Positions 1 through 64,000 are shown, counted from the stretch's first letter. The stretch is 64,000 nt of DNA from Armatimonadota bacterium (GCA_041690135.1 JAWLHY010000007.1:160001-224000); one strand, 5' to 3'. Notes: generated by a model not told the origin, from the letters alone. A program made the numbers and translations.

Positions 1-634
1 AGATGGCTTCCGTTTCGGGGAAATCGGGGAAGCGAGACTCTTCCCAGCCGTGGATGCGGGCCAGGGCTCCCCGGGGGCCCGAGGCATCCACCACGAACCG
101 GGCCCGGTACGTCTCCGTCTGACCCTGCCGGGATCCCTTCAACTCCACGGAGAGGCCGTCTCGGTCCAACGTCTTCAGGTCGAACCGGTCCCGGTATTCT
201 GCTCCCAACTGCTGGGCTTCCCGCACCAGGAAGTGGTCGAACTCCGAGCGGTACCAATGCGTATCCGCGACAGCGTCGTTGGGAGAGGCGGCGACCAGGA
301 GCTGCCGATCGGGGCTCTCGGCCGGATCATTGGCTACCCCCTCGGGATGGTGATAGAAGCTGAACCCGCGCTTGAGGCCTACGGTCAGCTCCGGGTAGGC
401 GGTGCGCCAGGTCCCGTAGGCGGTGAGCGGGAGCAGGCGGGGCAGGTCGTATGTCCGGGCGATCTCTTCCAGCAGCAGGTTTGCCAACGGCGAGGTCGAT
501 TCTCCGATGGCAAAGCGAGGATGGCTGCCGCGCTCCAGCATCAGCACGCTCAAACCCAGGCGCCGGCCGATCATGCCCAGCAGCGAGCCGGCAAAGCCGG
601 TGCCCAAAACGACAAGGTCGAAAGCGTGCGTCAC
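1..634 (-). CDS. FAD-dependent halogenase-like oxidoreductase (PrnC/CtcP-type), 5' part; runs off the window edge
   Basis: Not in the ORF track; translated by hand from GTG 634, which overlaps the radical SAM TGA (GTGA): MTHAFDLVVLGTGFAGSLLG (GxGxxG) ... ERGSHPRFAIGESTSP ... GLKRGFSFYHH ... THWYRSEFDHFLVREA ... RFVVDASG. Frame is open to position 1. Confidence 0.8.
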   Translation of the reverse strand, partial: MTHAFDLVVLGTGFAGSLLGMIGRRLGLSVLMLERGSHPRFAIGESTSPLANLLLEEIARTYDLPRLLPLTAYGTWRTAYPELTVGLKRGFSFYHHPEGVANDPAESPDRQLLVAASPNDAVADTHWYRSEFDHFLVREAQQLGAEYRDRFDLKTLDRDGLSVELKGSRQGQTETYRARFVVDASGPRGALARIHGWEESRFPDFPETEAI

Positions 635-1614
635 GAGCAACTCCGGCACGTCACGGGATCGATGATTTCCTGGCGGGCATTCATGAACCGGAGGCGTTGG
701 GCCCGCCCCTCCGCGCACTCCGCACAGGTCGCGAACTGCTCCAGGTCCCAGAGGTCCGCGAGGACGCGCCCTGCCCCCAGGGAGAGCCCAAACTCGAGGG
801 CGGCCTCTACCGAGTGCAGGGTCGGAGGCGAGAACTCCCCATCAGCCTGTAACGCCTCCATGGCGCCGTTCCCTGCTCGGGTGGGGATGAGCGAGCAGGT
901 CTCCGCACCGCACTCGAAGGCAAACTCCAGCGAGCGCTTCGCCCACTCCACTCCTTCGGCCTCCGTCATCCACGGGGGGCGGACCAGTAGGAACACTCGG
1001 AGCGCGACCCCTTCCTGCTTCAGCTGCCGCGCCGACTTCCGGAACTGCTCCAGCGTCATCCGCTTGTTCAGCCGGTCCAGCACCACCGGATGGACCGTCT
1101 CCAGTCCCATGGCGATTTCCAGGCGAGGGCCGGTCCGACCACTCTCCGTCAGGAGGTCACGGAACCGCCACGTCCGGCGTCCGATGACTGCCGGGTGACA
1201 CTCCACAATAACGCGTTCGAAAGGCGCCGCCAGGGCGGCAATCTCCGCGTACTCCGCGGGGGGGATCGCCGCCGGGTCGAAGAAGCTGCCGGCGTTGTAC
1301 AGTTTGAGTTGTCGAGCCGGTTCCAGGCGTTCCAGCGCATACCGGATCTGCGCCGCGATTGCCCCGTCCGGAACTGTTCCCTCCAGCGTGTTCTGCCAGA
1401 GGTCGCACATCAGGCAGCGATACGGGCATTCCCGGTTCGTGAGCAGGACCGTGCCAATGGGGATTTCTCCGCCACCGAGATTCGGCTCCGTCTCGTTGAA
1501 GAACGCATAGGGAAGCCGCGGGTCCAGCCGGTTCCGCGGCCCCCGTCGCTCCAGGATCCAGCGATCCCGGTCACTTGCGTTCAAGTATCCCAGCGCTTGG
1601 TTGTAATTCGACAC
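631..1614 (-). CDS. Radical SAM protein, TIGR01210 / RaSEA (archaeosine synthase beta)-like
   Basis: CPYRCLMC (CX3CX2C), KLYNAGSFFDP, EIAMGLET, FLLVRPPW, PPTLHS, and C-terminal CAEC...CRSC. Confidence 0.85.
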   Translation of the reverse strand: MSNYNQALGYLNASDRDRWILERRGPRNRLDPRLPYAFFNETEPNLGGGEIPIGTVLLTNRECPYRCLMCDLWQNTLEGTVPDGAIAAQIRYALERLEPARQLKLYNAGSFFDPAAIPPAEYAEIAALAAPFERVIVECHPAVIGRRTWRFRDLLTESGRTGPRLEIAMGLETVHPVVLDRLNKRMTLEQFRKSARQLKQEGVALRVFLLVRPPWMTEAEGVEWAKRSLEFAFECGAETCSLIPTRAGNGAMEALQADGEFSPPTLHSVEAALEFGLSLGAGRVLADLWDLEQFATCAECAEGRAQRLRFMNARQEIIDPVTCRSCS

Positions 1615-1788
1615 AGAAGGACACAGAGACTACAGAAAGGACACAGAATTCGAATCGGCAGGTGTGTCTTGGAATGTTCGGCACCTTTCCCCATGGGGCT
1701 CTCCGGTGAGATTGGGGACCTTCGGTTTCCTCTCCATTGTTCGGAATCTGTGTTCCCTCTCGTCCACTCTGTGTCCCTCTGTGTCGAA
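1607..1788. repeat. About 180 bp intergenic element bounded by imperfect inverted repeats built from ACACAGA units
   Basis: tcgacacagaaggacacagag (1608-1628) versus ctctgtgtccctctgtgtcga (1767-1787), 20/21 complementary; inner pair 1641-1654 / 1740-1753. Confidence 0.7.
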
Positions 1789-1791
1789 GAA

Positions 1792-3171
1792 TCATCCAGC
1801 CCCGGCGGGGATGTAGTTGCCGGAGAGGCGTTCGGCTTCCGGGTCCCAGGCGGTGCTCAGGCGCTCCTCCCACTGGCGCAAGAAGACACGACGGCACCAG
1901 GCTTTGCTGACCCGCCAGGCCCGGTAAGATTCGCCGGCGCCCTGCTGGAAGCGGCGCTTGGGAAAGACCGGCATCCGGGCTCCGGTGACCGCTTCGATGC
2001 CCGCCCGTACTACTTCCGATTTCAGGTGGTAAAGCCGTTCGGCACTCCCCTCGATGAGTTGTTCGAACGGAATGGCCAGGGAGGCCGCGATAGCACTGCG
2101 GGTGGTGAAGGGGCTGAAGGCGGTGAACCCGGTGGCGCGGGCCGGAGCGTACGTGCGCACATAGGCCCGCGAGAGCCCGCCCGAATAGGTGAGGCTATGC
2201 TTGATGGCTTCGATGCCCCAGCCTTCCTGGTAGAGCAGCGGGTTCCGGAGCACGCTGGAGATCGTGAGGTCGGAATCTTCCAGGGGGTACGACTTGAGGT
2301 TTTCGTCGCCGCCGTCGCCGTCCAGGAGATAACGCAGCGAGGGGTACCGCTCGCGGATGGCATTCAACAGGAGCAGGCTGGCCGCGGCGCACTCCACGTC
2401 GAGCGGGTGATAGTCCTCGAGGATGCGGATGGTGCCCTCCAGGTCCGGGCGCGCGCCTTCGAGCCGGCAGACTTCCCAGGTATGTTCCAGGCCCAGTTCC
2501 CGGACGAACCGCTCGGCCTGCGCGGCATCTTCCCCGCCGCCGAGGTCCAGGGTGAACGCCCGCACCAGGTCCGGATTGCGTCCCAGTTCCGCCATGGCCC
2601 GACGGGCCAGCAGGAGCATCGCACCGCTGTCGACACCCCCTGAAAACAAAACGGCGACCGCTTCACCTTCGGGAACGCTGCGCAGCCATTCACGGGCCGA
2701 AGCGTAAGCGGCCTCAACATACGCGGTTCCCAGGGTCGGGATGTCGGCCGGCCCCTGGGCGATCGGCGGGTTGAAGAACCGGTGATAGCGCGGGTTCGGG
2801 TCCGGACAGCCGATCTGATCGATCTCCACCAGATAGTGGGCCGGAATCATCCGGGTGTAGAGGGGATCGAACTGCCAGCCGATCTTCTGCTCGCAGCAGT
2901 ATTCGTACAGCCGGTCGATGCGGTCCGCGACGACTAGGTACGGACCGTGAAACATCTTTGCCACGAAGTAGCGGAGGGGCAACCCGATGGTCCGCGCCAG
3001 CCGCACCGTCTGTCCGTCGCGGGCTACGGCGGCGAAATGGCCGTCCGTCCGCTCCAGCCGGGTGATGTCCCCCTCGTGCACTGCTGCCGCGATCTCTTCC
3101 GCGGTCGCGCCGACCAATCCGGAGACCCGCGGCCCGTCCAGGTCGACCAGTCGTTCCACTCCCATCAGCAT
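1792..3171 (-). CDS. Asparagine synthase-related N-type ATP pyrophosphatase with a degenerate glutaminase domain
   Basis: PP-loop LFSGGVDS, LDGDGGDE, FSPFT; GAGGAG upstream favours ATG 3171; no Cys after the initiator Met. Confidence 0.85.
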   Translation of the reverse strand: MLMGVERLVDLDGPRVSGLVGATAEEIAAAVHEGDITRLERTDGHFAAVARDGQTVRLARTIGLPLRYFVAKMFHGPYLVVADRIDRLYEYCCEQKIGWQFDPLYTRMIPAHYLVEIDQIGCPDPNPRYHRFFNPPIAQGPADIPTLGTAYVEAAYASAREWLRSVPEGEAVAVLFSGGVDSGAMLLLARRAMAELGRNPDLVRAFTLDLGGGEDAAQAERFVRELGLEHTWEVCRLEGARPDLEGTIRILEDYHPLDVECAAASLLLLNAIRERYPSLRYLLDGDGGDENLKSYPLEDSDLTISSVLRNPLLYQEGWGIEAIKHSLTYSGGLSRAYVRTYAPARATGFTAFSPFTTRSAIAASLAIPFEQLIEGSAERLYHLKSEVVRAGIEAVTGARMPVFPKRRFQQGAGESYRAWRVSKAWCRRVFLRQWEERLSTAWDPEAERLSGNYIPAGAG

Positions 3172-3451
3172 GGCATTCTTCTCCTCGGCGATGGCTCTCA
3201 CACCCTTCAGCAATTCTACGGAACTCCGGCAGTCCCGGAGATGAAAGCTTTTTAAGCTCCGCGCGCGAAGACTTATCTCATGGCGCCGGACTGTTGCCCC
3301 GCAATTCCTTTCCCGTGCTGCCGAGTTGATGTGAGCCGCCTACCGGTAATGCGGCACACGCAACCGCCCAGACTTCGTATCCGGTTTTGGTGAAGGAGCG
3401 GGGAGCTGCAGGCGGGGAACTAACCAGCATAACGGGGAAGGGAGCGGGCAC

Positions 3452-4531
3452 ATGGATCGACGGCAAGTGTTGTGGGTAGGCCTGGCCGGGATCGGGACCG
3501 TGCTGGCGGGGTGCGGCGGCCCGGAGGGAGAGGGGGCTACCGGTACAACCCCGGCGTCCGGCAGTGCATTGAAGCTAGGAATGGTGACTGATACGGGCGG
3601 CATCGGCGACCAGTCGTTCAACATGATGGCGTGGCGTGGCCTCGAGCGCGCGAAGCAGGAGTTGGAGGCGGAAACCACGCTGGCAGAGTCGTCGCAGGTC
3701 TCCGACTACACCCCTAACCTCCAGCGCCTGGCCGAGCGGGGTTGCAAGGTGATCTTCGCCGTGGGGTTCGCCCTGGAAAAGGCCGTGGGAGAAGTGGCTC
3801 CTCGCTATCCGGACACCCGTTTCGTCCTGATCGACGTTGAGGGGCCGAAGCTGGACAACGTCGCCGGGCTGGTGTTCCGCGAAGAAGAAGGCGCCTATCT
3901 GGCGGGCGCCCTGGCCGGCGGCATGAGCCGGTCCGGTAAACTCGGCTTCGTCGGCGGGATGGAGATTCCGCTCATCAAGCGGTTCGAGGCGGGTTATCGT
4001 GCGGGCGCCCGGACTCTTAATCCGGCTACCACGGTGGAGGCGAAGTACACCAACAACTGGGTCGATGTGGCGAAGGGCAAGGAGCTGGCGCTCTCGCTCT
4101 TCGGAGGCGGCGCGGATATCGTGTTCCATGCCTCCGGCGCCTGCGGTCGCGGGGTGATCGAGGCCGCGAAAGAAAAGGGAGACGGCTACTGGGCCATCGG
4201 CGTCGACGCGGATCAGGACCACCTGGGCACCGCGGACCCGGAGCATCCGGAGCCTCCCTCCCGCGTGCTCACCAGCATGATGAAGCGAGTGGACAACGTC
4301 GTCTTCGCGATCTGCAAGGAGTCCGCCACCGGCTCCTTCGCCGCCGGTCCCCGGGTCTTCGGCGTGAAGGAAGAGGGTGTGGGGCTCTCGCCGATGACCT
4401 ACACCAAAGAGGCGGTACCGGCGGAGTTGCTCGCACGGGTGGAAGTGCTGCGGACCATGATCGCGGACGGACAGCTCAAGCCGCCCCGTTCCCTGGGGGA
4501 ACTGGAGACCTGGAAGGCCCCGTCGGTTTAA
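3452..4531 (+). CDS. BMP family (PnrA/TmpC-like) substrate-binding lipoprotein
   Basis: Lipobox LAGC; GGIGDQSFN, FREEEGAYLAG, AIGVDADQ, TSMMKRVD. Confidence 0.92.
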   Translation: MDRRQVLWVGLAGIGTVLAGCGGPEGEGATGTTPASGSALKLGMVTDTGGIGDQSFNMMAWRGLERAKQELEAETTLAESSQVSDYTPNLQRLAERGCKVIFAVGFALEKAVGEVAPRYPDTRFVLIDVEGPKLDNVAGLVFREEEGAYLAGALAGGMSRSGKLGFVGGMEIPLIKRFEAGYRAGARTLNPATTVEAKYTNNWVDVAKGKELALSLFGGGADIVFHASGACGRGVIEAAKEKGDGYWAIGVDADQDHLGTADPEHPEPPSRVLTSMMKRVDNVVFAICKESATGSFAAGPRVFGVKEEGVGLSPMTYTKEAVPAELLARVEVLRTMIADGQLKPPRSLGELETWKAPSV

Positions 4532-4625
4532 CCCTCAAAGCTTTTTTGCGGAAGAATGGAACATTCTCCGTTCCGCTCTCCGTCAAACCAAATGCGTTCC
4601 GGGAAATACCCGAGCCGTAGGTCTA

Positions 4626-4672
4626 GCCACCTCGCCCGCCCTTCGGCGGATTACGGGGTGGCATTTTTTTTT
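4626..4672 (+). terminator. Rho-independent terminator downstream of the BMP gene
   Basis: Stem gccacctcg...cggggtggc followed by a 9-T run; lies between convergent genes. Confidence 0.7.
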
Positions 4673-4674
4673 GC

Positions 4675-4974
4675 TTATTGCCCGGAAGCCTGGCGGGGGG
4701 CAGCCTCGTAGTAGGCTTCTTCCAGGGTGGGTGGGCGCGTCGCGGGGTAGCGCAACTTCCACAGCCAGCCGTAGACCCACCGGTACACGGGGGGGCCGTT
4801 GAGCCCCGTGCTGTAGCGTCGCCCACACTCCGGGCACACACTATACAACACGAGCGTGCGTTTGCGCCGGCCACCGTTGGTAATGATGAGCCCGCGGCCG
4901 CGCCAGTAGTACGTGCTGGGAATCGCCAGCTCGCATCGGGGACAGTAGGTGACAGCCTCTTCCGGGTACGACAT
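4675..4974 (-). CDS. Small hypothetical protein with two CxxC motifs (zinc-ribbon-like)
   Basis: YCPRC ... VCPECG; start moved to ATG 4974. Confidence 0.6.
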   Translation of the reverse strand: MSYPEEAVTYCPRCELAIPSTYYWRGRGLIITNGGRRKRTLVLYSVCPECGRRYSTGLNGPPVYRWVYGWLWKLRYPATRPPTLEEAYYEAAPRQASGQ

Positions 4975-5049
4975 CGTACTACTATTATCGAGACTTCCCG
5001 GGCCGAGTCGCTGTCCCATCGTGCGCGGAATTGTGGACTTTGTGTGGCG

Positions 5050-6036
5050 TCAGGCCCCGCCTCGCGCCGGTGGGTTGCGGGCGATGGAGATACTGCGCTT
5101 GTTGATGACCTTCTGCGACACCACCCGCAGGGGACCGGGCAACGCCCCCGAGTTCAGCACCACGGCCATGTAGCCGGCCTCGTCCGGACCGCTTAAGGTC
5201 AGGTTCACATCCAGGGTGTCGTCGGGATTGCTCGGCAAAGGTGCCGCAGAGATGCCTGGCAAGGCGGCGGGGGAAGGGGGAGGTGTTGCACCTGGCTTCC
5301 CCTTTTTTTCTTTCTTCGGGCGGGGCGGCCGGGCCAGGGCAGTGACGCCCTGCATCTGACCGTCCAAGACGATCGCCACGAGTTGTGGTTTCCGCGAGAA
5401 GGAGCGGATACGTCGTGCCGCCTTCTCCGTTAGATGGATACGCATCGTGGCCAGCGTGCCCCTGCCGGAAGGTTGGACCGAATCCGGTTCGAAATCGCCC
5501 GTGTCCAGCACCACCGGGCAGCGCTTCAGGACGGCTTCCGTGGGGATGATCCGGGAACTCTTCAGGTCGCGAAAGCGGAGCTGCGAATCTCCCTGGATAG
5601 TCCGAACATCGAGAGCAATCCGGCCGTTCTCGTTAAACGAGGTCCTTACGTCTTCAAGATGCCGGACTTCCAGCCGGCCCGCGGTGCACAGCACCTTGAG
5701 CTGGAGCTCGTCTACTCGCACGGAAGGCACCCACATGGTGAGGTTCTCCAGGCTCCGCGCCACTACCGTGCCGTCCTTGGAGCCGAAAATCGCCAGGCGA
5801 CGCTTGAGTACCTCCTCAACCTGCTTGAGGTCCACTTTCTTTAGCCGTTGCGGGTTGGCGCGCGTGCGATCCACCGCCAGCCGGATCTCGGTGACGAACT
5901 CATCCGGCTCCTGGGTCTTCCCCCCCGGCTCTTGCGCCTGGCCGCCCGCCGTTCCTCCGGCCAGCACCAGCAGCAACCCGATCCCGATCCCGCGTCGGGA
6001 TACTCTCAGTCCGGACCCCGCGTTGGCTCGTTTCAT
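5050..6036 (-). CDS. Secreted protein resembling the SecD periplasmic P1 domain, without the SecD membrane domain
   Basis: Signal peptide; VEEVLKRRL, AGRLEVR, VAIVLDG and VVLNSGALPGPLRVV match SecD P1 hallmarks. Confidence 0.65.
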   Translation of the reverse strand: MKRANAGSGLRVSRRGIGIGLLLVLAGGTAGGQAQEPGGKTQEPDEFVTEIRLAVDRTRANPQRLKKVDLKQVEEVLKRRLAIFGSKDGTVVARSLENLTMWVPSVRVDELQLKVLCTAGRLEVRHLEDVRTSFNENGRIALDVRTIQGDSQLRFRDLKSSRIIPTEAVLKRCPVVLDTGDFEPDSVQPSGRGTLATMRIHLTEKAARRIRSFSRKPQLVAIVLDGQMQGVTALARPPRPKKEKKGKPGATPPPSPAALPGISAAPLPSNPDDTLDVNLTLSGPDEAGYMAVVLNSGALPGPLRVVSQKVINKRSISIARNPPARGGA

Positions 6037-6163
6037 GGCAGCACGCTCCTCCCTTACCGCATAGTCGGTCGCCCTTCCAGTCTGTTTGACTATTGTTCGT
6101 CCTGAGGAAAAGCGTAGTCACGAACCGGCCGCTGCGTGGTTTGGGGGGATACAGACCGGAAGG

Positions 6164-7191
6164 CTAGGAGCGTGGCGCCGAGGAGTGGCCCGTCGTGCAG
6201 AATCGGAACTTGACCCTGCCGCTTCGCAGGTCGAAGCCTTCCGCGTAGGTCCCAAAGGTGCCTTCGCCGAAGACCGTCACGTCGGCATCGTCCACCTGCA
6301 GCGTCGCGAATTGGCTGGCCTGTCCGACGTAGGTCCTGAAGCCGTGACCCCAACCATCCTGCTGCCACTGGATTCGACCGTCGGAGTTCCTTAACCGGGT
6401 GACCCGCAGGGAACCAGGAACGTTGGCCAGATACGACAGGACAAAGCAACCTTCGTCATGCAGCACGGGATAGAACACGGTGATGTCGGAGGCCCTACTT
6501 CCCGGAAAAGGTAGTAAGCTCTTGAACCGCTCCGCGGAGATCTCGACCTGTCGCCCCTCCTGGACGATTGCGATACGCCCGGCGCTGGTCCGAATCGTGG
6601 TCGGAACGGGGCCGGCATAATAGTCGCGGCGGCCGAGTGAAGCGTTCCACCCGGGAATCGTCAGGGCCGTGGCGGAGTTGAGAGGGTCGATGACAGAGGG
6701 GTCTCCGGCCGGGCTGCGCGTTTCCCGTTCCAGGGCTCGGACCCACCACTCGGGCGGGGTAACTCCACTGCGCCCTTCAAAGAAGCCGGTGAAACCCGCA
6801 ACGCGCTCGCGCGCGAGAGAGGTGTGGGGCGGTTCCGACCAGTCCTTCGTCATTGACTCGCGGGAGCCGGTGTCCCAGGCACTTCGCAATGCGAGGGAAG
6901 GTTGGGATGGTGGCGCAGCCTACGCGCGGCGTCGCCTCCCGCATCGCGCAGTTGTCGATAGGCGGTGTCGAAGCGGTAGGCACCTGAAGCGGAACGGATT
7001 GCAGCGGTAGCCTGCTTGATAAGACCGTCAACCGGCTGTGGAGCCGCCGTCGCAGCGCAAGCGACGGCCAGGAGCGCCCCCACTGCGCCGATCGATCTCC
7101 CGCGCGTCGGCCCCGCCGCAGTGCGGGACCGCGTTATCCGACCCAACGCGATTGGGGCGTTGGCAACTCGGTCCCACTCTGCAATTCTCAT
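6164..7191 (-). pseudogene. Secreted hypothetical protein split by a probable 1-nt deletion near 6900
   Basis: ORF 6850..7251 (signal peptide ... RLRHHPN) and ORF 6164..6889 join as HPNPSLALRSAW if one C is restored in AACCTTCC. Confidence 0.5.
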
Positions 7192-7676
7192 TGAACCCCT
7201 TCGGAATTCTGCCGGCGTTGGTCCGGCGCATGGCTGCCTCCAAACTACCATGGATCGCGTTCAGTCGATAGGGAATTGTGTGTAGTTTTGTGTAGCAAGC
7301 GACCAGGAGTTTTGTGGATTGTGTGTATTCTGTGCATAGGGTGCTGGCCTAACGCCAACGCCCGGGCCGTGCAGGGTTCAGGATGTTACACCGGTTACCG
7401 TGAATGAGCTCCGGCCCTGCGCCGGGCAAGGGTCAAGAATCAGTTCTGGTAATCAGGATTCGATTTGGGACCATGCCCGGAGTCCCCGAGATATCGGGGT
7501 CTTGCAGAAAGCTCTTGCCCTTCGCCAATCCCCAATCCGGGCGCGACGGGCCGAGATCGCTTGCGAGACTGGCAGATCTGCTCATTGCGCAGGTGAGTTG
7601 CCGGCGCGGAGGTTGAGCGGAAGCCGGTGCTGAGACATCCCTTTCGGCATTCTAACACCCAAGGATGCCCGACTGC

Positions 7677-8222
7677 TCAGGGGCTACTGAGGTCTCCAAT
7701 CTGGTCTCGCTTCGGGTTCTGAGATCGTTGATCTGGAGTGAACCGGTCAAGCTGCGAACCTATGAGGGTTTGGTAATCGGACAATCTGGACGGTCCCTTC
7801 ACGACCAGGTAACCAGACTCCGACCAGGTAAAGACATGTAACTCCAGCCCTGTCTTTTGCACCTTGCATTTCTGGCGCAATTTGAGCTCGCAAAAGAGCA
7901 CATTCTCTCCCGTGGCCATGGGTGGCAACTGGGTGATGGCAACGTGAAGCAGAGGTCGGTTTTCGCCACCAATCCTTTCCGCCGGATTGATGTCTGCCTG
8001 TTTCAGCTTGCTTTCGATGAACTGATTGAGTTCACGGTGGAAGGGTGTGTTGACGGAGCCCCGATTCGTCGAGATAGACACTACAACTCCGTTGATACCT
8101 CGAAGACTCAACGCTGCGCTTGTTGGGATGGTCGCCTGGGCGCTTGCTGTGATGAACACAATGGTGAACAGGCCCACCCAGCCTGCTATGTGGACCCAAG
8201 TGGTGCGAGAGTTTTTCAACAT
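7677..8222 (-). CDS. Secreted hypothetical protein, lower GC than flanks
   Basis: ATG 8222 begins MLKNSRTTWVHIAGWVGLFTIVFITASAQA (signal peptide); the upstream part of the long ORF is a shadow of the HAF gene. Confidence 0.6.
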   Translation of the reverse strand: MLKNSRTTWVHIAGWVGLFTIVFITASAQATIPTSAALSLRGINGVVVSISTNRGSVNTPFHRELNQFIESKLKQADINPAERIGGENRPLLHVAITQLPPMATGENVLFCELKLRQKCKVQKTGLELHVFTWSESGYLVVKGPSRLSDYQTLIGSQLDRFTPDQRSQNPKRDQIGDLSSP

Positions 8223-8296
8223 GTTTCGAGCTCCATTCAGAACAGTTCTCACGCACGGTAGGTGCATGATCAGGGGGCTGTTCGGTGAGCCCGCCC

Positions 8297-9430
8297 CTAA
8301 TTCCTGAGAGGCCGCAAGAGAAATGCGCTCCGGTGGCCTCCAAGCTCGCCGGTTCCCACGATCTCTCCGGTCGATGCGATCGCATCGGCGGAGCGGAGCA
8401 GCCATCCGCTCCCGGGTGGGATGAGACGGTTGAGATCGTGGAGCGTGCCACTCTTGTACAGGAATGCGCGATACCCAGAAGGACCCCGCGACGTACCGAC
8501 CACAGTTCCCACGTCGTTCACGCCCAGGGCTTCCGACGTCAGATCGCCGGAGAGGACGCCCAGATCCCCAATCCGGCCATCTCGCCAGAAGCAGGCGTGT
8601 TGCTCGCCGGTCGCGGTGGTGGCCCATCCGATGATCTCTCCCGTGTTGCTGATGCCCCGGGCTGCGCTGCTCCGGCCCCCCAGGGTTCCCAGGTCCATCA
8701 TCCGATTCTCCGACCACAGGAAAGCGTGGCTTTGATCCCGGTCGGTATCCGCCCAGCCCACGACGCCGCCTGCCTCGTTCAGGGCCTCGGCGTTCGCGCC
8801 CTTCCCACCCAGGGTACCGAGGCTGCGCATCCGTCCATCCTGGTAGAGAAACGCCTGTCGCTTCCGGATGGATAGCATCGAGGCGAAGGAGTAACCGACA
8901 ATCCAGCCCGCGGAGTTGATATCCCGCGCGCTGCTGTACCGGTGCCCTCGAAGCGCCCCGAGATCGCGGAGCTTGCCTTCCACATGGAGAAAGGCGCGGG
9001 GGAGGGGAATGATGTGCGACCTGCTGCTCTCTCCGACGACGGCGCCCCGGGCATTGACAGCCAGCGCCCTTCCCTGATCGCTGCCGGGAAGGAGCCCCAG
9101 GTCTTTCGGCTGCCCCTGCAGCCAGAGGACCGCCCTCGGCACCTGGCTTACATACGACAGCCCAGCCACCAGATCAGCGGAAGCCAGGTCGTTGGCTTCA
9201 CTCGCGGCCGAGCCGAGGGGAGGGAGCCGAACGATCTCGAATTCCGCTTTGGGTTGGGAACGCATCGGTTTCTGACCCGATTGCCGGCCGCCGAATGCCG
9301 CTGTCAGGATCATCAGGCCGAGGGCCGCGGTCGGCACGCCGAGGCCCCACGCTTTCGCCGCTTGCGAGTGAACGATAAGGGACCAGATCCTTCTCCCGAG
9401 CAAAGCGGTCTCCTTCAGGTCGATCCACAA
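8297..9430 (-). CDS. HAF-repeat extracellular protein
   Basis: Repeated HAF/RAF-x-W/Y...DLGTLGG..S.A.GIN..G.IVG units and an N-terminal hydrophobic segment; start uncertain. Confidence 0.9.
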   Translation of the reverse strand: MWIDLKETALLGRRIWSLIVHSQAAKAWGLGVPTAALGLMILTAAFGGRQSGQKPMRSQPKAEFEIVRLPPLGSAASEANDLASADLVAGLSYVSQVPRAVLWLQGQPKDLGLLPGSDQGRALAVNARGAVVGESSRSHIIPLPRAFLHVEGKLRDLGALRGHRYSSARDINSAGWIVGYSFASMLSIRKRQAFLYQDGRMRSLGTLGGKGANAEALNEAGGVVGWADTDRDQSHAFLWSENRMMDLGTLGGRSSAARGISNTGEIIGWATTATGEQHACFWRDGRIGDLGVLSGDLTSEALGVNDVGTVVGTSRGPSGYRAFLYKSGTLHDLNRLIPPGSGWLLRSADAIASTGEIVGTGELGGHRSAFLLRPLRN

Positions 9431-9641
9431 CCGTATCTCGGTTGGCCTACGGGTGCAGTTCCAGTCTCTGGGAAAGGGACAGCGACCGTTCCCCTACACC
9501 TTTCCCGTAACCCAAAGCCGCACCCGTTCCCGCGAGTCGTAGCTCACCGCTCTACGGAGTTCCGTGCAGTTCGGTTCGATCCGTGTCTTCCGTGTCGAAA
9601 ACCCCGATTTCTAATCCTCGTCCTCATCTTAATCTGCGAAG

Positions 9642-11048
9642 TTAGCCCATTTCCTTGACCACTTCGCCCACGAACGCCTTGGCGTCGCCGAAGAGCATCA
9701 GCGTCTTGTCCATGAAGTAGAGCTCGTTGTCGATGCCGGCGAAGCCGGAGCTCATGCCGCGCTTGATCACCATCACGGTCCGGGCCTTATCCACGTCGAG
9801 GATCGGCATGCCGAAGATGGGGCTGCTCTTGTCGGTGCGGGCCGCCGGGTTCGTCACGTCGTTGGCGCCGATGATCAGGGCTACGTCGGTGCGCGGGAAC
9901 TCGGGGTTGATCTCATCCATCTCCACGAGCCGGTCGTAGGGAATGTCCGCTTCGGCCAGCAGTACGTTCATATGTCCGGGCATGCGGCCCGCGACGGGAT
10001 GGATGGCGAAGCGGACGTCCACCCCGCGCTTCGTGAGTTGGTCGTAGAGCTCGCGGACCTTGTGCTGGGCCTGCGCCACCGCCATGCCGTAACCGGGGAC
10101 AATGACTACGGACGAGGCAGAGCGCAGGATCTCCGCTGCCTCTTCGGGCTGGGCGCTGCGGACGGTCCGCTCCTCGGCAGTCCCCGCGCCCTTGGCCGCG
10201 GCCTGTCCGAACGCGCCGAACAGCACGTTGGTGAAGGAGCGGTTCATGGCCCGGCACATGATGATGGAGAGGATCAGGCCGGATGAGCCGTCCAGGGCGC
10301 CCGCGATAATCAGCAGCTTGTTGTCCAGCACGAAGCCCATGGCGGAAGCCGCGAGGCCGGCGTAGGAGTTGAGGAGGGAGATGACGGTCGGCATGTCCGC
10401 GCCGCCGATCGGCAGGATCAGCAGCACCCCGAAGGTGAGGGCGAGGAAGGCGAAGACCGGGAACAGGGCGGACTGTCGCGGATCGACCGTGAGCCACACC
10501 GCCAGCACCACGGCCACGGCCAGCAGGGAAAGGTTGACGATGTTCTGGCCCCGGTAGGTGATGGGCCGGGTCGGGAGGATCTCCTGCAGCTTGCCGAACG
10601 CCATCAGGCTGCCGGTGAAGGTGAGGAACCCGAGCAGCACCTCGAAGGCGAGCACCCCGGTGGTGAAGTGGGTCAGGCGCTCCGGCTCCTGCACCAGCCA
10701 CTGGTAGTACTTGGCAGTCCCCACCAGGCCGACCGCCAGCCCGCCGAAGGAGTGGGAGAGCGCCGTCCGTTGGGGCACGGCCGTCATCGGCATCAGGAGG
10801 GCGATGGGGATTCCGATGGCCGTCCCGACCAGGATCGCCAGGACGATCCAGTGAAAGCTCTTCATCTCCGGCAGCGTGAGGGTCCCCGCGATGGCGAGGA
10901 GCATTCCGACCTCACCGGCCAGGACGCCACGACGGGCGGTATCCGGTGCATTCAGCCACTTGAGGGCCAGGATGAAGAGGACGGCCGCGACGAGGTAGCT
11001 CACCTGGGTGAACAGGGGTGCGGCGGCGTGGGCGGCTTCACCGTTCAT
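9642..11048 (-). CDS. pntB: NAD(P) transhydrogenase subunit beta
   Basis: IGGADMPTVISLLNSY, VPGYGMAVAQAQ, HPVAGRMPGHMNVLLAEA, GANDVTNPAA. Confidence 0.97.
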   Translation of the reverse strand: MNGEAAHAAAPLFTQVSYLVAAVLFILALKWLNAPDTARRGVLAGEVGMLLAIAGTLTLPEMKSFHWIVLAILVGTAIGIPIALLMPMTAVPQRTALSHSFGGLAVGLVGTAKYYQWLVQEPERLTHFTTGVLAFEVLLGFLTFTGSLMAFGKLQEILPTRPITYRGQNIVNLSLLAVAVVLAVWLTVDPRQSALFPVFAFLALTFGVLLILPIGGADMPTVISLLNSYAGLAASAMGFVLDNKLLIIAGALDGSSGLILSIIMCRAMNRSFTNVLFGAFGQAAAKGAGTAEERTVRSAQPEEAAEILRSASSVVIVPGYGMAVAQAQHKVRELYDQLTKRGVDVRFAIHPVAGRMPGHMNVLLAEADIPYDRLVEMDEINPEFPRTDVALIIGANDVTNPAARTDKSSPIFGMPILDVDKARTVMVIKRGMSSGFAGIDNELYFMDKTLMLFGDAKAFVGEVVKEMG

Positions 11049-11335
11049 CGGCGGGGCCCTCCCCGCCGAAACATCTTGAGCATCCGGTCGGTGATCAAGA
11101 AGCCGCTGACGATGTTGATGACGGCAGCCGTTACCGCGATGCCGCCGAGGAGGGTGCTCAGGGGACTCTTCTGTTCACCCAGGAGGACCAGGGCCCCGAC
11201 GACGCTGATGGCCGAGATGGCGTTGGTCAGGGACATCAACGGCGTGTGCAGGAGCGGCGAGACGCGCCGGATCACCTCGAGACCGACGAACGTGGCCAGG
11301 ACGAAGACATACAGGTTGTTCAGGATCGAATCCAC
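11045..11335 (-). CDS. pntAb: NAD(P) transhydrogenase subunit alpha part 2 (membrane)
   Basis: LHTPLMSLTNAIS, GFLITDRMLKMF; ATGA overlap with pntB. Confidence 0.95.
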   Translation of the reverse strand: MDSILNNLYVFVLATFVGLEVIRRVSPLLHTPLMSLTNAISAISVVGALVLLGEQKSPLSTLLGGIAVTAAVINIVSGFLITDRMLKMFRRGGPRR

Positions 11336-11347
11336 GGCCGAGCCTCC

Positions 11348-12499
11348 TTACTCCAATCCCAGTTTCTTCCGCACACGGGGGTGCACCACTTCTCCGCCGC
11401 GCGTCACCAGCGTTTCGCGCGTGATCTCGTCTTCCAGATCCAGGGCCAGCGAGCCGTCGCGAGCCAGGTGGGTCAGGAACGTCGCCACGTTCTTCGCGAA
11501 AAGCTGGCTGGCGTTGTAGGCCAGGGTCGCCGGCAGGTTGAGGGGCCCCATCACCTGCACGCCGCCGTGGAGCACCGTTTCGCCGGGTTGGGTCAACTCG
11601 CAGTTGCCGCCGCGCTCCGCCGCCAGGTCCACCACCACCGCCCCGGGCCGCATGCGGTCGACCATCGCCCGGGAGACGAGGACCGGCGCGCGTTCTCCAG
11701 GGATCGCGGCGGTGGTGATCACGATGTCGCTTTCGGCCACCACGGGGAGCATCAGCTCGGCTTGCCGGGCGTAGAACTCCTCGCCCATCGCCTGTGCGTA
11801 ACCCCCGCTCCCCGCGGCGCCCTCGCTGGCGAGCTCGAGCTGCAGGAAGCGGGCGCCGACGCTTTCCACCTGCTCCTTCACCGCGGGCCGGACGTCGTAG
11901 GCGGTCACCACGGCTCCCAGGCGCTTTGCCGTGGCGATCGCCTGGAGGCCCGCCACCCCGGCGCCGACCACAAACACCTTGGCCGGGGCGATGGTCCCCG
12001 CCGCGGTGATCATCATGGGCAAGATGCGCGGGAGGTGGCCCGCGGCCAGCAGCACGGCTTTGTAACCGGCCAGGTTGGCCTGGGAGGAGAGCACGTCCAT
12101 GGCCTGCGCCCGGGTGATCCGCGGCAACAGCTCCAGGGCGAAGGTGGTCAGGCCGCGCCGGGCGGCGGCGGTGGCGGGGTGGGGGATCGATAGCGGGTCC
12201 ATCATCCCGATCAACACCTGCCCTTCGCGGCAGTGGCCCAGGTCCGCCTCATAAAGCTCCGGGTTGGCGCCGAGGGCGCGGACTCCCAGCACCACGTCCG
12301 CGCCGAACACCGCCTCCCGCGCCTCGACCAGCTCCGCTCCGGCCTCGCGGTACTGGGGGTCGAGGAAGCCGGCCTCGGCTCCGGCGCCGGCCTCGATCCG
12401 CACCGTGAACTTCCCCTTCACGAGCTGTGCCACGGTGGTGGGCACCAGGGCGACACGCTTCTCCCCGGGGAAGGTCTCCTTGGGAACACCGACGATCAC
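11348..12499 (-). CDS. pntAa: NAD(P) transhydrogenase subunit alpha part 1 (NAD-binding domain I)
   Basis: GTG start after GGAGG; IVGVPKE..GEKRVALVP, RAQAMDVLSSQANLAGY, GAGVAGLQA. Confidence 0.95.
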   Translation of the reverse strand: MIVGVPKETFPGEKRVALVPTTVAQLVKGKFTVRIEAGAGAEAGFLDPQYREAGAELVEAREAVFGADVVLGVRALGANPELYEADLGHCREGQVLIGMMDPLSIPHPATAAARRGLTTFALELLPRITRAQAMDVLSSQANLAGYKAVLLAAGHLPRILPMMITAAGTIAPAKVFVVGAGVAGLQAIATAKRLGAVVTAYDVRPAVKEQVESVGARFLQLELASEGAAGSGGYAQAMGEEFYARQAELMLPVVAESDIVITTAAIPGERAPVLVSRAMVDRMRPGAVVVDLAAERGGNCELTQPGETVLHGGVQVMGPLNLPATLAYNASQLFAKNVATFLTHLARDGSLALDLEDEITRETLVTRGGEVVHPRVRKKLGLE

Positions 12500-12630
12500 C
12501 GTTCCGCCCTCCGACCTCTCCGGCGGCACCTGCTCCAGGCAAACAGCCGGATGAGTGGTAGTTGTTTTGAATAGAACCGGATGCGCTGACCTACATATAC
12601 AGCGAAATGGGTTCCGGCCGCCGCTTTGCT

Positions 12631-13107
12631 TTACTCTCGTCCGGTGGGGTCGGCTAACTGCCAGCCACCGTCCAGGAGGGGAACCGTGGCGCAGGCAGGT
12701 TTCCCGTGGCGCCCAATCCCGGAGACACGGGCTTCCAGCACGCGCGTCTCCGCCACGGCCCGCTCCACGATCTCCCAGGGGATGGACGTGAGCGGAACCT
12801 TCATCCGCCCGTAACGCTCCCGGAGCCCGCCCTGGCACGCGGTCCAGGTGAGGTACAGGAAACGTTCCCCCGGCTTACCGTGAGCCCACTCCCCAAGAAA
12901 ATTGGGGCCTCCGGTCTTGGGGTCCCGGCGTACCCGCACGGAGATCTCGAATTCGGCGCGCTCGGTGGATTGCCGGGTCGGCGGACAGGACGCCTCCCCC
13001 TTCTGGATCCCGATTTCGATCTCCGTGAGCTCTCCGCACTCTTTCGGCGGCAGCGGCTCGCAAACCACCCGCAACTGCACCAGCGACTCGCTTTCCGGCT
13101 TCGACAA
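12631..13107 (-). CDS. DUF5990-like protein
   Basis: GPNFLGEWAHGKPGERFLYLTW...PACATV pattern; TTG start after AAGGAG. Confidence 0.7.
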   Translation of the reverse strand: MSKPESESLVQLRVVCEPLPPKECGELTEIEIGIQKGEASCPPTRQSTERAEFEISVRVRRDPKTGGPNFLGEWAHGKPGERFLYLTWTACQGGLRERYGRMKVPLTSIPWEIVERAVAETRVLEARVSGIGRHGKPACATVPLLDGGWQLADPTGRE

Positions 13108-13205
13108 TGGATCACTCCTTCCTCGGCGGGGTTCGTATTCAACGTCCTCGGGTACTTCTTGGAAGAGTGGGGCGACAGAGCGTACCTCGTACCCGCATCG
13201 GAAAC

Positions 13206-13925
13206 ATGCCGACCACCGCCACCTCAAAACCCACACCCGCACCTGGAAACACGGACGAAGCGGAAAAACTCCCGTTCGACATCCACGCTGTGATGGAGCG
13301 GATCGAGCAGGCCGTGGAGCCCTATCCCAAAGCGGCTCTCTTCGAGTTGGCGGAGCGCGGCTTTCGTACCCCCTTTGAGCAACTGGTCGCCTGTATCCTC
13401 TCCATCCGCACCCGGGACGAAGTGACCCTCCCGGTGTCGCTGGAGTTGTTTGCCGCGGCCCGCACGCCCGCCGAGATGCTGCGCCTGTCGGCGGAGGAGA
13501 TCGACGCCCGCATCGGCCGGGTAACCTTCCACGAGGCCAAGGCCCGGCAGATCCGGGAGATCGCCCGGAAGGTGGTAGAAGAGCACGACGGCGAGCTGCC
13601 CTGCGACCGCGAGGTCCTTCTGGCTTTCCACGGGGTGGGGGTGAAGTGCGCCCACCTTACCCTCGGCATCGCCTGCGGCCAGTCCTACGTCTCCAGCGAT
13701 ATCCACGTGCATCGCGTCACCAACCGGTGGGGCTACGTGAGCACCCGGACCCCGGAAGAGACCACTACCGTGCTGGAGGCGCAACTCCCCGCCGAATACT
13801 GCATCGAGATCAACCGGCTCCTCGTGCCGTTCGGCAAGCACATCTGCACCGGTCAGCTCCCGAAGTGCAGCACCTGTCCCGTGCTCCGCTGGTGCCGCCA
13901 GGTCGGCGTCGACCGGCACCGATAG
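13206..13925 (+). CDS. nth: Endonuclease III (HhH-GPD glycosylase, 4Fe-4S)
   Basis: LVACILSIRTRD, GVGVKCA, DIHVHRVTNR, C-x6-C-x2-C-x5-C. Confidence 0.93.
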   Translation: MPTTATSKPTPAPGNTDEAEKLPFDIHAVMERIEQAVEPYPKAALFELAERGFRTPFEQLVACILSIRTRDEVTLPVSLELFAAARTPAEMLRLSAEEIDARIGRVTFHEAKARQIREIARKVVEEHDGELPCDREVLLAFHGVGVKCAHLTLGIACGQSYVSSDIHVHRVTNRWGYVSTRTPEETTTVLEAQLPAEYCIEINRLLVPFGKHICTGQLPKCSTCPVLRWCRQVGVDRHR

Positions 13926-14405
13926 GGCCAATAGTAACGGATAAAGATAACGATAAGGACAGAAAGGAAGATAAAGAGGATTTCCGCGCAATACGGTAGG
14001 TGCTTTCCGCATCCAGGAGGCACTCGAACTTGACGTGGGCGCGAGGAACCTTTGCCGCGTCACCTGAGCCCTGAATGGTAGGGAATGTGACGTCGACACG
14101 GCGCAGCTAGGGCCGTTCCATTCCGCAGACGGTGAAACTGATCCCGTTGGGCCAAACCGGACCCTTCCTGGTCCAGGACGGCTACGAGTGGTCAGGACGG
14201 GATCAGCCCCAGGACGGCGGAACGCTGCGGCGAGACGTTCCCTACCGGTGCCGCTGTCAATGGCTCGCCCGGACGGACGCCGAGCCACTCCGCCGGACGT
14301 GTTTCGGCGACGTGCGAATCTGATCGCCACTTGCCGGATGCACCGCTAAGGGATTGGGGGTAACTGAATAGTTCTTGACGACTCGCCACAAGTCTGTCTC
14401 TTAGC

Positions 14406-14471
14406 GCAGGTCAGTGAGGCTCGCAGGAGTGACGGCGCTTGCGCGGCCTTGCTGTGCCGAACCGTACCTGC
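14406..14471 (+). other. Long imperfect hairpin in the leader of the 14557 gene, downstream of a TTGACG -35-like hexamer
   Basis: GCAGGT/ACCTGC outer stem enclosing a CAGTGAGGC...GCCTTGCTG stem and an AGTG-ACGG-CGCT apex (paired by eye). Confidence 0.35.
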
Positions 14472-14556
14472 CCAGTTACATGCGTACACCTCCTAGTTTG
14501 GGGCTCCTCGTGTAACCACTCGAACCCTTCTTGCATCCAAGGGGCATCCGAACTGA

Positions 14557-16533
14557 ATGCGGAGGGATGCTGTGAGGAAGATCGTCGCCACCGGAATCGC
14601 ACTCCTTTTCCTGGTGGGCTGGTCGGGTGGGACCGCCGAAACTCGTGGAGCCCACGCACTGGCAGCCGATGCCGGTTCCGAAACTCCGCCGGGTGACCTG
14701 CAGCGCGACCGCCGGCTGCTGGCGAAGGTGGACCTGGTGGAGAAGGACCGGCCCCTGCGGGACCTGCTGCCGGCACTGGGGAACCGCCTCGGGATCCGCC
14801 TCAAGGTCTCCCGCACGCTGGCGGACGACAAGCTCACAGTCTTGGTGAAGCAGCACCCGGCGAGGGACCTGATGCAGCACCTGGCGGAGCAGGTAGAGGG
14901 GGAGTGGCGGCCCTCCGGCTCCGGATACCTGCTGGCCCGCTCCGAGGCCGGCCGTCTCCGGCAGGAACGCTTGCGCGCGGAGGAATGGAAGGCGGTCGCC
15001 GGTTGGATGAAGCGGCTGGACCGCCTCCAGGAGACGCCCGGCGAGCAGCTCAACGCGCGCCGTCAGGAAGTAGAGCGCGTCCTCGCCGTGGGGACCGTAA
15101 CCGGTCCGCGGAAGCTGGCCCTGGAAGAGGAACGGGACCTGCTGCGGGACCACTTTCGCCACAGCCGCGCGGTGCCGGTAGCGGTGGACCTGTTCCGGTC
15201 GTTGAGCCCCGGCCAGTTGTCGCAGCTCCGGCGCGAAGGTTACCTCCGCCTCTCCAGCACCCACGGGAGCATTCCTCCCTCGTTCTTCACCCGGGCGGTA
15301 GCGGCGTTGCCGGGTCACGCCTCCGGCGAGCGGAAGCCGAAGCCCGTCCACGTGGACACCACCTTCGAGCTGGAAGAGCGGGCCATCGATCGGGAGCGGC
15401 TCAACTCGCCGCGCGTCTTGCGCCTGTCCGTAAACCTGACTTCGATGTGGGAGACGGTGCCGGGCGGCTACTCCAGCTCATCCCTCAACTGGGCGGCGCG
15501 AGTGCCTTCGCCGTCCCTGGGGCCGGAGGGAGACCGCAAGGGGGAGAGCCCGATCCTCGACCGGCCGCTGGAGTTGACGTTCGCGCCACTGGTTCCCGTC
15601 CCGGAGGTGGAGCGGTACGGGGCGGCGGTGGTTCTCCTCCGCGAAGTGCCTGCGGGTTGGGTGCGTTTGAGCGAGGTGCTGTCCCGCCTCCACGCGGCCA
15701 CCGGTCTCCCGTTCGTTGCGGACAGCTACACGCGGGCGCGAGTGGAGCGGAAACAACTGATGGGTCGGAAGTCGCCGCGGGAGCTGTTGAACGAACTTTC
15801 GGAGCCGCTGGGGTACACCTGGACCGCCGACGGAGCGGTGGTCCGGCTGTGGAGCCGGTATGCCGCGCAGGACCGGGAAGGGGAAGCGCCCGAGCCGGCC
15901 CTCCGTGCCTACCGCCGTCGCGTGGAGGGAGAACCCCTGGCCCGGTTGGATGCCCTGGCCACGCTGGCCAATACCCTCACCGACCGCCAATGCCGCAACG
16001 TGGCGGACCTGTGGGGCTGGTACTTCGAGGGCCTGGGCGCCATCCCGCCCTGGAATGGAGAGGGTATCTACGGCGTGCGGCATCACCTGCGCCTGTGGTC
16101 CACCCTGAGCCGGGCGCAGCGCCAGGCGGCCCTCGCCGGGGTGCTTCCCATGGAGGGGATGACCCCTCCGCAGCGCCGGGCACTCGGGGTCGCCACTGCG
16201 GCGCCCGGAAGCGACATCACGCTCCAGGATCACCTGCGCATCCCGACGCCGGAGCGGCTCGCCCCGCTTTCCGCGGGGTTCCAATTGAAGAGTGAGGACC
16301 TGCTGGCACAGGCGCTGACGGACGAGAACGGCTGCTTTACCACGGCGTTCCACAAGGCGGACAGCCCGCTCAACCTGTTCAACCTCACCCGCTTTGGCGG
16401 CGGTTCCCTGAAGGTCACCGGGCCCGCCGCTCCCGTAAACGGGTTTCGCTTCTCGTACTTCCTCTCGGGGGCGCCGGACAACGGTTTTGTCCGTTCGGTC
16501 CAGGTGCACCTGCTACCGCGCTGGTCCCCCTGA
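14557..16533 (+). CDS. Large secreted hypothetical protein with two STN-like segments
   Basis: Signal peptide; KVDLVEKDRPLRDLLPALGNRLGI and RLSEVLSRLHAATGLPFVAD; GC3-rich codon usage. Confidence 0.75.
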   Translation: MRRDAVRKIVATGIALLFLVGWSGGTAETRGAHALAADAGSETPPGDLQRDRRLLAKVDLVEKDRPLRDLLPALGNRLGIRLKVSRTLADDKLTVLVKQHPARDLMQHLAEQVEGEWRPSGSGYLLARSEAGRLRQERLRAEEWKAVAGWMKRLDRLQETPGEQLNARRQEVERVLAVGTVTGPRKLALEEERDLLRDHFRHSRAVPVAVDLFRSLSPGQLSQLRREGYLRLSSTHGSIPPSFFTRAVAALPGHASGERKPKPVHVDTTFELEERAIDRERLNSPRVLRLSVNLTSMWETVPGGYSSSSLNWAARVPSPSLGPEGDRKGESPILDRPLELTFAPLVPVPEVERYGAAVVLLREVPAGWVRLSEVLSRLHAATGLPFVADSYTRARVERKQLMGRKSPRELLNELSEPLGYTWTADGAVVRLWSRYAAQDREGEAPEPALRAYRRRVEGEPLARLDALATLANTLTDRQCRNVADLWGWYFEGLGAIPPWNGEGIYGVRHHLRLWSTLSRAQRQAALAGVLPMEGMTPPQRRALGVATAAPGSDITLQDHLRIPTPERLAPLSAGFQLKSEDLLAQALTDENGCFTTAFHKADSPLNLFNLTRFGGGSLKVTGPAAPVNGFRFSYFLSGAPDNGFVRSVQVHLLPRWSP

Positions 16534-16705
16534 CTCCCCTCGCCGCGAACAAAACTGACGGGGCGATCCGCGGCATTTCCGGACTATTATAAAGAGGGTG
16601 GTGCGGACTGCAGTTCGGTCCACCCTTGCCGTGTGTTTGGCCGGGGCTGAAGGTGGCGGCCCCAGGTGGAAACGGCGGGACAGCAAGGAGCCAAAGGAGA
16701 TGCGC

Positions 16706-18634
16706 ATGCGGACCTCGGGTGCAGGTGGGTCGGATCGTCGGGGCGGGAACGCCCGGAGGGGCGTTTATCTCGGAGCGCTGGCGCTGGCCGGTGCGGGGAT
16801 CGTCACGGCGGCGCTGGCGGCGCCCGCGTCGAAGGCGAAGCAGGCGGCTCCCGCGGAAATCCCGATCATCTGGACCGACCTGGACGGTCGCGGCTACGGT
16901 CCCATCCAGCTCCGCGCGGCCAGTGCCACCGTCTTCATCTTCTTCTCCACGGAGTGCCCGGTTACCGAAGCCTACCTGTCCCGCATCCGCGAACTCGAGA
17001 ACGCTTACTACACGCGTGGGGCACGGGTGTTCATGGTCTCCACCCACCCCGGCGACACCGTGGAGAAGCTCCGCAAGTATGCCGCCGACCACCAGCTGGT
17101 GCTGCCGCTGGTGAAGGACCCGGACGCCGCTCTGGCTGAGCGGCTGGGCGCCACCGTCACCCCCGAGGCCGTGGTCGTGGGACGGGAAGGGCAGATCCAC
17201 TACCGCGGGCGCATCGACGACAGCAAAGACCCGAAGACGGTCGGACGCCGGGATCTCGCCGAGGCGGTGGAAGCGGTGATAGCCGGCAAGCCGGTGGCGC
17301 TGGCGCGCACCAAGGCGGAAGGCTGCGAGCTTCCGCGCGCCCGGCAAACGCGCGCCGCCCGGAAAACCGACGTCACCTATAGCCAGCACATCGCCCCCAT
17401 TCTGAACAAGCATTGCGCCGACTGCCACCGTCCGGGAGAAGTGGCTCCGTTCTCCCTGCTGACCTACAAAGACGCTCGCCTGTGGGCGCGGATGATCAAG
17501 GACACCACCCACCGGCGGATCATGCCGCCCTGGAAGCCGTTGGTCGGGTACGGCGACTTCCACGACGCACGAGCCCTTTCGGCGGAAGAGCTGGACCTCC
17601 TGGCGAAGTGGGCCGATGGCGGGACGCCGGAAGGGGACCGCAAGCTGGCCCCGAAGCCGGCGGCCTATACGGCGGGGTGGACGCTGGGCAAACCCGACGT
17701 GGAACTGAGCCCGGAGGTGGAATACCAGGTGCCCGCGGAGGGCCGGGACGAATACCGCTGCTTCGTGCTGCCCGCCGAGTTCAAGCAGGACGCCTACATC
17801 AACGCCGTGCAGATCCGGCCCGGTAACCGGGCGGTGGTCCACCACGTGATCGTGTACATCGACCCCACCGGCAAGTCGGTGGAGGCTGATGAGAAAGACC
17901 CGGCGCCCGGATTCGAAAGCCCCAGCGCCGGGGCTGGGCCGCCGGTGCCGGGAGCCATGATGCTTTCCGGGTGGGCGCCCGGCAACCGCGCTCGTTACGC
18001 GCCTCCCGGCATGGCCATGCGGGTTCCCAAGGGTGCTCGGCTGGTGATGGAGGTCCACTACCACAAGAGCGGCCGACCCGAAATGGACCGCTCCTCCATC
18101 GGCCTGAGCCTGGCGCGAGATACGGTGCAGCAGGTTGTCGCGTTGGGCGTGGTGGTGCAGCCGTTCCTGCGGATTCCGGCTGGCGAAGCCCGCGCGGAGG
18201 TCAAGGCGAGCGGCGTCTTCATGTTCGGCAAGGGCTTCCACGGCACGCTCCCGGAAGACATGACGCTGCACGGGATCGCTCCCCACATGCATCAGATCGG
18301 AGAGGAGATGCGGGTTTGGGCGACCCTGCCGGACGGCAAGCGGGAAGAGTTGCTCTGGCTGAAGGACTGGGATTTCAACTGGCAGGAAGGTTACCAGTAT
18401 CGCAAGCCGCTCCGCCTACCTAAGGGCACGAAGATCGACCTGGTCGCCTACTTCAACAACTCCACCTCCAACCCCCGCAACCCCCACCGCCCGCCCAAAG
18501 TGGTGACCTGGGGCGAGCAGACCTCGGATGAGATGTGTATCGCGTTTCTATCCCTCACCCGGGACGGCGAAAAGCTGGGGATCCAGCCGGCGCCTCCGGC
18601 GGAAACGGTGGTGGTGAAGAGCGCAGCGCCCTGA
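16706..18634 (+). CDS. Exported redoxin + c-type heme + copper type II (PHM/DBH-like) monooxygenase fusion
   Basis: FFSTECPVT and ATVTPEAVV..YRGRIDD (redoxin); HCADCH (CxxCH); VVHHVI, EVHYH, PHMHQ and DEMC copper-ligand motifs. Confidence 0.85.
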   Translation: MRTSGAGGSDRRGGNARRGVYLGALALAGAGIVTAALAAPASKAKQAAPAEIPIIWTDLDGRGYGPIQLRAASATVFIFFSTECPVTEAYLSRIRELENAYYTRGARVFMVSTHPGDTVEKLRKYAADHQLVLPLVKDPDAALAERLGATVTPEAVVVGREGQIHYRGRIDDSKDPKTVGRRDLAEAVEAVIAGKPVALARTKAEGCELPRARQTRAARKTDVTYSQHIAPILNKHCADCHRPGEVAPFSLLTYKDARLWARMIKDTTHRRIMPPWKPLVGYGDFHDARALSAEELDLLAKWADGGTPEGDRKLAPKPAAYTAGWTLGKPDVELSPEVEYQVPAEGRDEYRCFVLPAEFKQDAYINAVQIRPGNRAVVHHVIVYIDPTGKSVEADEKDPAPGFESPSAGAGPPVPGAMMLSGWAPGNRARYAPPGMAMRVPKGARLVMEVHYHKSGRPEMDRSSIGLSLARDTVQQVVALGVVVQPFLRIPAGEARAEVKASGVFMFGKGFHGTLPEDMTLHGIAPHMHQIGEEMRVWATLPDGKREELLWLKDWDFNWQEGYQYRKPLRLPKGTKIDLVAYFNNSTSNPRNPHRPPKVVTWGEQTSDEMCIAFLSLTRDGEKLGIQPAPPAETVVVKSAAP

Positions 18635-18650
18635 CCCCGAACTCCGGTCC

Positions 18651-18686
18651 GGAGATTGGGTTCGGAAATTGGGTTCGGAAATTGGG
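18651..18686. repeat. 13-bp tandem repeat, about 2.8 copies
   Basis: ggagattgggttc ggaaattgggttc ggaaattggg. Confidence 0.8.
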
Positions 18687-18715
18687 CAAGGAAGAGACTC
18701 TGGGTAGGAAGAGGT

Positions 18716-18967
18716 ATGGAAGAAGCACTTAAACTGGTTCGAGTGAACCACCGAATGGTCAACCTGGGCCGGATCGTCGATGCCTACCTCTCCCACCACC
18801 CGGTCGGAGCCGGGGAAGCGATGCGGGACACGCTGACGGTGCGGTTTGCCGGCGAAACCGAGGTCACAGAGTACCGCGATGACGACGCCCGGGCCCTCTG
18901 GCATGCCCTTTGCCAGCAGGCGCGGGACGTTTCCCACCTGGGCCAGCGCCCGATCTCCGAGGACTGA
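18716..18967 (+). CDS. Small hypothetical protein
   Basis: GAGG RBS before ATG 18716; 83 aa with typical codon usage. Confidence 0.6.
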   Translation: MEEALKLVRVNHRMVNLGRIVDAYLSHHPVGAGEAMRDTLTVRFAGETEVTEYRDDDARALWHALCQQARDVSHLGQRPISED

Positions 18968-19010
18968 TGTTCCCGGTGGTGCGTGCCACGGCCGCCATTC
19001 GATGAGTGGA

Positions 19011-20039
19011 ATGGCGATGCGTGAAGCTCCTCTCCGCGGGGTGATGTTCGGCGCCGGGTACTTCGCCGGTTTCCAGGCGGAAGCGTGGCGCCGAGTGGAG
19101 GGAGCGCAGATCACGGCGGTGGCGGACCCCCAACGGGAGCGCGCGGAGGCCTTTGCCCAGGAATGGGGGATCCCTCGCACCTATGCCGACGGCGCCGAAA
19201 TGCTGGAAGCGGAACGCCCGGACTTCGTGGATATCGTCACCCGGCCGGATACCCACCTGCCGCTGGCGGAACTGGCCGCGAGTCACGGCGCCCACGTGAT
19301 CTGCCAGAAGCCCATGGCGCCGTCCTGGGATGAATGCACGGCAATGGTGGAAGGGTGCCGGCGCGCGGGCTTCCGGCTGCTGATCCACGAGAACTGGCGC
19401 TGGCAGCCGTGGTACCGGGAGGTCCGGCGCCTGATCGATGCCGGCGCCCTCGGTCGTCCGTTCCACGTGGGGTTCCGCATGCGCACGGGGGACGGTCGCG
19501 GCCCGGAGCCCTACCCGGTACAGCCGTACTTTCGGCAGATGGAGCGGTTCCTGCTGTTCGAGACGGCGGTCCACTTCCTCGACACCTTCCGCTACCTGAT
19601 GGGCGAGATCTCCGAGGTGTATTGCCGCACCGGCCGCATCAACCCGGAGATCGCGGGCGAAGATTACGCGCTCATCCAGCTCGGGTTCCGGAAGGGTGGG
19701 CACGGGTTGATCGACGCGAACCGGATCAGCGGTCCCAACCCCCCCTCGGTCGCCTTCGGCTCCCTCCGCCTCGAAGGGGAGACGGGCATGATCCGGTTGA
19801 CCCCGGACGGCCGCCTCTGGTGGACGGAATACGGCCGGGAGGAAAAGCTCCACCCGTTCCGCTGGGAAGAGCGGGGCTACAAAGGGGACAGCGTGTTCGC
19901 CCTCCAGCAGCACTTCGTCGACTGCCTGCGGAGCGGTGGGAGGAGCGAGACGGAAGGCGAGGAGTACCTCTCCACGGTGCGGGCGGTGGAGGCGTGCTAT
20001 CAATCGGCGCGGACGGGACAGGCGGTGGCGATCCAGTGA
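19011..20039 (+). CDS. Gfo/Idh/MocA family oxidoreductase
   Basis: FGAGYFA, ICQKPMA, HENWRWQP, ETAVHFLD. Confidence 0.92.
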   Translation: MAMREAPLRGVMFGAGYFAGFQAEAWRRVEGAQITAVADPQRERAEAFAQEWGIPRTYADGAEMLEAERPDFVDIVTRPDTHLPLAELAASHGAHVICQKPMAPSWDECTAMVEGCRRAGFRLLIHENWRWQPWYREVRRLIDAGALGRPFHVGFRMRTGDGRGPEPYPVQPYFRQMERFLLFETAVHFLDTFRYLMGEISEVYCRTGRINPEIAGEDYALIQLGFRKGGHGLIDANRISGPNPPSVAFGSLRLEGETGMIRLTPDGRLWWTEYGREEKLHPFRWEERGYKGDSVFALQQHFVDCLRSGGRSETEGEEYLSTVRAVEACYQSARTGQAVAIQ

Positions 20040-20778
20040 GGAACGGTTTTCAACTATTCGATGCCCACACGCACATCGGGACGGCGCGCCACAGCGGCCG
20101 CCGGTACACCGCCGAGCAACTCCTGGCAGCCATGGACCGGGCGGGGTGGACCGCTCCCTGGTGATTCCGTTTCCGGTGGTGGACGACTACCGCGCCGCGC
20201 ACGATGAGATCGGGGAAGCGGTGCGGCGTTACCCGGACCGGTTGGTCGGGGCCGCCTGCCTTTATCCGTTCCTCCCCGAGGCAGAGTTCCGGGAAGAAGT
20301 GCGGCGCTGCGTGGAAACCTATGGGTTCCGCGCGCTGAAGCTGCAGCCGAAGTTCCAGCCGCTCAACCCGCTCTCCCCCCGGAGCGACTTCTTCTGGGAG
20401 ACCGCCCGGGAGCACGGGTTGGTCGCGGTCTGCCACACCGGCGACGGGGTGCCGTTTTCCCTGCCTTCGCTCTACATCTCCCCGGCGCGGCGTTTCCCGG
20501 ATCTCTCGCTGGTTCTGGCGCACGCCGGGGGGAGCGTCTACTACCAGGAAAGCATTATCGCGGCCCAGGTCTGCCCGAACATCACCATCGAGCTCTCGAC
20601 CCTGATGCCGCACTTCGTGCTCGATATCCTGGCTCACGTGCCCGCTTCCCGGCTGATGATCGGGTCCGACCTGCCGGAGAGCCTGGAGACGGAACTCGGA
20701 AAGGTCTTGGGCCTGGAAGTAGAGGAGGCGGTCCGGCGTGATATCCTGTGGAACACGGCGGACCGCCTCTTTGGCTAA
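20036..20778 (+). pseudogene. Amidohydrolase_2 family protein with a 1-nt frameshift in a G run near 20143-20146 (possible sequencing error)
   Basis: GTG 20036 gives MRNGFQLFDAHTHIG...MDRAG; the next frame continues VDRSLVIPFP...ALKLQP...CHTG...LAHAGG...IGSDLP. Confidence 0.8.
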
Positions 20779-21569
20779 TGCAGCTCTTTGCCCAGGATAT
20801 AGGCGCCCATCACCACCAGGAACCAGCCAAAGGCCGGCTTCAGCTTCTCGTTCGAGACCCGCGACGCCAGCAGACTACCCACCACGATCCCGACCGCAGC
20901 CACCAGGGTGGCCTCCACCAGGAATGTCCAGTTGATGTCGCTGGTCCGCTGGACGTCGCCCAGGAAACCCAGCAGCGATTTCGCGGCGATGATCAGCAGG
21001 GAAGTCCCCACGGCCACCTGCATCGGCACATTCGCGAACAAGACCAGGGCCGGGATGATCAGGAACCCGCCCCCGGCCCCCACCAGCCCCGTGAGGCCGC
21101 CGACCACCAGCCCTTCCAGCAGGATCTTCCCCCAGGCGAAGTGCGGTTCCCCCTCCGGCTCGGCCTCGGGGGTGCGACTCTTGCGGATCATGGTCACCGC
21201 ACTGGCCAGCATCAGCACCGCGAACAGGGTCAGGATCGCCTGATCGCGGCCGAGCGCGAACCCCCCGACCTGGAGAACCGTTTCCGGAATGGCGGGGACC
21301 ACGTACCGCCGGGCGAGGTAGACCCCCAGGAAAGCCGGCGGTGCGAAGGTCGCCGCGGTCTTGAAGTCGACGAGCCCCCGGCGCATGTAGGCGATGCTGC
21401 CCACCAGCGCCGTGGCCCCCACGACGAACAACGAGTAACCCGTGGCCATGGTGGCCGAGATGTGGAACAGGTACGCGAAGATCGGGACGGTGAGGATCGA
21501 GCCCCCTCCCCCGATCAGCCCCAGCGTCATGCCCATCAGCGCAATCGCGATCCAGCCCAGATGTTCCAT
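20775..21569 (-). CDS. Sulfite exporter TauE/SafE family membrane protein
   Basis: LGLIGGGGSILTVP and GLVGAGGGFLIIPAL, AVGTSL. Confidence 0.92.
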   Translation of the reverse strand: MEHLGWIAIALMGMTLGLIGGGGSILTVPIFAYLFHISATMATGYSLFVVGATALVGSIAYMRRGLVDFKTAATFAPPAFLGVYLARRYVVPAIPETVLQVGGFALGRDQAILTLFAVLMLASAVTMIRKSRTPEAEPEGEPHFAWGKILLEGLVVGGLTGLVGAGGGFLIIPALVLFANVPMQVAVGTSLLIIAAKSLLGFLGDVQRTSDINWTFLVEATLVAAVGIVVGSLLASRVSNEKLKPAFGWFLVVMGAYILGKELH

Positions 21570-21907
21570 CACACCCTCCCCCATCGGCCTCAGGATACCC
21601 CCTGGGGCGATTTCGACCCGTGCGGTCACTCAGGGGGATGGATACGGTGAAGCTGCGAAGAGATTTAGGGGAAACGGCCTGCCTCGCCGCCTTGAAGGCC
21701 AACGCGGCATTCAGTGAGGTGGAATGTTCCACTTTCGATGTGCTGGAGGAATGCTCGGCTGTGACCCGGGCACCGTTGGGGTAGCACAGAGGCGACTTCG
21801 GTCGGGAGGAGAGGGCCGGAGCGGCGCTCCGGCATCCCTCCCAGGGGCGATCTCTCCACGCCGGTTCGAACCAGCGACCGACGGACTTGGATCGCGAGAT
21901 TGGATTC

Positions 21908-22465
21908 TTAACGCGGGGCCAGGGTCATCGTCATCCGTCGGCCGTCCATCTCGGCCGGGCGCTCCACGATACTGATATCCATCAACTCGGACGTCAGTTT
22001 CTCCAACTGCGCTTCTGCGATTTCGGGACGAGAGCGCTCGCGCCCTCGGAACAGGAGCGTCACCTGGACGCGGTGGCCTTCTTCCAGGAAAGTGCGGGCC
22101 TTACGGGCGCGCAATTCCAGATCGTGCGCTTCCGTGCCGAAGCGCATCCGGATCCCCTTGGTTTCTCCGGTCTGGTGGCCGTTCTCCCGCTGTTCCCGGC
22201 GGGACTCTCGCTGGCGCTTCTTCTCTTCGTACTGTTGCTTCCCGAAATCGATAATGCGGCAGACCGGAGGCCGCGCCTGGGGGGCCACTTCTACCAGGTC
22301 CAGCCCGGACTTCTGCGCGAGACGCAGGGCGTCTCCGGTCCGCATCACGCCGAGCTGTTTACCGTCGGCGCCGATGACTCTTACTTCGGGAATGCGAATG
22401 CGGTTGTTGCGTCGGGGGCCCAACTCGCGGGGTACGTACTGCCAGCCTCTTCTAAACCGTGCGAT
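21908..22465 (-). CDS. infC: Translation initiation factor IF-3 with a non-canonical ATC start
   Basis: NNRIRIPEVRVI, LDLVEVAPQARPPVCRIIDFGK, FRGRE; GAAAGGAG lies 7 nt before the in-frame ATC at 22465. Confidence 0.92.
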   Translation of the reverse strand: MARFRRGWQYVPRELGPRRNNRIRIPEVRVIGADGKQLGVMRTGDALRLAQKSGLDLVEVAPQARPPVCRIIDFGKQQYEEKKRQRESRREQRENGHQTGETKGIRMRFGTEAHDLELRARKARTFLEEGHRVQVTLLFRGRERSRPEIAEAQLEKLTSELMDISIVERPAEMDGRRMTMTLAPR

Positions 22466-22502
22466 CGTTCTGCTCCTTTCTGAATTCAGTGATGCGTCGT
22501 GA

Positions 22503-22913
22503 CTACTTGGCCACCTTCCGCTGGCGGGCCGAGGCGCGACGCTGGGCGTAATGACGGCGGCGGAGGGTTTCCAGACGCTTGCAGGCTTCCGCGTTCCCGT
22601 CGCTGCGGATCACTGCCGCGGCATCCCTGTTCTCCGGGTCCAGGCCCAGCAACCCCCATGCAGCCTGAATGCGGTCGTCGGGTTGCCTGGCTTCGAGACG
22701 TTCTTCCCAATGCCCTTCACAGAGCTCCTGATAAGCATTGAGGGCCTCGGTGAAGTTGCCACTGCTGAACACCTCGTGCCCCTTGCGGAGTACGTAGAAT
22801 CTTCCCTGGCGCGGCACCGTGCGGGTATTCGCCTCCAGGGAAAAGTCGGCGTCGTGGAGCTGCCGCCGATACCAGGTGGTGGGAGCGATGTCGAGTGATT
22901 CAGGTAATTTCAA
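22503..22913 (-). CDS. Hypothetical protein upstream of infC
   Basis: GAAAGGA RBS before TTG 22913; ends about 40 nt before infC on the same strand. Confidence 0.65.
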   Translation of the reverse strand: MKLPESLDIAPTTWYRRQLHDADFSLEANTRTVPRQGRFYVLRKGHEVFSSGNFTEALNAYQELCEGHWEERLEARQPDDRIQAAWGLLGLDPENRDAAAVIRSDGNAEACKRLETLRRRHYAQRRASARQRKVAK

Positions 22914-23091
22914 ATGACCGTCCTTTCTGTGCTGCACGCCGGAGCGGGACCAGAACTTCGGTCCCCGTCTTCACGGAGCGTTGAAAAGCCGGTCCGCCCA
23001 GGATTTGATCACCACTTTTAATATACCCATACAAAATGCTTATTAAACGGGTACTCGGTGGACTGGCAAGCAAACCTCTTCAGTCTCAGAG

Positions 23092-23160
23092 TTCCCGTGG
23101 AGGCGGGGACACGGCGATGGCCGAACTCGGCCCGGCACCGCATCCCCGCCTCCACGGGAA
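23092..23160. repeat. REP-like 18-bp perfect inverted repeat
   Basis: ttcccgtggaggcgggga (23092-23109) / tccccgcctccacgggaa (23143-23160), just past the M48 stop. Confidence 0.85.
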
Positions 23161-23169
23161 AGTGTCCCC

Positions 23170-23970
23170 TCAGGGCACGCGGTGTGGCGGCTGCTGATTC
23201 TGGAAGGCCGGTTGGAGCTGTGGACTGAATCGCTGTAGGTTTTGGAGACGGGATCCGATTGGCGGATGGCTGAGGTGCTGACGGACCAACCAACCACTGA
23301 AGCCGGTATTGATACGGACGGCATCGCCCACCAGGGCGGCGTCCACCAGAAGGTGATGCAGGCGCGGGCCTACACAGATCTTTTTGAGTGCCGCGGTGGC
23401 TTCGTCAAGGGACCCCGCGGCCACGATCCCGGCGTTGTCGCAGGTCAACTCTCGAGCTTGCAGAAACGCCATCGGTTTGTAGATTTCAAAAATGCCGCGG
23501 GGTCCGTGATCCAGAGCTCCGTGACACATTTCGTGGGCCAGCAGAAATCGAAGCTGCGCCGGGTGCTGAATGAGACCCTCCAGGAGGTCGGACAGGATCA
23601 CGATGACGCGTTTGCGCGCGAAGCGGATAGCAAATGCATTCGCTTCGCCGCTGTGGATGACGATGATCCGGGGCATCACCTTCCAGTTGAATTGCTGCGC
23701 CACCTCCTGTGCTGCGGTATAGACCTCGGGAAACTGCCGCGGAGAGACGGTGGCTCCCAGTGCTTCCAGCGAACGCACATGAAACTCCGCCAGAAGGAAG
23801 CGCAGGAGCCAGGCACCCCCGGCGAACAACAGCACCGTCCCACAGGTCACTGCTGTCCAGACCGCCAGCCCCAGCCAGATAAATCCGTTGATCACATACA
23901 CGAGTGTCCGTTGCTTCTGCTCTTCCGAGGAGACGCAGGCTTCGAATGTCATGCCTTGCCCGGTAGCCAT
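23170..23970 (-). CDS. M48 family zinc metallopeptidase
   Basis: ANAFA, LAHEMCH (HExxH), RELTCD, SHPPIGSR; N-terminal TM helices. Confidence 0.88.
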   Translation of the reverse strand: MATGQGMTFEACVSSEEQKQRTLVYVINGFIWLGLAVWTAVTCGTVLLFAGGAWLLRFLLAEFHVRSLEALGATVSPRQFPEVYTAAQEVAQQFNWKVMPRIIVIHSGEANAFAIRFARKRVIVILSDLLEGLIQHPAQLRFLLAHEMCHGALDHGPRGIFEIYKPMAFLQARELTCDNAGIVAAGSLDEATAALKKICVGPRLHHLLVDAALVGDAVRINTGFSGWLVRQHLSHPPIGSRLQNLQRFSPQLQPAFQNQQPPHRVP

Positions 23971-24144
23971 GGATAAACCCTCCAGAAACCCCTCAAGATT
24001 AGCTACAGTGGAGATCGCCTCCGATTGCCGTGGAGACGCACAATTGAGTTGGGGGCGAGCAGGCGGAACTCCTTCTGGAAGACAGGCCGCGAGGCAGGCC
24101 GAGAGCCAGGCCGGGAGACGAACGTTTCAGAGGATCCGCATGCG

Positions 24145-24188
24145 CGGAGCCCGCCAGGTCCTCGTACTCGAGGACCTGGCGGGCTCCG
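24145..24188. repeat. Perfect 20-bp hairpin with a 4-nt loop
   Basis: cggagcccgccaggtcctcg-tact-cgaggacctggcgggctccg. Confidence 0.9.
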
Positions 24189-24302
24189 TCGGCCGTGGTT
24201 CGAAGCACGGCGGGTTCTTATCGCCGGAGGTCCTTAGGGCATCAGGCCCACCGGCGGGATCGCTTCGTTTCCTTGGTTCAAGCGGACCGGCTGCGCCGGA
24301 CC

Positions 24303-24614
24303 TCAAGCGTGGAGGACGTTCAGGAGACGCAAGGTCCAGAACATCAGCACGAGGGCCGTCGAGGCCCAGGTCGTCACCTCACTGGCGCGGTTACCCCGGC
24401 GCTGGATGTATAGGGCGTAGTAGGACCGCGCCAGGAGGATTACCGTGAGCACCACCAGTGCCGGTGAAAGCCAGCGGGCCACCAGCGTGGCGGTCGTTCC
24501 GGCCAGGCCCAGAGTGGAGAGCGCGGCCGGAAGCAGGCAGCACTTGAGCGTGCCCAGCGTGGTGACCGCCGCCCCCGCCGCTACGGCCAGCATACTCGAT
24601 AGCTTTTCCTTCAT
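24303..24614 (-). CDS. Small 3-TM membrane protein with vicinal Cys-Cys (MerT-like metal transporter)
   Basis: KCCLLPAALSTLGLAG resembles the MerT SxCCxxP motif; three hydrophobic segments. Confidence 0.6.
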   Translation of the reverse strand: MKEKLSSMLAVAAGAAVTTLGTLKCCLLPAALSTLGLAGTTATLVARWLSPALVVLTVILLARSYYALYIQRRGNRASEVTTWASTALVLMFWTLRLLNVLHA

Positions 24615-24691
24615 CTTCGAGTTCCAGTTGGACGAACCCGTCCGCAATTCAAAGTTTGCTCCGATCGCGGACGGGGTGGTTACGGTTGTCG

Positions 24692-26032
24692 CTAGGAGAA
24701 GATCTCCGTTGTCACGTCCCCGCCGGGGATCCGCATTTCGTGGCCGCGTGCGGTGCCGAAGTCGACGTAAAAGTCCGGGTCAAGGGTCATACCCCCGTCG
24801 GGATTGCAGTCGATCTTGAGCATCCAGCTCTTCATGTCCGGATAGAACTGGTTGTCCCAGGTGCTGTAGAGGGAGTTGGTGACGTAGAGCCGCCGCCCGT
24901 CCATCGACAACTGGAGCATTTGCGGGCCGCCGTCTAGCTTCCGATCACCGTGCATTACCGGGCCCAGCACGCCGCCGCACCACACCTGTCCGGTGAGGCG
25001 GGGATGCGCGGGGTCGGAGATGTCGTACTGCCGGATGTCCCCGTGGAGCCAATTGCTGAAGTAGAGATAGCGGTCGTCCATCGAAACCAGCAGGTCGGTG
25101 ATGAGCCCCGGAACGGGGAACGGCCAGCCGGGGACTTCCTTGGCCTCGACGTCGATCACTTTCTCCACGTCCCAGCCGCCGTTCTGGGGGAACCACCGCC
25201 ACATGGTGCTGCTGAGGGCGGCGCCCACATAGCCGGTATCGGCATCGGGGTGGTGCAGGAACCGCGACTCCAGCGGGATCATCCCCGCTTCGCCCAGGTC
25301 GACGGACTGGAGATGGTTCCGTTTCTCCAGGTCCCAGAAGTGCAGCCGGTGTCCGTACTTGCCTTCCGTAACGTCCTGGAGGTCGAACCCCTTCTCGAAG
25401 GTGTTGGGGAACGCCCACTCGCTGGAGACCATGGTGTTCTTTCGCGGCTGGTACCAGAAGTCGTACATGAACTCCTGGTCGCCTTTATCGTTCTCCCAGC
25501 GGCCCAGTATGCTGAAGTCCTTGCTGTCGAGCACGGCGAACCCGCCCGGACCATTCCCTTCCGCGTCTCCCAGCATGCTCAGCGTGACGATCCCGCCCGG
25601 CATGCAGTGGACCGTGTGTGGTCGTGAGTAACCGGTCTTCTTGATCAACTCCTCCGGCTCAATGACCTTCGCGATCTGTGGGCGGCGCGGGTCGGCGAGC
25701 ACGTCCAGGATGTGCACCCGGCTGGAACGGAAGCCCGGCACCACCAGGTACTGGCGCTGCAGCCCGCAGCAGTGGTGGGAAGAGCTGCAAGTCTGCCACC
25801 CGAAGTGGTGGAGCTCATCCCCCAGGTTCGGCATCTCCGCGCGGTGGATGAGCTGGGAGTAGGTATCCGAGTCGGGATGCACGTCCACCACTCCCAGGAA
25901 GTCGGGCCGGTCGACACCGGTGCCCGTGTGCAGGCAGCTCACGTAGAGGAACTCTTCGCGGGGGGCTCGGATCGCCTCTTCCGGCGATGCGTAGCCGGGT
26001 CCCGTCGGGCTGTTTTCTGTTGCGCAGGCCAT
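24692..26032 (-). CDS. SBP56 / SELENBP1-like protein (methanethiol oxidase family), no signal peptide
   Basis: GPGYASP, DELHHFGW..CSS, PHTVHC, YDFWYQPRKN.MVSSEW, GGPQMLQLSMDGRRLYVTNSLYSTWDNQFYP, GGD.T.EIF. Confidence 0.93.
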   Translation of the reverse strand: MACATENSPTGPGYASPEEAIRAPREEFLYVSCLHTGTGVDRPDFLGVVDVHPDSDTYSQLIHRAEMPNLGDELHHFGWQTCSSSHHCCGLQRQYLVVPGFRSSRVHILDVLADPRRPQIAKVIEPEELIKKTGYSRPHTVHCMPGGIVTLSMLGDAEGNGPGGFAVLDSKDFSILGRWENDKGDQEFMYDFWYQPRKNTMVSSEWAFPNTFEKGFDLQDVTEGKYGHRLHFWDLEKRNHLQSVDLGEAGMIPLESRFLHHPDADTGYVGAALSSTMWRWFPQNGGWDVEKVIDVEAKEVPGWPFPVPGLITDLLVSMDDRYLYFSNWLHGDIRQYDISDPAHPRLTGQVWCGGVLGPVMHGDRKLDGGPQMLQLSMDGRRLYVTNSLYSTWDNQFYPDMKSWMLKIDCNPDGGMTLDPDFYVDFGTARGHEMRIPGGDVTTEIFS

Positions 26033-26166
26033 CGTTGTCCTACCTTTCGTGCGGTTCAAATCGAGAGCGCGTGCCCTCTGAAGGCTGAAGGCTGAATGCT
26101 ACCGGCCGGGAGCGGCGATACGGATGGGGAAAGCCCCGGCATCCGGGAAGCCGGTGCGGCGTGGGT

Positions 26167-26469
26167 TCACGAGGCCGCCCCGGCCTCCACGGGGTCCTCG
26201 CGGACGACCACCGTCCGCACCACCGGGATGATCTCGTCAGCGACCAAACCCGCCCGTTGCGCGTGGTCCCGGATTGCCTCCGGTCCGGTTGCCTGGTAAA
26301 CGCACACTGTGCCGAGCCGGCCGTCCGGCTCCGTTACTACATAGGAGCGGATCCAACGCACCGTGTCGGGCATCTCCTCGTTGCCGACTCGCGCGGAGCG
26401 ACCCGCGGCGATCTCGAGTTCCTGCGGCGTTCCCCACGCGCTGCGGCGGCGAATCAGGTAAGTTTCCAT
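26167..26469 (-). CDS. DUF4242 family protein
   Basis: VRWIRSYV...GTVCVYQATGPEAIRDHA..AGL.ADEI; AAGGGAG RBS. Confidence 0.85.
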   Translation of the reverse strand: METYLIRRRSAWGTPQELEIAAGRSARVGNEEMPDTVRWIRSYVVTEPDGRLGTVCVYQATGPEAIRDHAQRAGLVADEIIPVVRTVVVREDPVEAGAAS

Positions 26470-26675
26470 TTGCGCATCTCCCTTCTTCAGGCCGGAAGGA
26501 CGTGCGGTCCGGTGAGATCCGGTCCAAGGCGAAACCGCAAGGTGCTGCACGTTCCGCCTCTCACGTGAGGTAGTATAGAGGGGGGAGGGTGGGGTGTCCT
26601 TCGCCCGACCTTACCAAATCCTTACCTGTTTCTCGCGTGCCGGGCGCCGGTCGCCCGGGCGGACGGGCGGATGTA

Positions 26676-28469
26676 ATGGTTTACCGTTTTGCGGACTTTG
26701 AGTTGGACGAGAAGCGCCGGGAGCTGCGCCTGCGTGGCCGGGAAGTGGGCCTGCAGCCGCGGGTGCTCGATCTGCTCCTGTATCTGGTGCGGAACCGCGA
26801 CCGGGTCGTCGGCAAGGAAGAACTGCTGGAGACTCTCTGGTCGGATGTGATTGTGGTGGATGGCGCCCTTCAGCGCGCAATGAGCCTGGCGCGCACTGCC
26901 TTGCAGCAGGGAGGCGCTCGGGACGTCATCCGCACTTACGCGCGCCACGGCTACCGCTTTTGTGGTGAAGTGGAGTGCGAGGACGATGGTCCCGCCTCCG
27001 GCGATGTCGGCGCGCCAGCCACGGCAGATGCGGCATCGCCCCTTTGCCAGGCACGCCGGGCCTATGATCGGGGAGACTGGGAAGAGGCGGTCCATTGCTT
27101 TCGCGAGGTGGACCGGAACGATGGGCTAACTGCCGCCGACCTGGAGCGCTGGGCCCATGCTGGCCGGTGTGCCGGGAGGGAGACGGATGCTGTCGCTCCC
27201 CTGGAACGGGCGGTGACTGCCCATGCCGCCGTAGGCGACCGGGTGGGTGCGGCACGGGCCGCCCTCCTGCTGACGCAAATTCAGCAGGAACAGCGGGAAG
27301 GGGCCGTAGCCCAGGGTTGGCTGAACCGGGCGGCCAACTTCCTCGCAGGGGAGGCGAATTGCCGGGAACACGGGCTGCTGGAGTGGCTTCGGAGCCGGTT
27401 TGCCGCCGCTGAGGGCGCTCTGGAAGAGGCGGCTCGCCGCGCAGAACAGGCCCACGTCCTGGGTCAAAGGATTGGCGATGCCGACCTGGAAGCCCTGAGC
27501 CTTTTGCAGTGGGGTCTCGTCCGGATTGCGCAGGGCGATATTCAGGCGGGGACCGCGCTCCAGGATGAAGCCGGCGCCGCCGCGCTGGGCGAGCAGGTGA
27601 GCCCCTGGGTGGCGTGCACGGTTTACTGCGGCATCGTCTGGGGCTGCCGCAACCGGGCCGATTGGGATCGCGCGGCCCAGTGGACCGAGCAGTACGACCG
27701 CTGGATCGGTCGCGGGCAGCTCGCGCACTTTCCGGGGCTTTGCCGGCTGCACCGCGCCGAGGTGCTGGGGGTGAAGGGCGAGCTGGATGAAGCCGAGCGG
27801 GAAGTGCGCGAGGCATGTGAGATGCTCGCCGTCAATGCTCCCTGGGCGCTGGGGGACGCCTACCGGGTGCTGGGCGAGATGCGGCTTTCCTGCTACGACC
27901 TGCGGAGCGCGGAAGAGGCCTTCCGGCGCGCTTACGAACTGGGCTGGGACCCGCAGCCGGGCTACGCGCAGCTCCACCTCCAGCAGGGGCGCGCCGATGC
28001 GGCAGTCCGGGCGCTCGAGCGTTCCCTGGCCGATACCCGCTGGACCCAGAGCCAGCGCCGGGGGCTCCTCCTCGCCCACCTCGCTATCGCGGCTACCGCG
28101 GCCGGGTACTGTGAACGGGCTACTGCGGCCATGGAGGAGCTGGACGCGAACCCTGACCTCTATGCCACTCCCGCCCTCGCAGCTCTGGTGGAACGCGCGC
28201 GGGCCGAAGTGGCCCTCTGTGAGGCTCGCCAAAACGAAGCAGTGGCCTCCCTCCGGCGCAGTCTGCAGGCCTGGCAGGAGATCGGCGCGCCGCTGCACGT
28301 CGCCACCCTGCGCCTCCGGCTGGTGGAGATCCACATGCAGGACGGAGATCCCGACCTGGCGGAGTTGGAACTGACCGCCGCCGAAGCGGCCTTCCGCAAG
28401 GTAGGCGCAAAGGCCGCGCTGGGGGCGTGCGAGTCGATTCGGAAGACTCACTCTCTGGGCTTCACCTGA
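26676..28469 (+). CDS. Transcriptional regulator: OmpR/CadC-type winged HTH plus TPR-like helical sensor domain
   Basis: YRFADFELD...LQPRVLDLLLYLV..RDRVV.KEELL..LW...IRT..RHGYRF followed by helical repeats; divergent from DUF4242. Confidence 0.88.
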   Translation: MVYRFADFELDEKRRELRLRGREVGLQPRVLDLLLYLVRNRDRVVGKEELLETLWSDVIVVDGALQRAMSLARTALQQGGARDVIRTYARHGYRFCGEVECEDDGPASGDVGAPATADAASPLCQARRAYDRGDWEEAVHCFREVDRNDGLTAADLERWAHAGRCAGRETDAVAPLERAVTAHAAVGDRVGAARAALLLTQIQQEQREGAVAQGWLNRAANFLAGEANCREHGLLEWLRSRFAAAEGALEEAARRAEQAHVLGQRIGDADLEALSLLQWGLVRIAQGDIQAGTALQDEAGAAALGEQVSPWVACTVYCGIVWGCRNRADWDRAAQWTEQYDRWIGRGQLAHFPGLCRLHRAEVLGVKGELDEAEREVREACEMLAVNAPWALGDAYRVLGEMRLSCYDLRSAEEAFRRAYELGWDPQPGYAQLHLQQGRADAAVRALERSLADTRWTQSQRRGLLLAHLAIAATAAGYCERATAAMEELDANPDLYATPALAALVERARAEVALCEARQNEAVASLRRSLQAWQEIGAPLHVATLRLRLVEIHMQDGDPDLAELELTAAEAAFRKVGAKAALGACESIRKTHSLGFT

Positions 28470-28676
28470 TCAGTCGCCGATTCGCTCGAACCGGAGGCGG
28501 GAGCCCGCGACGGTTTCCACGGTTTCGCTCCACATGCTCTCCGGGCGCGCCCACAGACGGGTCTCACCCTCGCGGTGATAGATGACCAGCGGCTCCTCGG
28601 TTTCGGAGTGGGTGGCGTTTCCGACGACGCGGTAGAGCTTGTCCTTGTAATGCCGGTACAGGCCGGGTTGCACCAT
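28470..28676 (-). CDS. DUF1653 family protein
   Basis: GLYRHYKDKLYRV...HSETEE.LVIY...LWARP..MW. Confidence 0.9.
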   Translation of the reverse strand: MVQPGLYRHYKDKLYRVVGNATHSETEEPLVIYHREGETRLWARPESMWSETVETVAGSRLRFERIGD

Positions 28677-28697
28677 GGCGATCTCCTTTCCCGTCGT

Positions 28698-29321
28698 TTA
28701 CTTTAGCGGAACGGAGAAGCTAAGGGCGGCTTTGGTCTCTTCCCGCCCGGGAACCCAATGGCAGGACCGGCAGCCGCCCTGGAGAGAAATGGCCTTGGTC
28801 ACCCGGAGACGCCCCGCGCTTATGGCCTCGGTGCGGTCCGCGCCGGCGGTCAATTCCCGGACGGCCTGTTTCTCGAAAGCGTCCACCGGACGGTGATCCG
28901 GGTTCATCAACACTCCGTTGACGGCCAGGAAGCGGGACTGCGGCCAACCCTTCTTGCTCATGATCTCCTGCAGCTTCCGCAGGGGGACCGCCGCCACGAT
29001 CGGCTGCCCGGTGCGGACGGGATACCACCGGTGGATCTCCTCCAGCGTGATCTGATAGGCGTCGTTGAGCATTTCCACCGCCATTCGCGCGTCCTCCGGT
29101 GTCAGAGCGGCAGTAGCGGGAGGGCCAGGCTTGCCGGGACCCGGCACACCAGTCGTGGCGTGGGGACGTTTACCTTCCGGGCGGGACGGCGCCTTCCCTG
29201 CGGACCTCTTTCCAGGTGCAGCAAAGGCGGCAGGCGCCAGGAGCATGGGGGCGAGGACGGCGGCCAAGACTCGGGAAGACACTGCAATTACCTCCAGTCT
29301 CTGGGACGGAGAGAACTCCAC
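28698..29321 (-). CDS. Exported DUF3365 (Tll0287-like) c-type heme protein
   Basis: Signal peptide; MNPDHRPVDAFEKQA, CRSCH; start uncertain. Confidence 0.8.
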   Translation of the reverse strand: MEFSPSQRLEVIAVSSRVLAAVLAPMLLAPAAFAAPGKRSAGKAPSRPEGKRPHATTGVPGPGKPGPPATAALTPEDARMAVEMLNDAYQITLEEIHRWYPVRTGQPIVAAVPLRKLQEIMSKKGWPQSRFLAVNGVLMNPDHRPVDAFEKQAVRELTAGADRTEAISAGRLRVTKAISLQGGCRSCHWVPGREETKAALSFSVPLK

Positions 29322-29378
29322 GATCCGTTGCTGGAGACTTCCGCGGCAGATTGATGACAGGAGGCGGGCGATGCCGGG

Positions 29379-29408
29379 GCGGAGGCCGGCCCTGCAGCCG
29401 GCCTCCGC
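29379..29408 (-). terminator. 12-bp GC hairpin just downstream of the 29416 gene
   Basis: gcggaggccggc-cctgca-gccggcctccgc; no U-tract. Confidence 0.45.
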
Positions 29409-29415
29409 TCGCCGG

Positions 29416-30228
29416 CTATCCCTTGGAGAGGCTCATCATGGAGCCGTCCAGGTAGAGGAACTCAGGGTTGGCGGTCTGGTCATTGTCCCCAAAGGGGTAG
29501 ACCGTATGCCGGCTCACCTGGCCATCGACACGTTTGAGCACCAGCGTGTTGCCGCTGAAGTGGTAGGTTCCGGAGGTCTCACTTTCCGACTTCCCGGCTG
29601 CGCTGCCGGCGCTACTTTCGATGGAAGCGCTCCCGATGCTGCCGGAAGAAAAGGTGCCATTCGGGTTGAGCGTCAGGCCACGGGCGGCACCCACGACGGC
29701 GCCGGTTCCCCTGCCGACCGTGGCGCCCCAACTCCAGTGACCCTTCAGCTTCTGACCTGGTTTGAACTGGGGCACGCGGGAGGTAAAGATGCCATCCAAC
29801 TCGAGATCTTTGCCCTTACGCGCGAATTTGCGGGTTTCCGGCTTGCGGCCGCCGCCCCAGGTGAAGGTGATCTTGTCCCCCTCGATGCGGTAGGTGCCGA
29901 CATTCCCCGGCTTTTCCTGCGCCGCTTTCTCCCAGTCGAAGGGGTCAAGACCGCCCTTCGGACCATAGGCGACCTTCCCGTCGTTGGTGAAATACCAGGC
30001 CTCATTCGAGATGGAGAAGGTCGGGTACGAGTAGGTCATCACCCGCAGATACAGCCCTCCAATGCCCGCGGGTTGCGCGGGCACTTTTGCGGTCGGCTTG
30101 ACGGGTGTCTTCTTTGCGGCGGGCCTGGCCGGGCTCTTCTTCGCGGCGGGTTGGGCAACTGCGTTGGAGCCAATCGCCGCGGCGACACCGGCGAGGGCGA
30201 AAACTGCGGAGGCCTGAGAGACTTTCAT
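29416..30228 (-). CDS. Secreted hypothetical protein (lipocalin-like beta repeats)
   Basis: Signal peptide AVA-Q, a Lys/Pro/Ala tract, and repeated GTY.I/F.G..(I/L) motifs. Confidence 0.8.
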   Translation of the reverse strand: MKVSQASAVFALAGVAAAIGSNAVAQPAAKKSPARPAAKKTPVKPTAKVPAQPAGIGGLYLRVMTYSYPTFSISNEAWYFTNDGKVAYGPKGGLDPFDWEKAAQEKPGNVGTYRIEGDKITFTWGGGRKPETRKFARKGKDLELDGIFTSRVPQFKPGQKLKGHWSWGATVGRGTGAVVGAARGLTLNPNGTFSSGSIGSASIESSAGSAAGKSESETSGTYHFSGNTLVLKRVDGQVSRHTVYPFGDNDQTANPEFLYLDGSMMSLSKG

Positions 30229-30458
30229 AACGCATCTCCTCTACTGCATCTTCGGATGCGCGTTAACAGGGATGAGCCGCGCCAGATGGCGCGGGGGTAA
30301 GCCGTAGAAGCTCTACGATACCCCAATATCCCACAGTTTCGCATTCGCGTGCATGTTTCTCCACCACGGTCGGCGATTTCCCATCCCCACTGCAAAACAC
30401 GGCAAAAGGCCCGGTCCATATCCGGACCGGGCCTGGCACACACCTTAGCGAGTTCCCG

Positions 30459-30743
30459 CTACTCCCCGCTTGGTGCGGCTGGTGCGCTCGGAGCAGCCGG
30501 CACACTCGGGGCGCTGGGAGCACTGGGAGCACTCGGCTCGCTCGGCACCGGAACCGGCACCACCTGGGTGTCCGGCTGGGAAGGCTGGATGATCGTCGTG
30601 TCATTATCCGGCGCGGGGCTGGCGTCGATCCGCGGCTGCCCCCACACGAACCAGGCGACCAGCGCCAGGATGGCCACCACGGCGATCATGGCCGCCGCCA
30701 TCCAACCCGCACCACTCTCGTTCTCTCTATAGACAACCGGCAT
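30459..30743 (-). CDS. Small single-TM protein with a PSA/PAA low-complexity tail
   Basis: AAAGGA RBS; one TM helix; (PSA)n tail. Confidence 0.7.
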   Translation of the reverse strand: MPVVYRENESGAGWMAAAMIAVVAILALVAWFVWGQPRIDASPAPDNDTTIIQPSQPDTQVVPVPVPSEPSAPSAPSAPSVPAAPSAPAAPSGE

Positions 30744-30835
30744 TTCGGTGTTCCTTTCGCGACTGATTCCACCCCAAGAGGTGGGTTCAGAGGGTGATAC
30801 CCGGCGTCCTGGCTACAGAAACGGGGGGTGCTTGC

Positions 30836-32503
30836 TCAACGGGGAGTCGGGTTTGCCGCGTGCGGTGCCTTCCCGTCGGGGTCTTGCGGAACTTCCAACC
30901 AGCAGATCCTGCGGTCTTCCAGTCCCCAGAGTGTCAACCACTGGAAGAGTTCCTTCCGAACCCGGCGGCGGTCATCAGGAGAGTAGAGGGGCATTTCCAG
31001 AAAGGGCCAGCGCGGAGGTTGGTTGCCTGAGTGGCCGTTGATGGTGGGAATGCCGGTCTCCAGGTAAACCCACAAGGCGTCGACATGGTAACGGTCGGTT
31101 TTGCCCTGGGTAGGAGTGAGAAAGAAGGCGTTGGCGGTCGGGTCGATTTGCCGCGCCAGCGCTCCATCTTCCGCGCGAGCTTGCTGCTTGCTGTAAGAGG
31201 GGATCCACCGTCCTTGCTCCAGTACTCCGAGGGCCAGGCAGGCCAGTAGCAACCCGATCCGCTGCCGCCTCAAGAGGTGCTGTACCACGAATCCCACGCC
31301 CAGGGCGGCAGGAAGCAAGATGATGAAGACCACTCGGTGACACGCCCGCACCGCGTAAGCACCCGGAACGAACAGGAACTGCGCGCGGCAGAGCTCTCGC
31401 TCGTTGGCAAGAACGATTGTGTAGGCGAGGATGGTCAGTGTGACGAGGATGGCCAGGCGGACGGTGGGTCTTTCCCGCTCGCGCCAGAGGCCGAACGCGG
31501 CGGCCACGGTGGTGAGGAGCCCGATGCCGATCGGCTCGGAGCGGAGCACCGTGCCCACGTCGAAGAAGCCGTCCGTCCATCCGTAGCACCAACTCTGCGT
31601 GCCCATATACAACCACGAGGGCCACGAGGGCATGGAGAAGAGCACGTCCATATAGTGGCGTTTGGGCACTTCCCAGCGGGCCTGGAGGTAATGGAGCGCC
31701 ATGGGGTAGAGGGTGAGCCCGGAGGCGGCTGCCACCACCGTCAGCGCCAGCAGGTGTGCTCGCGCAAACGAGACGAGCACTTCTCGATATTCCCGAAGGG
31801 CGAGGGCCCAGAGCAGCGCAACGCCCAATCCCAAAGCTAGAAACCATCCCAGGTAGTAGCAGGCGTAGAACTGAGCGACCACGCACGCACTGAACAGAAA
31901 GATCCAGAGACGTGTCCACGCAGGCCTTTGCGGATCGAGGTGGGACTGGAACGCGAGGGCGAGAAAGTAAACGGCCAGAGGCGCGTAGAACTGCGCCAGT
32001 AGTTGCTGGCGGATCAGGTGCGCGAGGCGAGGACTGCCGAAAGCGAACAGAAACGCCCCGGCCGCGGCGGCGAGCGGATGGAGACGCACTCCGTGGCGAA
32101 GGACGAGATAGGCGGATGCGAAGTTCAGCACTCCGAGTGTCAGCATCCAGAACTGAAAGGAAGTGTCCGGGGGCAGACCTAACCAGCGCCACACCCAGTA
32201 GAATGGACCGACACCTACCAGGATTTCTGAATAGGCAAAGGTGTTGGGCGCCGGAAAAAAGACACCCGGGCTCCAGAAGTCCCGGTGCGCCGGATCGCCC
32301 CGCAGCCAGCGGTAACCGTGTTCGAGGATGAAGTTATTCAGCCGCGTATCGAACCGATCCGTCTGCACGCGTTCGAAGCCCGAAAGCAACATCGGGTAAT
32401 GCGCGAGCAAGAGGCCGAGCAGGCACAGGCCCAGCGGCAGAAGGAATTCGCGAAGGCAGAGGCGACCGCGGACAATCCAGGGGGAAGCGGGCTTCAGTCT
32501 CAT
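30836..32503 (-). CDS. Polytopic membrane protein, YfhO/GT-C glycosyltransferase-like
   Basis: Multiple TMs; DTRLNNFILEH, FFPAPNTFAYSE, IPTINGHSG. Confidence 0.7.
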   Translation of the reverse strand: MRLKPASPWIVRGRLCLREFLLPLGLCLLGLLLAHYPMLLSGFERVQTDRFDTRLNNFILEHGYRWLRGDPAHRDFWSPGVFFPAPNTFAYSEILVGVGPFYWVWRWLGLPPDTSFQFWMLTLGVLNFASAYLVLRHGVRLHPLAAAAGAFLFAFGSPRLAHLIRQQLLAQFYAPLAVYFLALAFQSHLDPQRPAWTRLWIFLFSACVVAQFYACYYLGWFLALGLGVALLWALALREYREVLVSFARAHLLALTVVAAASGLTLYPMALHYLQARWEVPKRHYMDVLFSMPSWPSWLYMGTQSWCYGWTDGFFDVGTVLRSEPIGIGLLTTVAAAFGLWRERERPTVRLAILVTLTILAYTIVLANERELCRAQFLFVPGAYAVRACHRVVFIILLPAALGVGFVVQHLLRRQRIGLLLACLALGVLEQGRWIPSYSKQQARAEDGALARQIDPTANAFFLTPTQGKTDRYHVDALWVYLETGIPTINGHSGNQPPRWPFLEMPLYSPDDRRRVRKELFQWLTLWGLEDRRICWLEVPQDPDGKAPHAANPTPR

Positions 32504-32737
32504 CGGAGTGGGATGCGTGGACGGACGCTGGTTGGCTGGGCTGCGGAAGTGTAAGCTGTCGCCCGGTCATCTGTCAATAGGTGGCTTGCTTCCAGGTTGG
32601 ATACCGATACAGATGCCTACAGGGGGACGCGCCGGGGCCGGAAGGCTTCCAAACCCGAAAGGGGTAAGATCTGGTAGCAAAGGTACTGGGCGGATGCAGG
32701 TTCCGAGCCGGACATACGCCACAGTCAGGACGAGAGA

Positions 32738-35170
32738 ATGAAGCACGACGTTACCCGAGAGGGTGGAGAGGGTCGCTACCGGGCGCTGTTTGAGCTCAGC
32801 TCCGAGGGCATCTGGCTCATGGATCTGGAGGAGCCTGTTCCGGTTGATCTCCCGGAGGAAGCGCAGGTTGGGGCGTTTTACCGCCACGCTTGCCTTACGG
32901 AATGCAACCGGGCGATGGCGGAAATGTACGGTATCGATGATCCGGCCGATCTCGTGGGAAGCCGGTTGGGAGATCTCCTTCCCCGTAGCGACCCCCACAA
33001 CTATGCCTATCTGTGCGACTTCATCCGCTCCGGTTACCGGCTTATCGGCGCGGAATCTCACGAGGTCGATTGTGCCGGCCGTCCCAAGTACTTTGTTAAC
33101 AATCTAATGGGCATGGTGGAAGACGGCCGCCTGGTGCGGGTCTGGGGTACGCAACGGGATACTACGGAGCAGAAAGCTCTCGAACTGGAGCTCCGGAGGA
33201 GCGAGGAGTTGCTTCGCTCGCTGGGCGACAATCTTCCCGGTGCGCTGTACCAGGCGATACGGCCGGCCGGTGGGTCAACGCATTTCCGGTATCTCAGCGC
33301 GGGAATCGAGCGTCTCTTCGGAGTGAGGTCGGAGAAGGCGATCGCCGATCCGGCTCAACTGTACGCGCGGATTTTGCCGGAAGATCTACCGGGTCTTGCC
33401 GCCGCGGAAGACGAGGCCGTGCGATCCGGGGAGCCCTTCGACTCCATCTTTCGCTTTCGCACGGACGCAGGGGAGATACGCTGGGCGCACAGTCGCTCCG
33501 CGCCGCGTTTCCTGCCAGATGGCGCCGTGGTGTGGGACGGTATCATAATGGATGTCACTGAGCGCCAAAGAGCCGAACAGGCCCTGGCGCTCTCGCAGGC
33601 GGCGCAGCGCGAGCAGGAAGAGTTATTGAAGCTGGCGCAGCGGGCCGCCGATGCCGGAGCCTGGGCCTTCGAGCTTTCCACCGGCAATGCGTGGTGGTCG
33701 GAAGCGTGCTACGACCTGTTCGGGCTGGATCCAACGACCTTTACACCCACCCTCGAAAACTGGGCGGCCCGCGTCTTCGCGGAAGACCGCGAGCGAGCCC
33801 TGGAGGCGGTGCGGGAGGCGGTTGCCGAGCACCGGGACTTCAGTTGCGAGTTTCGCATCGTCCATCCGGAGAAGGGTGTGCGATGGATCTGGGAGGTTGC
33901 GCAGGCGCAACGAGACGCCGAGGGTCGGCCCTGGCGGATGGTCGGGATTGCCCTGGACATCACGCAGCGGCGCTTCGCCGAGGAGGCCTTGCGGGAGGCA
34001 AGCCGCCGGAAAGATGAGTTCCTGGCGATGCTGGCGCACGAATTGCGCAACCCGCTGGCGCCCATCCGTGCAGCATCTCACGTGCTGAAACTGTGCGGGT
34101 GGACGAACCCCGATCTTCTCGAACGGAACCGGGAGATCATAGAGCGCCAGGTGGAGAACATGGCCCGGTTGCTGGACGACCTGCTTGATGTTTCGCGCAT
34201 CACCCGCGGACTCGTGGAATTGAAGTTAGAACCCACTGATCTGGCGCAGGTGGTCCGGAATTCCCTGGACACGGCACAGCCCTTGATCGAAGCCCGGCGC
34301 CACGGGGTCACCCTCACTCTGCCCGATACGCCCGTCCTCATTCCGGCGGACCGGGTACGGCTGGAGCAAGTGCTCGTCAATCTGCTCACCAATGCGGCAA
34401 AATATACCGAACCGGGAGGCCGGATTTGGGTGGAGGTGAACGCCGGATGTGCGCGCCCGGAAACCGCGTCCGGGAATGGCCGTAACGTGGAAATCCGCAT
34501 CCGGGATACCGGTCGGGGTATTCCACCGGCCCTGCTTCCGCATGTGTTTGAGCTCTTCGCGCAGGGTGAACAGGGGCTAGATCGGAGCCAGGGCGGTCTG
34601 GGAATTGGATTGACCCTGGTCAAGCGCCTGGTCGAGATGCATGAGGGTGCGGTGGAGGCAAGGAGCGGCGGTGTGGGTCGGGGCTCCGAGTTCATCGTCC
34701 GGCTTCCGTGCGGCCCGCCCTTGGAAACGGAGCGAGAGACCGGATCTCGTCCCCAGAAGCGTGAAACTCCGCCCTCGGGAGGCCCGAACCGGCAGGCCCG
34801 TCCGCTGCGTGTTCTAGTGGTGGACGACAACCGGGACGCCGCCGAGACATTGCTCGAATTGGCGGAGATTTGGGGTTACGAAACCCGGGCCGTGTATGAC
34901 GGATTGTCCGCACTCCGGGAAGTTGCGGCTTTTGGTCCGGAAGTGATCCTGCTGGATATCGGCATGCCCGGCATCGACGGCTACGAGGTGGCTCGCCGCA
35001 TCCGGGCCAAGCGCAATGGACAAGCGCCAAAGCTGGTGGCGGTTACCGGTTACGGGCGCGAAGAGGACCGGGCCCGCGCCCGAGAAGCCGGTTTCGACGA
35101 GCACGTCACCAAGCCGGTTGACTTGGAGGCGCTGCGAGAGTTGCTTGCCGCGCTGGCGCCCGTCGGGTAG
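32738..35170 (+). CDS. PAS-domain hybrid sensor histidine kinase with receiver domain
   Basis: Three PAS/PAC-like units; LAHELRNPL, NLLTNAAKYT, DTGRGI, GLGIGL; VVDDN...LDIGMP...KP. Confidence 0.95.
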   Translation: MKHDVTREGGEGRYRALFELSSEGIWLMDLEEPVPVDLPEEAQVGAFYRHACLTECNRAMAEMYGIDDPADLVGSRLGDLLPRSDPHNYAYLCDFIRSGYRLIGAESHEVDCAGRPKYFVNNLMGMVEDGRLVRVWGTQRDTTEQKALELELRRSEELLRSLGDNLPGALYQAIRPAGGSTHFRYLSAGIERLFGVRSEKAIADPAQLYARILPEDLPGLAAAEDEAVRSGEPFDSIFRFRTDAGEIRWAHSRSAPRFLPDGAVVWDGIIMDVTERQRAEQALALSQAAQREQEELLKLAQRAADAGAWAFELSTGNAWWSEACYDLFGLDPTTFTPTLENWAARVFAEDRERALEAVREAVAEHRDFSCEFRIVHPEKGVRWIWEVAQAQRDAEGRPWRMVGIALDITQRRFAEEALREASRRKDEFLAMLAHELRNPLAPIRAASHVLKLCGWTNPDLLERNREIIERQVENMARLLDDLLDVSRITRGLVELKLEPTDLAQVVRNSLDTAQPLIEARRHGVTLTLPDTPVLIPADRVRLEQVLVNLLTNAAKYTEPGGRIWVEVNAGCARPETASGNGRNVEIRIRDTGRGIPPALLPHVFELFAQGEQGLDRSQGGLGIGLTLVKRLVEMHEGAVEARSGGVGRGSEFIVRLPCGPPLETERETGSRPQKRETPPSGGPNRQARPLRVLVVDDNRDAAETLLELAEIWGYETRAVYDGLSALREVAAFGPEVILLDIGMPGIDGYEVARRIRAKRNGQAPKLVAVTGYGREEDRARAREAGFDEHVTKPVDLEALRELLAALAPVG

Positions 35171-35297
35171 GATGGTCCAGCCGTCTATGCGGAGAATCAG
35201 GCCAATTATCCGCCCGAGATGATGGTGCGCGGCGGTCGACCGGCGGGTGGTTGGGGCTGTCGAGAAGCATAGAGCTGGGGCGGCGGAGAGTGCACGG

Positions 35298-36092
35298 ATG
35301 AGCGAAGGAAAGCTTGCGGAACGGGTGGCCCTGATCACCGGCGGTGCGTCCGGAATCGGTCGGGCCGCGGCGCTTGTGCTGGCCGGTGAAGGCGCGACGG
35401 TGGCGATTGCCGACCGCGACCTGACGGGTGCGGAGACCGTGGCTGCCGAGATCCGTGCTCGGGCAGGCCAGGCTATGGCGTATGTGCTCGACGTTTCCCA
35501 GGAGCCGAGTTGGGTTACGTTTATGGAGCGCCTCCTCGCGGACCACGAGCGGCTCGACGTAGCGGTCAACAGCGCTGGCATCTCCCACCAGCGTCCGATC
35601 ACCGAACTCACGGTGGAAGAGTGGGAACAGGTGATGTCCGTAAACCTCCGCGGCGTGATGCTGGGAACGAAGTTCGCGATGCGGGCGATGCTGCCGCGCG
35701 GAGAGGGCAGCATCATCAACGTTTCCTCCTCGGCGGGGGTGAAGGCGATCCCGGGCGCCGCCGCCTACTCGGTCAGCAAAGCGGGAGTGTGCATGCTGAC
35801 GCGGGTCGCCGCCCTGGAGTGTGCCCAGAGCGGGACCCGGATTCGTGTCAATTCCATCCTCCCCGGTGGGGTAAAGACTCCCCTCTGGCGGCAGCTTGAC
35901 TCGTGGGACACCATGGTGAAGCGACTGGGCAGCGAGGATGCAGTCTTCACCGCGTTTGCACGGAGCGTGCCCCTGAAACGATACGCCGAAGCCGAGGAAG
36001 TCGCACGCGCGATTCTCTACCTGGCTTCGGATGACTCCGCCTTTGCCACCGGCACGGAACTGGTGCTCGACGGCGGCTACGCAGCGTCGTAG
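35298..36092 (+). CDS. SDR family oxidoreductase
   Basis: TGGASGIG, VNSAG, YSVSK. Confidence 0.93.
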   Translation: MSEGKLAERVALITGGASGIGRAAALVLAGEGATVAIADRDLTGAETVAAEIRARAGQAMAYVLDVSQEPSWVTFMERLLADHERLDVAVNSAGISHQRPITELTVEEWEQVMSVNLRGVMLGTKFAMRAMLPRGEGSIINVSSSAGVKAIPGAAAYSVSKAGVCMLTRVAALECAQSGTRIRVNSILPGGVKTPLWRQLDSWDTMVKRLGSEDAVFTAFARSVPLKRYAEAEEVARAILYLASDDSAFATGTELVLDGGYAAS

Positions 36093-36271
36093 TCAGCGGC
36101 CTCTTTTCAGAGTCCACGCGATCAGCGAACTCCATCGAACTCGTTTCCGATGGTTGCCCCCTATGCATATAGCCGCCCAGTCCTGGGGTGGATAACATGG
36201 CTGGCAGGGGCTAACTGTACGAGGGCCGATTTGCCCCCTCGGCTCAGGAAACTCCCAGAGGAGAAGACCCG

Positions 36272-37243
36272 ATGGAACAGCACATCGAACGGATCGAGGC
36301 GTTAGAAAGACAATTGGCCGAGTTGAGCCGACGGAAGACATCCGCGGCATCGCGGTCGGGCTGGCGGATGCTCACGCTCACCCTGGCGGCGCTCGGGTTG
36401 ACCACGGCCCTGCTCCGTCCTGGTACGGCACAGGGCAATGGAAATGGGCTGCCGGCGCGGGTGGCGGCTCTCGAAACCCAGGTGGCCGCACTCCAGCAAG
36501 AGTTGGCGTCCGAAAAGGCGGCGCGAATAGCAGCCGTGGCGGCCCTACAGACGGCGGCCGATGCGGAGACGGCGGCGAGGCAGGCGGCGGACACCACCCT
36601 TCAGAATGCCCTATCTGCGGAGACGAATGCTCGCCAGGCGTCGGACACCGCATTGCAGAACGGGTTGACGGGCGAAGTGGCGGTCCGGAGTTCGGCCGAC
36701 ACGGCTCTTCAGAACCAGATCAGCCCGCTCGCCTTCATTCTTCAGCCGTTCTCCCGGACCGGTGATGATGTATATATCTCCGGGGCGAACCTCAATATCA
36801 CCAACGGTCTGGGAAGTACCGAGACGACCAACGGTCTGGGGAACCTGATCGTTGGCTACAACGAGGTAGGCAGCCTCAATCAGCGGGGTGGATCGCACAA
36901 CCTGGTGGTGGGGCGTGGCCACCGATACACCAGCTACGGCGGGATGGTCGTCGGCCTCAACAATTCAATCCTGAATGATTACGCGGTAGTGTCCGGCGGG
37001 CAGGGGAATTCCGCCACGGGCCGAAAATCCGCGGTCAGCGGCGGAGCCCTGAACCATGCCGCGGGCATCAATGCCAGTGTGAGCGGCGGTTTTGGCAACT
37101 CGGCCTCCGGGGTGGAGTCTTCGGTGTCCGGTGGACTTTCCAACGTGGCCGCCGGGCATGCCTCCAGCGTCAGTGGTGGTCGACAGCGGACGGCCCTGTT
37201 CCAGTACGATTGGGTTGCCGGTGGCCTGGCGCAGCCCGAGTAG
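36272..37243 (+). CDS. Secreted or anchored protein with a coiled-coil stalk and 14-residue SVSGG beta-roll-like repeats
   Basis: Hydrophobic N-terminal segment; E..AR..AD..LQ repeats; five S(V)SGG..N.A.G-type repeats. Confidence 0.8.
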   Translation: MEQHIERIEALERQLAELSRRKTSAASRSGWRMLTLTLAALGLTTALLRPGTAQGNGNGLPARVAALETQVAALQQELASEKAARIAAVAALQTAADAETAARQAADTTLQNALSAETNARQASDTALQNGLTGEVAVRSSADTALQNQISPLAFILQPFSRTGDDVYISGANLNITNGLGSTETTNGLGNLIVGYNEVGSLNQRGGSHNLVVGRGHRYTSYGGMVVGLNNSILNDYAVVSGGQGNSATGRKSAVSGGALNHAAGINASVSGGFGNSASGVESSVSGGLSNVAAGHASSVSGGRQRTALFQYDWVAGGLAQPE

Positions 37244-37328
37244 GTCCGCAATCCTCTTCAACGACGAGAGTCCCCGAACCCCAGGAACAGGGTTTAGCGC
37301 ATGTTCCTGGGGTGGCACCGTTACTCCC

Positions 37329-37784
37329 TCAAGGAACCAGCAGTTCGATCCCGAATTCCCGGCAAACTTCCGCGCCGGTCTCGGGATTGAACCGTCCCTC
37401 TCGCACGAGTTGGTCGGCCGCCAGGAAGAAATGTTCGTGCCCGGCCGGAGTAGCCGTCCCCAGGAAACGCACCGGCTCGGCTCCCGGGTTGCAGAACGCG
37501 TGCGGCACGCCGTGGGGGAGGAAGATGCTGTTTCCCGGCCCGATCCGCTTACGTTCGTTCCCCAGCAGCACTTCGAGTTCGCCTTCCAACACGTAGAACG
37601 TCTCATCGTCGTGCTGGTGGACATGCGGCGGAGCACCGGTTCCGGGGGCCGCCGTCACTTCGTACACGGAATGAGATCCGCCCGTATCCTCTCCGGTGAG
37701 CAGGATATCCACGCGCACGCCGAAGACCAGAGCGGTCTTCCCCTGTCCGGCGCTGGCAATTCGGGGCTGCAGTTGATCGGCCAT
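37329..37784 (-). CDS. Cupin domain protein
   Basis: PPHVHQHDDETFYVLEG ... PHGVPHAF. Confidence 0.92.
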   Translation of the reverse strand: MADQLQPRIASAGQGKTALVFGVRVDILLTGEDTGGSHSVYEVTAAPGTGAPPHVHQHDDETFYVLEGELEVLLGNERKRIGPGNSIFLPHGVPHAFCNPGAEPVRFLGTATPAGHEHFFLAADQLVREGRFNPETGAEVCREFGIELLVP

Positions 37785-37889
37785 CGTTTCCTCCTCCAGT
37801 GGTGTTCGTTGCTCGCCGCGAGACGGGCACTTGGTAAGTCTTCCTGTCCATTATAGACAGGAACACTGACTATATGCCACACTTTCCTT

Positions 37890-38372
37890 ATGGAAAGATG
37901 CGATGACCGAACGGGCCGTACTCTTACGGAACAAGAGCGAACTCTGGGTGCGCTCCTACGTGGGCCATACCAGGTCCTGGCTACCCGCGTGTATGGAGAG
38001 TTGAGCCGGAGGGGATATGCCGACGTGCGCCCGGCGCATGGAGCCGTTTTCCGGCATATCTTGCCGGAAGGGTCCCGGATCACCGAGCTGGCCGACCGGG
38101 CGCAGTTAACCAAGCAGAGCATGGGCGCCCTGGTGGACTACTTGCGGGACCATGGGTACGTGGAGCTCCATCCCGATCCCCTCGACGGCCGGGCGAAGCG
38201 GGTGTGCCTTACGGAGCGCGGACGGGCACTCCAGCACACGGCGCTGGAGATCAGTCGGGAAGTGGAGCAGGAGTTGGGCTCGCAGTTGGGCCTGCGCCGG
38301 ATGCAGCGTCTGCGCGAAGTCCTGGAAGAACTTAACGACCTGCTCGAGAATCAGCGCGTGGTGCCGGGTTAA
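37890..38372 (+). CDS. MarR family transcriptional regulator
   Basis: ITELADRAQLTKQSM...DPLDGRAKRVCLTERG; divergent from the cupin gene. Confidence 0.92.
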   Translation: MERCDDRTGRTLTEQERTLGALLRGPYQVLATRVYGELSRRGYADVRPAHGAVFRHILPEGSRITELADRAQLTKQSMGALVDYLRDHGYVELHPDPLDGRAKRVCLTERGRALQHTALEISREVEQELGSQLGLRRMQRLREVLEELNDLLENQRVVPG

Positions 38373-39786
38373 TTGCCGCCGGCACCGGTCCGGGCCGGGG
38401 AACCTGAGCGCCGACGGTGGAACGCCACTCCTGAAGTCGCCGGTGGAGTTCGCGCACCTTCCCGCGCCGCTGCCGGCTGAGGTCCTGCTTCTCGCCGGGG
38501 TCCTTCTTCAGGTTGTAAAGCTCCAGGCGCCCGTCTTCAAAGTATTCGACCAATTTGAAATCTCCATCCCGGATGGCGCCCGCCGGGGTGGTCCGCCAGG
38601 GACCGGGAACCTTCGGTCCAGCCTCCAGGTAGTGGGGGAAGTGCCAGAAGAGGGACCGGTCTCCCGGTGTTCCACGACCTGTGAGCAATGGAACCAGGCT
38701 GCGACCATCCAGCAGGTGGGGGCGGTAGTCCTCGATCCCGGCTATGTCCAGGAGGGTCGGGAAGTGATCCACGGTAATGACCGGGATTTCGGAATGCCGG
38801 CCGGGACGTACCTTCCCGGGCCAGCGCACGATGAGCGGGACCCGGATGCCGCCTTCGTATAGCATCCCTTTGTAGCCCCGCAGGGGGTGGTTCGACGTGG
38901 CGCCGGACCAGCCGCCGTTGTCCGAGGTGAAGATTACCAGCGTATTGTCGCGGAGGTTCAAACGATCCAGGGTGGCGAGGACCCGCCCCACGCTTTCGTC
39001 CAGGCTGTGGACCATGGCGGCGTAGCGCGGATTGCTATGGTGCTCGGTCCGGGGGCGCGACTCGTAGCGGGTGATGAGATCGGCTTTGGCCTGGATCGGT
39101 GAGTGCACGGCGAAGTGAGTGAGATAGAGGAAGAAGGGTCGGTCGCGGTTCGCCTCGATGAAACGGGCCGATTCTTCGGTCAGCCGGTCCGTGATGTGCT
39201 CTCCCGCTGGAGATGCCTCGATACCCGGTAGTTTTGCCCTGTAAGGAGCGAAGTAGCCGGGAGGGCTGCCGCGGTGGTCGCCGGCTACGTTCAGGTCGAA
39301 GCCCTGGGTCTCGGGCGCGGTCTCTGCCGCCCCGAGGTGCCACTTCCCGATGCTGGCTGTGGTGTAACCGCCCGTCTTGAGCGCTTCGGCGAGGGTCCAC
39401 TCCTGCCGCCGCAGTTCTGTGCGGCTGGGAATCTCGATCAGTTTGCGTGCTTTCGGTCGGCCGCGGGGGGTGTCGCCGACCTGGGTGATGCCGTGGCGTG
39501 GGGTGTAGTGTCCCGTCATCAGGCTGGCGCGGGTGGGCGCGCAGTTGGGACCGTTGGCATAGGCATGGGTGAAGATCATCCCCTCCTGCGCGAGGCGGTC
39601 GATGTTCGGAGTTTGGTAGTAACCCGATCCGTAACAGGCGAGGTCGGTCCAGCCGAGGTCATCCGCCAGGATGAAGACGATGTTCGGCGGCCGCTGGGAT
39701 TTCTGGTCCCCCTGGGCGACCCCGCAGAGTGCCGGCAGCAGCGCCAGCAGAACCAACGAGCTCAAACGAAAGACGCGACCCACCAT
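38332..39786 (-). CDS. Formylglycine-dependent sulfatase
   Basis: PNIVFILADDLG, CAPTRASLMTG, GKWHLG, SDNGG; signal peptide. Confidence 0.95.
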   Translation of the reverse strand: MVGRVFRLSSLVLLALLPALCGVAQGDQKSQRPPNIVFILADDLGWTDLACYGSGYYQTPNIDRLAQEGMIFTHAYANGPNCAPTRASLMTGHYTPRHGITQVGDTPRGRPKARKLIEIPSRTELRRQEWTLAEALKTGGYTTASIGKWHLGAAETAPETQGFDLNVAGDHRGSPPGYFAPYRAKLPGIEASPAGEHITDRLTEESARFIEANRDRPFFLYLTHFAVHSPIQAKADLITRYESRPRTEHHSNPRYAAMVHSLDESVGRVLATLDRLNLRDNTLVIFTSDNGGWSGATSNHPLRGYKGMLYEGGIRVPLIVRWPGKVRPGRHSEIPVITVDHFPTLLDIAGIEDYRPHLLDGRSLVPLLTGRGTPGDRSLFWHFPHYLEAGPKVPGPWRTTPAGAIRDGDFKLVEYFEDGRLELYNLKKDPGEKQDLSRQRRGKVRELHRRLQEWRSTVGAQVPRPGPVPAAINPAPRADSRAGR

Positions 39787-39972
39787 TTCCCCGCCTTCAG
39801 CGCCAGAACGCAACAAATGAGATCCAACCCGGGTTGACGCGGTTCCGGGGCCGGAGGTTCACTCCGCAACAGCACACCAGGCGGATATTGGGAGCGACAG
39901 TCGGCCGGCTTCCGGAAGAGTTAAGCCCTGGGAGAACATTCGGGATCCGCGCCATGATAGCCTGTACCCGAA

Positions 39973-40731
39973 ATGAAGAACTACGTGCTCGATATGGATG
40001 GCGTGATCTACCGGGGCAACCAGCTCGTCCCCGGCGCGAAGGAGTTCGTCGAGCGCCTCCAGGCCGGCGGTCACCGGTTCCTGTTCATGACGAACAACTC
40101 GCAGCGCACCCCCCTCGACTTCCAGCGCAAGCTGGAGCGGATGGGCCTCAACGTGCCCGAGGAGCACTACTTCACCTCGGCCATGGCCACCGCGGCTTTT
40201 CTCCAGTCGCAGAGGCCGGGCGGCACCGCCTTCGTGATCGGCGAGGCCGGGCTGACCCACGCCCTCTACCAGGTGGGATACAGCCTCACGGACGTCGATC
40301 CCGACTACGTCGTCCTGGGTGACACTCCCTCTTACGACTACGGGAAAATGGTCCACGCGGTGAAGTTGATTCTCGAGGGAGCCCGCTTCATTGCCACCAA
40401 CCCGGATGTATCGGGCCCGGTGGAGGAGGGCATCCATCCAGCGTGTGGCGCGCTGGCGGCCCCCATCGAGCGCGTGACCGGCACCCAGGCCTATTATGTA
40501 GGGAAACCCAACCCGCTGATGATGCGCGAAGCCCTCCGCCGTCTCGACGCCCATTCGGAAGATTCGATCATGATCGGCGACCGGATGGATACGGACATCC
40601 TCTCCGGGATCGGCGCCGGGATGCACACGGTCCTCGTGCTCACCGGGGTCACCACGCGCGATGAACTCCGGAGTTTCTCCTATCAGCCCCACCGGGTAGT
40701 GGAGACGTTGCACGATCTGGAGTTGGAGTAG
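39973..40731 (+). CDS. HAD-IIA family hydrolase (NagD-like)
   Basis: DMDGVIY, TNNS, GKPNP, IGDRMDTDI. Confidence 0.93.
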   Translation: MKNYVLDMDGVIYRGNQLVPGAKEFVERLQAGGHRFLFMTNNSQRTPLDFQRKLERMGLNVPEEHYFTSAMATAAFLQSQRPGGTAFVIGEAGLTHALYQVGYSLTDVDPDYVVLGDTPSYDYGKMVHAVKLILEGARFIATNPDVSGPVEEGIHPACGALAAPIERVTGTQAYYVGKPNPLMMREALRRLDAHSEDSIMIGDRMDTDILSGIGAGMHTVLVLTGVTTRDELRSFSYQPHRVVETLHDLELE

Positions 40732-40733
40732 CC

Positions 40734-41084
40734 GTGGAGCGCTGGAAACAAGTGATCGTGGTGGACGCTTCCCTGGGATTGCCGCCGGGCAAACTGGCCG
40801 CGCAGGTGGCGCACGCCGCCGTGGCGGCCTTTCTCCACGCCGGCCCGGAAGCCCAACGATCCTGGTTGGACCAGGGCATGCCCAAGATCGTGCTGGCTGC
40901 CGGCAGCGCCGGGGAACTGCAGACGCTGGCGCAAAAGGCGCAAGAGGCATCTCTCCCCGCTTACCTGATTGCCGACGCGGGTCGGACGGTTCTCGATCCG
41001 GGGACCGTTACCTGTCTCGGCATCGGTCCTGCTCGCGCCGAGGAGATCGATCGAATCACGGGTACCTTACGCCTGTTGCAGTGA
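40734..41084 (+). CDS. pth2: Peptidyl-tRNA hydrolase Pth2
   Basis: KQVIVV, GKLAAQVAHAA, KIVL, DAGRT, T.LGIGP, IDRITG.LRLL. Confidence 0.92.
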   Translation: MERWKQVIVVDASLGLPPGKLAAQVAHAAVAAFLHAGPEAQRSWLDQGMPKIVLAAGSAGELQTLAQKAQEASLPAYLIADAGRTVLDPGTVTCLGIGPARAEEIDRITGTLRLLQ

Positions 41085-41089
41085 GAGTT

Positions 41090-41956
41090 TCAGCCTGCGG
41101 CCAGGGAGCTGGCCCAGTCGAAAACGGTCTCGATCTGTTGCCTCTCGGCCTTCTCCTCGATGCGATGGAAGTGCTCGGAGTTATTGGCGAGGTACTCGGC
41201 CACGGCTGCCGGTTCGGTCAACAAGTCGAGGACCGTAGTGTTCTCCGGTAGGGAGCGAAAGCCCCCGGCATAGGTGGTGGGGAACACCCATCCGCTGCCG
41301 CGGCGCATGTAAAAGAGTGGGACCAGCAGCCGGCAGAATTGAACCCGTGCGTGAGGCTGAAAGGCATCGCGCCAGCCGATCAGGTAGGGCGCGACGCCGG
41401 GCGCGAAGGCGGAAAGAAAGCCCACTACTTCGAGAAGGCTGTCGGAAGTATAGACCGGGGGCTCCTCGCCAGGTGAGGCATGCACCCCGGCAAACAGTTG
41501 CAGGGCCGTTCCGAAGAAGTGGAACAGGGCCTGGCGCTCCTCCGCCTTCATTGGCGGTCCGAAGAGTTGTCTCCCGATCGGCTTTACGAAGACAGAATAG
41601 TCGGGGTGAGCGGCCTCTAGGATCACGTAGAACAGCTTGCTCGCTTCAATCCGGCCGCTCAGATAACACTCGGCGATCCGCGGCATGAAGTAGGCGAGAT
41701 CGGGCCACGTCCCCCATACCGCAAAGGCGTGCATCAGGATCAGATCCAGGTCGGCGCATGCAAGCTTCCGGTAGGGAGTTTGGAGAATCGCCTCCATGCG
41801 GTCCGGAGTGATGCAGCAGTGGCAGAACCGGACGTTGATGGGATGCGGGCGGGCGAAGACAGGGTAGAGCTCTTGAAGGGCCTCGCTGACGCTCTCGGAC
41901 AGCGAGCGTAGGAGTTCCGGGTCCGGTTCGGGCCAGATCTGGCTTCGCGTGCGCAT
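41090..41956 (-). CDS. Hypothetical protein
   Basis: 288-aa ORF filling the gap between genes; CHCC and WG...LAYFMPRI motifs. Confidence 0.6.
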   Translation of the reverse strand: MRTRSQIWPEPDPELLRSLSESVSEALQELYPVFARPHPINVRFCHCCITPDRMEAILQTPYRKLACADLDLILMHAFAVWGTWPDLAYFMPRIAECYLSGRIEASKLFYVILEAAHPDYSVFVKPIGRQLFGPPMKAEERQALFHFFGTALQLFAGVHASPGEEPPVYTSDSLLEVVGFLSAFAPGVAPYLIGWRDAFQPHARVQFCRLLVPLFYMRRGSGWVFPTTYAGGFRSLPENTTVLDLLTEPAAVAEYLANNSEHFHRIEEKAERQQIETVFDWASSLAAG

Positions 41957-42008
41957 GACAGGATTATAATGGATCGGTAACCGCTTGAGTATGGAAGCTT
42001 ACAGGCCA

Positions 42009-42941
42009 ATGCACCCTTTGCACCTGAACACGCCACTCCTCCATTCCGCCACGCTCAGCCGTGATTTTGGCGCCGAAGTGTGGCTGAAGATGGATGCGCT
42101 CCAGCCGGTGGGATCTTTCAAGATCCGCGGCATGGGCGCGCTCTGCCAGGCCGCGCATGCGGAAGGCGCGCTGCGGTTCGTGTGCGCATCCGGCGGCAAC
42201 GCCGGGTACGCGGTGGCCTACGCGGGTCGTCGCCTGGGAGTGCCGGTGACCATCGCCACGCCCACGCGTACCTCCGAATACATGCGGGACCTGCTGCGCC
42301 AGGAAGGGGCGGAGGTGGAAGTGCATGGCGATACCTGGGACGAGACACACCAGTACGCGTTATCTCTCGCCGAAGCGCAGAGAGCGGCCTACATCCACCC
42401 GTTCGACGACCCGCGGATCTGGGAAGGGCATGCCACCCTGATGCACGAAGTGGCGGAGGCGGGGCTCCGTCCCGATGCGGTAGTGACGTCGGTCGGTGGG
42501 GGTGGGTTGCTGTGTGGGATCATCCGCGGCCTTCAGCAGTTGGAATGGAATGACGTGCCGGTCGTGGCGGTGGAGACGGAGGGGGCCGCGTCGTTCGCGG
42601 AGGCCGTCCGGGCTGGCCGGCTCGTCACGCTGGAGCGTATCCAAACGATAGCCACGACCCTGGCGGCGCGGACGGTGGCCGAGGCGGCGCTCCAGATGGC
42701 CAAGGAGCATCCCGTCGTTCCGTGGCTGGTGAGTGACCGGCAGACGGTAACGGCTTGCGCACGCTTCCTGGACGATCACCGGGTCCTGGTGGAGCCGGCC
42801 TGCGGGGCCTCCCTGGCCGCGGTGTACGACCGGGCCGAACCCCTGGCCGATAAACAGCGGGTGCTGGTGGTCGTCTGCGGCGGCGCGGGCGTGAACCGGG
42901 AACTCCTGGACCGTTGGATGGCGGAAACCGGCGCCAGGTAA
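42009..42941 (+). CDS. PLP-dependent L-serine/threonine dehydratase (SDS-like)
   Basis: GSFKIRG (PLP Lys), SGGNAG, HPFD, SVGGGGL, VEPACGA, VCGG. Confidence 0.9.
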   Translation: MHPLHLNTPLLHSATLSRDFGAEVWLKMDALQPVGSFKIRGMGALCQAAHAEGALRFVCASGGNAGYAVAYAGRRLGVPVTIATPTRTSEYMRDLLRQEGAEVEVHGDTWDETHQYALSLAEAQRAAYIHPFDDPRIWEGHATLMHEVAEAGLRPDAVVTSVGGGGLLCGIIRGLQQLEWNDVPVVAVETEGAASFAEAVRAGRLVTLERIQTIATTLAARTVAEAALQMAKEHPVVPWLVSDRQTVTACARFLDDHRVLVEPACGASLAAVYDRAEPLADKQRVLVVVCGGAGVNRELLDRWMAETGAR

Positions 42942-43070
42942 ACGCGGGCCTCTTGGTTGCATCCACCCCACCCGGGTATCATTTCCCTAGGATGTTGGCG
43001 GACGTGGTACTCGAACGTCCGGTTAAGATCTCGGTTCAGGTCGCAGCATCAAAGGTGGTTCAGAATGAGG

Positions 43071-43736
43071 ATGTTGTCTCCGCCGCCACCGCGAGAGGAA
43101 GTCGTCTATCCGGAAAGTGACGGTAAGCCGATCGCGGACAATACGCTCCAATTCGAATGGATCAGCACCATCAAAGGGGGGCTTGACGCGCTGTTCCGCG
43201 ACCGCTCCGACGTCTTCGTGGCGGGGGACCTGTTGTGGTATCCGGTGGAGGGTGATCCGCGAATTCGCGCGGCTCCCGACGTCATGGTCGTTTTCGGTCG
43301 TCCGAAGGGCCATCGCGGCTCGTATATCCAGCATGTGGAAGAGGGAATCGCTCCCCAAGTAGTGTTCGAGGTGCTGTCACCTGGTAACCGGGCGAGCGAG
43401 CTAGTCGACAAGTCATTCTTCTACCAGCGCTACGGCGTGGAAGAATACTATATTTACGACCCGGATCACGGAACGCTTTCCGGCCTGAAACGTGAGGACG
43501 GAGAACTGAATGTAATCCCGAACATGGAGGGCTGGATCAGTCCCCGACTGGGAGTCCGCTTCGGACTTGCCAGGGGGGATCTGCAGCTCACCTGTCCCGA
43601 CGGCACTCCATTCGCAACTTATGTCGAACTCGCGCGACAACGGGATGCCGAGCACACGCGCGCTGAGCAGGAGCGGGCACGGGCAGAGCGCCTTGCAGCC
43701 CGTTTGAGAGAATTAGGGATCGATCCGGAGGAGTAG
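43071..43736 (+). CDS. Uma2 family (PDDEXK-like) endonuclease
   Basis: YPESDGKPIADNT, APDVMVVFG, FEVLSPGN, GVEEYYIYDP; C-terminal coiled coil. Confidence 0.92.
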   Translation: MLSPPPPREEVVYPESDGKPIADNTLQFEWISTIKGGLDALFRDRSDVFVAGDLLWYPVEGDPRIRAAPDVMVVFGRPKGHRGSYIQHVEEGIAPQVVFEVLSPGNRASELVDKSFFYQRYGVEEYYIYDPDHGTLSGLKREDGELNVIPNMEGWISPRLGVRFGLARGDLQLTCPDGTPFATYVELARQRDAEHTRAEQERARAERLAARLRELGIDPEE

Positions 43737-43792
43737 ACCTCTCCCCCTTTTCTAGCGCGGCCGACGGAATTGCACATAGGGCGTAGGGCTGG

Positions 43793-44173
43793 ATGGCAGG
43801 TGAAAGCGGCGGTTGGCACACGTTTCAGGTAGAGGGGTTCGAGGTCCTCGTGGGTAAGGGTGCGCGCGAGAACGACCAGCTCACCTTCAAGGTCGGAAAG
43901 CCGAACGACCTCTGGCTCCACGCCGCGGGTTACGCCGGCAGCCATGTCCTCATCCGCAACCCGGAGCGCCTCTCGCGGATTCCCAAAGAGGTGATCGAGC
44001 GGGCCGCGGAGCTGGCCGTCTACCATTCCAAGGCCCGGGAGGCGCGCGGCAAGATCGAAGTGCATGTCTGCAAAGTCTCGGACGTGCGGAAACCCCCGGG
44101 ATGGCCTGCCGGCAAGGTGGAGCTGCGCCGGTGGGATAGTGTCAAGGTCTATCCCAAGCCGCCACCCACTTGA
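43793..44173 (+). CDS. Stand-alone NFACT RNA-binding domain protein (DUF814)
   Basis: VGKGARENDQLT...DLWLHA..YAGSHVLI...AAELAVYHSK. Confidence 0.88.
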   Translation: MAGESGGWHTFQVEGFEVLVGKGARENDQLTFKVGKPNDLWLHAAGYAGSHVLIRNPERLSRIPKEVIERAAELAVYHSKAREARGKIEVHVCKVSDVRKPPGWPAGKVELRRWDSVKVYPKPPPT

Positions 44174-44174
44174 T

Positions 44175-45491
44175 CTATTCGGTGGCCAGCGCCGGTTTCC
44201 GTCCGAGAGTTTCTCGTATGAACTCGGACTCCTGAAACGGAGCTTCCAGCTCCGTGCCCCGCATCAGGCGCCGCAGCACCGGGGAGAGCGCCACCGTGCT
44301 GGCGGTGCACATGACGACGAGCATGCAGTAGACCTCGTCCGGCACCGCGCCCATCTGCAGTCCCACGTTGGCAGCGACCAGACCCATCAACCCCCGTGCA
44401 TTCATCATGATGCCCACGCAGGCTGCCTGGCGGGGCTCCACGCCGCTTAAGCGGGCGGCCAGGGCTCCCCCGAAGAACTTCCCCACGAACGACGCGGCCA
44501 CTACTCCCAGTAGGAACAGCCACATCAGCCCCGTTCCCAGGCGACTCATGTCCGTGTGGAGCCCGGTATAGGTGAAGAAGATCGGCAGGAAGAAGGCCGT
44601 AACGAAGTCCCGCAGGCGCTGCGAGACGGCTTCCCGGAACGCCTCCTGGTCGTAGAGCGCCGCTCCCAGGACGAAAGCCCCGAAGATCGAGAAGATGCCG
44701 ATTCGGTTGGTGGCCGCGGCGGAGAGGAAGATCGCCACGAAGACCAGGGCCAGCGCGTTCAGACTGAGCTGCCCCGTCCGGCGGTCGATAGCGCCGCGGA
44801 GCCAGCGGATGGCGACCGGACGGACGACAAAGCCCATAAAGAGGGTGAAGGCTAGCGTGAGCCCCGCCATCCTCACCGCGAGGAGCGGGTCGAACTGGGC
44901 TCCCACGATGGCCGAGACGACTGCCAGAAGGATCCAGCCTAGCGCGTCATCGATGGCCGCGGCGGTGATGGTGAGCACCCCCAGCGGGGTCCGGTGGATG
45001 TTGAACTCGACCATCACCCGGCCCAGAACGGGAATGGCGGTGATCGAAAGCGCCGTGGCCAGGAAGAGCGAGAAACCTACCGGATGGACCTGCGGGAAGT
45101 GGGGTTGCATCCAGTTCCCCAGCAGGAGCCCCAGCCCGAACGGAAGCGCGATGCCGCTAAGGGCGACCCACGCTGCGGCCTTGCCGTGCGTCTTCACGTG
45201 CCCGAAATCGAACTCCAACCCGATGAGGAACATCAGGAGGATCAGGCCGAGATGACTCAGGATGTGAATGACCTGGCTGGTGCTGTCGGGGAAGAGTGCC
45301 GCGCTGGCTTCCGGAAAGATCCGCCCCAGGAAGGAAGGCCCGAGGATCAGGCCGGCGATGATCTCTCCGACCACCATCGGGTGCCCCAGGCGTCGTGCGA
45401 GGTTGCCGGCCAGCCGCGCGATACCGATGATCACGGCCAATTGGACGATGACCAGAAGCAAAAACGCTTCGATTTCGTGAGCTTCACTCAT
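44175..45491 (-). CDS. Cation:proton antiporter (CPA2)
   Basis: VVGEIIAGLILGPS, SITAIPVL, AAAIDD, MNARGLM. Confidence 0.92.
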   Translation of the reverse strand: MSEAHEIEAFLLLVIVQLAVIIGIARLAGNLARRLGHPMVVGEIIAGLILGPSFLGRIFPEASAALFPDSTSQVIHILSHLGLILLMFLIGLEFDFGHVKTHGKAAAWVALSGIALPFGLGLLLGNWMQPHFPQVHPVGFSLFLATALSITAIPVLGRVMVEFNIHRTPLGVLTITAAAIDDALGWILLAVVSAIVGAQFDPLLAVRMAGLTLAFTLFMGFVVRPVAIRWLRGAIDRRTGQLSLNALALVFVAIFLSAAATNRIGIFSIFGAFVLGAALYDQEAFREAVSQRLRDFVTAFFLPIFFTYTGLHTDMSRLGTGLMWLFLLGVVAASFVGKFFGGALAARLSGVEPRQAACVGIMMNARGLMGLVAANVGLQMGAVPDEVYCMLVVMCTASTVALSPVLRRLMRGTELEAPFQESEFIRETLGRKPALATE

Positions 45492-45556
45492 GGTCTACCT
45501 ATGACCCGATATCGCTGCGGGCGACATCCATGATGGGCGGTGCGAACCCGGCGCGC

Positions 45557-46048
45557 CTACCGCCAGCGGCTCTCATCCGGCTCATGGGGGGCACGCGCTT
45601 TTTTGAGCAGTTCCGTCAACAGGCGGAGTTCTTCCGGTTCCAGATGACCCAGTTGCGCGGCGTGACACTGGCGCACTTCCGCGGCCAACCGGGTGAGGAG
45701 TTGGCGTCCGGCGGGCGTGATACCGACCTGAACGGTGCGCCGGTTCTCCGCCGGCCGTTCGCGGTCGATGAGGCCGCGTTCAGCAAGCTTATCGAGGAGG
45801 CGGGTGATGTCGGGCGCCCGCGACACCAACTGGCCGGCCAGGGTCAGGGTTGGCACGCGCTCCGGATGCGCGGCACGCAATAAACGCAGGGTGTTATATT
45901 GCTGTGCCGTCAGGTCGTACTTTCCGAAAAGTTCGTCTTCCAGCAGACGCAGCCGGTCATACGTGCGCCACAGGTTCAGGAAGGCCTCCTGCTCCGGTGA
46001 GTCGAAGCGCTGGAGCCGTTCACCGGCCGTCTCGATCGTTGCTTGCAT
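45557..46048 (-). CDS. MarR family transcriptional regulator
   Basis: LTAQQYNTLRLL...PDITRLLDKL..RGLI.RER...NRR. Confidence 0.92.
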   Translation of the reverse strand: MQATIETAGERLQRFDSPEQEAFLNLWRTYDRLRLLEDELFGKYDLTAQQYNTLRLLRAAHPERVPTLTLAGQLVSRAPDITRLLDKLAERGLIDRERPAENRRTVQVGITPAGRQLLTRLAAEVRQCHAAQLGHLEPEELRLLTELLKKARAPHEPDESRWR

Positions 46049-46163
46049 GCCGGAATGATATCTTGTTCGAACAAGTGTTGTCGAGACGAGCTATCGCCGC
46101 TCCAGCACGGCTGCGATAGAATCGGCACGTCACTGGGCTTGCGGCGCGCACGAACGGGGTGAG

Positions 46164-47453
46164 ATGGAGCAGGCGGTAACGGAAAATGGATCGGCGGAAA
46201 CGCGCCGCAGCCGGGCTATCGAGGCGTCTCCGGTCTACTACGGTTGGGTGATCCTGGCGACGGGAACCCTTGGGATGATCATGACGACGCCGGGGCAGAC
46301 CGTCGGCGTTTCGGCATTCCTCGACGCTATCATCCGCGATCTGGGGATGAGCCGCGTAAGTGTCTCCCTGATGTATACGCTGGGCACGTTGGCCGGCTCT
46401 CTCACGATGCCGTTTGTGGGCCGGTGGGTGGACTACCGAGGTCCCCGGGTCGCGGTGGGCGTGATCGCAGCGCTCTTTGCCCTGGCGTGTGTGGGAATGA
46501 GCCGGGTCAACGGCCCGCTGGCGCTGCTGCTCGGTTTCATCGCCATCCGGGGCCTGGGCCAGGGCGCGTTGGGACTGGTGAGCCTGCACGTGGTCAATCT
46601 CTGGTTCGTGCGCCGGCGTGGCTTTGCGGTGGGCCTCAACGGGGTGGGAATGGCGGCGGCCAACGCCACGTTTCCCATTGCCATCCAGGCGCTGATCGCC
46701 GCCTACGGTTGGCGGAATACCTACGCGTTGCTGGGCGGGTTGGTGGCCCTGACCATTCTTCCCCTGGGCCTGGCTTTCTTTCGAGATCGACCGGAACTGT
46801 TCGGTCTTCGCCCGGATGGCCACGTTCGTGACTCGGACACGCACGAGCCGGTGCGGGAAGAGGAGTGGACGTTGCAAGAAGCCCGGCGCACCGCCATGTT
46901 CTGGGTCCTGGTCGTCGGAAGTCTTTTGCCGAGCGCGTTCGGCACCGGTCTCCTGTTTCACCACTTCTCCATTATGGCGCACAATGGGTTGGATCGCGTC
47001 GGCGCGGCGACGGTGTTCATCCCGATTGCGGGGGTGGCGGCGGCGACCAACCTGGCTTCGGGGATGCTCCTGGATCGCGTCCAGCCCCGGCAGATGCTTT
47101 CGGTTTCGTTGTGTCTCCTGACGCTCTGCCTTTTGGCGGCACCCCGGATCAATAGCCAGGAGATGGCCTGGGCCTACGGAGCCCTCCAGGGGATGATGCA
47201 GGGGATGCAGGGAGCCATCGGCGGCACGGCCTGGGCCTACTATTTCGGCCGCGCCAATCACGGCGCCATCCGGGGCTTCGTGTTTACCATCCTGGTCGGC
47301 GGTTCGGCGCTGGGGCCGCTGCCCTTTGCGTGGGGTGTGGAAACCTTCGGCAGTTACGCGCCGGTGCTGGGGGTGGCGGCAGTGCTACCCCTACTGGCTG
47401 CAATCTGGTCGCTATTTGTTCGAGCCCCAAGCCACACAGCGGCAGCCCAATAG
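46164..47453 (+). CDS. MFS transporter
   Basis: About 12 TMs; PGQT, GRWVDYRGPR, WFVRRRG, YFGR. Confidence 0.92.
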   Translation: MEQAVTENGSAETRRSRAIEASPVYYGWVILATGTLGMIMTTPGQTVGVSAFLDAIIRDLGMSRVSVSLMYTLGTLAGSLTMPFVGRWVDYRGPRVAVGVIAALFALACVGMSRVNGPLALLLGFIAIRGLGQGALGLVSLHVVNLWFVRRRGFAVGLNGVGMAAANATFPIAIQALIAAYGWRNTYALLGGLVALTILPLGLAFFRDRPELFGLRPDGHVRDSDTHEPVREEEWTLQEARRTAMFWVLVVGSLLPSAFGTGLLFHHFSIMAHNGLDRVGAATVFIPIAGVAAATNLASGMLLDRVQPRQMLSVSLCLLTLCLLAAPRINSQEMAWAYGALQGMMQGMQGAIGGTAWAYYFGRANHGAIRGFVFTILVGGSALGPLPFAWGVETFGSYAPVLGVAAVLPLLAAIWSLFVRAPSHTAAAQ

Positions 47454-47541
47454 TGCATTGCCCCCATGCGCCTGTCCTACATACGCTGCATTGGAGTGCC
47501 GGGCGCTGCTATTAATGGACGTTCCGGCAGGGAGCAAATCG

Positions 47542-47937
47542 ATGACTAACTTGCAGATCGTCCAGCAGATGTATGAGGCCTTCCGGGAACGGGACGCCCA
47601 GACGCTCCGCACCCTGTTCCATCCGGATATCGAATGGGTCCAGAATGCGGGTTTTCCCGGTGGCGGGCGGCATCTGGGCGTCGAGGCCGTGCTGAAGGAT
47701 GTCTTCGCAAAATTCCGGGTGGAGTGGGAAAGTTGGCAGGCCGTGGTCGATCGGTGGCTGGACGCGGGGGATGCGGTTGTGGCCCTCGGGGAATACCGGG
47801 GTCGTGCCAAAGCGACGGGCCGCGATATGACCGCCGCTTTCGCCCATGTCTACTGGGTGCGGGAGGGACAGATCATCCGGTTCGAGCAGTACACGGATAC
47901 GTTGGAGATCGCCCGCGCCCTGCAGACTGCCGGTTGA
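47542..47937 (+). CDS. SnoaL/NTF2-like protein
   Basis: VQQMYEAF...HPDIEW...FAHVYWVREGQIIRFEQYTDT. Confidence 0.88.
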   Translation: MTNLQIVQQMYEAFRERDAQTLRTLFHPDIEWVQNAGFPGGGRHLGVEAVLKDVFAKFRVEWESWQAVVDRWLDAGDAVVALGEYRGRAKATGRDMTAAFAHVYWVREGQIIRFEQYTDTLEIARALQTAG

Positions 47938-48168
47938 GGGAGCATTCAGGGTCCGGCACGCCTTGGTGTTTCCAGGTAGCACGTCGGGTGTTCCGACTCC
48001 CGATGGATGCGTTCGACCGGAAGTATGAGGCACACCACACAGCCGGTTGATGTCAGCCGTGGTAGAATGGGAGCACTTGCCCTCCACTCCACGGCGGGGC
48101 TGCTCTGCCGGCACACGCCTGGTTGTTGCTTGGGTCCGAAGCAGCCTCCCACTTCTGGGTGCCGGACC

Positions 48169-50376
48169 ATGAGCCAGGTTGGCTACACCCCCGGAAAGCG
48201 GCCCTTTCCCAGACGCGGCCCGCAGTGGTCGGATCTGTGGGTGGGTCTGGCGGCACCTTTGGCTGCAGCCCTCATTCCGCTGATAATGCCGTCCTCCGCG
48301 AGGGAGGTCCTCGCCCCCTGGCCCTTTCTGCTTGCGGCACTCTCGGCCGCAGCGTGGGGCGGTTTCCGTCCCGGTCTGCTCGCCACCGGTCTGGGCGTCG
48401 GGCTCTTCCTGGGGGTTGTCGACTCCGGGCTCGGTCCGGGCCACTCCAAATTCGCGCTACTTCAAGCGGCGTTATTGGGCCTGAGTGGCTTTCTCGCTTC
48501 CTGTCTGGGGGAAGTGCTCCAGCGCACGCGTTTGCAGGCCGGCGAAGTAGCGCAGCAGGCTTTTCGCCATCAATGCGAGCTGGAGTGTGAGGTAGGGGAG
48601 CGAAAGCGCGCGGAAGCGGCGCTCCGGGCGAGTGAGGAAAGCCTACGGATGGCGCTGGAAGCGTCCAGTACCGTCGCCTGGAATTGGGACCTTAAGTCGG
48701 GCAGGCTCGAGCACTCCCAAACCAGTCGTCTCGTCCTGGGTGGCGCGCCGGAGTCCGTGGAACAGTTCGTGGCCCTGATCCATCCGGATGACCGCCAGCG
48801 GGTGGAAGAGGCCTTGCTGCGGGTGCTGGATGGCCGGGGCGCCTACGACGAGGAGTTCCGGATTGTCCGGCCCGACGGCGAAGTGCGGTGGGTCGCGGAC
48901 GAAGGCAATCTCGTTTACGGACTCGACGGCGAGCCGGAGCGACTGGTCGGGTGTCTTCGCGACGTCACCGAACAGCACCGGATCCTGGAGGCATTGGCAG
49001 ATGCGGACCGGCGCAAGGACGAGTTTCTGGCCATGCTCGCTCACGAGCTCCGCAATCCACTCGCCCCGATCCGAACGGCGGTACGCCTCCTGCAACTGCG
49101 GCAGGCCAATGAGGAGCCGGTTCGGCGGCATCTGGACCTGATCGATCGCCAGGTCGGCAACATGGCGCGCCTGCTCGAGGATCTGCTCGATGTTTCCCGC
49201 ATAACACGCGGAACGGTCCAACTCAAGCCGGAGCGGGTGGACCTGCGTCCGGTACTGGCGGAAGCCCTGGAAGTGTGCCAACCACTCCTTCGCCAGCGCC
49301 GGCATCACCTCGACGTGAGTTTGCCCGCGGAGCCGGTCTGGCTCCGTGCCGACCGGCTCCGCCTGGAACAGGTCATCGTCAACCTGGTCAATAACGCCGC
49401 CAAGTACACCGATTCCGGTGGAAGTATCACGGTGGAGTTGGTGGTCCTGGAGCCGGAAACCGTCGTCGGCGACTCCGCGGTTGCGCCTCCTTCAGTTACC
49501 TCCGTGGCCGCGGGGCGAACCGCCGAGATCCGTGTGAGGGACACAGGTCGGGGCATCGCTCCAGAACTGCTGCCGCGGGTATTCGACCTGTTTGTGCAGG
49601 GGGAACCGGGCCTCGACCGCAGCCAGGGTGGACTGGGGATCGGATTGACGATGGTGCGGAGCCTGGTGGAGATGCATCAGGGTAAGGTGACGGTCGACAG
49701 TCCGGGACTGGGGCAGGGAAGTGTGTTCACCGTGTCGCTGCCCCTGGCGGATGCAGGCAGCCGCGGGTTGGCATCGCAGGGGACGCCGAAAGGGGTGCCG
49801 GAGGGGGTGCAGCCATCCTTCTCCCTATCTGCCATCGACCCGGACCCGCCCAATCTCGCCCCGGTTTCGCCGTATCCGCACTTGCGGGCCGCGGGTGCGG
49901 GTTCCCAGCGCGTGCTGGTCGTGGACGACAACCGGGATGGGGCCGAGGCGCTCGTCGAGTTGGTGGAGTTGTGGGGCTATGAAGTCCACTCCGTACATGA
50001 CGGGGCGGCGGCACTGCGCGCGGTCGAGACCTTCCAGCCAGCCATCGTGATCTGCGACCTGGGAATGCCGGGAATGGATGGATTCGAGGTGGGCCGCCGG
50101 CTCCGGAACCGGGTCCCGTCGGCAACGGCCTCGAATCGTCGCCCGGACCCTCAGGAAGTTGGCGCTCAGGAAGTTGGCGCTCCCGCGGCCGCAAGCAGGG
50201 CCGGGAGAGAACTGCCTCTCACGCTCATTGCGGTGACCGGTTACGGGCGCGAAGAAGACCGGCGGCGCAGCGAGGCAGCCGGGTTCTCTTACCACCTGAC
50301 GAAGCCGATCGATCCGGAAGAACTGCGGGGATTGCTCACCACGATCGCGACCGGGGAGGGGATTGGGCCTCGTTGA
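48169..50376 (+). CDS. Membrane (DUF4118-like) PAS hybrid histidine kinase with receiver domain
   Basis: N-terminal TMs (WGGFRPGLLAT), PAS, LAHELRNPL, NNAAKYT, GLGIGL, DLGMP. Confidence 0.92.
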   Translation: MSQVGYTPGKRPFPRRGPQWSDLWVGLAAPLAAALIPLIMPSSAREVLAPWPFLLAALSAAAWGGFRPGLLATGLGVGLFLGVVDSGLGPGHSKFALLQAALLGLSGFLASCLGEVLQRTRLQAGEVAQQAFRHQCELECEVGERKRAEAALRASEESLRMALEASSTVAWNWDLKSGRLEHSQTSRLVLGGAPESVEQFVALIHPDDRQRVEEALLRVLDGRGAYDEEFRIVRPDGEVRWVADEGNLVYGLDGEPERLVGCLRDVTEQHRILEALADADRRKDEFLAMLAHELRNPLAPIRTAVRLLQLRQANEEPVRRHLDLIDRQVGNMARLLEDLLDVSRITRGTVQLKPERVDLRPVLAEALEVCQPLLRQRRHHLDVSLPAEPVWLRADRLRLEQVIVNLVNNAAKYTDSGGSITVELVVLEPETVVGDSAVAPPSVTSVAAGRTAEIRVRDTGRGIAPELLPRVFDLFVQGEPGLDRSQGGLGIGLTMVRSLVEMHQGKVTVDSPGLGQGSVFTVSLPLADAGSRGLASQGTPKGVPEGVQPSFSLSAIDPDPPNLAPVSPYPHLRAAGAGSQRVLVVDDNRDGAEALVELVELWGYEVHSVHDGAAALRAVETFQPAIVICDLGMPGMDGFEVGRRLRNRVPSATASNRRPDPQEVGAQEVGAPAAASRAGRELPLTLIAVTGYGREEDRRRSEAAGFSYHLTKPIDPEELRGLLTTIATGEGIGPR

Positions 50377-50450
50377 CGAATTCTTATCAGGTTGGGCCCT
50401 CATGCCCCGCCGCGCGTTCCCGCAGATCGCCGTCGATCGGGATTTCCAAG

Positions 50451-51674
50451 ATGAAGCTATCCACCCCCTCTCGCCTGCTGGTCTTCCTGCCCTTGCTGGG
50501 TATCTCTCTGGCTCCCCTCCCCGCCGAAGCCACCCCGCGTTGGTCGGAAGCACAGGCGAATGCCTGGTACCGCAAGACCGGCTGGCTGGTCGGCGCGAAC
50601 TACGCTCCCGCCACGGCGATCAACCAGCTCGAAATGTGGCAGAAGGAGACCTTCGACCTGCCGACCATCGACCGCGAACTGGGATGGGCTCGGAAGCTGG
50701 GCTTCAACAGCATGCGGGTCTTCCTGCACGACCTCCTCTGGAAGCAAGACCCCGAGGGATTCAGCCGCCGCATTGACCAGTTCCTCGAGGTGGCCGACCG
50801 GCACAAGATCGGGGTGATGTTCGTGCTGTTCGACAGCGTGTGGGATCCCCACCCGCACCTGGGTCCGCAGCGCCCACCCACTCCCCATCTCCATAACTCC
50901 GGCTGGGTGCAAAGCCCCGGGGTGCCGGTCTTGCGCGACCCGAGCCGCCACGACGAACTCAAGGGGTACGTGCAGGGGGTGCTCCGGCGCTTCGGCAAGG
51001 ACCGGCGCGTGCAGGTGTGGGACCTCTGGAACGAGCCGGACAACAACAACGGGAATAGCTACCGCGCGTGGGAGATCGCCAATAAAGGCGACGTGATGCT
51101 GCCGTTGCTGAAGAAGGTCTACACCTGGGCGCAAGAAGCCAATCCGGACCAGCCGTTGACCACGGGCGTGTGGCTGGGGGACTGGTCTTCTCCGGAGAAG
51201 TTGAAGGCCTGGGAGCGGTTCCAGCTCGAAGAGTCGGACATCATCACCTACCACGACTATGGCAACGAGGAAAGCCAGCAGCGCCGTATCGGATGGTTGA
51301 AGCGTTACAACCGTCCGATCCTTTGCACGGAGTACATGGCGCGCCCGATGAACAGCACCTTCCAGGCGATCCTGCCGTTGCTGAAAGAGAACCGGGTCGG
51401 TGCCTACAACTGGGGCTTTGTGGCCGGAAAGAGCCAGACGATCTACCCCTGGGACTCCTGGAATAAGCGCTACACGGCGGAACCACCGGTCTGGTTCCAC
51501 GACATCTTCCGCACGGACGGGACCCCTTATCGCGAAGAGGAAGTTAAATTGATCCGCGAGGTCACCGGCGCCGCCGCACAGTCGAGCCGCCGCGTCCCGG
51601 TCGCTGTGCCTCGGAAACGGACGGCACTCCGGCGCGCCGGCACGCGCCCCGTCACGGTGAGTATCACTCGTTGA
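50451..51674 (+). CDS. Secreted clan GH-A glycoside hydrolase (GH5-like)
   Basis: Signal peptide; GFNSMRVFLH, WDLWNEP (acid/base), CTEYMAR (nucleophile). Confidence 0.88.
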   Translation: MKLSTPSRLLVFLPLLGISLAPLPAEATPRWSEAQANAWYRKTGWLVGANYAPATAINQLEMWQKETFDLPTIDRELGWARKLGFNSMRVFLHDLLWKQDPEGFSRRIDQFLEVADRHKIGVMFVLFDSVWDPHPHLGPQRPPTPHLHNSGWVQSPGVPVLRDPSRHDELKGYVQGVLRRFGKDRRVQVWDLWNEPDNNNGNSYRAWEIANKGDVMLPLLKKVYTWAQEANPDQPLTTGVWLGDWSSPEKLKAWERFQLEESDIITYHDYGNEESQQRRIGWLKRYNRPILCTEYMARPMNSTFQAILPLLKENRVGAYNWGFVAGKSQTIYPWDSWNKRYTAEPPVWFHDIFRTDGTPYREEEVKLIREVTGAAAQSSRRVPVAVPRKRTALRRAGTRPVTVSITR

Positions 51675-51693
51675 GTTCTCCCGAGGAGCCCGG

Positions 51694-52494
51694 ATGCCGG
51701 AGATCGACACGCGTCTGCAGGAGTATCTACCGACCCTTCACGACCTCGCGGAGGGTAGGGTGGAGCCAGATCACTGGTTGGACTGGTGGCGAGAGCATGA
51801 GCCCGGCCTGAAGGGCGCCCTCAAGCCGGGGTGGTTCCTGGAACTCAAGCCGCGGACCGGCGGCAGTTCCGGTCCGAACCGCCCGGTGTTTGGGAGCCAG
51901 TCGGGCGCTCGCCGTATCCTGGATGCCCTGGAAGTTGCCTACCAGTGGTCCGACCGCTACGAGCGCGGCGCCCAGGCGGAGTTGGAGGCGTACATCCGGG
52001 CGCAGAAGAAAGTGGAGCGTGCCCGGGCGAAGAAGATGCAGCCGTTTCTGGAGCGGCTGCAGCCCCACTTCCCTAAGTTCGCGCGCTTCCTGAAACGGAA
52101 TGCGGAACAGATCGACCGCATCGAGCCGGGCTACACGGAAGAAGAGATAGCCGCTTTTGAAGAACGGCTGCGCCTCACGCTGCCCCAATCCTACCGACAG
52201 TGGCTGGGAGCCGTGGGGGAGCTCAGTCTAGAGGGCTTGCGGTTCGGCTCCGAACACCCGTTCATCCACGAGAATACACGGGGGGTAGAACTCCCGTCGG
52301 CGGGGATGCTCGCCTTCGCGGACTATTTCCTCCAAGCGGACGGGGACCAGGTGCTGTTCGATCTTCGGGAGGGGACCGAGGACGACCCGCCGGTGTTCTA
52401 CTATTCCCACTCCGTGCCGGAAGTCCGGCGGGAGGCGAAGAGCTTCACGGCCTGGATCGAGTCGTTGCCCCGTTCCCCGGTCCTCTCCGAATAG
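51694..52494 (+). CDS. SMI1/KNR4 (SUKH) family protein
   Basis: EEEIAAFEERLRLTLPQSYRQWL...PPVFYY.H...SFTAWIE. Confidence 0.85.
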   Translation: MPEIDTRLQEYLPTLHDLAEGRVEPDHWLDWWREHEPGLKGALKPGWFLELKPRTGGSSGPNRPVFGSQSGARRILDALEVAYQWSDRYERGAQAELEAYIRAQKKVERARAKKMQPFLERLQPHFPKFARFLKRNAEQIDRIEPGYTEEEIAAFEERLRLTLPQSYRQWLGAVGELSLEGLRFGSEHPFIHENTRGVELPSAGMLAFADYFLQADGDQVLFDLREGTEDDPPVFYYSHSVPEVRREAKSFTAWIESLPRSPVLSE

Positions 52495-52495
52495 C

Positions 52496-53812
52496 CTACT
52501 TGACCCCGGTGACCAGGGGCTGCACCCAGGCCGCTTCCGTGTCCCCTTCCTTATAGGGGTTCGCCTGCGGCTTGGACGAGATGATGGTGGCCCGGACGTA
52601 CAGTTCGTCGCCCTTCAGCGTGTAGCTGGGTGACGTGCCGGATACCTCGGCCAGCACCGTCCCGATCTGGTCGCTGTAGCGCCGCGTCACGGGCAGCGGT
52701 TTCCCTTCCGCATCCATCACGGGCTCGCTCCGGCGGTCGTAGTCCTTCCGCGTCCCGACAAAGCGGGTCTTATAAGTGACGCCGCTCTCCGGTTCGATCT
52801 GGATCGTTAGCCGGTTCGGTTCTTTGCGAATGTCCTTCAGCCGTACGCCGGTGGAACTGTAGAAGTCTCCGGCTTCCATTGCGGTGACGATTCCCTCGGG
52901 GGTGAGGCGAGGGGAGCGCACCATCACCCAGCCGCGGCCCGGGTTGCTGCGGTTGATCGCCTGTTGATGATAGTTGTGCGAGTCGTCCACGGCCACGCCG
53001 TACAGCACTTCCCCGTCCATCTCCGCGATCCGCCGGGTGAGTATGATGTCCCAGATGCGCTCGGCCCCTGCATGCTGCGGGTCGCCGTAGTTATGCACGG
53101 CGGGGTGGCCGTTGTAGACCTCGAAGAACTTCTCGCCCTTGACCTGCATCAACTCCTCGGCCGTCACCGCCCAGCCGAAGTTCGGGTGGTTCAGGTGAGG
53201 GAACATCGGCTGCCCCGTCCGCTTTCGCTGTTCCATCACGGCGTCGACATTCCGCTGCATCACATCGACCATGCTGGTCCCACCCTGCGGCTTCACCAAC
53301 TCACGGATGTTCGCCACGTTAATGTGGATCGGTTTGCGCGCGAAGCTGTCCGAGATCTCCTCGCTCTGGATCATGAGGAACCGGTTCGGTTCCTCGAACA
53401 GGTGCCGGAACTCGCTGAGCGGTTTGAGGCGCACCTCACGCTTCCCTTCGGCCGCACGCTCTTCCACCCATCCGTCACCGAAGCGTGCCCGGTAGGCGGC
53501 CAGCGCCTTGGCGCCGCCCCGATTCTTCTCGGCATCCACCCACTTTTGCCCCTCGGAGAGGATGTTGTGGTCGGAGAGGGCCAGGAAGTTGTAGCCCTTC
53601 TGCTTGTACCAATCGGCGATCATCTCCGGATAGTCGTCGCCGTCGCTCCAGAGGGAGTGGGTGTGGAGATTGCCCTTCCACCAGCGGTCGGTGGGCTGGG
53701 AGCGAAGCTGTGCGTCGACGGTGGCAGCGGCTATACAGCCCGCCACGACGGCGAACGTCAGTGTGAGGGTTCCGCGATGGCGGGCCAGCAGATCAGGAAG
53801 CGGAGTGTGCAT
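52496..53812 (-). CDS. Secreted PHP-domain metallohydrolase (CehA/McbA-like)
   Basis: KGNLHTHSLWSDG, ALSDHN, NHPN, EVYNG, DDSH. Confidence 0.88.
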   Translation of the reverse strand: MHTPLPDLLARHRGTLTLTFAVVAGCIAAATVDAQLRSQPTDRWWKGNLHTHSLWSDGDDYPEMIADWYKQKGYNFLALSDHNILSEGQKWVDAEKNRGGAKALAAYRARFGDGWVEERAAEGKREVRLKPLSEFRHLFEEPNRFLMIQSEEISDSFARKPIHINVANIRELVKPQGGTSMVDVMQRNVDAVMEQRKRTGQPMFPHLNHPNFGWAVTAEELMQVKGEKFFEVYNGHPAVHNYGDPQHAGAERIWDIILTRRIAEMDGEVLYGVAVDDSHNYHQQAINRSNPGRGWVMVRSPRLTPEGIVTAMEAGDFYSSTGVRLKDIRKEPNRLTIQIEPESGVTYKTRFVGTRKDYDRRSEPVMDAEGKPLPVTRRYSDQIGTVLAEVSGTSPSYTLKGDELYVRATIISSKPQANPYKEGDTEAAWVQPLVTGVK

Positions 53813-53934
53813 GATTAGTGTGCGCGGGCGGATGGGCCGAGATACGTGCCACGGCGGGAGACTACCTTTACTCTTTGGTGGTATCACCCGGAAACACCTG
53901 CGGCCGGAAGTCAGGAGATCTTAAGGAGAGCGCC

Positions 53935-54900
53935 TCAGGGTTGGGCCAGGCGCGCGACTTCGGCGAGTGTCAGCGCGCGGTTGTGCACCTGGAGGTCGTC
54001 CAGAATTCCGTAGAAGGCCTGCTCGTGCTCTCCGGCGCTCTGGGTGTTGCCGATGGCGATGCCGGGCCTCTCCGTGGGGACAAGCTCGCGGAAGGGCCGG
54101 ACCGGCGTGCTGGTTTCGGCAGCCAGCTTGCCGTTGACGTAGATCCGCATTTTCTGCGTGGCGGTATCCAGCGTGGCACTAACGTGCACGGCGGTACGCA
54201 GCGGTATCGGTGCATCCAATCCGGCGCGAGCCCCCTTCTCCCCGTCGATGATGAACACCAGCTTCCCCTGTGGGGTGATGTGGAGTGAATAGGGGTCCAG
54301 CCCCGCGCGGGAGTCGCCGCGGAAGAAGATCTGGCAGATACGGCCTTCTGGTGGGTAGCTGAGGACGGTAACCCAGGCGCTGATGGTGAAGGAGTCGTTG
54401 AATTGCAGCGGCAACGTGTCCGGGATGTTGATCCCGCTCTGGTTGCCGTCGAACTGGAGCGCCACCCCGTGCACCCCCTGCACAGCGCTGACCCCGCGCC
54501 GGAGTCGACCGTGATTACCGCCGACGAGATCCCGCGCATCACCTTCCATCGGCCACCACGCCACCCGGCCCTGGGCCAGCGTGTCTTCGGGTAGGGCTCG
54601 GGTCGCCGGGAATGGCTTTACGGAAGCGGCGGTGGCGGCGCCGGGCTTACGGGTTGCGGACGCTGGGGTCGTTCGTTTGGGGACAGCCGGTTTCCGCACT
54701 GCGGCCGCACGTGCTGCGGGTTTTCTGGAAACCGGCTTCTTGATCGGTGGCTTCTTCGAACCCGCCTTGCTGGCAGCCGGTTTTTTCGCCCGGATGCTTT
54801 TCAATGTGTCGCGGCTGTCGCCCCAGGCGGCGAGGGCGACAACCAGAGACAAGAGCGTTGTAATGCCAGCCTTCTTATAAAAAGGGGCGGACTGGTTCAT
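53935..54900 (-). CDS. Secreted LamG domain protein
   Basis: ALQFDG, FTISAWV, HV.AT.D, IYVNG, FYGILDDLQVHNRAL; Lys/Pro/Ala-rich N-terminal tract. Confidence 0.88.
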   Translation of the reverse strand: MNQSAPFYKKAGITTLLSLVVALAAWGDSRDTLKSIRAKKPAASKAGSKKPPIKKPVSRKPAARAAAVRKPAVPKRTTPASATRKPGAATAASVKPFPATRALPEDTLAQGRVAWWPMEGDARDLVGGNHGRLRRGVSAVQGVHGVALQFDGNQSGINIPDTLPLQFNDSFTISAWVTVLSYPPEGRICQIFFRGDSRAGLDPYSLHITPQGKLVFIIDGEKGARAGLDAPIPLRTAVHVSATLDTATQKMRIYVNGKLAAETSTPVRPFRELVPTERPGIAIGNTQSAGEHEQAFYGILDDLQVHNRALTLAEVARLAQP

Positions 54901-54928
54901 TGCGGTGGGTGGTCGGAAGCGAGGTTTG

Positions 54929-56068
54929 TCATGCAGATTCGCTTCCGACTCCCGCGTTTCCTTCCCTGCTTCGGTCCGGACAACCCGCCAGAACCCACGT
55001 CAGTTCCGAGCCCAGCAGCACCAGGATGGCCGAGTAGTAGATCCAGGTGAGGAGTCCGATGAAGCCGGCCAGCACCCCGTAAGTAGCTGCCTGGTCTCCC
55101 TGGAAACTGCTGCTGGTGTACCAGGTATAGGCCTGTTTGAATAGCTCCCACAGGAATGCCGTGATGAAGCCGGCAATTAGGGCCGGTTTCCAGTCGACCT
55201 TCACGTTCGGGAAGAACTTGTAGATCACGGTAAACATCAGGCCGCTGATAGCGACGGACAGCAGAATACCCACCACCTGCGCCACCGTGCTGTTCTCCAG
55301 CCACCCCAATCCCGGAATGGTGTCCGCCCAACTCACCACGGTCGTGATGCCGATCGAAGCCACGAGAAGCAAGCCGATGACGAACATCATGCCCAGGGCG
55401 TAGACCTTGTTCCAGATGAAGTTCCGGTTCGGGACCTTCCAGGTCGTATTGATGGCGGTTTCCAGAGTGGCGAAGCCGCTAGTGGCGGTGAACGCCAGGG
55501 TGAGCAGACCGATGACCCCGAGAGTGCCTCTTGCGCTCCGCACCGCGTCAACGCTGGTGGCCAGCATTTCCCGCTGCTGCGGCATGTACTGGCTGGCGAA
55601 GTTGATGACGGTGGCTCGTGCCTGGTCGTCGGTCATCACGTAGGCAAAAACGGCGACCCCCACCACAAGGAGGGGCACCAGCGAAAGGATCAGGTAAAAG
55701 GCGACCGCCGCCGCCATGAGCGTGCCATGATCGGCGCCGAACTCCTTGAAGGTCCGCTTGGCCACGGCCCAGGCCCCGGTCGGCGCGCCGCCTTCTTGGC
55801 GCGCGCTTTCACCGGTCTCGGCCTCACTGCGGCGTTGAAGATGGATCACCTGCCCGGCAGGTTCGGTCCGGCGCGGCGTTGCCGGTTGCCCGACCGGCTG
55901 CGTCGTAGCATGTACTGCGCCGCCGAGACGGCCGCTTTCGGCGGCCTCGGCACGACGCTCGCGGACCCTCTCCTCGGCCTGTTGCCAGTGGTCGCCGGCC
56001 GCGTCCTTAACACGGCCCCAGATTCCCTGATTCTCGGGGTTCCTCTCCTCGGGTGAATCGTGTCGCAT
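54929..56068 (-). CDS. YihY/BrkB family membrane protein
   Basis: MAAAVAFYLILSLVP, YGVLAGFIGLLTWIYYSA.LVLLGSE. Confidence 0.92.
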   Translation of the reverse strand: MRHDSPEERNPENQGIWGRVKDAAGDHWQQAEERVRERRAEAAESGRLGGAVHATTQPVGQPATPRRTEPAGQVIHLQRRSEAETGESARQEGGAPTGAWAVAKRTFKEFGADHGTLMAAAVAFYLILSLVPLLVVGVAVFAYVMTDDQARATVINFASQYMPQQREMLATSVDAVRSARGTLGVIGLLTLAFTATSGFATLETAINTTWKVPNRNFIWNKVYALGMMFVIGLLLVASIGITTVVSWADTIPGLGWLENSTVAQVVGILLSVAISGLMFTVIYKFFPNVKVDWKPALIAGFITAFLWELFKQAYTWYTSSSFQGDQAATYGVLAGFIGLLTWIYYSAILVLLGSELTWVLAGCPDRSREGNAGVGSESA

Positions 56069-56129
56069 AACCTCTCTCCCTCTTCGTCGTTTCGTGTGAA
56101 CTCGTTGCGGCGGGTGCGTTTCCTCCCAC

Positions 56130-56843
56130 TTACTGGGGTTGAACGGAGGCGATGAGCGCCTGGTCGGTGATCCGGATCTGTTCAACGCGCACCTGGTCGC
56201 CAAGCCGGGCGTTCAGTTGGTCTACCGCGGCCTGCAACTGCGTCTCCAGTTCCTGCTGCAGCCCGCCGGGGGCCGGCCAGTTGCCCACGTTCACGTCCGT
56301 TACATCCACCTCCACGCCGCCTTCCGTGGCTCGAAGCGTGCCCGTGGCGTTCACGCGCGCGTCCAGGCCGAACCACATGGGGCGCCTGGCGGTGGCGATG
56401 ATACGCCCGGGCGCGAACCGGACCTGGAGCGAGTGCAGATTGTTCTGCTCCAGGGCCTGCTGCACCTGGGGCGCTGAGGTGATGAGGCGGTTCGCCTCCT
56501 GCTCCGGGATGCGCACCTGAATCATCTCGCTCCTCCGCAGGGCGGCCGGTGGAGAACCCGGAGAACGGGCGCCCTCAGCAGGTGGCTCAGTCGGGGGCTG
56601 TTCGGACAGTCCGGCGTTGTCGTCCGGAACGGAGGTCCCTGGCACCTGGCTCGCCGGGTCCTCCCAGAGCCAGCGCCGCATGGAGTCCGCGGTCACGTCG
56701 TTTCCGGTCCCGATCGGATCCGGCGGTGGGGGGCTGCTGGCTTCGATAGTTTCGGGCCCCGCGATCGTCCATACCACGATGGCGGCCCCCAGAACGAGGA
56801 GCGCCAGTACCCCTCCCAGCACAATGGCGACCGATCGCCTCAT
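56130..56843 (-). CDS. Membrane-anchored hypothetical protein
   Basis: GGAAGGGAG RBS; N-terminal TM, Pro-rich linker, beta-rich C-terminal domain. Confidence 0.7.
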   Translation of the reverse strand: MRRSVAIVLGGVLALLVLGAAIVVWTIAGPETIEASSPPPPDPIGTGNDVTADSMRRWLWEDPASQVPGTSVPDDNAGLSEQPPTEPPAEGARSPGSPPAALRRSEMIQVRIPEQEANRLITSAPQVQQALEQNNLHSLQVRFAPGRIIATARRPMWFGLDARVNATGTLRATEGGVEVDVTDVNVGNWPAPGGLQQELETQLQAAVDQLNARLGDQVRVEQIRITDQALIASVQPQ

Positions 56844-57149
56844 CCCAAATCTCCCTTCCCTGTTGTCGTGGCCCGCTGGCCACGCTCCGGCTTCTGCGCC
56901 GGTTCCGGGCAAGTTTCAGCCCGTTTCGATGCTACCTCACAGGTTCGGAGATCAATCGTTACCTGTTGATGGGAACCATGTAGGGAGGTTGCTCGGCTGA
57001 CAAGCAGGAGAGATCTGGGTTTCCGCCCAATGAGGCAGAGTAGATTACTGAGAACCCGGCCTCATTGGTAGGTGGAGGGCGTCGTCATGGCGATGGGACT
57101 GAAGTATTATCCGCCCAGTGTGAAGAATGCCCCGCGGAGCCTGACCGCC

Positions 57150-58532
57150 CCGCGGCCGCTCTAGCAGTGTCTTACGGTCAACGAGTTCAAGGCAGTGCTG
57201 ACCCACGAGTTTGGTCATTTCGCCCAGTCGACCACGCTGCTCGGTCAATACGTCAGCATCGCCAACCGGGTCATCGCCGGAATGGTTTTCGAGGAAGACG
57301 CCTGGGACGAGTAGCTCGAGAACTGGAAAGGCGTGGAGGACTTCCGGATCAGCATCTGGGCCTGGTTGCTGTCCGGCGTCATCTGGGTCTTCCGGATCGT
57401 ACTGGCGCTCCTATTCCACCTCATCAACCTCTTCCACTTCGCGTTGGCGCGCCAGATGGAGTTCCAGGCGGACCGGGTCGCCGTGAGCATCACCGGGAGC
57501 GATGCCCTGGTGAATGCGCTCATTCGCATTCGAGCGGGTGCCGCCGCCTATCAGCAAACGCTGCAGGACCTCCACCCATTGGCCCTGCGGGGGGCTTCAC
57601 GAACGACCTCTACTACCATCAGGAGCGGGCGGAAGCGTTCTTGCGGAAGCTCAATGGCGATCCGGAGTGGGGCAAACGGCCCCGGACTCCCGAGGGACAG
57701 TCCAGCCCGACCTACTTCTGTTCCCTGGCCGGAGAGCGCCCGTCGCTGTTCTCCTCCCATCCCAGCCTTTACGAGCGGGAGCAGAATGCTAAGTGCCGGT
57801 ACTTCCCCAGCGAGGAGAGTGGCGAGCCCGCCTGGGTACTGTTCCGCGATGTCGAGGCGACGCGCCTGGCCGCCACCGTGGAAGCCTATGAGGAAGGTGG
57901 CCTGGCGGTGGATGAGACGCGGGTGAAGAGCGCGGCGGAGGTCCAGCGCGAGATTCGCGCGGAAGAGGCCGAAGGGGTGGTCGACGAGCGCTACGGCGGC
58001 CTCTACGATCTGCGGCTCCTCGGTTTAACCCCCGATACTTTGGAGAAGGCGGTGGCGGAGATGGGTGAGCGGCCGTGGCCAGCCTCTCGAATCCAGCTCT
58101 TTTGCGGTCGCCTCTACCGGGGAGAGGTCCGCGAGCGGATGCAGGCACATCTCCAGCGGCGCCGCGAGTTACAGGAGCTGCGCGCGATTGCCAGTGGACA
58201 GCAGGCCGCTGCGATCATCCACCAGCAGGCACGCCAGACTTGGATCCCCGACTTGCCCGAGATCACCACCGCCACTGGCCGTCCGGCGGGCACGATGCTG
58301 GCGGAGTGGCTGGCGCTCGGTCCACCCTCACCTCCCGTCGCCCCCAGTACCCTGCCGGACTCGTGGTCCCGCAACCGCTGCCGCCAGGATCTCCGCCAGG
58401 AAGGGGAGGATGCTGCCCGCCCTGCTCGCGGAGAGCCTGAAGGCGATCGTGCGCGATCAGGAACAGATCGCCGGCGCCTGGCTCGCCCGGTACAAACCCC
58501 CCAAGTCAGGGTGGGTGATTGGGGAGAAGTGA
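57150..58532 (+). pseudogene. Decayed M48 family peptidase
   Basis: EFKAVLTHEFGHFAQ (HEFGH at 57204) and RQMEFQADRVA in one frame, interrupted by TAG at 57162 and 57312; frameshift in the G6 run 57589-57594; further frame changes downstream; 5' part missing. Confidence 0.8.
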
Positions 58533-58690
58533 GAGGTAAGTGGGGCGGTCGTCTCGCCCGCCAGCATCCGGTCTCGATCAATATCCCGCTGCGAAAGTGG
58601 GGCGGTCGTCTCGCCCGCCAATGAGCGTAGCGCCAGCACTTCCCTCCCTTCATTTCCAGTCCCCACCTCACATCTCTCACCTCTCACTTC
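58511..58690. repeat. Composite repeat: two 26-bp palindromic direct repeats inside inverted heptamer-type arms
   Basis: aagtggggcggtcgtctcgcccgcca at 58538-58563 and 58595-58620; the left arm gaagtgagaggt pairs with the right arm acctctcacttc. Confidence 0.8.
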
Positions 58691-58695
58691 GCCAC

Positions 58696-59727
58696 TTACA
58701 CAGGGGGCGGGTTGCGTTCCACGAAACCCCGCTGGTGCCAGTAAGGGTAAGGCTTGGTCACGGTGCTGGCGCCATCCAGCCGGGCCACCTGCTCCGCGGT
58801 GAGGTTCCAGCCCACGGCCCCCAGATTCTGGCGGAGCTGTTCTTCGTTGCGGGCGCCGATGATCACGGTGGAAACAGTGGGCCGCTGGAGCAGCCAGTTC
58901 AGCGCCACCTGCGGAACCGTCTTGCCGGTCTCCTGCGCGACTTCTTCAATGGCATCCACCACCTGGTAGAGATACTCCTCGGTAACGGGCGGTGCTGCCT
59001 CGCGTTGCCGCTCGTTCTGGAGGCGACCGCTCTCCGGAACGGGCTGGCCGCGCCGGATCCTGCCGGTCAGGCGTCCCCAGCCGAGGGGGCTCCAGACCAC
59101 CGCGCCGACCCCCTGGTCGATCGCCAGCGGCATCAACTCCCACTCGTAGTCCCGTCCGATCAGCGAGTAATAGGCCTGGTGAGCCACGTACCGGGCGTAG
59201 CCGTACTTCTCCGAAACGGCCAGCGACTTCATCAGGTGCCAGCCGGAGAAGTTCGAGCAGCCGATGTACCGGATCTTGCCGCTGCGGACCAACTCATCGA
59301 GCGTGGCCAGGGTCTCCTCCACCGGAGTGAGCGCGTCAAAGCCGTGGAGCTGATAGAGGTCGATGTAGTCCGTTCCCAGGCGCCGCAAGCTGGCTTCCAC
59401 CGCTTCGATCAGGTGACGCCGGGAGGTGCCGAGGTCATTCGGTCCCGGCCCGGTGCGGAAGGCGCCTTTGGTGGAGATCAGGACCTGCTCGCGCCGTCCG
59501 CGGATCGCCTGCCCCAGCACTTCCTCCGCCCGGCCGTTGGAGTAGACATCGGCCGAGTCGAACATATTGAGCCCGGCTTCCAGGCAGATATCGACGAGCC
59601 GCGTCGCCTCTTCCGCCTGCGTAGCGCCCCACGACTGGAAGAACTCACCACTGCCGCCGAACGTACCGGTGCCCAGGCATAACACGGGCACTTTCAGACC
59701 GGAATTCCCGAGTCTCCGGTTCTCCAT
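58696..59727 (-). CDS. Aldo/keto reductase
   Basis: LCLGTGTFG, FDSADVY, STK, YIDLYQLH, GCSN, WSPL. Confidence 0.95.
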   Translation of the reverse strand: MENRRLGNSGLKVPVLCLGTGTFGGSGEFFQSWGATQAEEATRLVDICLEAGLNMFDSADVYSNGRAEEVLGQAIRGRREQVLISTKGAFRTGPGPNDLGTSRRHLIEAVEASLRRLGTDYIDLYQLHGFDALTPVEETLATLDELVRSGKIRYIGCSNFSGWHLMKSLAVSEKYGYARYVAHQAYYSLIGRDYEWELMPLAIDQGVGAVVWSPLGWGRLTGRIRRGQPVPESGRLQNERQREAAPPVTEEYLYQVVDAIEEVAQETGKTVPQVALNWLLQRPTVSTVIIGARNEEQLRQNLGAVGWNLTAEQVARLDGASTVTKPYPYWHQRGFVERNPPPV

Positions 59728-59757
59728 TCTCAATACCTCTCTTCCGTAACTTCAGGA

Positions 59758-60198
59758 TCAGCTCGCGCCGCCGCCCAGCGCCGGTACCTCGCGAGCTTCC
59801 GAAGTATCGCTGGACACCGCCTGGGAAATGACCTCGGTGGCCACCGCATTCAGGTGTTCCTGGAGCGCTTCGTCTAGCGCGAGATACTCGGGCCAGAGGG
59901 TCTCGTCGACGAAGGACTTCGGCACTCTAGCCATCACGGTAGTATAGCGCTGTCGGTAGTAACGGTACGGCTCGATCCCGTAACGGCGCAGGAGCGCCAC
60001 GAACAGCCGGCGCGACCACTGGTTCTCGAAAGTGAAACGGTACTCGATGGCCGGGTCCTGTTCCTGTAACTGACGAAGCCGCTCCAGGATTCGCTCCATG
60101 GCATGGCCGGCGGCCTGCCGTTCTCCCGGAGTGGCGGCACCCGCAAAGAGCGCCTCAATCCGCTTGAGCTTCTCGATCAGTTGCTGAGGATCCGACAA
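59758..60198 (-). CDS. Hypothetical protein (DUF2786-like N-terminus)
   Basis: LIEKLKRIEALFAGAATPGERQAA; AAGGAG RBS. Confidence 0.75.
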   Translation of the reverse strand: MSDPQQLIEKLKRIEALFAGAATPGERQAAGHAMERILERLRQLQEQDPAIEYRFTFENQWSRRLFVALLRRYGIEPYRYYRQRYTTVMARVPKSFVDETLWPEYLALDEALQEHLNAVATEVISQAVSSDTSEAREVPALGGGAS

Positions 60199-60201
60199 GC
60201 A

Positions 60202-61179
60202 CTACTCCTTTGGGCGTGCGGCGAGGGCGAGAGTAAACTCCAGCCTGCGGGCACCGGGCCGGTAACCGAGGCGCCGGTTGATGTTCACCATGGGGGAATT
60301 ACCGACCTCACTGGAGGTGTAGAACCACCTCACGCCCTGGTCCCGAGCCCAGGCGAGGGTTCGCAGTTTCAGTGCCGGGGCGATGCCGCGCCCGCGATGG
60401 GTGGAGGCTACTCCCGTGTAATCGTTCTCGGCGGCGTCTTCGGAGAGCCGGTCCAGGTATGTCATACCGACCGGCCGGCCTGCGTCCAGGGCAACCCAAT
60501 GAGTTTCCGCGGAGAGGCCGGGTCCGTCCAGCACCTGCCGTCGCCAGGCGAAGAAGGACTTCCGAAGGTCGTCCGTGTTCGGCGTCTCCTCGCCGGAGTC
60601 GGCCCACACTCGCTGGAGCGCGCGAAGAAACGAATCGTCAACGGAGTCCAACTCGGCCAGGGAGGCGATCCGGATTCCTTCCCGCTCCAGGCGCGCTTCG
60701 ACGCCCGCGTAAGCTTCCGGAGTCGCCTCCGGCAGGTGGAGACGGTACTCCCGGATCTCCTGGCCGGTAGGACGGAAGCCCCGTGCCTTCGCGAACCGTA
60801 CTCCCGAGGGGAAATCCGGGCGCACCCAGGTCAGGAGGCGAGATGCCCCTGCATCCTTCAGCCGGGCCGCAAGCTGGGCAAAGAGCCGGCCGCCGATTCC
60901 CTGCCGCTCGTGGAGTGGATCGACGCGGAGTTCCAGGGAATAGGAAGTGGGATCGCCGGTCCACCACGCCGGGTGGAACTCGCCGACCCCTACCAGCTGC
61001 CCGCAGTCTTCCGCCACCCACACTTCGCCGGCGGGTTCATCCGAGACAACGCTCCGCTCCGCCCGATAGCGTGCGACGGAGAGCGGAGCGCTGTCTGCTT
61101 CCACCCGGTTGTGGAGGGTGACGATTCCAGGATCGTCGCCAGGAACGCGGGGACGTAAGAAAAGAGGATTTTCCGGCAC
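60202..61179 (-). CDS. Tandem-domain GNAT acetyltransferase
   Basis: VDPLHERQGIGGRL and TGVASTHRGRGIA..LK...N.PM..IN..LGY. Confidence 0.9.
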   Translation of the reverse strand: MPENPLFLRPRVPGDDPGIVTLHNRVEADSAPLSVARYRAERSVVSDEPAGEVWVAEDCGQLVGVGEFHPAWWTGDPTSYSLELRVDPLHERQGIGGRLFAQLAARLKDAGASRLLTWVRPDFPSGVRFAKARGFRPTGQEIREYRLHLPEATPEAYAGVEARLEREGIRIASLAELDSVDDSFLRALQRVWADSGEETPNTDDLRKSFFAWRRQVLDGPGLSAETHWVALDAGRPVGMTYLDRLSEDAAENDYTGVASTHRGRGIAPALKLRTLAWARDQGVRWFYTSSEVGNSPMVNINRRLGYRPGARRLEFTLALAARPKE

Positions 61180-61184
61180 CGCGG

Positions 61185-62324
61185 TTACTTCAGGCCGGCG
61201 TCCGCCAGCGCTTTGCGCAGCGCCGCCTCGTTGAAGCCGACCCCCCGCCACAGGACCTTACCGTCCGGACCCACCAGGTAGTTGGTGGGGTAGGCCAGCA
61301 CCCCGTAGGCCTTGCCGAGTGTGTACTGCTCGCCCCGGCCTCCCATCACCACTTTGAACGTGAAGTTATTCTCGGCGATGTACTTCTTCACCCGGTCTTC
61401 CGGGTCGTTCGCGTTCACGGCGATGATTTCCAGGCCCTTCTTTCCCAGTTCGTTGTAGATCTCTTGCAGGTGCGGAAACTCCGCACGACAGGCGCCTCAC
61501 CCATAAAACCAGAAGTTGATGAGGACCGCCTTCTTCTCCTTGAGGGTCTTCTCCAGGCTGAGGAGTTGCCCGCCCGGCTGTGGCAGTTGGAAGTCCGGCG
61601 CTGGTTTGCCCACCGGAACCAGGTTCCCGTCGAAGTTCGGCCGTTCGAAGAGCCGCGCCCCTTCCGGTGGATTGAAGGCGAACTCCGCCGGCTTTTTCGG
61701 CTGGTTCAGCTTGATGTTGGTCAGGGTGTTGGTGGTGACGGCGTTTCCCTCGGGAGTCGAGATCACGATACGGGTCTGGTGAATGAGCCCGTCCCGTTTT
61801 CCAATGGCATAGGTGGTGGACCGGCCCTTTGCGGGTTCGATCTTCACCAGGTCGCACTCGACGCCCCCTACCTTCGCCGTCCCAACGTGGGTGGCTCCGC
61901 TCTTGGGTAGTCCCCGTTCACCGCCGAAGAAAGCGTCCACCTCCGCCTCCCACTGGCCTCGGAGTTCGGTAGGGGCCGGGTCCAGGTCCTCGCGCAAGTA
62001 CTGGTTCGCCTGGGCAATATAGATGTTGTAATGCTTGCCGTCCGCCGCGAACAGGATCGATCCGCCCGCATCCGCGGGTCCCTTGATCTCCACGCGCAGG
62101 AAGTTCGGCTTCATGGCTGCCAGGGAGCCCTGGGACTTCACCTCCGGCTGCCCCGGACCCGCGTTAGTGATACTCAAGGTGGCGCTGTAGCTTTCGGCCG
62201 CGTGCAGTTTCTTCATCGCCCCCCGGAGAAGCTCTTCGCCCCGGGCGTCGGTCCGGCCCGGCACCGCGACCAGAAGGAAGGCAGCCGCACCCAGCACGGT
62301 CGCGCTGGCTTGTCGCCTGTCCAT
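61185..62324 (-). CDS. Predicted selenoprotein: signal peptide + LolA/DUF2092-like domain + TlpA-like thioredoxin domain with UxxC (Sec codon 61497-61499)
   Basis: ORFs 61497..62324 and 61185..61418 are in the same frame; readthrough gives APDFQL...VLINFWFYG-U-GAC-RAEFPHLQEIY...YGVLAYPTNYLVGPDGKV (379 aa). Confidence 0.88.
61470..61486 (-). promoter_or_regulatory. Candidate bacterial SECIS element
   Basis: Minus strand: TGA GGCGCCTGTC GTGCGGA-GTT-TCCGCAC; a 7-bp stem begins at +11 with G in the apical loop. Confidence 0.72.
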
Positions 62325-62473
62325 GCATTCATCCTTCCAGGCCGCGACCGGCCAATCTCGTGAGTGAGAAGGAACGTGCCGCGGCCCCGTCCTTCATCTT
62401 CGACGCGAGGCGGCTTCTACCTGCCGTATAGTGTGAGTTAATCGGCGAATTGGTCGAATGCAGGGCGAGGAGC

Positions 62474-62492
62474 GCGGGCGTCTCGCCCGCCA
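62474..62492. repeat. REP-like palindrome, related to the 58538 and 58595 copies
   Basis: gcgggcg-tct-cgcccgc-ca. Confidence 0.7.
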
Positions 62493-62659
62493 GTGCAACG
62501 CCGCGTAGGTCAAGTGTGCGATCTCCACGGGGTGAGTGCCGGATTGCAAGGCGAGTTGCCATGGACACGACGCTTCGTGGCGGTGATTGTAGCCGGCAGG
62601 TGAGTGCGACTGGATTATTGAACCTACGCCCGATGTTTGCTGGTGCGAGGAGAGTAGTG

Positions 62660-63826
62660 ATGAGAAGCATGACGGCGGCGGCCCTGGGCGCCGCGTTGGC
62701 GGTGGGCGCGGGTCCGGTCCGGAGTGAGCCTGCCCTGGGTGATGTGTCCGCGAAGATGCGGGCCCGCGTCGAGGCGGGCGAAGTGGCGGGCGTGGTCACC
62801 CTGGTGACCGATCCCCGCAAGGTGCTGCACCTGGAGGCGGTGGGAGCGGCGGACCGGGCGACCGGAGCACCCCTGAAGGCCGACTCGATCTTCTGGATCG
62901 CTTCCATGACCAAGCCGATCACCGCCACTGCCGTGCTGATGCTCCAGGAAGAAGGCAAGCTCTCGGTGGACGATCCGGTGGGCAAGTACCTTCCGGAACT
63001 GGCCCAACTGAAGACCCCCGACGGCACGGAGCACCGGATCACCCTGCGTCACCTGCTCACGCACACTTCCGGCATGGGAGAGATCAGCCCCGCCGAGTCG
63101 GCCTCTTGCCGCACCCTCGCGGACACCATCCCGCTCTACGCCGCCAAGCCGCTCAAGTTCACGCCCGGAAGCCAGTGGACCTACTGCCAGTCCAGTATCA
63201 ACACGGCGGCGCGGGTGGTGGAAGTCGTTTCCCGTAAATCGTTTCCCGAGTTCCTCGCCGAGCGCCTCTTCCGGCCCCTGGGGATGAAGGACACGACCTT
63301 TTACCTCACGCCGGAACAACTCCCGCGCCTGGCGAAGTCCTACTCTCGTACGCCGGACGGGAAGCTCCAGGAAGCGCCCAATCGCCTCCTGCAGGGCAAG
63401 AGCCCCACGGACCGCGATCGTTTTCCCGCGGCGAACGGGGGTCTCTTCTCCACGGCCGGGGACTACGGGCGGTTCGCGCGGATGATCCTGAACCGGGGTT
63501 CCTTGAATGGGAAGCAGTACCTCCAGCCGGAGTCGGTTGCGCTGATGACCTCTCTCCAGACCGGCGAGTTGAAGACGGGCTTCACTCCCGGCAACGGTTG
63601 GGGACTCGGCTGGTGCGTGATCCGCGAGCCACAGGGTGTAACGGGGATGCTCTCTCCCGGCAGCTTCGGCCACGGCGGCGCATACGGCACGCAGGCGTGG
63701 ATCGATCCGGTGAAGAAGCTCGCCTTCGTGCTGATGGTCCAGCGCTCCGACTTCCCGAACTCGGACGCCTCCGAACTGCGGCAAGACTTCCAACAGGCGG
63801 CCGTAGACGTCCTTTCACGACGGTAA
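62660..63826 (+). CDS. Secreted serine hydrolase (beta-lactamase / class C esterase family)
   Basis: IASMTK (SxxK), LLTHTSG, PLGMKDT, GGLFST, SFGHGG. Confidence 0.92.
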   Translation: MRSMTAAALGAALAVGAGPVRSEPALGDVSAKMRARVEAGEVAGVVTLVTDPRKVLHLEAVGAADRATGAPLKADSIFWIASMTKPITATAVLMLQEEGKLSVDDPVGKYLPELAQLKTPDGTEHRITLRHLLTHTSGMGEISPAESASCRTLADTIPLYAAKPLKFTPGSQWTYCQSSINTAARVVEVVSRKSFPEFLAERLFRPLGMKDTTFYLTPEQLPRLAKSYSRTPDGKLQEAPNRLLQGKSPTDRDRFPAANGGLFSTAGDYGRFARMILNRGSLNGKQYLQPESVALMTSLQTGELKTGFTPGNGWGLGWCVIREPQGVTGMLSPGSFGHGGAYGTQAWIDPVKKLAFVLMVQRSDFPNSDASELRQDFQQAAVDVLSRR

Positions 63827-64000
63827 TAGGTGCCGCGCCCGAGGGATGACCGGCTTTGTAGGGGCATCGGCTCTGGTTGCCCGCTTCTGAAGTAGATGAG
63901 TGCCTGAAAAAGCGTATCCGAGTCGGTATCCCAGGCTGGCCTGCTGCAACTCGTTGGGCACTGGCTCGGCGGTCGGTATTCGCACGCCTGGACGATGTCG

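Follow-up and report, generated by a model that had tools for sequence, protein, structure and literature searches.

Flavin-dependent halogenases, of which WxWxIP is a motif, are normally scattered, strain-specific tailoring enzymes within large antibiotic clusters. A radical SAM enzyme and a flavoprotein of halogenase fold are paired in QhpD/QhpG, which act in the cytoplasm on behalf of a periplasmic system and serve as a model of protein maturation, the target being the small subunit of quinohemoprotein amine dehydrogenase; LodB and GoxB are the models for quinone cofactors. N-terminal Cys-1 defines the class of glutamine-dependent AsnB, and beta-lactam synthetase, CarA and TsnB9 are AsnB-fold enzymes that do not carry out glutamine-dependent asparagine synthesis. 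RaSEA acts in complex with a partner enzyme and needs ArcS, as stated in parts of the text of PMC11298593. The locus studied here brings together an Asn-synthase-like ligase, a RaSEA-like radical SAM enzyme and a flavin halogenase-like protein, encoded on the minus strand at one end of a 64,000-nt stretch of DNA (the window, G000:C7:160001-224000 on the contig). Since this cassette is kept together across several soil phyla, it probably makes an unfamiliar, possibly halogenated, small molecule.

Gene boundaries and protein families of the locus

The ORF listing of the window gave three minus-strand frames, 1792..3213 (473 aa), 631..1614 (327 aa) and 2..718, the last being open at the window edge. 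The frame of the ligase gene (PF00733) extends without a stop to a TTG at 3213, but the conserved start in an alignment of 37 sequences (A1; M-L-x-G-V-E-R-L) is the ATG at 3171 and not this TTG, such that the gene spans 1792..3171 (-), encodes 459 aa and ends where the earlier note on this DNA had placed it, with the start MLMGVERL. The radical SAM gene, TIGR01210/RaSEA-like below cut-off, occupies 631..1614 (-) and its 3' end reads TGC TCG TGA at 631, while the halogenase frame begins with GTG ACG CAC at 634; the GTGA overlap at 631-634, and with it the coupling of the two genes claimed at the outset, is borne out by the sequence of both gene ends. Only the first 211 codons of the halogenase-like gene (1..634, -) are in the window, a correction to the initial reading: 925 nt fall left of position 1 in the contig sequence, and the whole gene (L001:11075-12634(-)) encodes 519 aa. 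A Bmp/PnrA lipoprotein gene lies upstream in divergent orientation (3452-4531); we left it out of the system because a homologue was found in none of the other 90 loci.

The spacer that separates the ligase gene from the radical SAM gene (1610..1785, -) carries a 19-nt inverted repeat at both ends, the 3' arm of which overlies the radical SAM start codon. It folds at -69.7 kcal/mol (z -3.7), with none of 200 shuffles as good. The repeat has 2 matches in the window against 0.01 expected and 47 in the genome at up to 3 mismatches, several of them as inverted pairs; the spacer is a copy of a genome-wide MITE/REP-like repeat. Scanned for promoters and terminators, L001:10300-15600 showed no promoter-like sites and three terminator-like sites against 3.9 expected, which says little either way. 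An Rfam scan at gathering thresholds over eight loci (134,678 bases) revealed no riboswitch or leader. The Rfam scan also returned two Acido-Lenti-1 matches, both in L066. A search for sequencing runs yielded no RNA run, only two in which 0.08 and 0.06 of the sampled words were present.

The three gene identities proposed earlier hold. The ligase matches PF00733 (Asn_synthase) with an E-value of 7.5e-16, and its 41.8 bits against TIGR01536, the model for glutamine-dependent asparagine synthetase AsnB, are under the cut-off of 267. In A1, residues S191, G192, G193, D195 and S196 of the PP-loop SGGVDS are invariant, and position 2, where the Ntn glutaminase domain would have its Cys nucleophile, is never Cys in the 37 sequences. 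With the AF2 model (pLDDT 83) as query, the top Foldseek match was beta-lactam synthetase 1mbz (E 1.4e-13, TMq 0.60, 469 columns), followed by AsnB, TsnB9 and CarA (1q15, E 8.4e-11); these fold matches are whole-length, with E-values of 1.4e-13 to 3.5e-10 and TM of about 0.5-0.6, at 12-18% identity to the beta-lactam synthetase/CarA-type chains. TilS/TtuA-type tRNA enzymes appeared only at rank 47-48 (TM 0.22). The single protein matched no solved chain among the PDB sequences, the A1 profile reached the PP-loop region of AsnB only (E 4.1e-05), and a Protein Atlas search returned 'asparagine synthase-related' clusters only. As modelled, the ligase is a two-domain AsnB-like fold with a presumably inactive glutaminase-like domain. 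Its N-terminal domain has invariant residues, for example R81, Y82, K86, H126, C136 and D138 (A1), and is confined to its own family, 306 representatives among 1.84 billion.

The radical SAM protein (327 aa) matches TIGR01210, the NCBIfam equivalog model for RaSEA, with an E-value of 9.7e-28, and its gene was the only TIGR01210-like one in a scan of the G000 genome (96.9 bits). We ruled it out as a RaSEA orthologue because it scores 97.3 bits against a cut-off of 212.15. The cysteines C63, C67 and C70 of the CxxxCxxC motif are invariant in 32 sequences (A2), and a four-Cys motif is present at the C-terminus (C297, C300, C323, C326). The AF2 model (pLDDT 94) is a generic radical SAM barrel with Elp3, PFL-AE and LipA as top fold matches; in the PDB, the single protein found no sequence relative, and the family profile, taken up to an E-value of 1, gave chance-level rows only.

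The full-length flavoprotein scores 30.8 bits against PF04820 (Trp_halogenase, cut-off 21), and its nearest solved relatives are CtcP (E 5.5e-46) and PltM (E 2.5e-45); it was at first described as a PrnC-type halogenase, of which the likeness to flavin halogenases stands, the name PltM/CtcP-like being the better one. In the halogenase-like flavin site GxGxxG, G11 and G13 are invariant in 30 sequences (A3) and G16 is kept in at least 90%. K88 (G-L-K-R-G-F), invariant in 30/30 sequences of A3, aligns with Lys87 of PltM (C-G-I-K-L-G-F), and the K87A form of PltM is inactive according to the part of PMC6424973 concerned with it. The WxWxIP site reads G-W-I-W-V-L-R; W254, W256 and L258 are invariant in 30 sequences, whereas the I/P pair is replaced and Pro is absent. 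Within its main text, the PltM paper (PMC6424973) has no occurrence of the WxWxIP motif. Judged by these residues, the protein appears flavin halogenase-like with its catalytic hallmarks, the Lys and both Trp, kept.

Conservation of the trio and its genomic context

The comparison covered 80 related loci, drawn from Acidobacteriota, Armatimonadota, Verrucomicrobiota, Abditibacteriota and Isosphaeraceae. The ligase and halogenase genes flank the radical SAM gene in the same order in 60 of the 69 loci with enough flanking DNA; the halogenase gene is downstream of it in 70/74 loci, and the 4-nt stop/start overlap of these two genes is found in 38 of 74 other loci. Since the overlap and the gene order recur, the arrangement goes beyond a chance neighbourhood. 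Co-occurrence of the trio in other genomes had been set beforehand as the point on which the proposal would turn, and it was found in the loci just mentioned and also in the window's phylum, where, of 41 genomes, the same 15 carry the ligase and radical SAM genes (strong matches) and 14 of those the halogenase gene, although such counts overstate the evidence because related genomes are non-independent samples. All six genomes of the window's family carry the radical SAM gene and the ligase, and the trio genes co-occur in G027, G012, G018 and G031 though far apart or on separate contigs. Pairwise-identity matrices of the three proteins over 31 loci correlate with r of 0.81-0.88, a value reached in none of 999 permutations, and rare single-record fusions join the radical SAM protein to the halogenase (P0244, P0246, P0247) or to the ligase (P0243, P0245).

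Scored relatives numbered 7146 for the radical SAM protein and 7976 for the ligase, of 8000 candidates each; we examined the best 120 in either case, the others being unvetted. The carriers belong to Acidobacteriota, Planctomycetota (Isosphaeraceae), Armatimonadota, Verrucomicrobiota and Abditibacteriota, with a cross-phylum protein identity of about 50-70%. Cultured carriers among the ligase matches listed are Paludisphaera borealis, Singulisphaera sp. and Planctomyces sp. SH-PL62, and the related loci include a Chthonomonas calidirosea MAG and the Abditibacteriota isolate IAD-21. The conserved neighbours of related loci include no carrier protein, precursor peptide, lasso B protein or RNA-modification gene. 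As other candidates, we discarded a lasso peptide cluster, as none of the neighbours conserved in 91 loci is of a precursor peptide, B protease or RRE family, and a defence system, because PADLOC matched none of the three cassette and two module proteins scanned.

Modification of RNA or a nucleoside, after the archaeosine model, would have the ligase add an amine donor to a tRNA base, the RaSEA-like enzyme cleave it and the flavoprotein halogenate or hydroxylate the base. It agrees with RaSEA being the best family match of the radical SAM protein, with the rare ligase-radical SAM fusions and with the fact that many PP-loop ATPases act on tRNA. However, the RaSEA match stays at 97 bits under a 212-bit cut-off, the ligase fold is nearer to small-molecule enzymes than to the TilS/TtuA type, and the partner encoded upstream of the radical SAM gene is never ArcS-type in the loci examined; in place of an ArcS/preQ0 partnership, this neighbour is the Asn-synthase-like gene in 68/74 loci. 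In the 97%-complete genome G000, QueC (PF06508) gave only a 27-bit match over model positions 2-54, and a PF01702 scan found one TGT-family gene only. The modified nucleoside that the earlier note had offered as an alternative product is therefore disfavoured: QueC was not found, the TGT-family gene is single, and the context is one of membrane/periplasmic and importer genes, which, together with the patchy distribution, is ill-suited to a role in translation. We regard tRNA modification by the cassette as unlikely, and give RNA or nucleoside modification as formulated above very little credit.

The context in question is an envelope module, composed of a TPR-FG-GAP protein, an FG-GAP/ASPIC protein and an RnfD-like membrane protein, that co-occurs with the cassette, often along with a NitT/TauT-type ABC importer; NapH/MauN-like (weak match, 36.4 bits vs 213) and YtkA/FixH-like proteins also co-occur. 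In the window's phylum, the RnfD-like gene is present in 13/15 genomes with the trio and in 1/26 without it, and it is found in 5/5 trio genomes reached via the loci. Among the sampled Acidobacteriota it is in 3/5 radical SAM-positive genomes against 0/76 negative ones; of the positives, G069, an unpublished genome, and G102 have the radical SAM gene with a strong RnfD-like match absent. G025 carries the envelope module without the trio.

Such neighbours suit a role in protein or peptide maturation, in which the radical SAM enzyme and the flavoprotein would modify residues before export and the ligase would make an isopeptide or amide, the target being perhaps a co-occurring periplasmic protein. 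The top NCBIfam match of the flavoprotein is QhpG (NF049967, 62.8 bits), with LodB, GoxB and CmlS as other best matches; the cassette is accompanied by exported FG-GAP/ASPIC proteins and by NapH/MauN-like and YtkA/FixH-like proteins, identity across phyla is very high, and the N-terminal domain of the ligase is strongly conserved and family-specific and therefore could be a docking surface. Nevertheless, the scores for QhpG (cut-off 240) and for LodB and GoxB (400) fall far under the thresholds, the flavoprotein matches PltM/CtcP much better (E about 1e-46) and has the halogenase Lys invariant, the NapH/MauN match is weak, and a small conserved ORF or substrate gene beside the trio was not found in the related loci. 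We consider maturation unlikely.

The importer bears on catabolism or salvage, according to which it would bring in a soil compound, maybe freed outside by the FG-GAP/ASPIC proteins, for the trio to convert, the flavoprotein being a halogenase or, in practice, an oxygenase acting on an aromatic ring. All nine genes run in one direction in L040 and L066, the importer and its SsuA-like binding protein (124 bits against TIGR01728, cut-off 163) with the trio, and importer genes are also near the trio in many Acidobacteriaceae loci. Moreover, the trio is almost only where the envelope module is, and the module stands alone in G025, as would be expected of an add-on to an uptake system. On the other hand, importer permease and binding-protein representatives had no match in G000 at 1e-8 and no such importer is beside either locus there, the halogenase hallmarks are kept, and the loci examined contain no conserved catabolic-type regulator or riboswitch. 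Amide ligation at the expense of ATP and radical SAM chemistry are both costly, and catabolic pathways seldom use them. With these points weighed, catabolism or salvage appears quite unlikely.

A possible small-molecule pathway

The reading that we favour, tentatively and somewhat short of an even chance, is small-molecule amide formation followed by radical tailoring and halogenation, carried out by a self-contained cytoplasmic cassette tied to the envelope module. The ligase, which has no glutaminase nucleophile, would adenylate a carboxylate at the expense of ATP and close an amide with an amine partner or within the molecule, by analogy with beta-lactam synthetase, carbapenam synthetase and TsnB9. 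Next, the RaSEA-like enzyme may act on the ligase intermediate by radical rearrangement or by C-N/C-C cleavage. The PltM/CtcP-like halogenase would use FADH2, O2 and halide to chlorinate or brominate an electron-rich carbon of phenol-, enol- or pyrrole-like character; its nearest solved relatives are halogenases of free phenolic substrates, in keeping with a small molecule. The product might serve the periplasmic/membrane module or be fed by it. The chemistry imagined in the earlier note, ligation of an amine donor, radical C-N cleavage and halogenation, is suggested by the sub-threshold likeness to RaSEA and the fold class; C-N cleavage has no specific support, because the score is far under the RaSEA cut-off and the fold matches are generic.

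Several observations sit uneasily with the small-molecule pathway. The cross-phylum identity and the presence throughout a whole family are unusual for a secondary-metabolite cluster and fit housekeeping or protein maturation too, and an importer in the same operon, in L040 and L066, fits catabolism or salvage equally with biosynthesis. The halogenase motif deviates (W-I-W-V-L-R), the envelope module occurs without the trio in G025, and the strong RnfD-like match is missing from G069 and G102. A more specific version, which we find doubtful, would make the product a halogenated (or cryptically halogenated) amide metabolite acting as a redox/metal-binding cofactor or metallophore, spread by horizontal transfer among at least five soil/peat phyla; its user would be a periplasmic machine of FG-GAP/ASPIC beta-propellers with RnfD-like, NapH/CcoG-like and YtkA/FixH-like proteins and, in some Acidobacteriaceae, a Tat-exported HMA-like CxxC protein.

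The carriers are dominant, biochemically little-known bacteria of soil and peat. If the product of the cassette is halogenated, organohalogens in soils would have a widespread biological origin here, and the cassette would add a new combination of radical SAM enzyme and halogenase; if not, it would represent a new use of the halogenase fold. The cultured carriers make the function directly testable.

Comparison with known systems

Literature searches, with supplementary tables of genome papers outside their scope, found no described pathway or paper with the ligase-radical SAM-halogenase trio and none on TIGR01210 by name; within the literature searched, this agrees with the initial view that no pathway with the trio had been characterised. 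The only match combining halogenase, radical SAM and asparagine synthase was the ammosamide C paper, which concerns a PEARL/RiPP cluster.

The cassette resembles QhpD/QhpG in putting a radical SAM enzyme together with a flavoprotein of halogenase fold, and QhpG heads the NCBIfam matches of the latter, but the score is far from the QhpG cut-off (62.8 vs 240), a QhpC-like substrate gene is absent and the radical SAM enzyme is of another subfamily. With beta-lactam synthetase, CarA and TsnB9 the ligase shares the AsnB fold, the retained PP-loop and the loss of the Cys-1 nucleophile; it differs in an N-terminal domain with invariant residues of its own, and the partner genes of carbapenem and clavam pathways are missing. 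As in the ArcS-RaSEA pair of Euryarchaeota, the radical SAM enzyme, whose best match is RaSEA, goes with an upstream enzyme that possibly attaches a group, and the two share a phyletic pattern; unlike that pair, the partner is an Asn-synthase-fold ligase and not a TGT/PUA-type ArcS, a halogenase is added, the hosts are bacteria, QueC was not found and there is a link to the envelope.

For the flavoprotein, the known counterparts are PltM, the phloroglucinol halogenase of Pseudomonas protegens, and CtcP, the tetracycline 7-halogenase, with which about 400 residues align and which have in common with our flavoprotein the GxGxxG, the GES, the Lys and the two Trp. The tryptophan motif ends here in L-R and not in I-P, and the C-terminal ~110 residues are unaligned; in PltM, the C-terminal region shapes the substrate pocket, as described in part of the text of PMC6424973. 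The context is neither that of a polyketide nor that of pyoluteorin: in place of a large antibiotic cluster, the halogenase-like gene is coupled to a radical SAM gene and locked, with an unusual Asn-synthase-fold ligase, into a minimal cassette.

Layout and boundaries of the locus

At its left end the window, from a 9.1-Mb genome of 65% G+C in 25 contigs, carries three minus-strand ORFs for an asparagine synthase-like ligase (1792..3213), a RaSEA-like radical SAM protein (631..1614) and a halogenase-like flavoprotein open at the window edge (2..718). Alignment with 36 orthologues puts the true start of the ligase gene at the ATG at 3171 (MLMGVERL..., 459 aa). The GTGA overlap claimed in the earlier note is real, since the TGA stop of the radical SAM gene (633-631) meets the GTG start of the halogenase-like gene (634-632) when the sequence is read. 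We retrieved the contig left of position 1, where the halogenase-like gene, extending 925 nt past the edge, is complete (L001:11075-12634, 519 aa). A convergent gene for a 1083-aa WD40 protein follows and ends the gene string, so that the operon consists of just these three genes. Upstream of the ligase gene lies a divergent gene for a Bmp/PnrA-type lipoprotein (3452-4531), which we rejected as a member of the system because it has a counterpart in 0 of the other 90 loci compared.

Flanking the spacer between the ligase and radical SAM genes (window 1610-1785, minus strand, 177 nt) are GACACAGAGGGACACAGAG and its complement with one mismatch, which make up a 19-nt inverted repeat. The predicted fold of the spacer reaches -69.7 kcal/mol (z -3.7), and the start codon of the radical SAM gene lies inside the 3' arm of the repeat. 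Since the genome has 47 occurrences of the 19-mer when up to 3 mismatches are allowed, several of them forming inverted pairs roughly 70-210 nt apart, the spacer is a MITE/REP-like element inserted within the operon. In other genomes a median of 108 nt separates the aligned ends of these two genes; in one relative, G010, a serpin gene (PF00079, E 2.4e-106; L004:7709-8920) is inserted there.

Other ORFs of the surroundings were also recorded. On the minus strand at L001:2476-5139, 6.9-9.5 kb left of the window, lies a gene whose 887-aa product combines TIR_2 and AAA_35 domains and resembles STAND-type signalling or defence proteins; next come a 361-aa ORF outside any family and an ORF for an ECF-type sigma factor. 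A 328-aa ORF at window 5050-6036 (minus strand), which matches no Pfam family and resembles SecD only weakly (TIGR01129, 37.4 bits against a cut-off of 244), may encode a secreted protein resembling the SecD periplasmic domain.

Conservation of the three genes

The trio is a unit. That the three genes occur together elsewhere, on which the earlier note made its proposal depend, was borne out by neighbourhood analysis, in which the ligase and halogenase genes both flanked the radical SAM gene in 60 of the 69 loci with sufficient DNA on either side, the nine exceptions being L012, L021, L036, L047, L050, L052, L054, L058 and L073. Of the 8000 candidates scored in each search, 7146 were relatives of the radical SAM protein and 7976 of the ligase; the best 120 have identities of 55-100% and 71-93%, respectively, and generic names ('radical SAM protein', 'archaeosine synthase beta-subunit', 'asparagine synthase-related protein'). 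A scan with one genome per species gave 374 related stretches. We retained the best 80, which belong to Acidobacteriaceae, Bryobacteraceae, Blastocatellia, Armatimonadota/Chthonomonadales, Abditibacteriota, Verrucomicrobiota (Pedosphaera) and Isosphaeraceae, together with single bins whose labels (Actinomycetes, Heliobacteriaceae, Bifidobacterium) are untrustworthy. The ligase gene lies upstream, on the same strand and within 3 kb, in 68 of the 74 loci with enough upstream DNA, and the halogenase gene downstream in 70 of 74. The 4-nt stop/start overlap of the radical SAM and halogenase genes is found in 38 of 74 loci and other overlaps in 10, while 18 of the 74 had no start codon where expected, a limit of the scan script.

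Of 41 genomes from the window's phylum (35 with a completeness of 90% or more), 15 have a strong match to the radical SAM gene, a 16th match (G011) being a 29%-identity fragment. The ligase was found in the same 15 and the halogenase in 14, missing in G007 only (88% complete, locus at a contig end). Dispersed genes still co-occur: the halogenase gene of G027 is 68 kb from the other two, and G012, G018 and G031 have genes on other contigs. Over the 31 loci in which all three ORFs are full-length, the pairwise-identity matrices of the proteins give correlations of r 0.81-0.88, a level reached by 0 of 999 permutations; shared species history accounts for part of this. A search for longer proteins revealed rare fusions of radical SAM and halogenase with both parts nearly full length (P0244, P0246, P0247) and of ligase and radical SAM (P0243, P0245, P0242), which lend the unit weak support because each comes from one record only and several further candidates have the look of frameshifted assemblies.

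Motifs and folds of the three proteins

Motifs, like gene order and co-occurrence, were observed directly. The ligase matches PF00733 Asn_synthase over residues 185-318 (E 7.5e-16) and scores 41.8 bits against the AsnB equivalog, below its cut-off of 267. Across an alignment of 37 sequences the PP-loop S-G-G-x-D-S is invariant, and none has an N-terminal Cys. The AlphaFold model built on this alignment (pLDDT 83, pTM 0.85) matches, from end to end, beta-lactam synthetase (E 1.4e-13), AsnB, TsnB9 and carbapenam synthetase. By sequence, a single-protein search found no match to any solved chain, and the alignment profile matched solved chains in the PP-loop region only. The N-terminal domain (164 residues) has many invariant residues in the same alignment and, judging from its matches, is specific to this ligase family, since phmmer against 1.84 billion representatives gave only 306 matches at E up to 0.001, the best 150 of which are all fragments or proteins of 519 aa or less, with most full-length ones about 440-460 aa.

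A quick maximum-likelihood tree of 62 ligases, unrooted and from an unfinished run, has two deep clades with 100% SH-aLRT support, with identities of about 45-50% between them against 60-93% within. Both hold members of the window's phylum and of Acidobacteriota, a pattern compatible with gene transfer across phyla as well as with an ancient duplication followed by losses. One ligase subfamily, to which the window's copy belongs, has some 40 additional residues at the C-terminus (W-R-V-S-K-x-W-C-R...S-G-N) that the other lacks. When the radical SAM and halogenase partners are compared with the window's proteins, their identities do not divide as sharply.

The radical SAM protein, with C63, C67 and C70 (CxxxCxxC) invariant in 32 sequences and Cys 297, 300, 323 and 326 near the C-terminus kept in at least 90% of them, has only generic structural matches for its predicted model (pLDDT 94), namely Elp3, PFL-activase and LipA. 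Its best family is TIGR01210 (RaSEA, E 9.7e-28), and it is the only TIGR01210-like gene of the genome. This likeness could be read as RNA modification in archaeosine style, which we hold to be very improbable: the score, 97.3 bits, is below the family threshold of 212, QueC was not found in the 97%-complete genome (the lone match is a 27-bit fragment at model positions 2-54), a single TGT-family gene was found, and none of the loci examined has an ArcS-type protein as the upstream partner. ArcS itself is reported to be active only when complexed with RaSEA (PMC11298593).

The flavoprotein exceeds the cut-off of PF04820 Trp_halogenase (30.8 bits against 21), and its nearest solved proteins by sequence are the tetracycline 7-halogenase CtcP (5.5e-46) and the phenolic halogenase PltM (2.5e-45), followed more distantly by variant-B halogenases such as CndH, CmlS and PltA. 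Its K88, in G-L-K-R-G-F, aligns to C-G-I-K-L-G-F of PltM, in which Lys87 is catalytic and the K87A variant inactive (PMC6424973). Across 30 sequences neither K88 nor either Trp of the W-x-W motif varies; however, the motif ends in L-R, whereas the halogenase form ends in I-P. The best NCBIfam matches are far below their cut-offs, CmlS with 53.5 bits against 900 and QhpG with 62.8 against 240. The latter match recalls protein maturation in QhpD/QhpG style, which we consider unlikely; among the conserved neighbours of the cassette in the clustered loci we found no precursor peptide, and no carrier protein or RNA enzyme either.

Neighbours, proposed pathway and known systems

The ORFs of 91 loci were clustered for recurring neighbour families. 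An FG-GAP and UnbV_ASPIC protein of about 600 aa recurs in 46 loci, a larger TPR/FG-GAP/ASPIC protein in 39, a membrane protein of roughly 290 aa with a weak RnfD/NqrB match in Pfam in 32, a NitT/TauT-type ABC importer in up to 16 (its binding protein SsuA-like at 124 bits, below the cut-off of 163) and DUF169 in 11. Seven Acidobacteriaceae loci (including L039:5490-5795 and L074:2651-2983) also encode a Tat-signal protein of about 100 aa with G-F-T-C-x-T-C and an HMA match below threshold (20.1 bits against 24.8); its gene is flanked by those for the ABC binding protein and DUF169, a short way upstream of the ligase gene.

Across phyla, the module of FG-GAP/ASPIC and RnfD-like genes is found together with the cassette, and some genomes join it with cassette and importer in one operon; in loci L040 and L066 they form one co-directional nine-gene string. 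In the source genome the module is not adjacent to the trio and lies on contig C1 (L092:5712-12103), with 51-64% identity to acidobacterial copies. There it belongs to a conserved six-gene run (L092:2522-12103) encoding a 233-aa protein of no family, YtkA/FixH-like (57.7 bits) and weakly NapH/MauN-like (36.4 bits against 213) proteins, and the 1226-aa TPR/FG-GAP/ASPIC, 599-aa FG-GAP/ASPIC and 291-aa RnfD-like proteins, in the same order as in the acidobacterial genome of L097. In the phylum sample, 13 of the 15 genomes with the trio carry the RnfD-like gene (absent from G003, 69% complete, and G007, 88%), against 1 of 26 genomes without the trio (G025); so do 5 of 5 trio genomes reached via loci. 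Among 81 Acidobacteriota, given without completeness figures and with one of the five positives (G069) unpublished, it is found in 3 of 5 genomes with the radical SAM gene and 0 of the 76 others. Neighbours of this kind point to a periplasmic redox or metal-handling system, which we take as a lead and not a finding.

We tentatively prefer to read the cassette as a three-step cytoplasmic small-molecule pathway, because the closest relatives of the flavoprotein act on free phenolics, the fold relatives of the ligase without exception have small-molecule substrates, the conserved neighbours include no carrier protein, precursor peptide or RNA enzyme, and the cassette is accompanied by an importer and envelope proteins. 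The glutaminase-less AsnB-fold ligase would form an amide in an ATP-dependent manner, the RaSEA-like enzyme would perform a radical step, and the PltM/CtcP-like flavoprotein would halogenate an electron-rich carbon; the substrate, the sequence of steps, the type of radical chemistry and halogenation itself are our inferences. An importer could equally serve catabolism or salvage of the imported compound, to which we give a small chance, smaller than that of protein maturation.

The cassette is real and widespread, and it is amenable to testing in cultured soil bacteria, Paludisphaera borealis and Chthonomonas calidirosea being examples of non-pathogenic carriers. No model of NCBIfam release 20 claims any of the three proteins, PADLOC gave no match to them, and a literature search, with supplementary tables and subscription journals outside its reach, found no paper on the trio combination. 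All three proteins belong to known enzyme superfamilies, but neither the cassette, nor the ligase subfamily with the N-terminal domain peculiar to it, nor the link to the FG-GAP/RnfD-like module appears to have been described.

Follow-up and report, generated by a model that had tools for sequence, protein, structure and literature searches.

Does the in-frame TGA of a thioredoxin-like gene in an Armatimonadota bacterium end the protein, or does it stand for selenocysteine (Sec)? The question was raised by an earlier note on a 64,000 nucleotide stretch of DNA (C7:160001-224000), here called the window, from whose first letter positions without a contig name are counted. The note had read the locus as one 379-residue Sec protein with a TlpA-like UxxC motif, which standard gene callers split in two. 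The genome to which the window belongs comprises 9.1 Mb in 25 contigs, is 97% complete and has a G+C content of 65%. From sequence comparison and predicted structure we consider it very probable that the gene encodes one 379-residue Sec-containing TlpA-like oxidoreductase, probably exported, in which UGA 276 is recoded as Sec.

Reading frame and domains of the predicted protein

On the minus strand, positions 62324..61185 can be read as a single frame of 379 sense codons if its only internal TGA is taken as U. The frame of this predicted selenoprotein gene runs from an ATG (62324..62322) to a TAA (61187..61185), and Cys-containing homologues of 380-404 aa cover 92-99% of it. A Shine-Dalgarno-like GGAAGGA, proposed from the sequence, is located 7 nt upstream of the ATG (62332..62338, minus strand). 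The codon string reported in the earlier note, TTC TGG TTT TAT GGG TGA GGC GCC TGT CGT GCG GAG TTT CCG, is present on this strand with the TGA at 61499..61497, giving the peptide context N-F-W-F-Y-G-[TGA]-G-A-C-R-A-E-F-P-H. Translation and the alignment of homologues identify the TGA as codon 276 and as the predicted Sec in the first position of U-G-A-C. The TGT at 61488..61490 (minus strand) encodes Cys279, the putative resolving Cys of the U-x-x-C motif, which is aligned with the second Cys of ResA. Where the note had counted about 100 open codons after the TGA, 103 were found, and these finish the thioredoxin fold, including Y-P346-T.

The protein consists of two domains, an N-terminal LolA fold (DUF2092) and a C-terminal TlpA/ResA-like thioredoxin fold. 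The LolA-fold domain covers residues ~27-225 (61650..62246, minus strand), as delimited by Foldseek and by PF09865 (DUF2092; residues 144-224, 38.4 bits against a cut-off of 21.2). The thioredoxin-fold domain covers residues 238-366 (61227..61613, minus strand), as delimited by PF00578, PF08534 and matches to ResA. The AhpC-TSA family (PF00578) matched residues 238-359 with positions 1-123 of the 124 in the profile (79.1 bits, cut-off 26), and this match spans the TGA, as do those to Redoxin (PF08534, 74 bits, above cut-off) and Thioredoxin_8 (PF13905, 53.5 bits). Continuity of the domain across the TGA supports the single protein proposed in the note.

An AlphaFold2 model built from 15 sequences (mean pLDDT 88.5, pTM 0.65) shows residues 1-22 as unstructured, followed by a beta-rich domain at ~27-225 and a thioredoxin fold at ~240-375. 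Residue 276 is placed between a strand (266-272) and a helix (277-296), at the N-terminus of the helix. Comparison of the first domain with solved LolA structures using Foldseek gave TM-scores by target of 0.65-0.78 and E-values of ~1e-12 to 3e-12 at 14-19% identity, and this likeness to LolA is one of fold only. The second domain resembles ResA, DsbE and other thiol-disulfide oxidoreductases, with TM-scores by target of 0.83-0.89 and ~30% identity, and its sequence match to the ResA structure 4nmu has an E-value of 6.4e-18. In the 4nmu alignment U276 and C279 fall on the CxxC of ResA, E282 and P284 on E-x-P, and Y-P346-T on L-P-T. U276 is thereby aligned with the first ResA Cys, the catalytic position that the note had assigned to Sec. 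Pro346 (61287..61289, minus strand), which we take to be the cis-proline of the thioredoxin fold, is invariant in the family alignment together with C279, T347, G355 and G363, and the motif columns of U276, E282 and P284 are invariant or nearly so. Invariant residues are thus found both 5' and 3' of the TGA.

The N-terminal ~27 residues (MDRRQASATVLGAAAFLLVAVPGRTDA..., 62244..62324, minus strand) form a putative signal peptide or membrane anchor without a lipobox Cys. The hydrophobic N-terminus (MDRRQASATVLGAAAFLLVAVPG...) was recognised by eye, and pLDDT is below 50 at residues 1-22 of the model. This segment may be a signal peptide or an anchor, and the protein would be exported.

The scores of the protein lie under the cut-offs of the NCBIfam models for ResA (84.2 against 170), DsbE (57.8 against 123) and TlpA (30 against 230), of the LolA equivalog TIGR00547 (25.6 bits against 112), and of the three selenoprotein-aware models NF041054 (32.6 against 300), NF053656 (22.9 against 100) and NF040769 (28.5 against 120). 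These scores point to a separate subfamily of the TlpA-like superfamily. Judged by its sequence, the protein is a predicted member of this superfamily that falls outside the ResA, DsbE and TlpA orthologous groups. The lack of a dedicated model for the FWF[YH][GN]-U-G-A-C subfamily fits with its routine shortening in databases.

In a collection of 5.8 billion proteins, the call for the window gene itself is 275 aa long and ends in NFWFYG, the kind of split that the note had expected from gene callers. Of 84 homologues in the database, 33 terminate at NFWF[YH][GN], one residue short of the Sec column, and many of the shortened ones are named 'outer membrane lipoprotein-sorting protein'. The motif FW[FY]xxCxxC occurs in 19 of the 84 matches, the closest being full-length Cys forms (380-404 aa), and two matches bear the names Armatimonadetes or Armatimonadota. 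In one metagenomic protein of 622 aa (P0028), the LolA-fold/TlpA part is preceded by sigma-70 region 2 and region 4 domains (PF04542, PF04545, PF08281). This protein may be either a true fusion or a mis-joined gene call; the combination of domains suggests a possible connection with ECF sigma/anti-sigma signalling.

The database annotation of the 275-aa form as a lipoprotein-sorting protein speaks for a reading in which UGA mainly acts as a stop and the 275-residue LolA-like product is the working form, with Sec read-through being rare, or with both forms serving a purpose. In the same direction, release factor 2 is a competitor of Sec insertion in bacteria. Such a product would, however, end inside the thioredoxin fold just after strand 266-272, with ~38 residues unable to fold alone, whereas the Cys homologues are full length and the 103 codons past the TGA are conserved, with P346, T347, G355 and G363 invariant. 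We consider it very improbable that the UGA serves mainly as a stop.

Sec/Cys exchange and the SECIS hairpin

The protein, with U read as C, was used as a query against 41 relatives and then against 401 genomes of the phylum, 36 of which contained a match at E ≤1e-40. A total of 39 homologous frames spanning the motif were compared (loci L022-L063, the distant Sphingobacteriales locus L042 being left out). In the column of codon 276, TGA is found in 19 of the 39 frames, TGC or TGT in another 19, and the motif is lost in one. The exchange between TGA and Cys, to which the earlier note had looked as a check on Sec, thus falls at exactly this column. The TGA forms, which read U-[G/S/P/T/A]-A-C, were found in 18 genomes belonging to at least four families (f1, f7, f12, f13, f27). 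Most of the Cys forms read CPPC or CGPC.

A quick maximum-likelihood tree was calculated from 32 near-full-length rows; the row lacking the motif and those covering less than 300 residues of the query were excluded. One clade of 25 rows (SH-aLRT 88) contains every one of the 17 Sec rows, with eight Cys rows nested in it, and the seven rows outside this Sec-containing clade are all Cys. The well-supported branches of the tree force at least two switches between Sec and Cys.

Several loci contain more than one copy, or a copy with an altered motif. Locus L024 (G005:C14:76271-78595) has two tandem LolA-fold/TlpA Sec genes, 40-42% identical to the window protein, both with the TGA and the hairpin described below; hairpin pair 17/27 is C-G in one and A-U in the other. 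At L027 (G002:C469) one contig carries both a Cys form (CPPC) and, ~700 bases from it, a Sec form (U-T-A-C); the Cys copy holds five of the seven hairpin pairs, as if converted recently. The genome of the window itself encodes a full-length paralogue at C10:177531-178610 (minus strand), with 30% identity and without a TGA, in which a pattern search found no CxxC. This paralogue, and locus L038, where the two-domain architecture is kept and the motif lost, may be redox-inactive relatives.

One base separates TGA from TGC or TGT, and a nonsense mutation in a Cys-type TlpA-like gene, or a TGA miscalled for a Cys codon, would give the frame seen in the window. Against this, the identical column holds a TGA in 18 more genes, spread over 17 other genomes and at least four families, the downstream frame is conserved and open, a conserved hairpin with compensatory changes is found in the TGA forms alone, and the 33 shortened database calls stop at the identical residue. 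The earlier note had allowed for relatives that all carry Cys with no conserved TGA; with TGA in 19 of the 39 frames, this is not the situation found. We regard a mutation or sequencing error as highly improbable. Among four sequencing runs, the best DNA run contained 0.22 of the sampled words, and no contig from the three DNA runs spans 61497-61499. A metatranscriptome contig of 437 nt (X3) matches 61468-61533, and since it has five differences and unlike flanks it derives from a relative.

Translation with table 11 splits the minus strand into an ORF of 275 aa (61497..62324) and a same-frame ORF of 77 aa starting with GTG (61185..61418), as would be expected of two genes, one for a LolA-like protein and one for a short thioredoxin-like protein started past the TGA; but the 77-aa ORF starts at residue 303 and lacks the redox motif, strand 1 and helix 1, while the alignments to Pfam and ResA run without a break from 234 to 363, and we give two separate genes almost no credence.

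The candidate SECIS hairpin, GUGCGGA-GUU-UCCGCAC (61470..61486, minus strand), starts 10 nt after the UGA and is formed by the codons of R-A-E282-F-P284-H. It has a 7-bp stem and a loop of GUU (or AGUUU), with 16-17 nt from the UGA to the loop. The minimum free energy (MFE) of the 17-nt hairpin is -9.9 kcal/mol (z -4.99), a stability reached by none of 200 shuffles. A 76-nt stretch around the TGA folds no better than its shuffles (z 0.30), and only the 17-nt hairpin stands out. According to the legend of Fig. 2 in PMC13188914, the bSECIS model has an apical loop of 3-9 nt in which a U comes after a G within the first two positions, a distance of 16-37 nt between UGA and loop, and an MFE of -7.5 kcal/mol or lower. 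As far as the model is given in that legend, the hairpin agrees with it in loop size, in the G followed by U, in spacing (16-17 nt) and in MFE.

The 19 Sec forms align without gaps over the hairpin, the arms of which occupy columns 14-20 and 24-30, numbered from the T of TGA. Over these forms 96.2% of the cells are paired, and two pairs are compensatory. Pair 17/27 is A-U in 15 forms and C-G in four, and pair 14/30 is G-C in 11, G-U in five and A-U in two. The covariation score was reached by none of 500 shuffles and every slid register was far worse, although these shuffle statistics overstate independence because related genomes are kin. In both compensatory pairs, one arm has an amino acid replacement (Ala GCG to Glu GAG; Arg CGU to His CAU), and the codon change in the opposite arm leaves the residue as it is (Pro CCG to CCU; His CAC to CAU).

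When the same structure was imposed on the 19 Cys forms, 45.9% of the cells were paired, against a shuffle mean of 44.9%. Of the 19 Sec forms, 18 have at least six of the seven pairs intact; none of the 19 Cys forms does so, and four of the latter retain up to five pairs. The hairpin follows in part from the conserved amino acid motif. The Glu codon is GAG in all 19 Sec forms and the Phe codon TTT in 18 of them, whereas both are variable in the Cys forms. This argues for selection that acts on the hairpin RNA and not on the peptide alone.

In three more TlpA-like ORFs of the same genome, all on minus strands, the redox motif begins with a TGA codon: C5 203891 (YYUGPC), C6 281266 (SWUGPC) and C19 85004 (SWUGPC). 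In each of them a hairpin with the core GGAG-NN-UCC starts 10 nt after the TGA.

Sec decoding machinery and a proposed mechanism

The earlier note implied that the organism possesses selA, selB, selC and selD, and this expectation is borne out by the genome, in which tRNA-Sec, selA, selB and selD all score above their family cut-offs. The tRNA-Sec is located at C1:1152265-1152359 (Rfam 67.2 bits, cut-off 47) and was also recognised by ARAGORN as tRNA-SeC with the anticodon tca. Directly upstream of it on C1 are selA (566.6 bits) and selD (369.6 bits), and selB (383.6 bits) is found on C8. The cluster of selA, selD and tRNA-Sec extends over C1:1149453-1152359, and a tRNA-Ala (ggc) lies ~70 nt past the tRNA-Sec. 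The selD gene has one in-frame TGA of its own, at C1:1150907, in the context KCGG-U-ASK. A UxxK motif is listed for Sec-containing SelD in PMC9312934. With this TGA, Sec synthesis would itself depend on a selenoprotein.

A selA match is present in four of five genomes with the Sec form and in three of five with Cys forms only; G267 (92% complete) is the Sec-form genome in which the match is absent. This distribution is compatible with Sec at codon 276, yet the presence of selA is a weak correlate because genomes with the Cys form may use Sec elsewhere.

Genome-wide reassignment of TGA was considered and rejected, since TGA ends 2051 of the 4609 open frames of at least 400 codons and hence is an ordinary stop. 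There are bacteria in which TGA encodes Trp or Gly, and the UGA might likewise be read as Cys, Trp or Gly through a suppressor or near-cognate tRNA or an altered code, but with TGA terminating so many long frames, with Cys rather than Trp or Gly aligned in the homologues, and with complete Sec machinery and a SECIS-type hairpin present, this is scarcely credible.

For recoding of UGA 276 as Sec we propose a course of events modelled on established Sec decoding in bacteria. SelA would make Sec-tRNA(Sec) from selenophosphate supplied by SelD, and SelB carrying the Sec-tRNA(Sec) would bind the hairpin (61486..61470), leading to insertion of Sec at the UGA. By analogy with the ResA/TlpA family, from which both the chemistry and the location of the enzyme are suggested, the selenolate of U276 would attack substrate disulfides as the nucleophile and reduce them, and the selenenylsulfide formed would be resolved by C279. 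E282, P284 and cis-Pro346 coincide with conserved residues of ResA. TlpA-like reductases usually receive their electrons from a DsbD/CcdA-type membrane protein, and re-reduction would be carried out by such a protein. The genome encodes one CcdA/DsbD-type membrane protein, with a DsbD_TM match of 99.5 bits at C15:8929-9567. Speculatively, the LolA-fold domain could supply recognition of the substrate or of a hydrophobic ligand.

The neighbours of the gene in the window encode a beta-lactamase-family hydrolase, a double GNAT acetyltransferase, a 146-aa protein without a family and an aldo/keto reductase. No conserved neighbour gene was found across the 41 loci, nor anything there pointing to a partner or substrate; the second and third neighbour clusters are antisense shadows of the gene itself. 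Cytochrome c maturation genes are not adjacent to the window gene. Neither the 146-aa ORF (59758-60198, minus strand) nor a 519-aa ORF (57065-58624, plus strand) matched a Pfam family at E ≤0.001, and the longer of the two is perhaps no real gene.

A more far-reaching idea, which we regard as rather doubtful, is that the fusion proteins of LolA fold and TlpA-like domain form a family extending through the phylum (apparently Armatimonadota), and that Sec is both its original and its prevailing state. The SECIS would have been built from the codons of the catalytic C-x-x-E-x-P, where the G of the preceding codon together with GAG pairs with the proline CCN, and TlpA-like genes would thus be pre-adapted to gain Sec. 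As part of the same idea, the LolA fold would point to an undescribed selenol-based reductase of lipid-anchored or otherwise hydrophobic substrates in the envelope. If true, the pre-adaptation would explain why the hairpin is found at the identical offset in four paralogues of one genome.

Comparison with known systems

The gene is most likely a genuine, mis-annotated selenoprotein gene within a known class. Predicted bacterial selenoprotein families already catalogued include a 'Prx-like thiol:disulfide oxidoreductase' (PF00578, UxxC/UxxU) and a 'Redoxin family protein' (UxxC), which are among those listed by two reviews, PMC13188914 and PMC9312934. UxxC TlpA-like selenoproteins having been catalogued, the kind of protein is known, and knowledge of Sec decoding or of the workings of TlpA-like enzymes is left unchanged. 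The words 'LolA' and 'lipoprotein' are not mentioned in the text of PMC13188914, and 'Armatimonad' is not mentioned in the text of PMC13188914 or PMC9312934; the supplementary tables of such papers may list the subfamily. Judged by titles and abstracts, none of the papers found on selenocysteine and Armatimonadetes deals with selenoproteins of that phylum.

The reading of the gene as a selenoprotein would correct a recurrent annotation error, by which 33 of the 84 relatives lose everything from the Sec codon onwards and, where named, have mostly become lipoprotein-sorting proteins. The bacterial selenoproteome would gain a two-domain subfamily, apparently from a little-studied phylum. The 19 Sec and 19 Cys forms are a set provided by nature, with a compact SECIS of 17 nt overlapping the active-site codons, and would lend themselves to studies of Sec/Cys interchange and of the joint use of bases by an RNA signal and a protein motif.

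The window protein resembles the catalogued UxxC TlpA-like selenoproteins in its PF00578/PF13905 fold, in having Sec first in UxxC, in the SECIS that follows at once within the coding region and in the existence of Cys homologues. It differs from them, as far as they can be compared by their descriptions in the accessible parts of these sources, in its N-terminal LolA-fold/DUF2092 domain of ~200 residues. The selenoprotein-aware models NF041054 (ResA-like WAxxUGC), NF053656 (TUGYCR) and NF040769 (SelL-related) likewise describe a thioredoxin fold with Sec in the redox motif, but the motif in the window is FWF[YH][GN]-U-G-A-C and not WAxxUGC or TUGYCR.

With the LolA periplasmic lipoprotein carrier (8v1k, 4ki3, 1ua8) the N-terminal domain has the fold in common. 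Unlike LolA, to which its identity is 14-19%, it is fused to a redox domain, and none of the results indicates a role in lipoprotein transport. As to the ResA/TlpA/DsbE (CcmG) reductases (4nmu, 1su9, 3gl3), the protein aligns with them over CxxC-x-x-E-x-P and the cis-proline at ~30% identity, and is set apart from them by the predicted Sec in place of the first Cys and by the additional LolA-fold domain.
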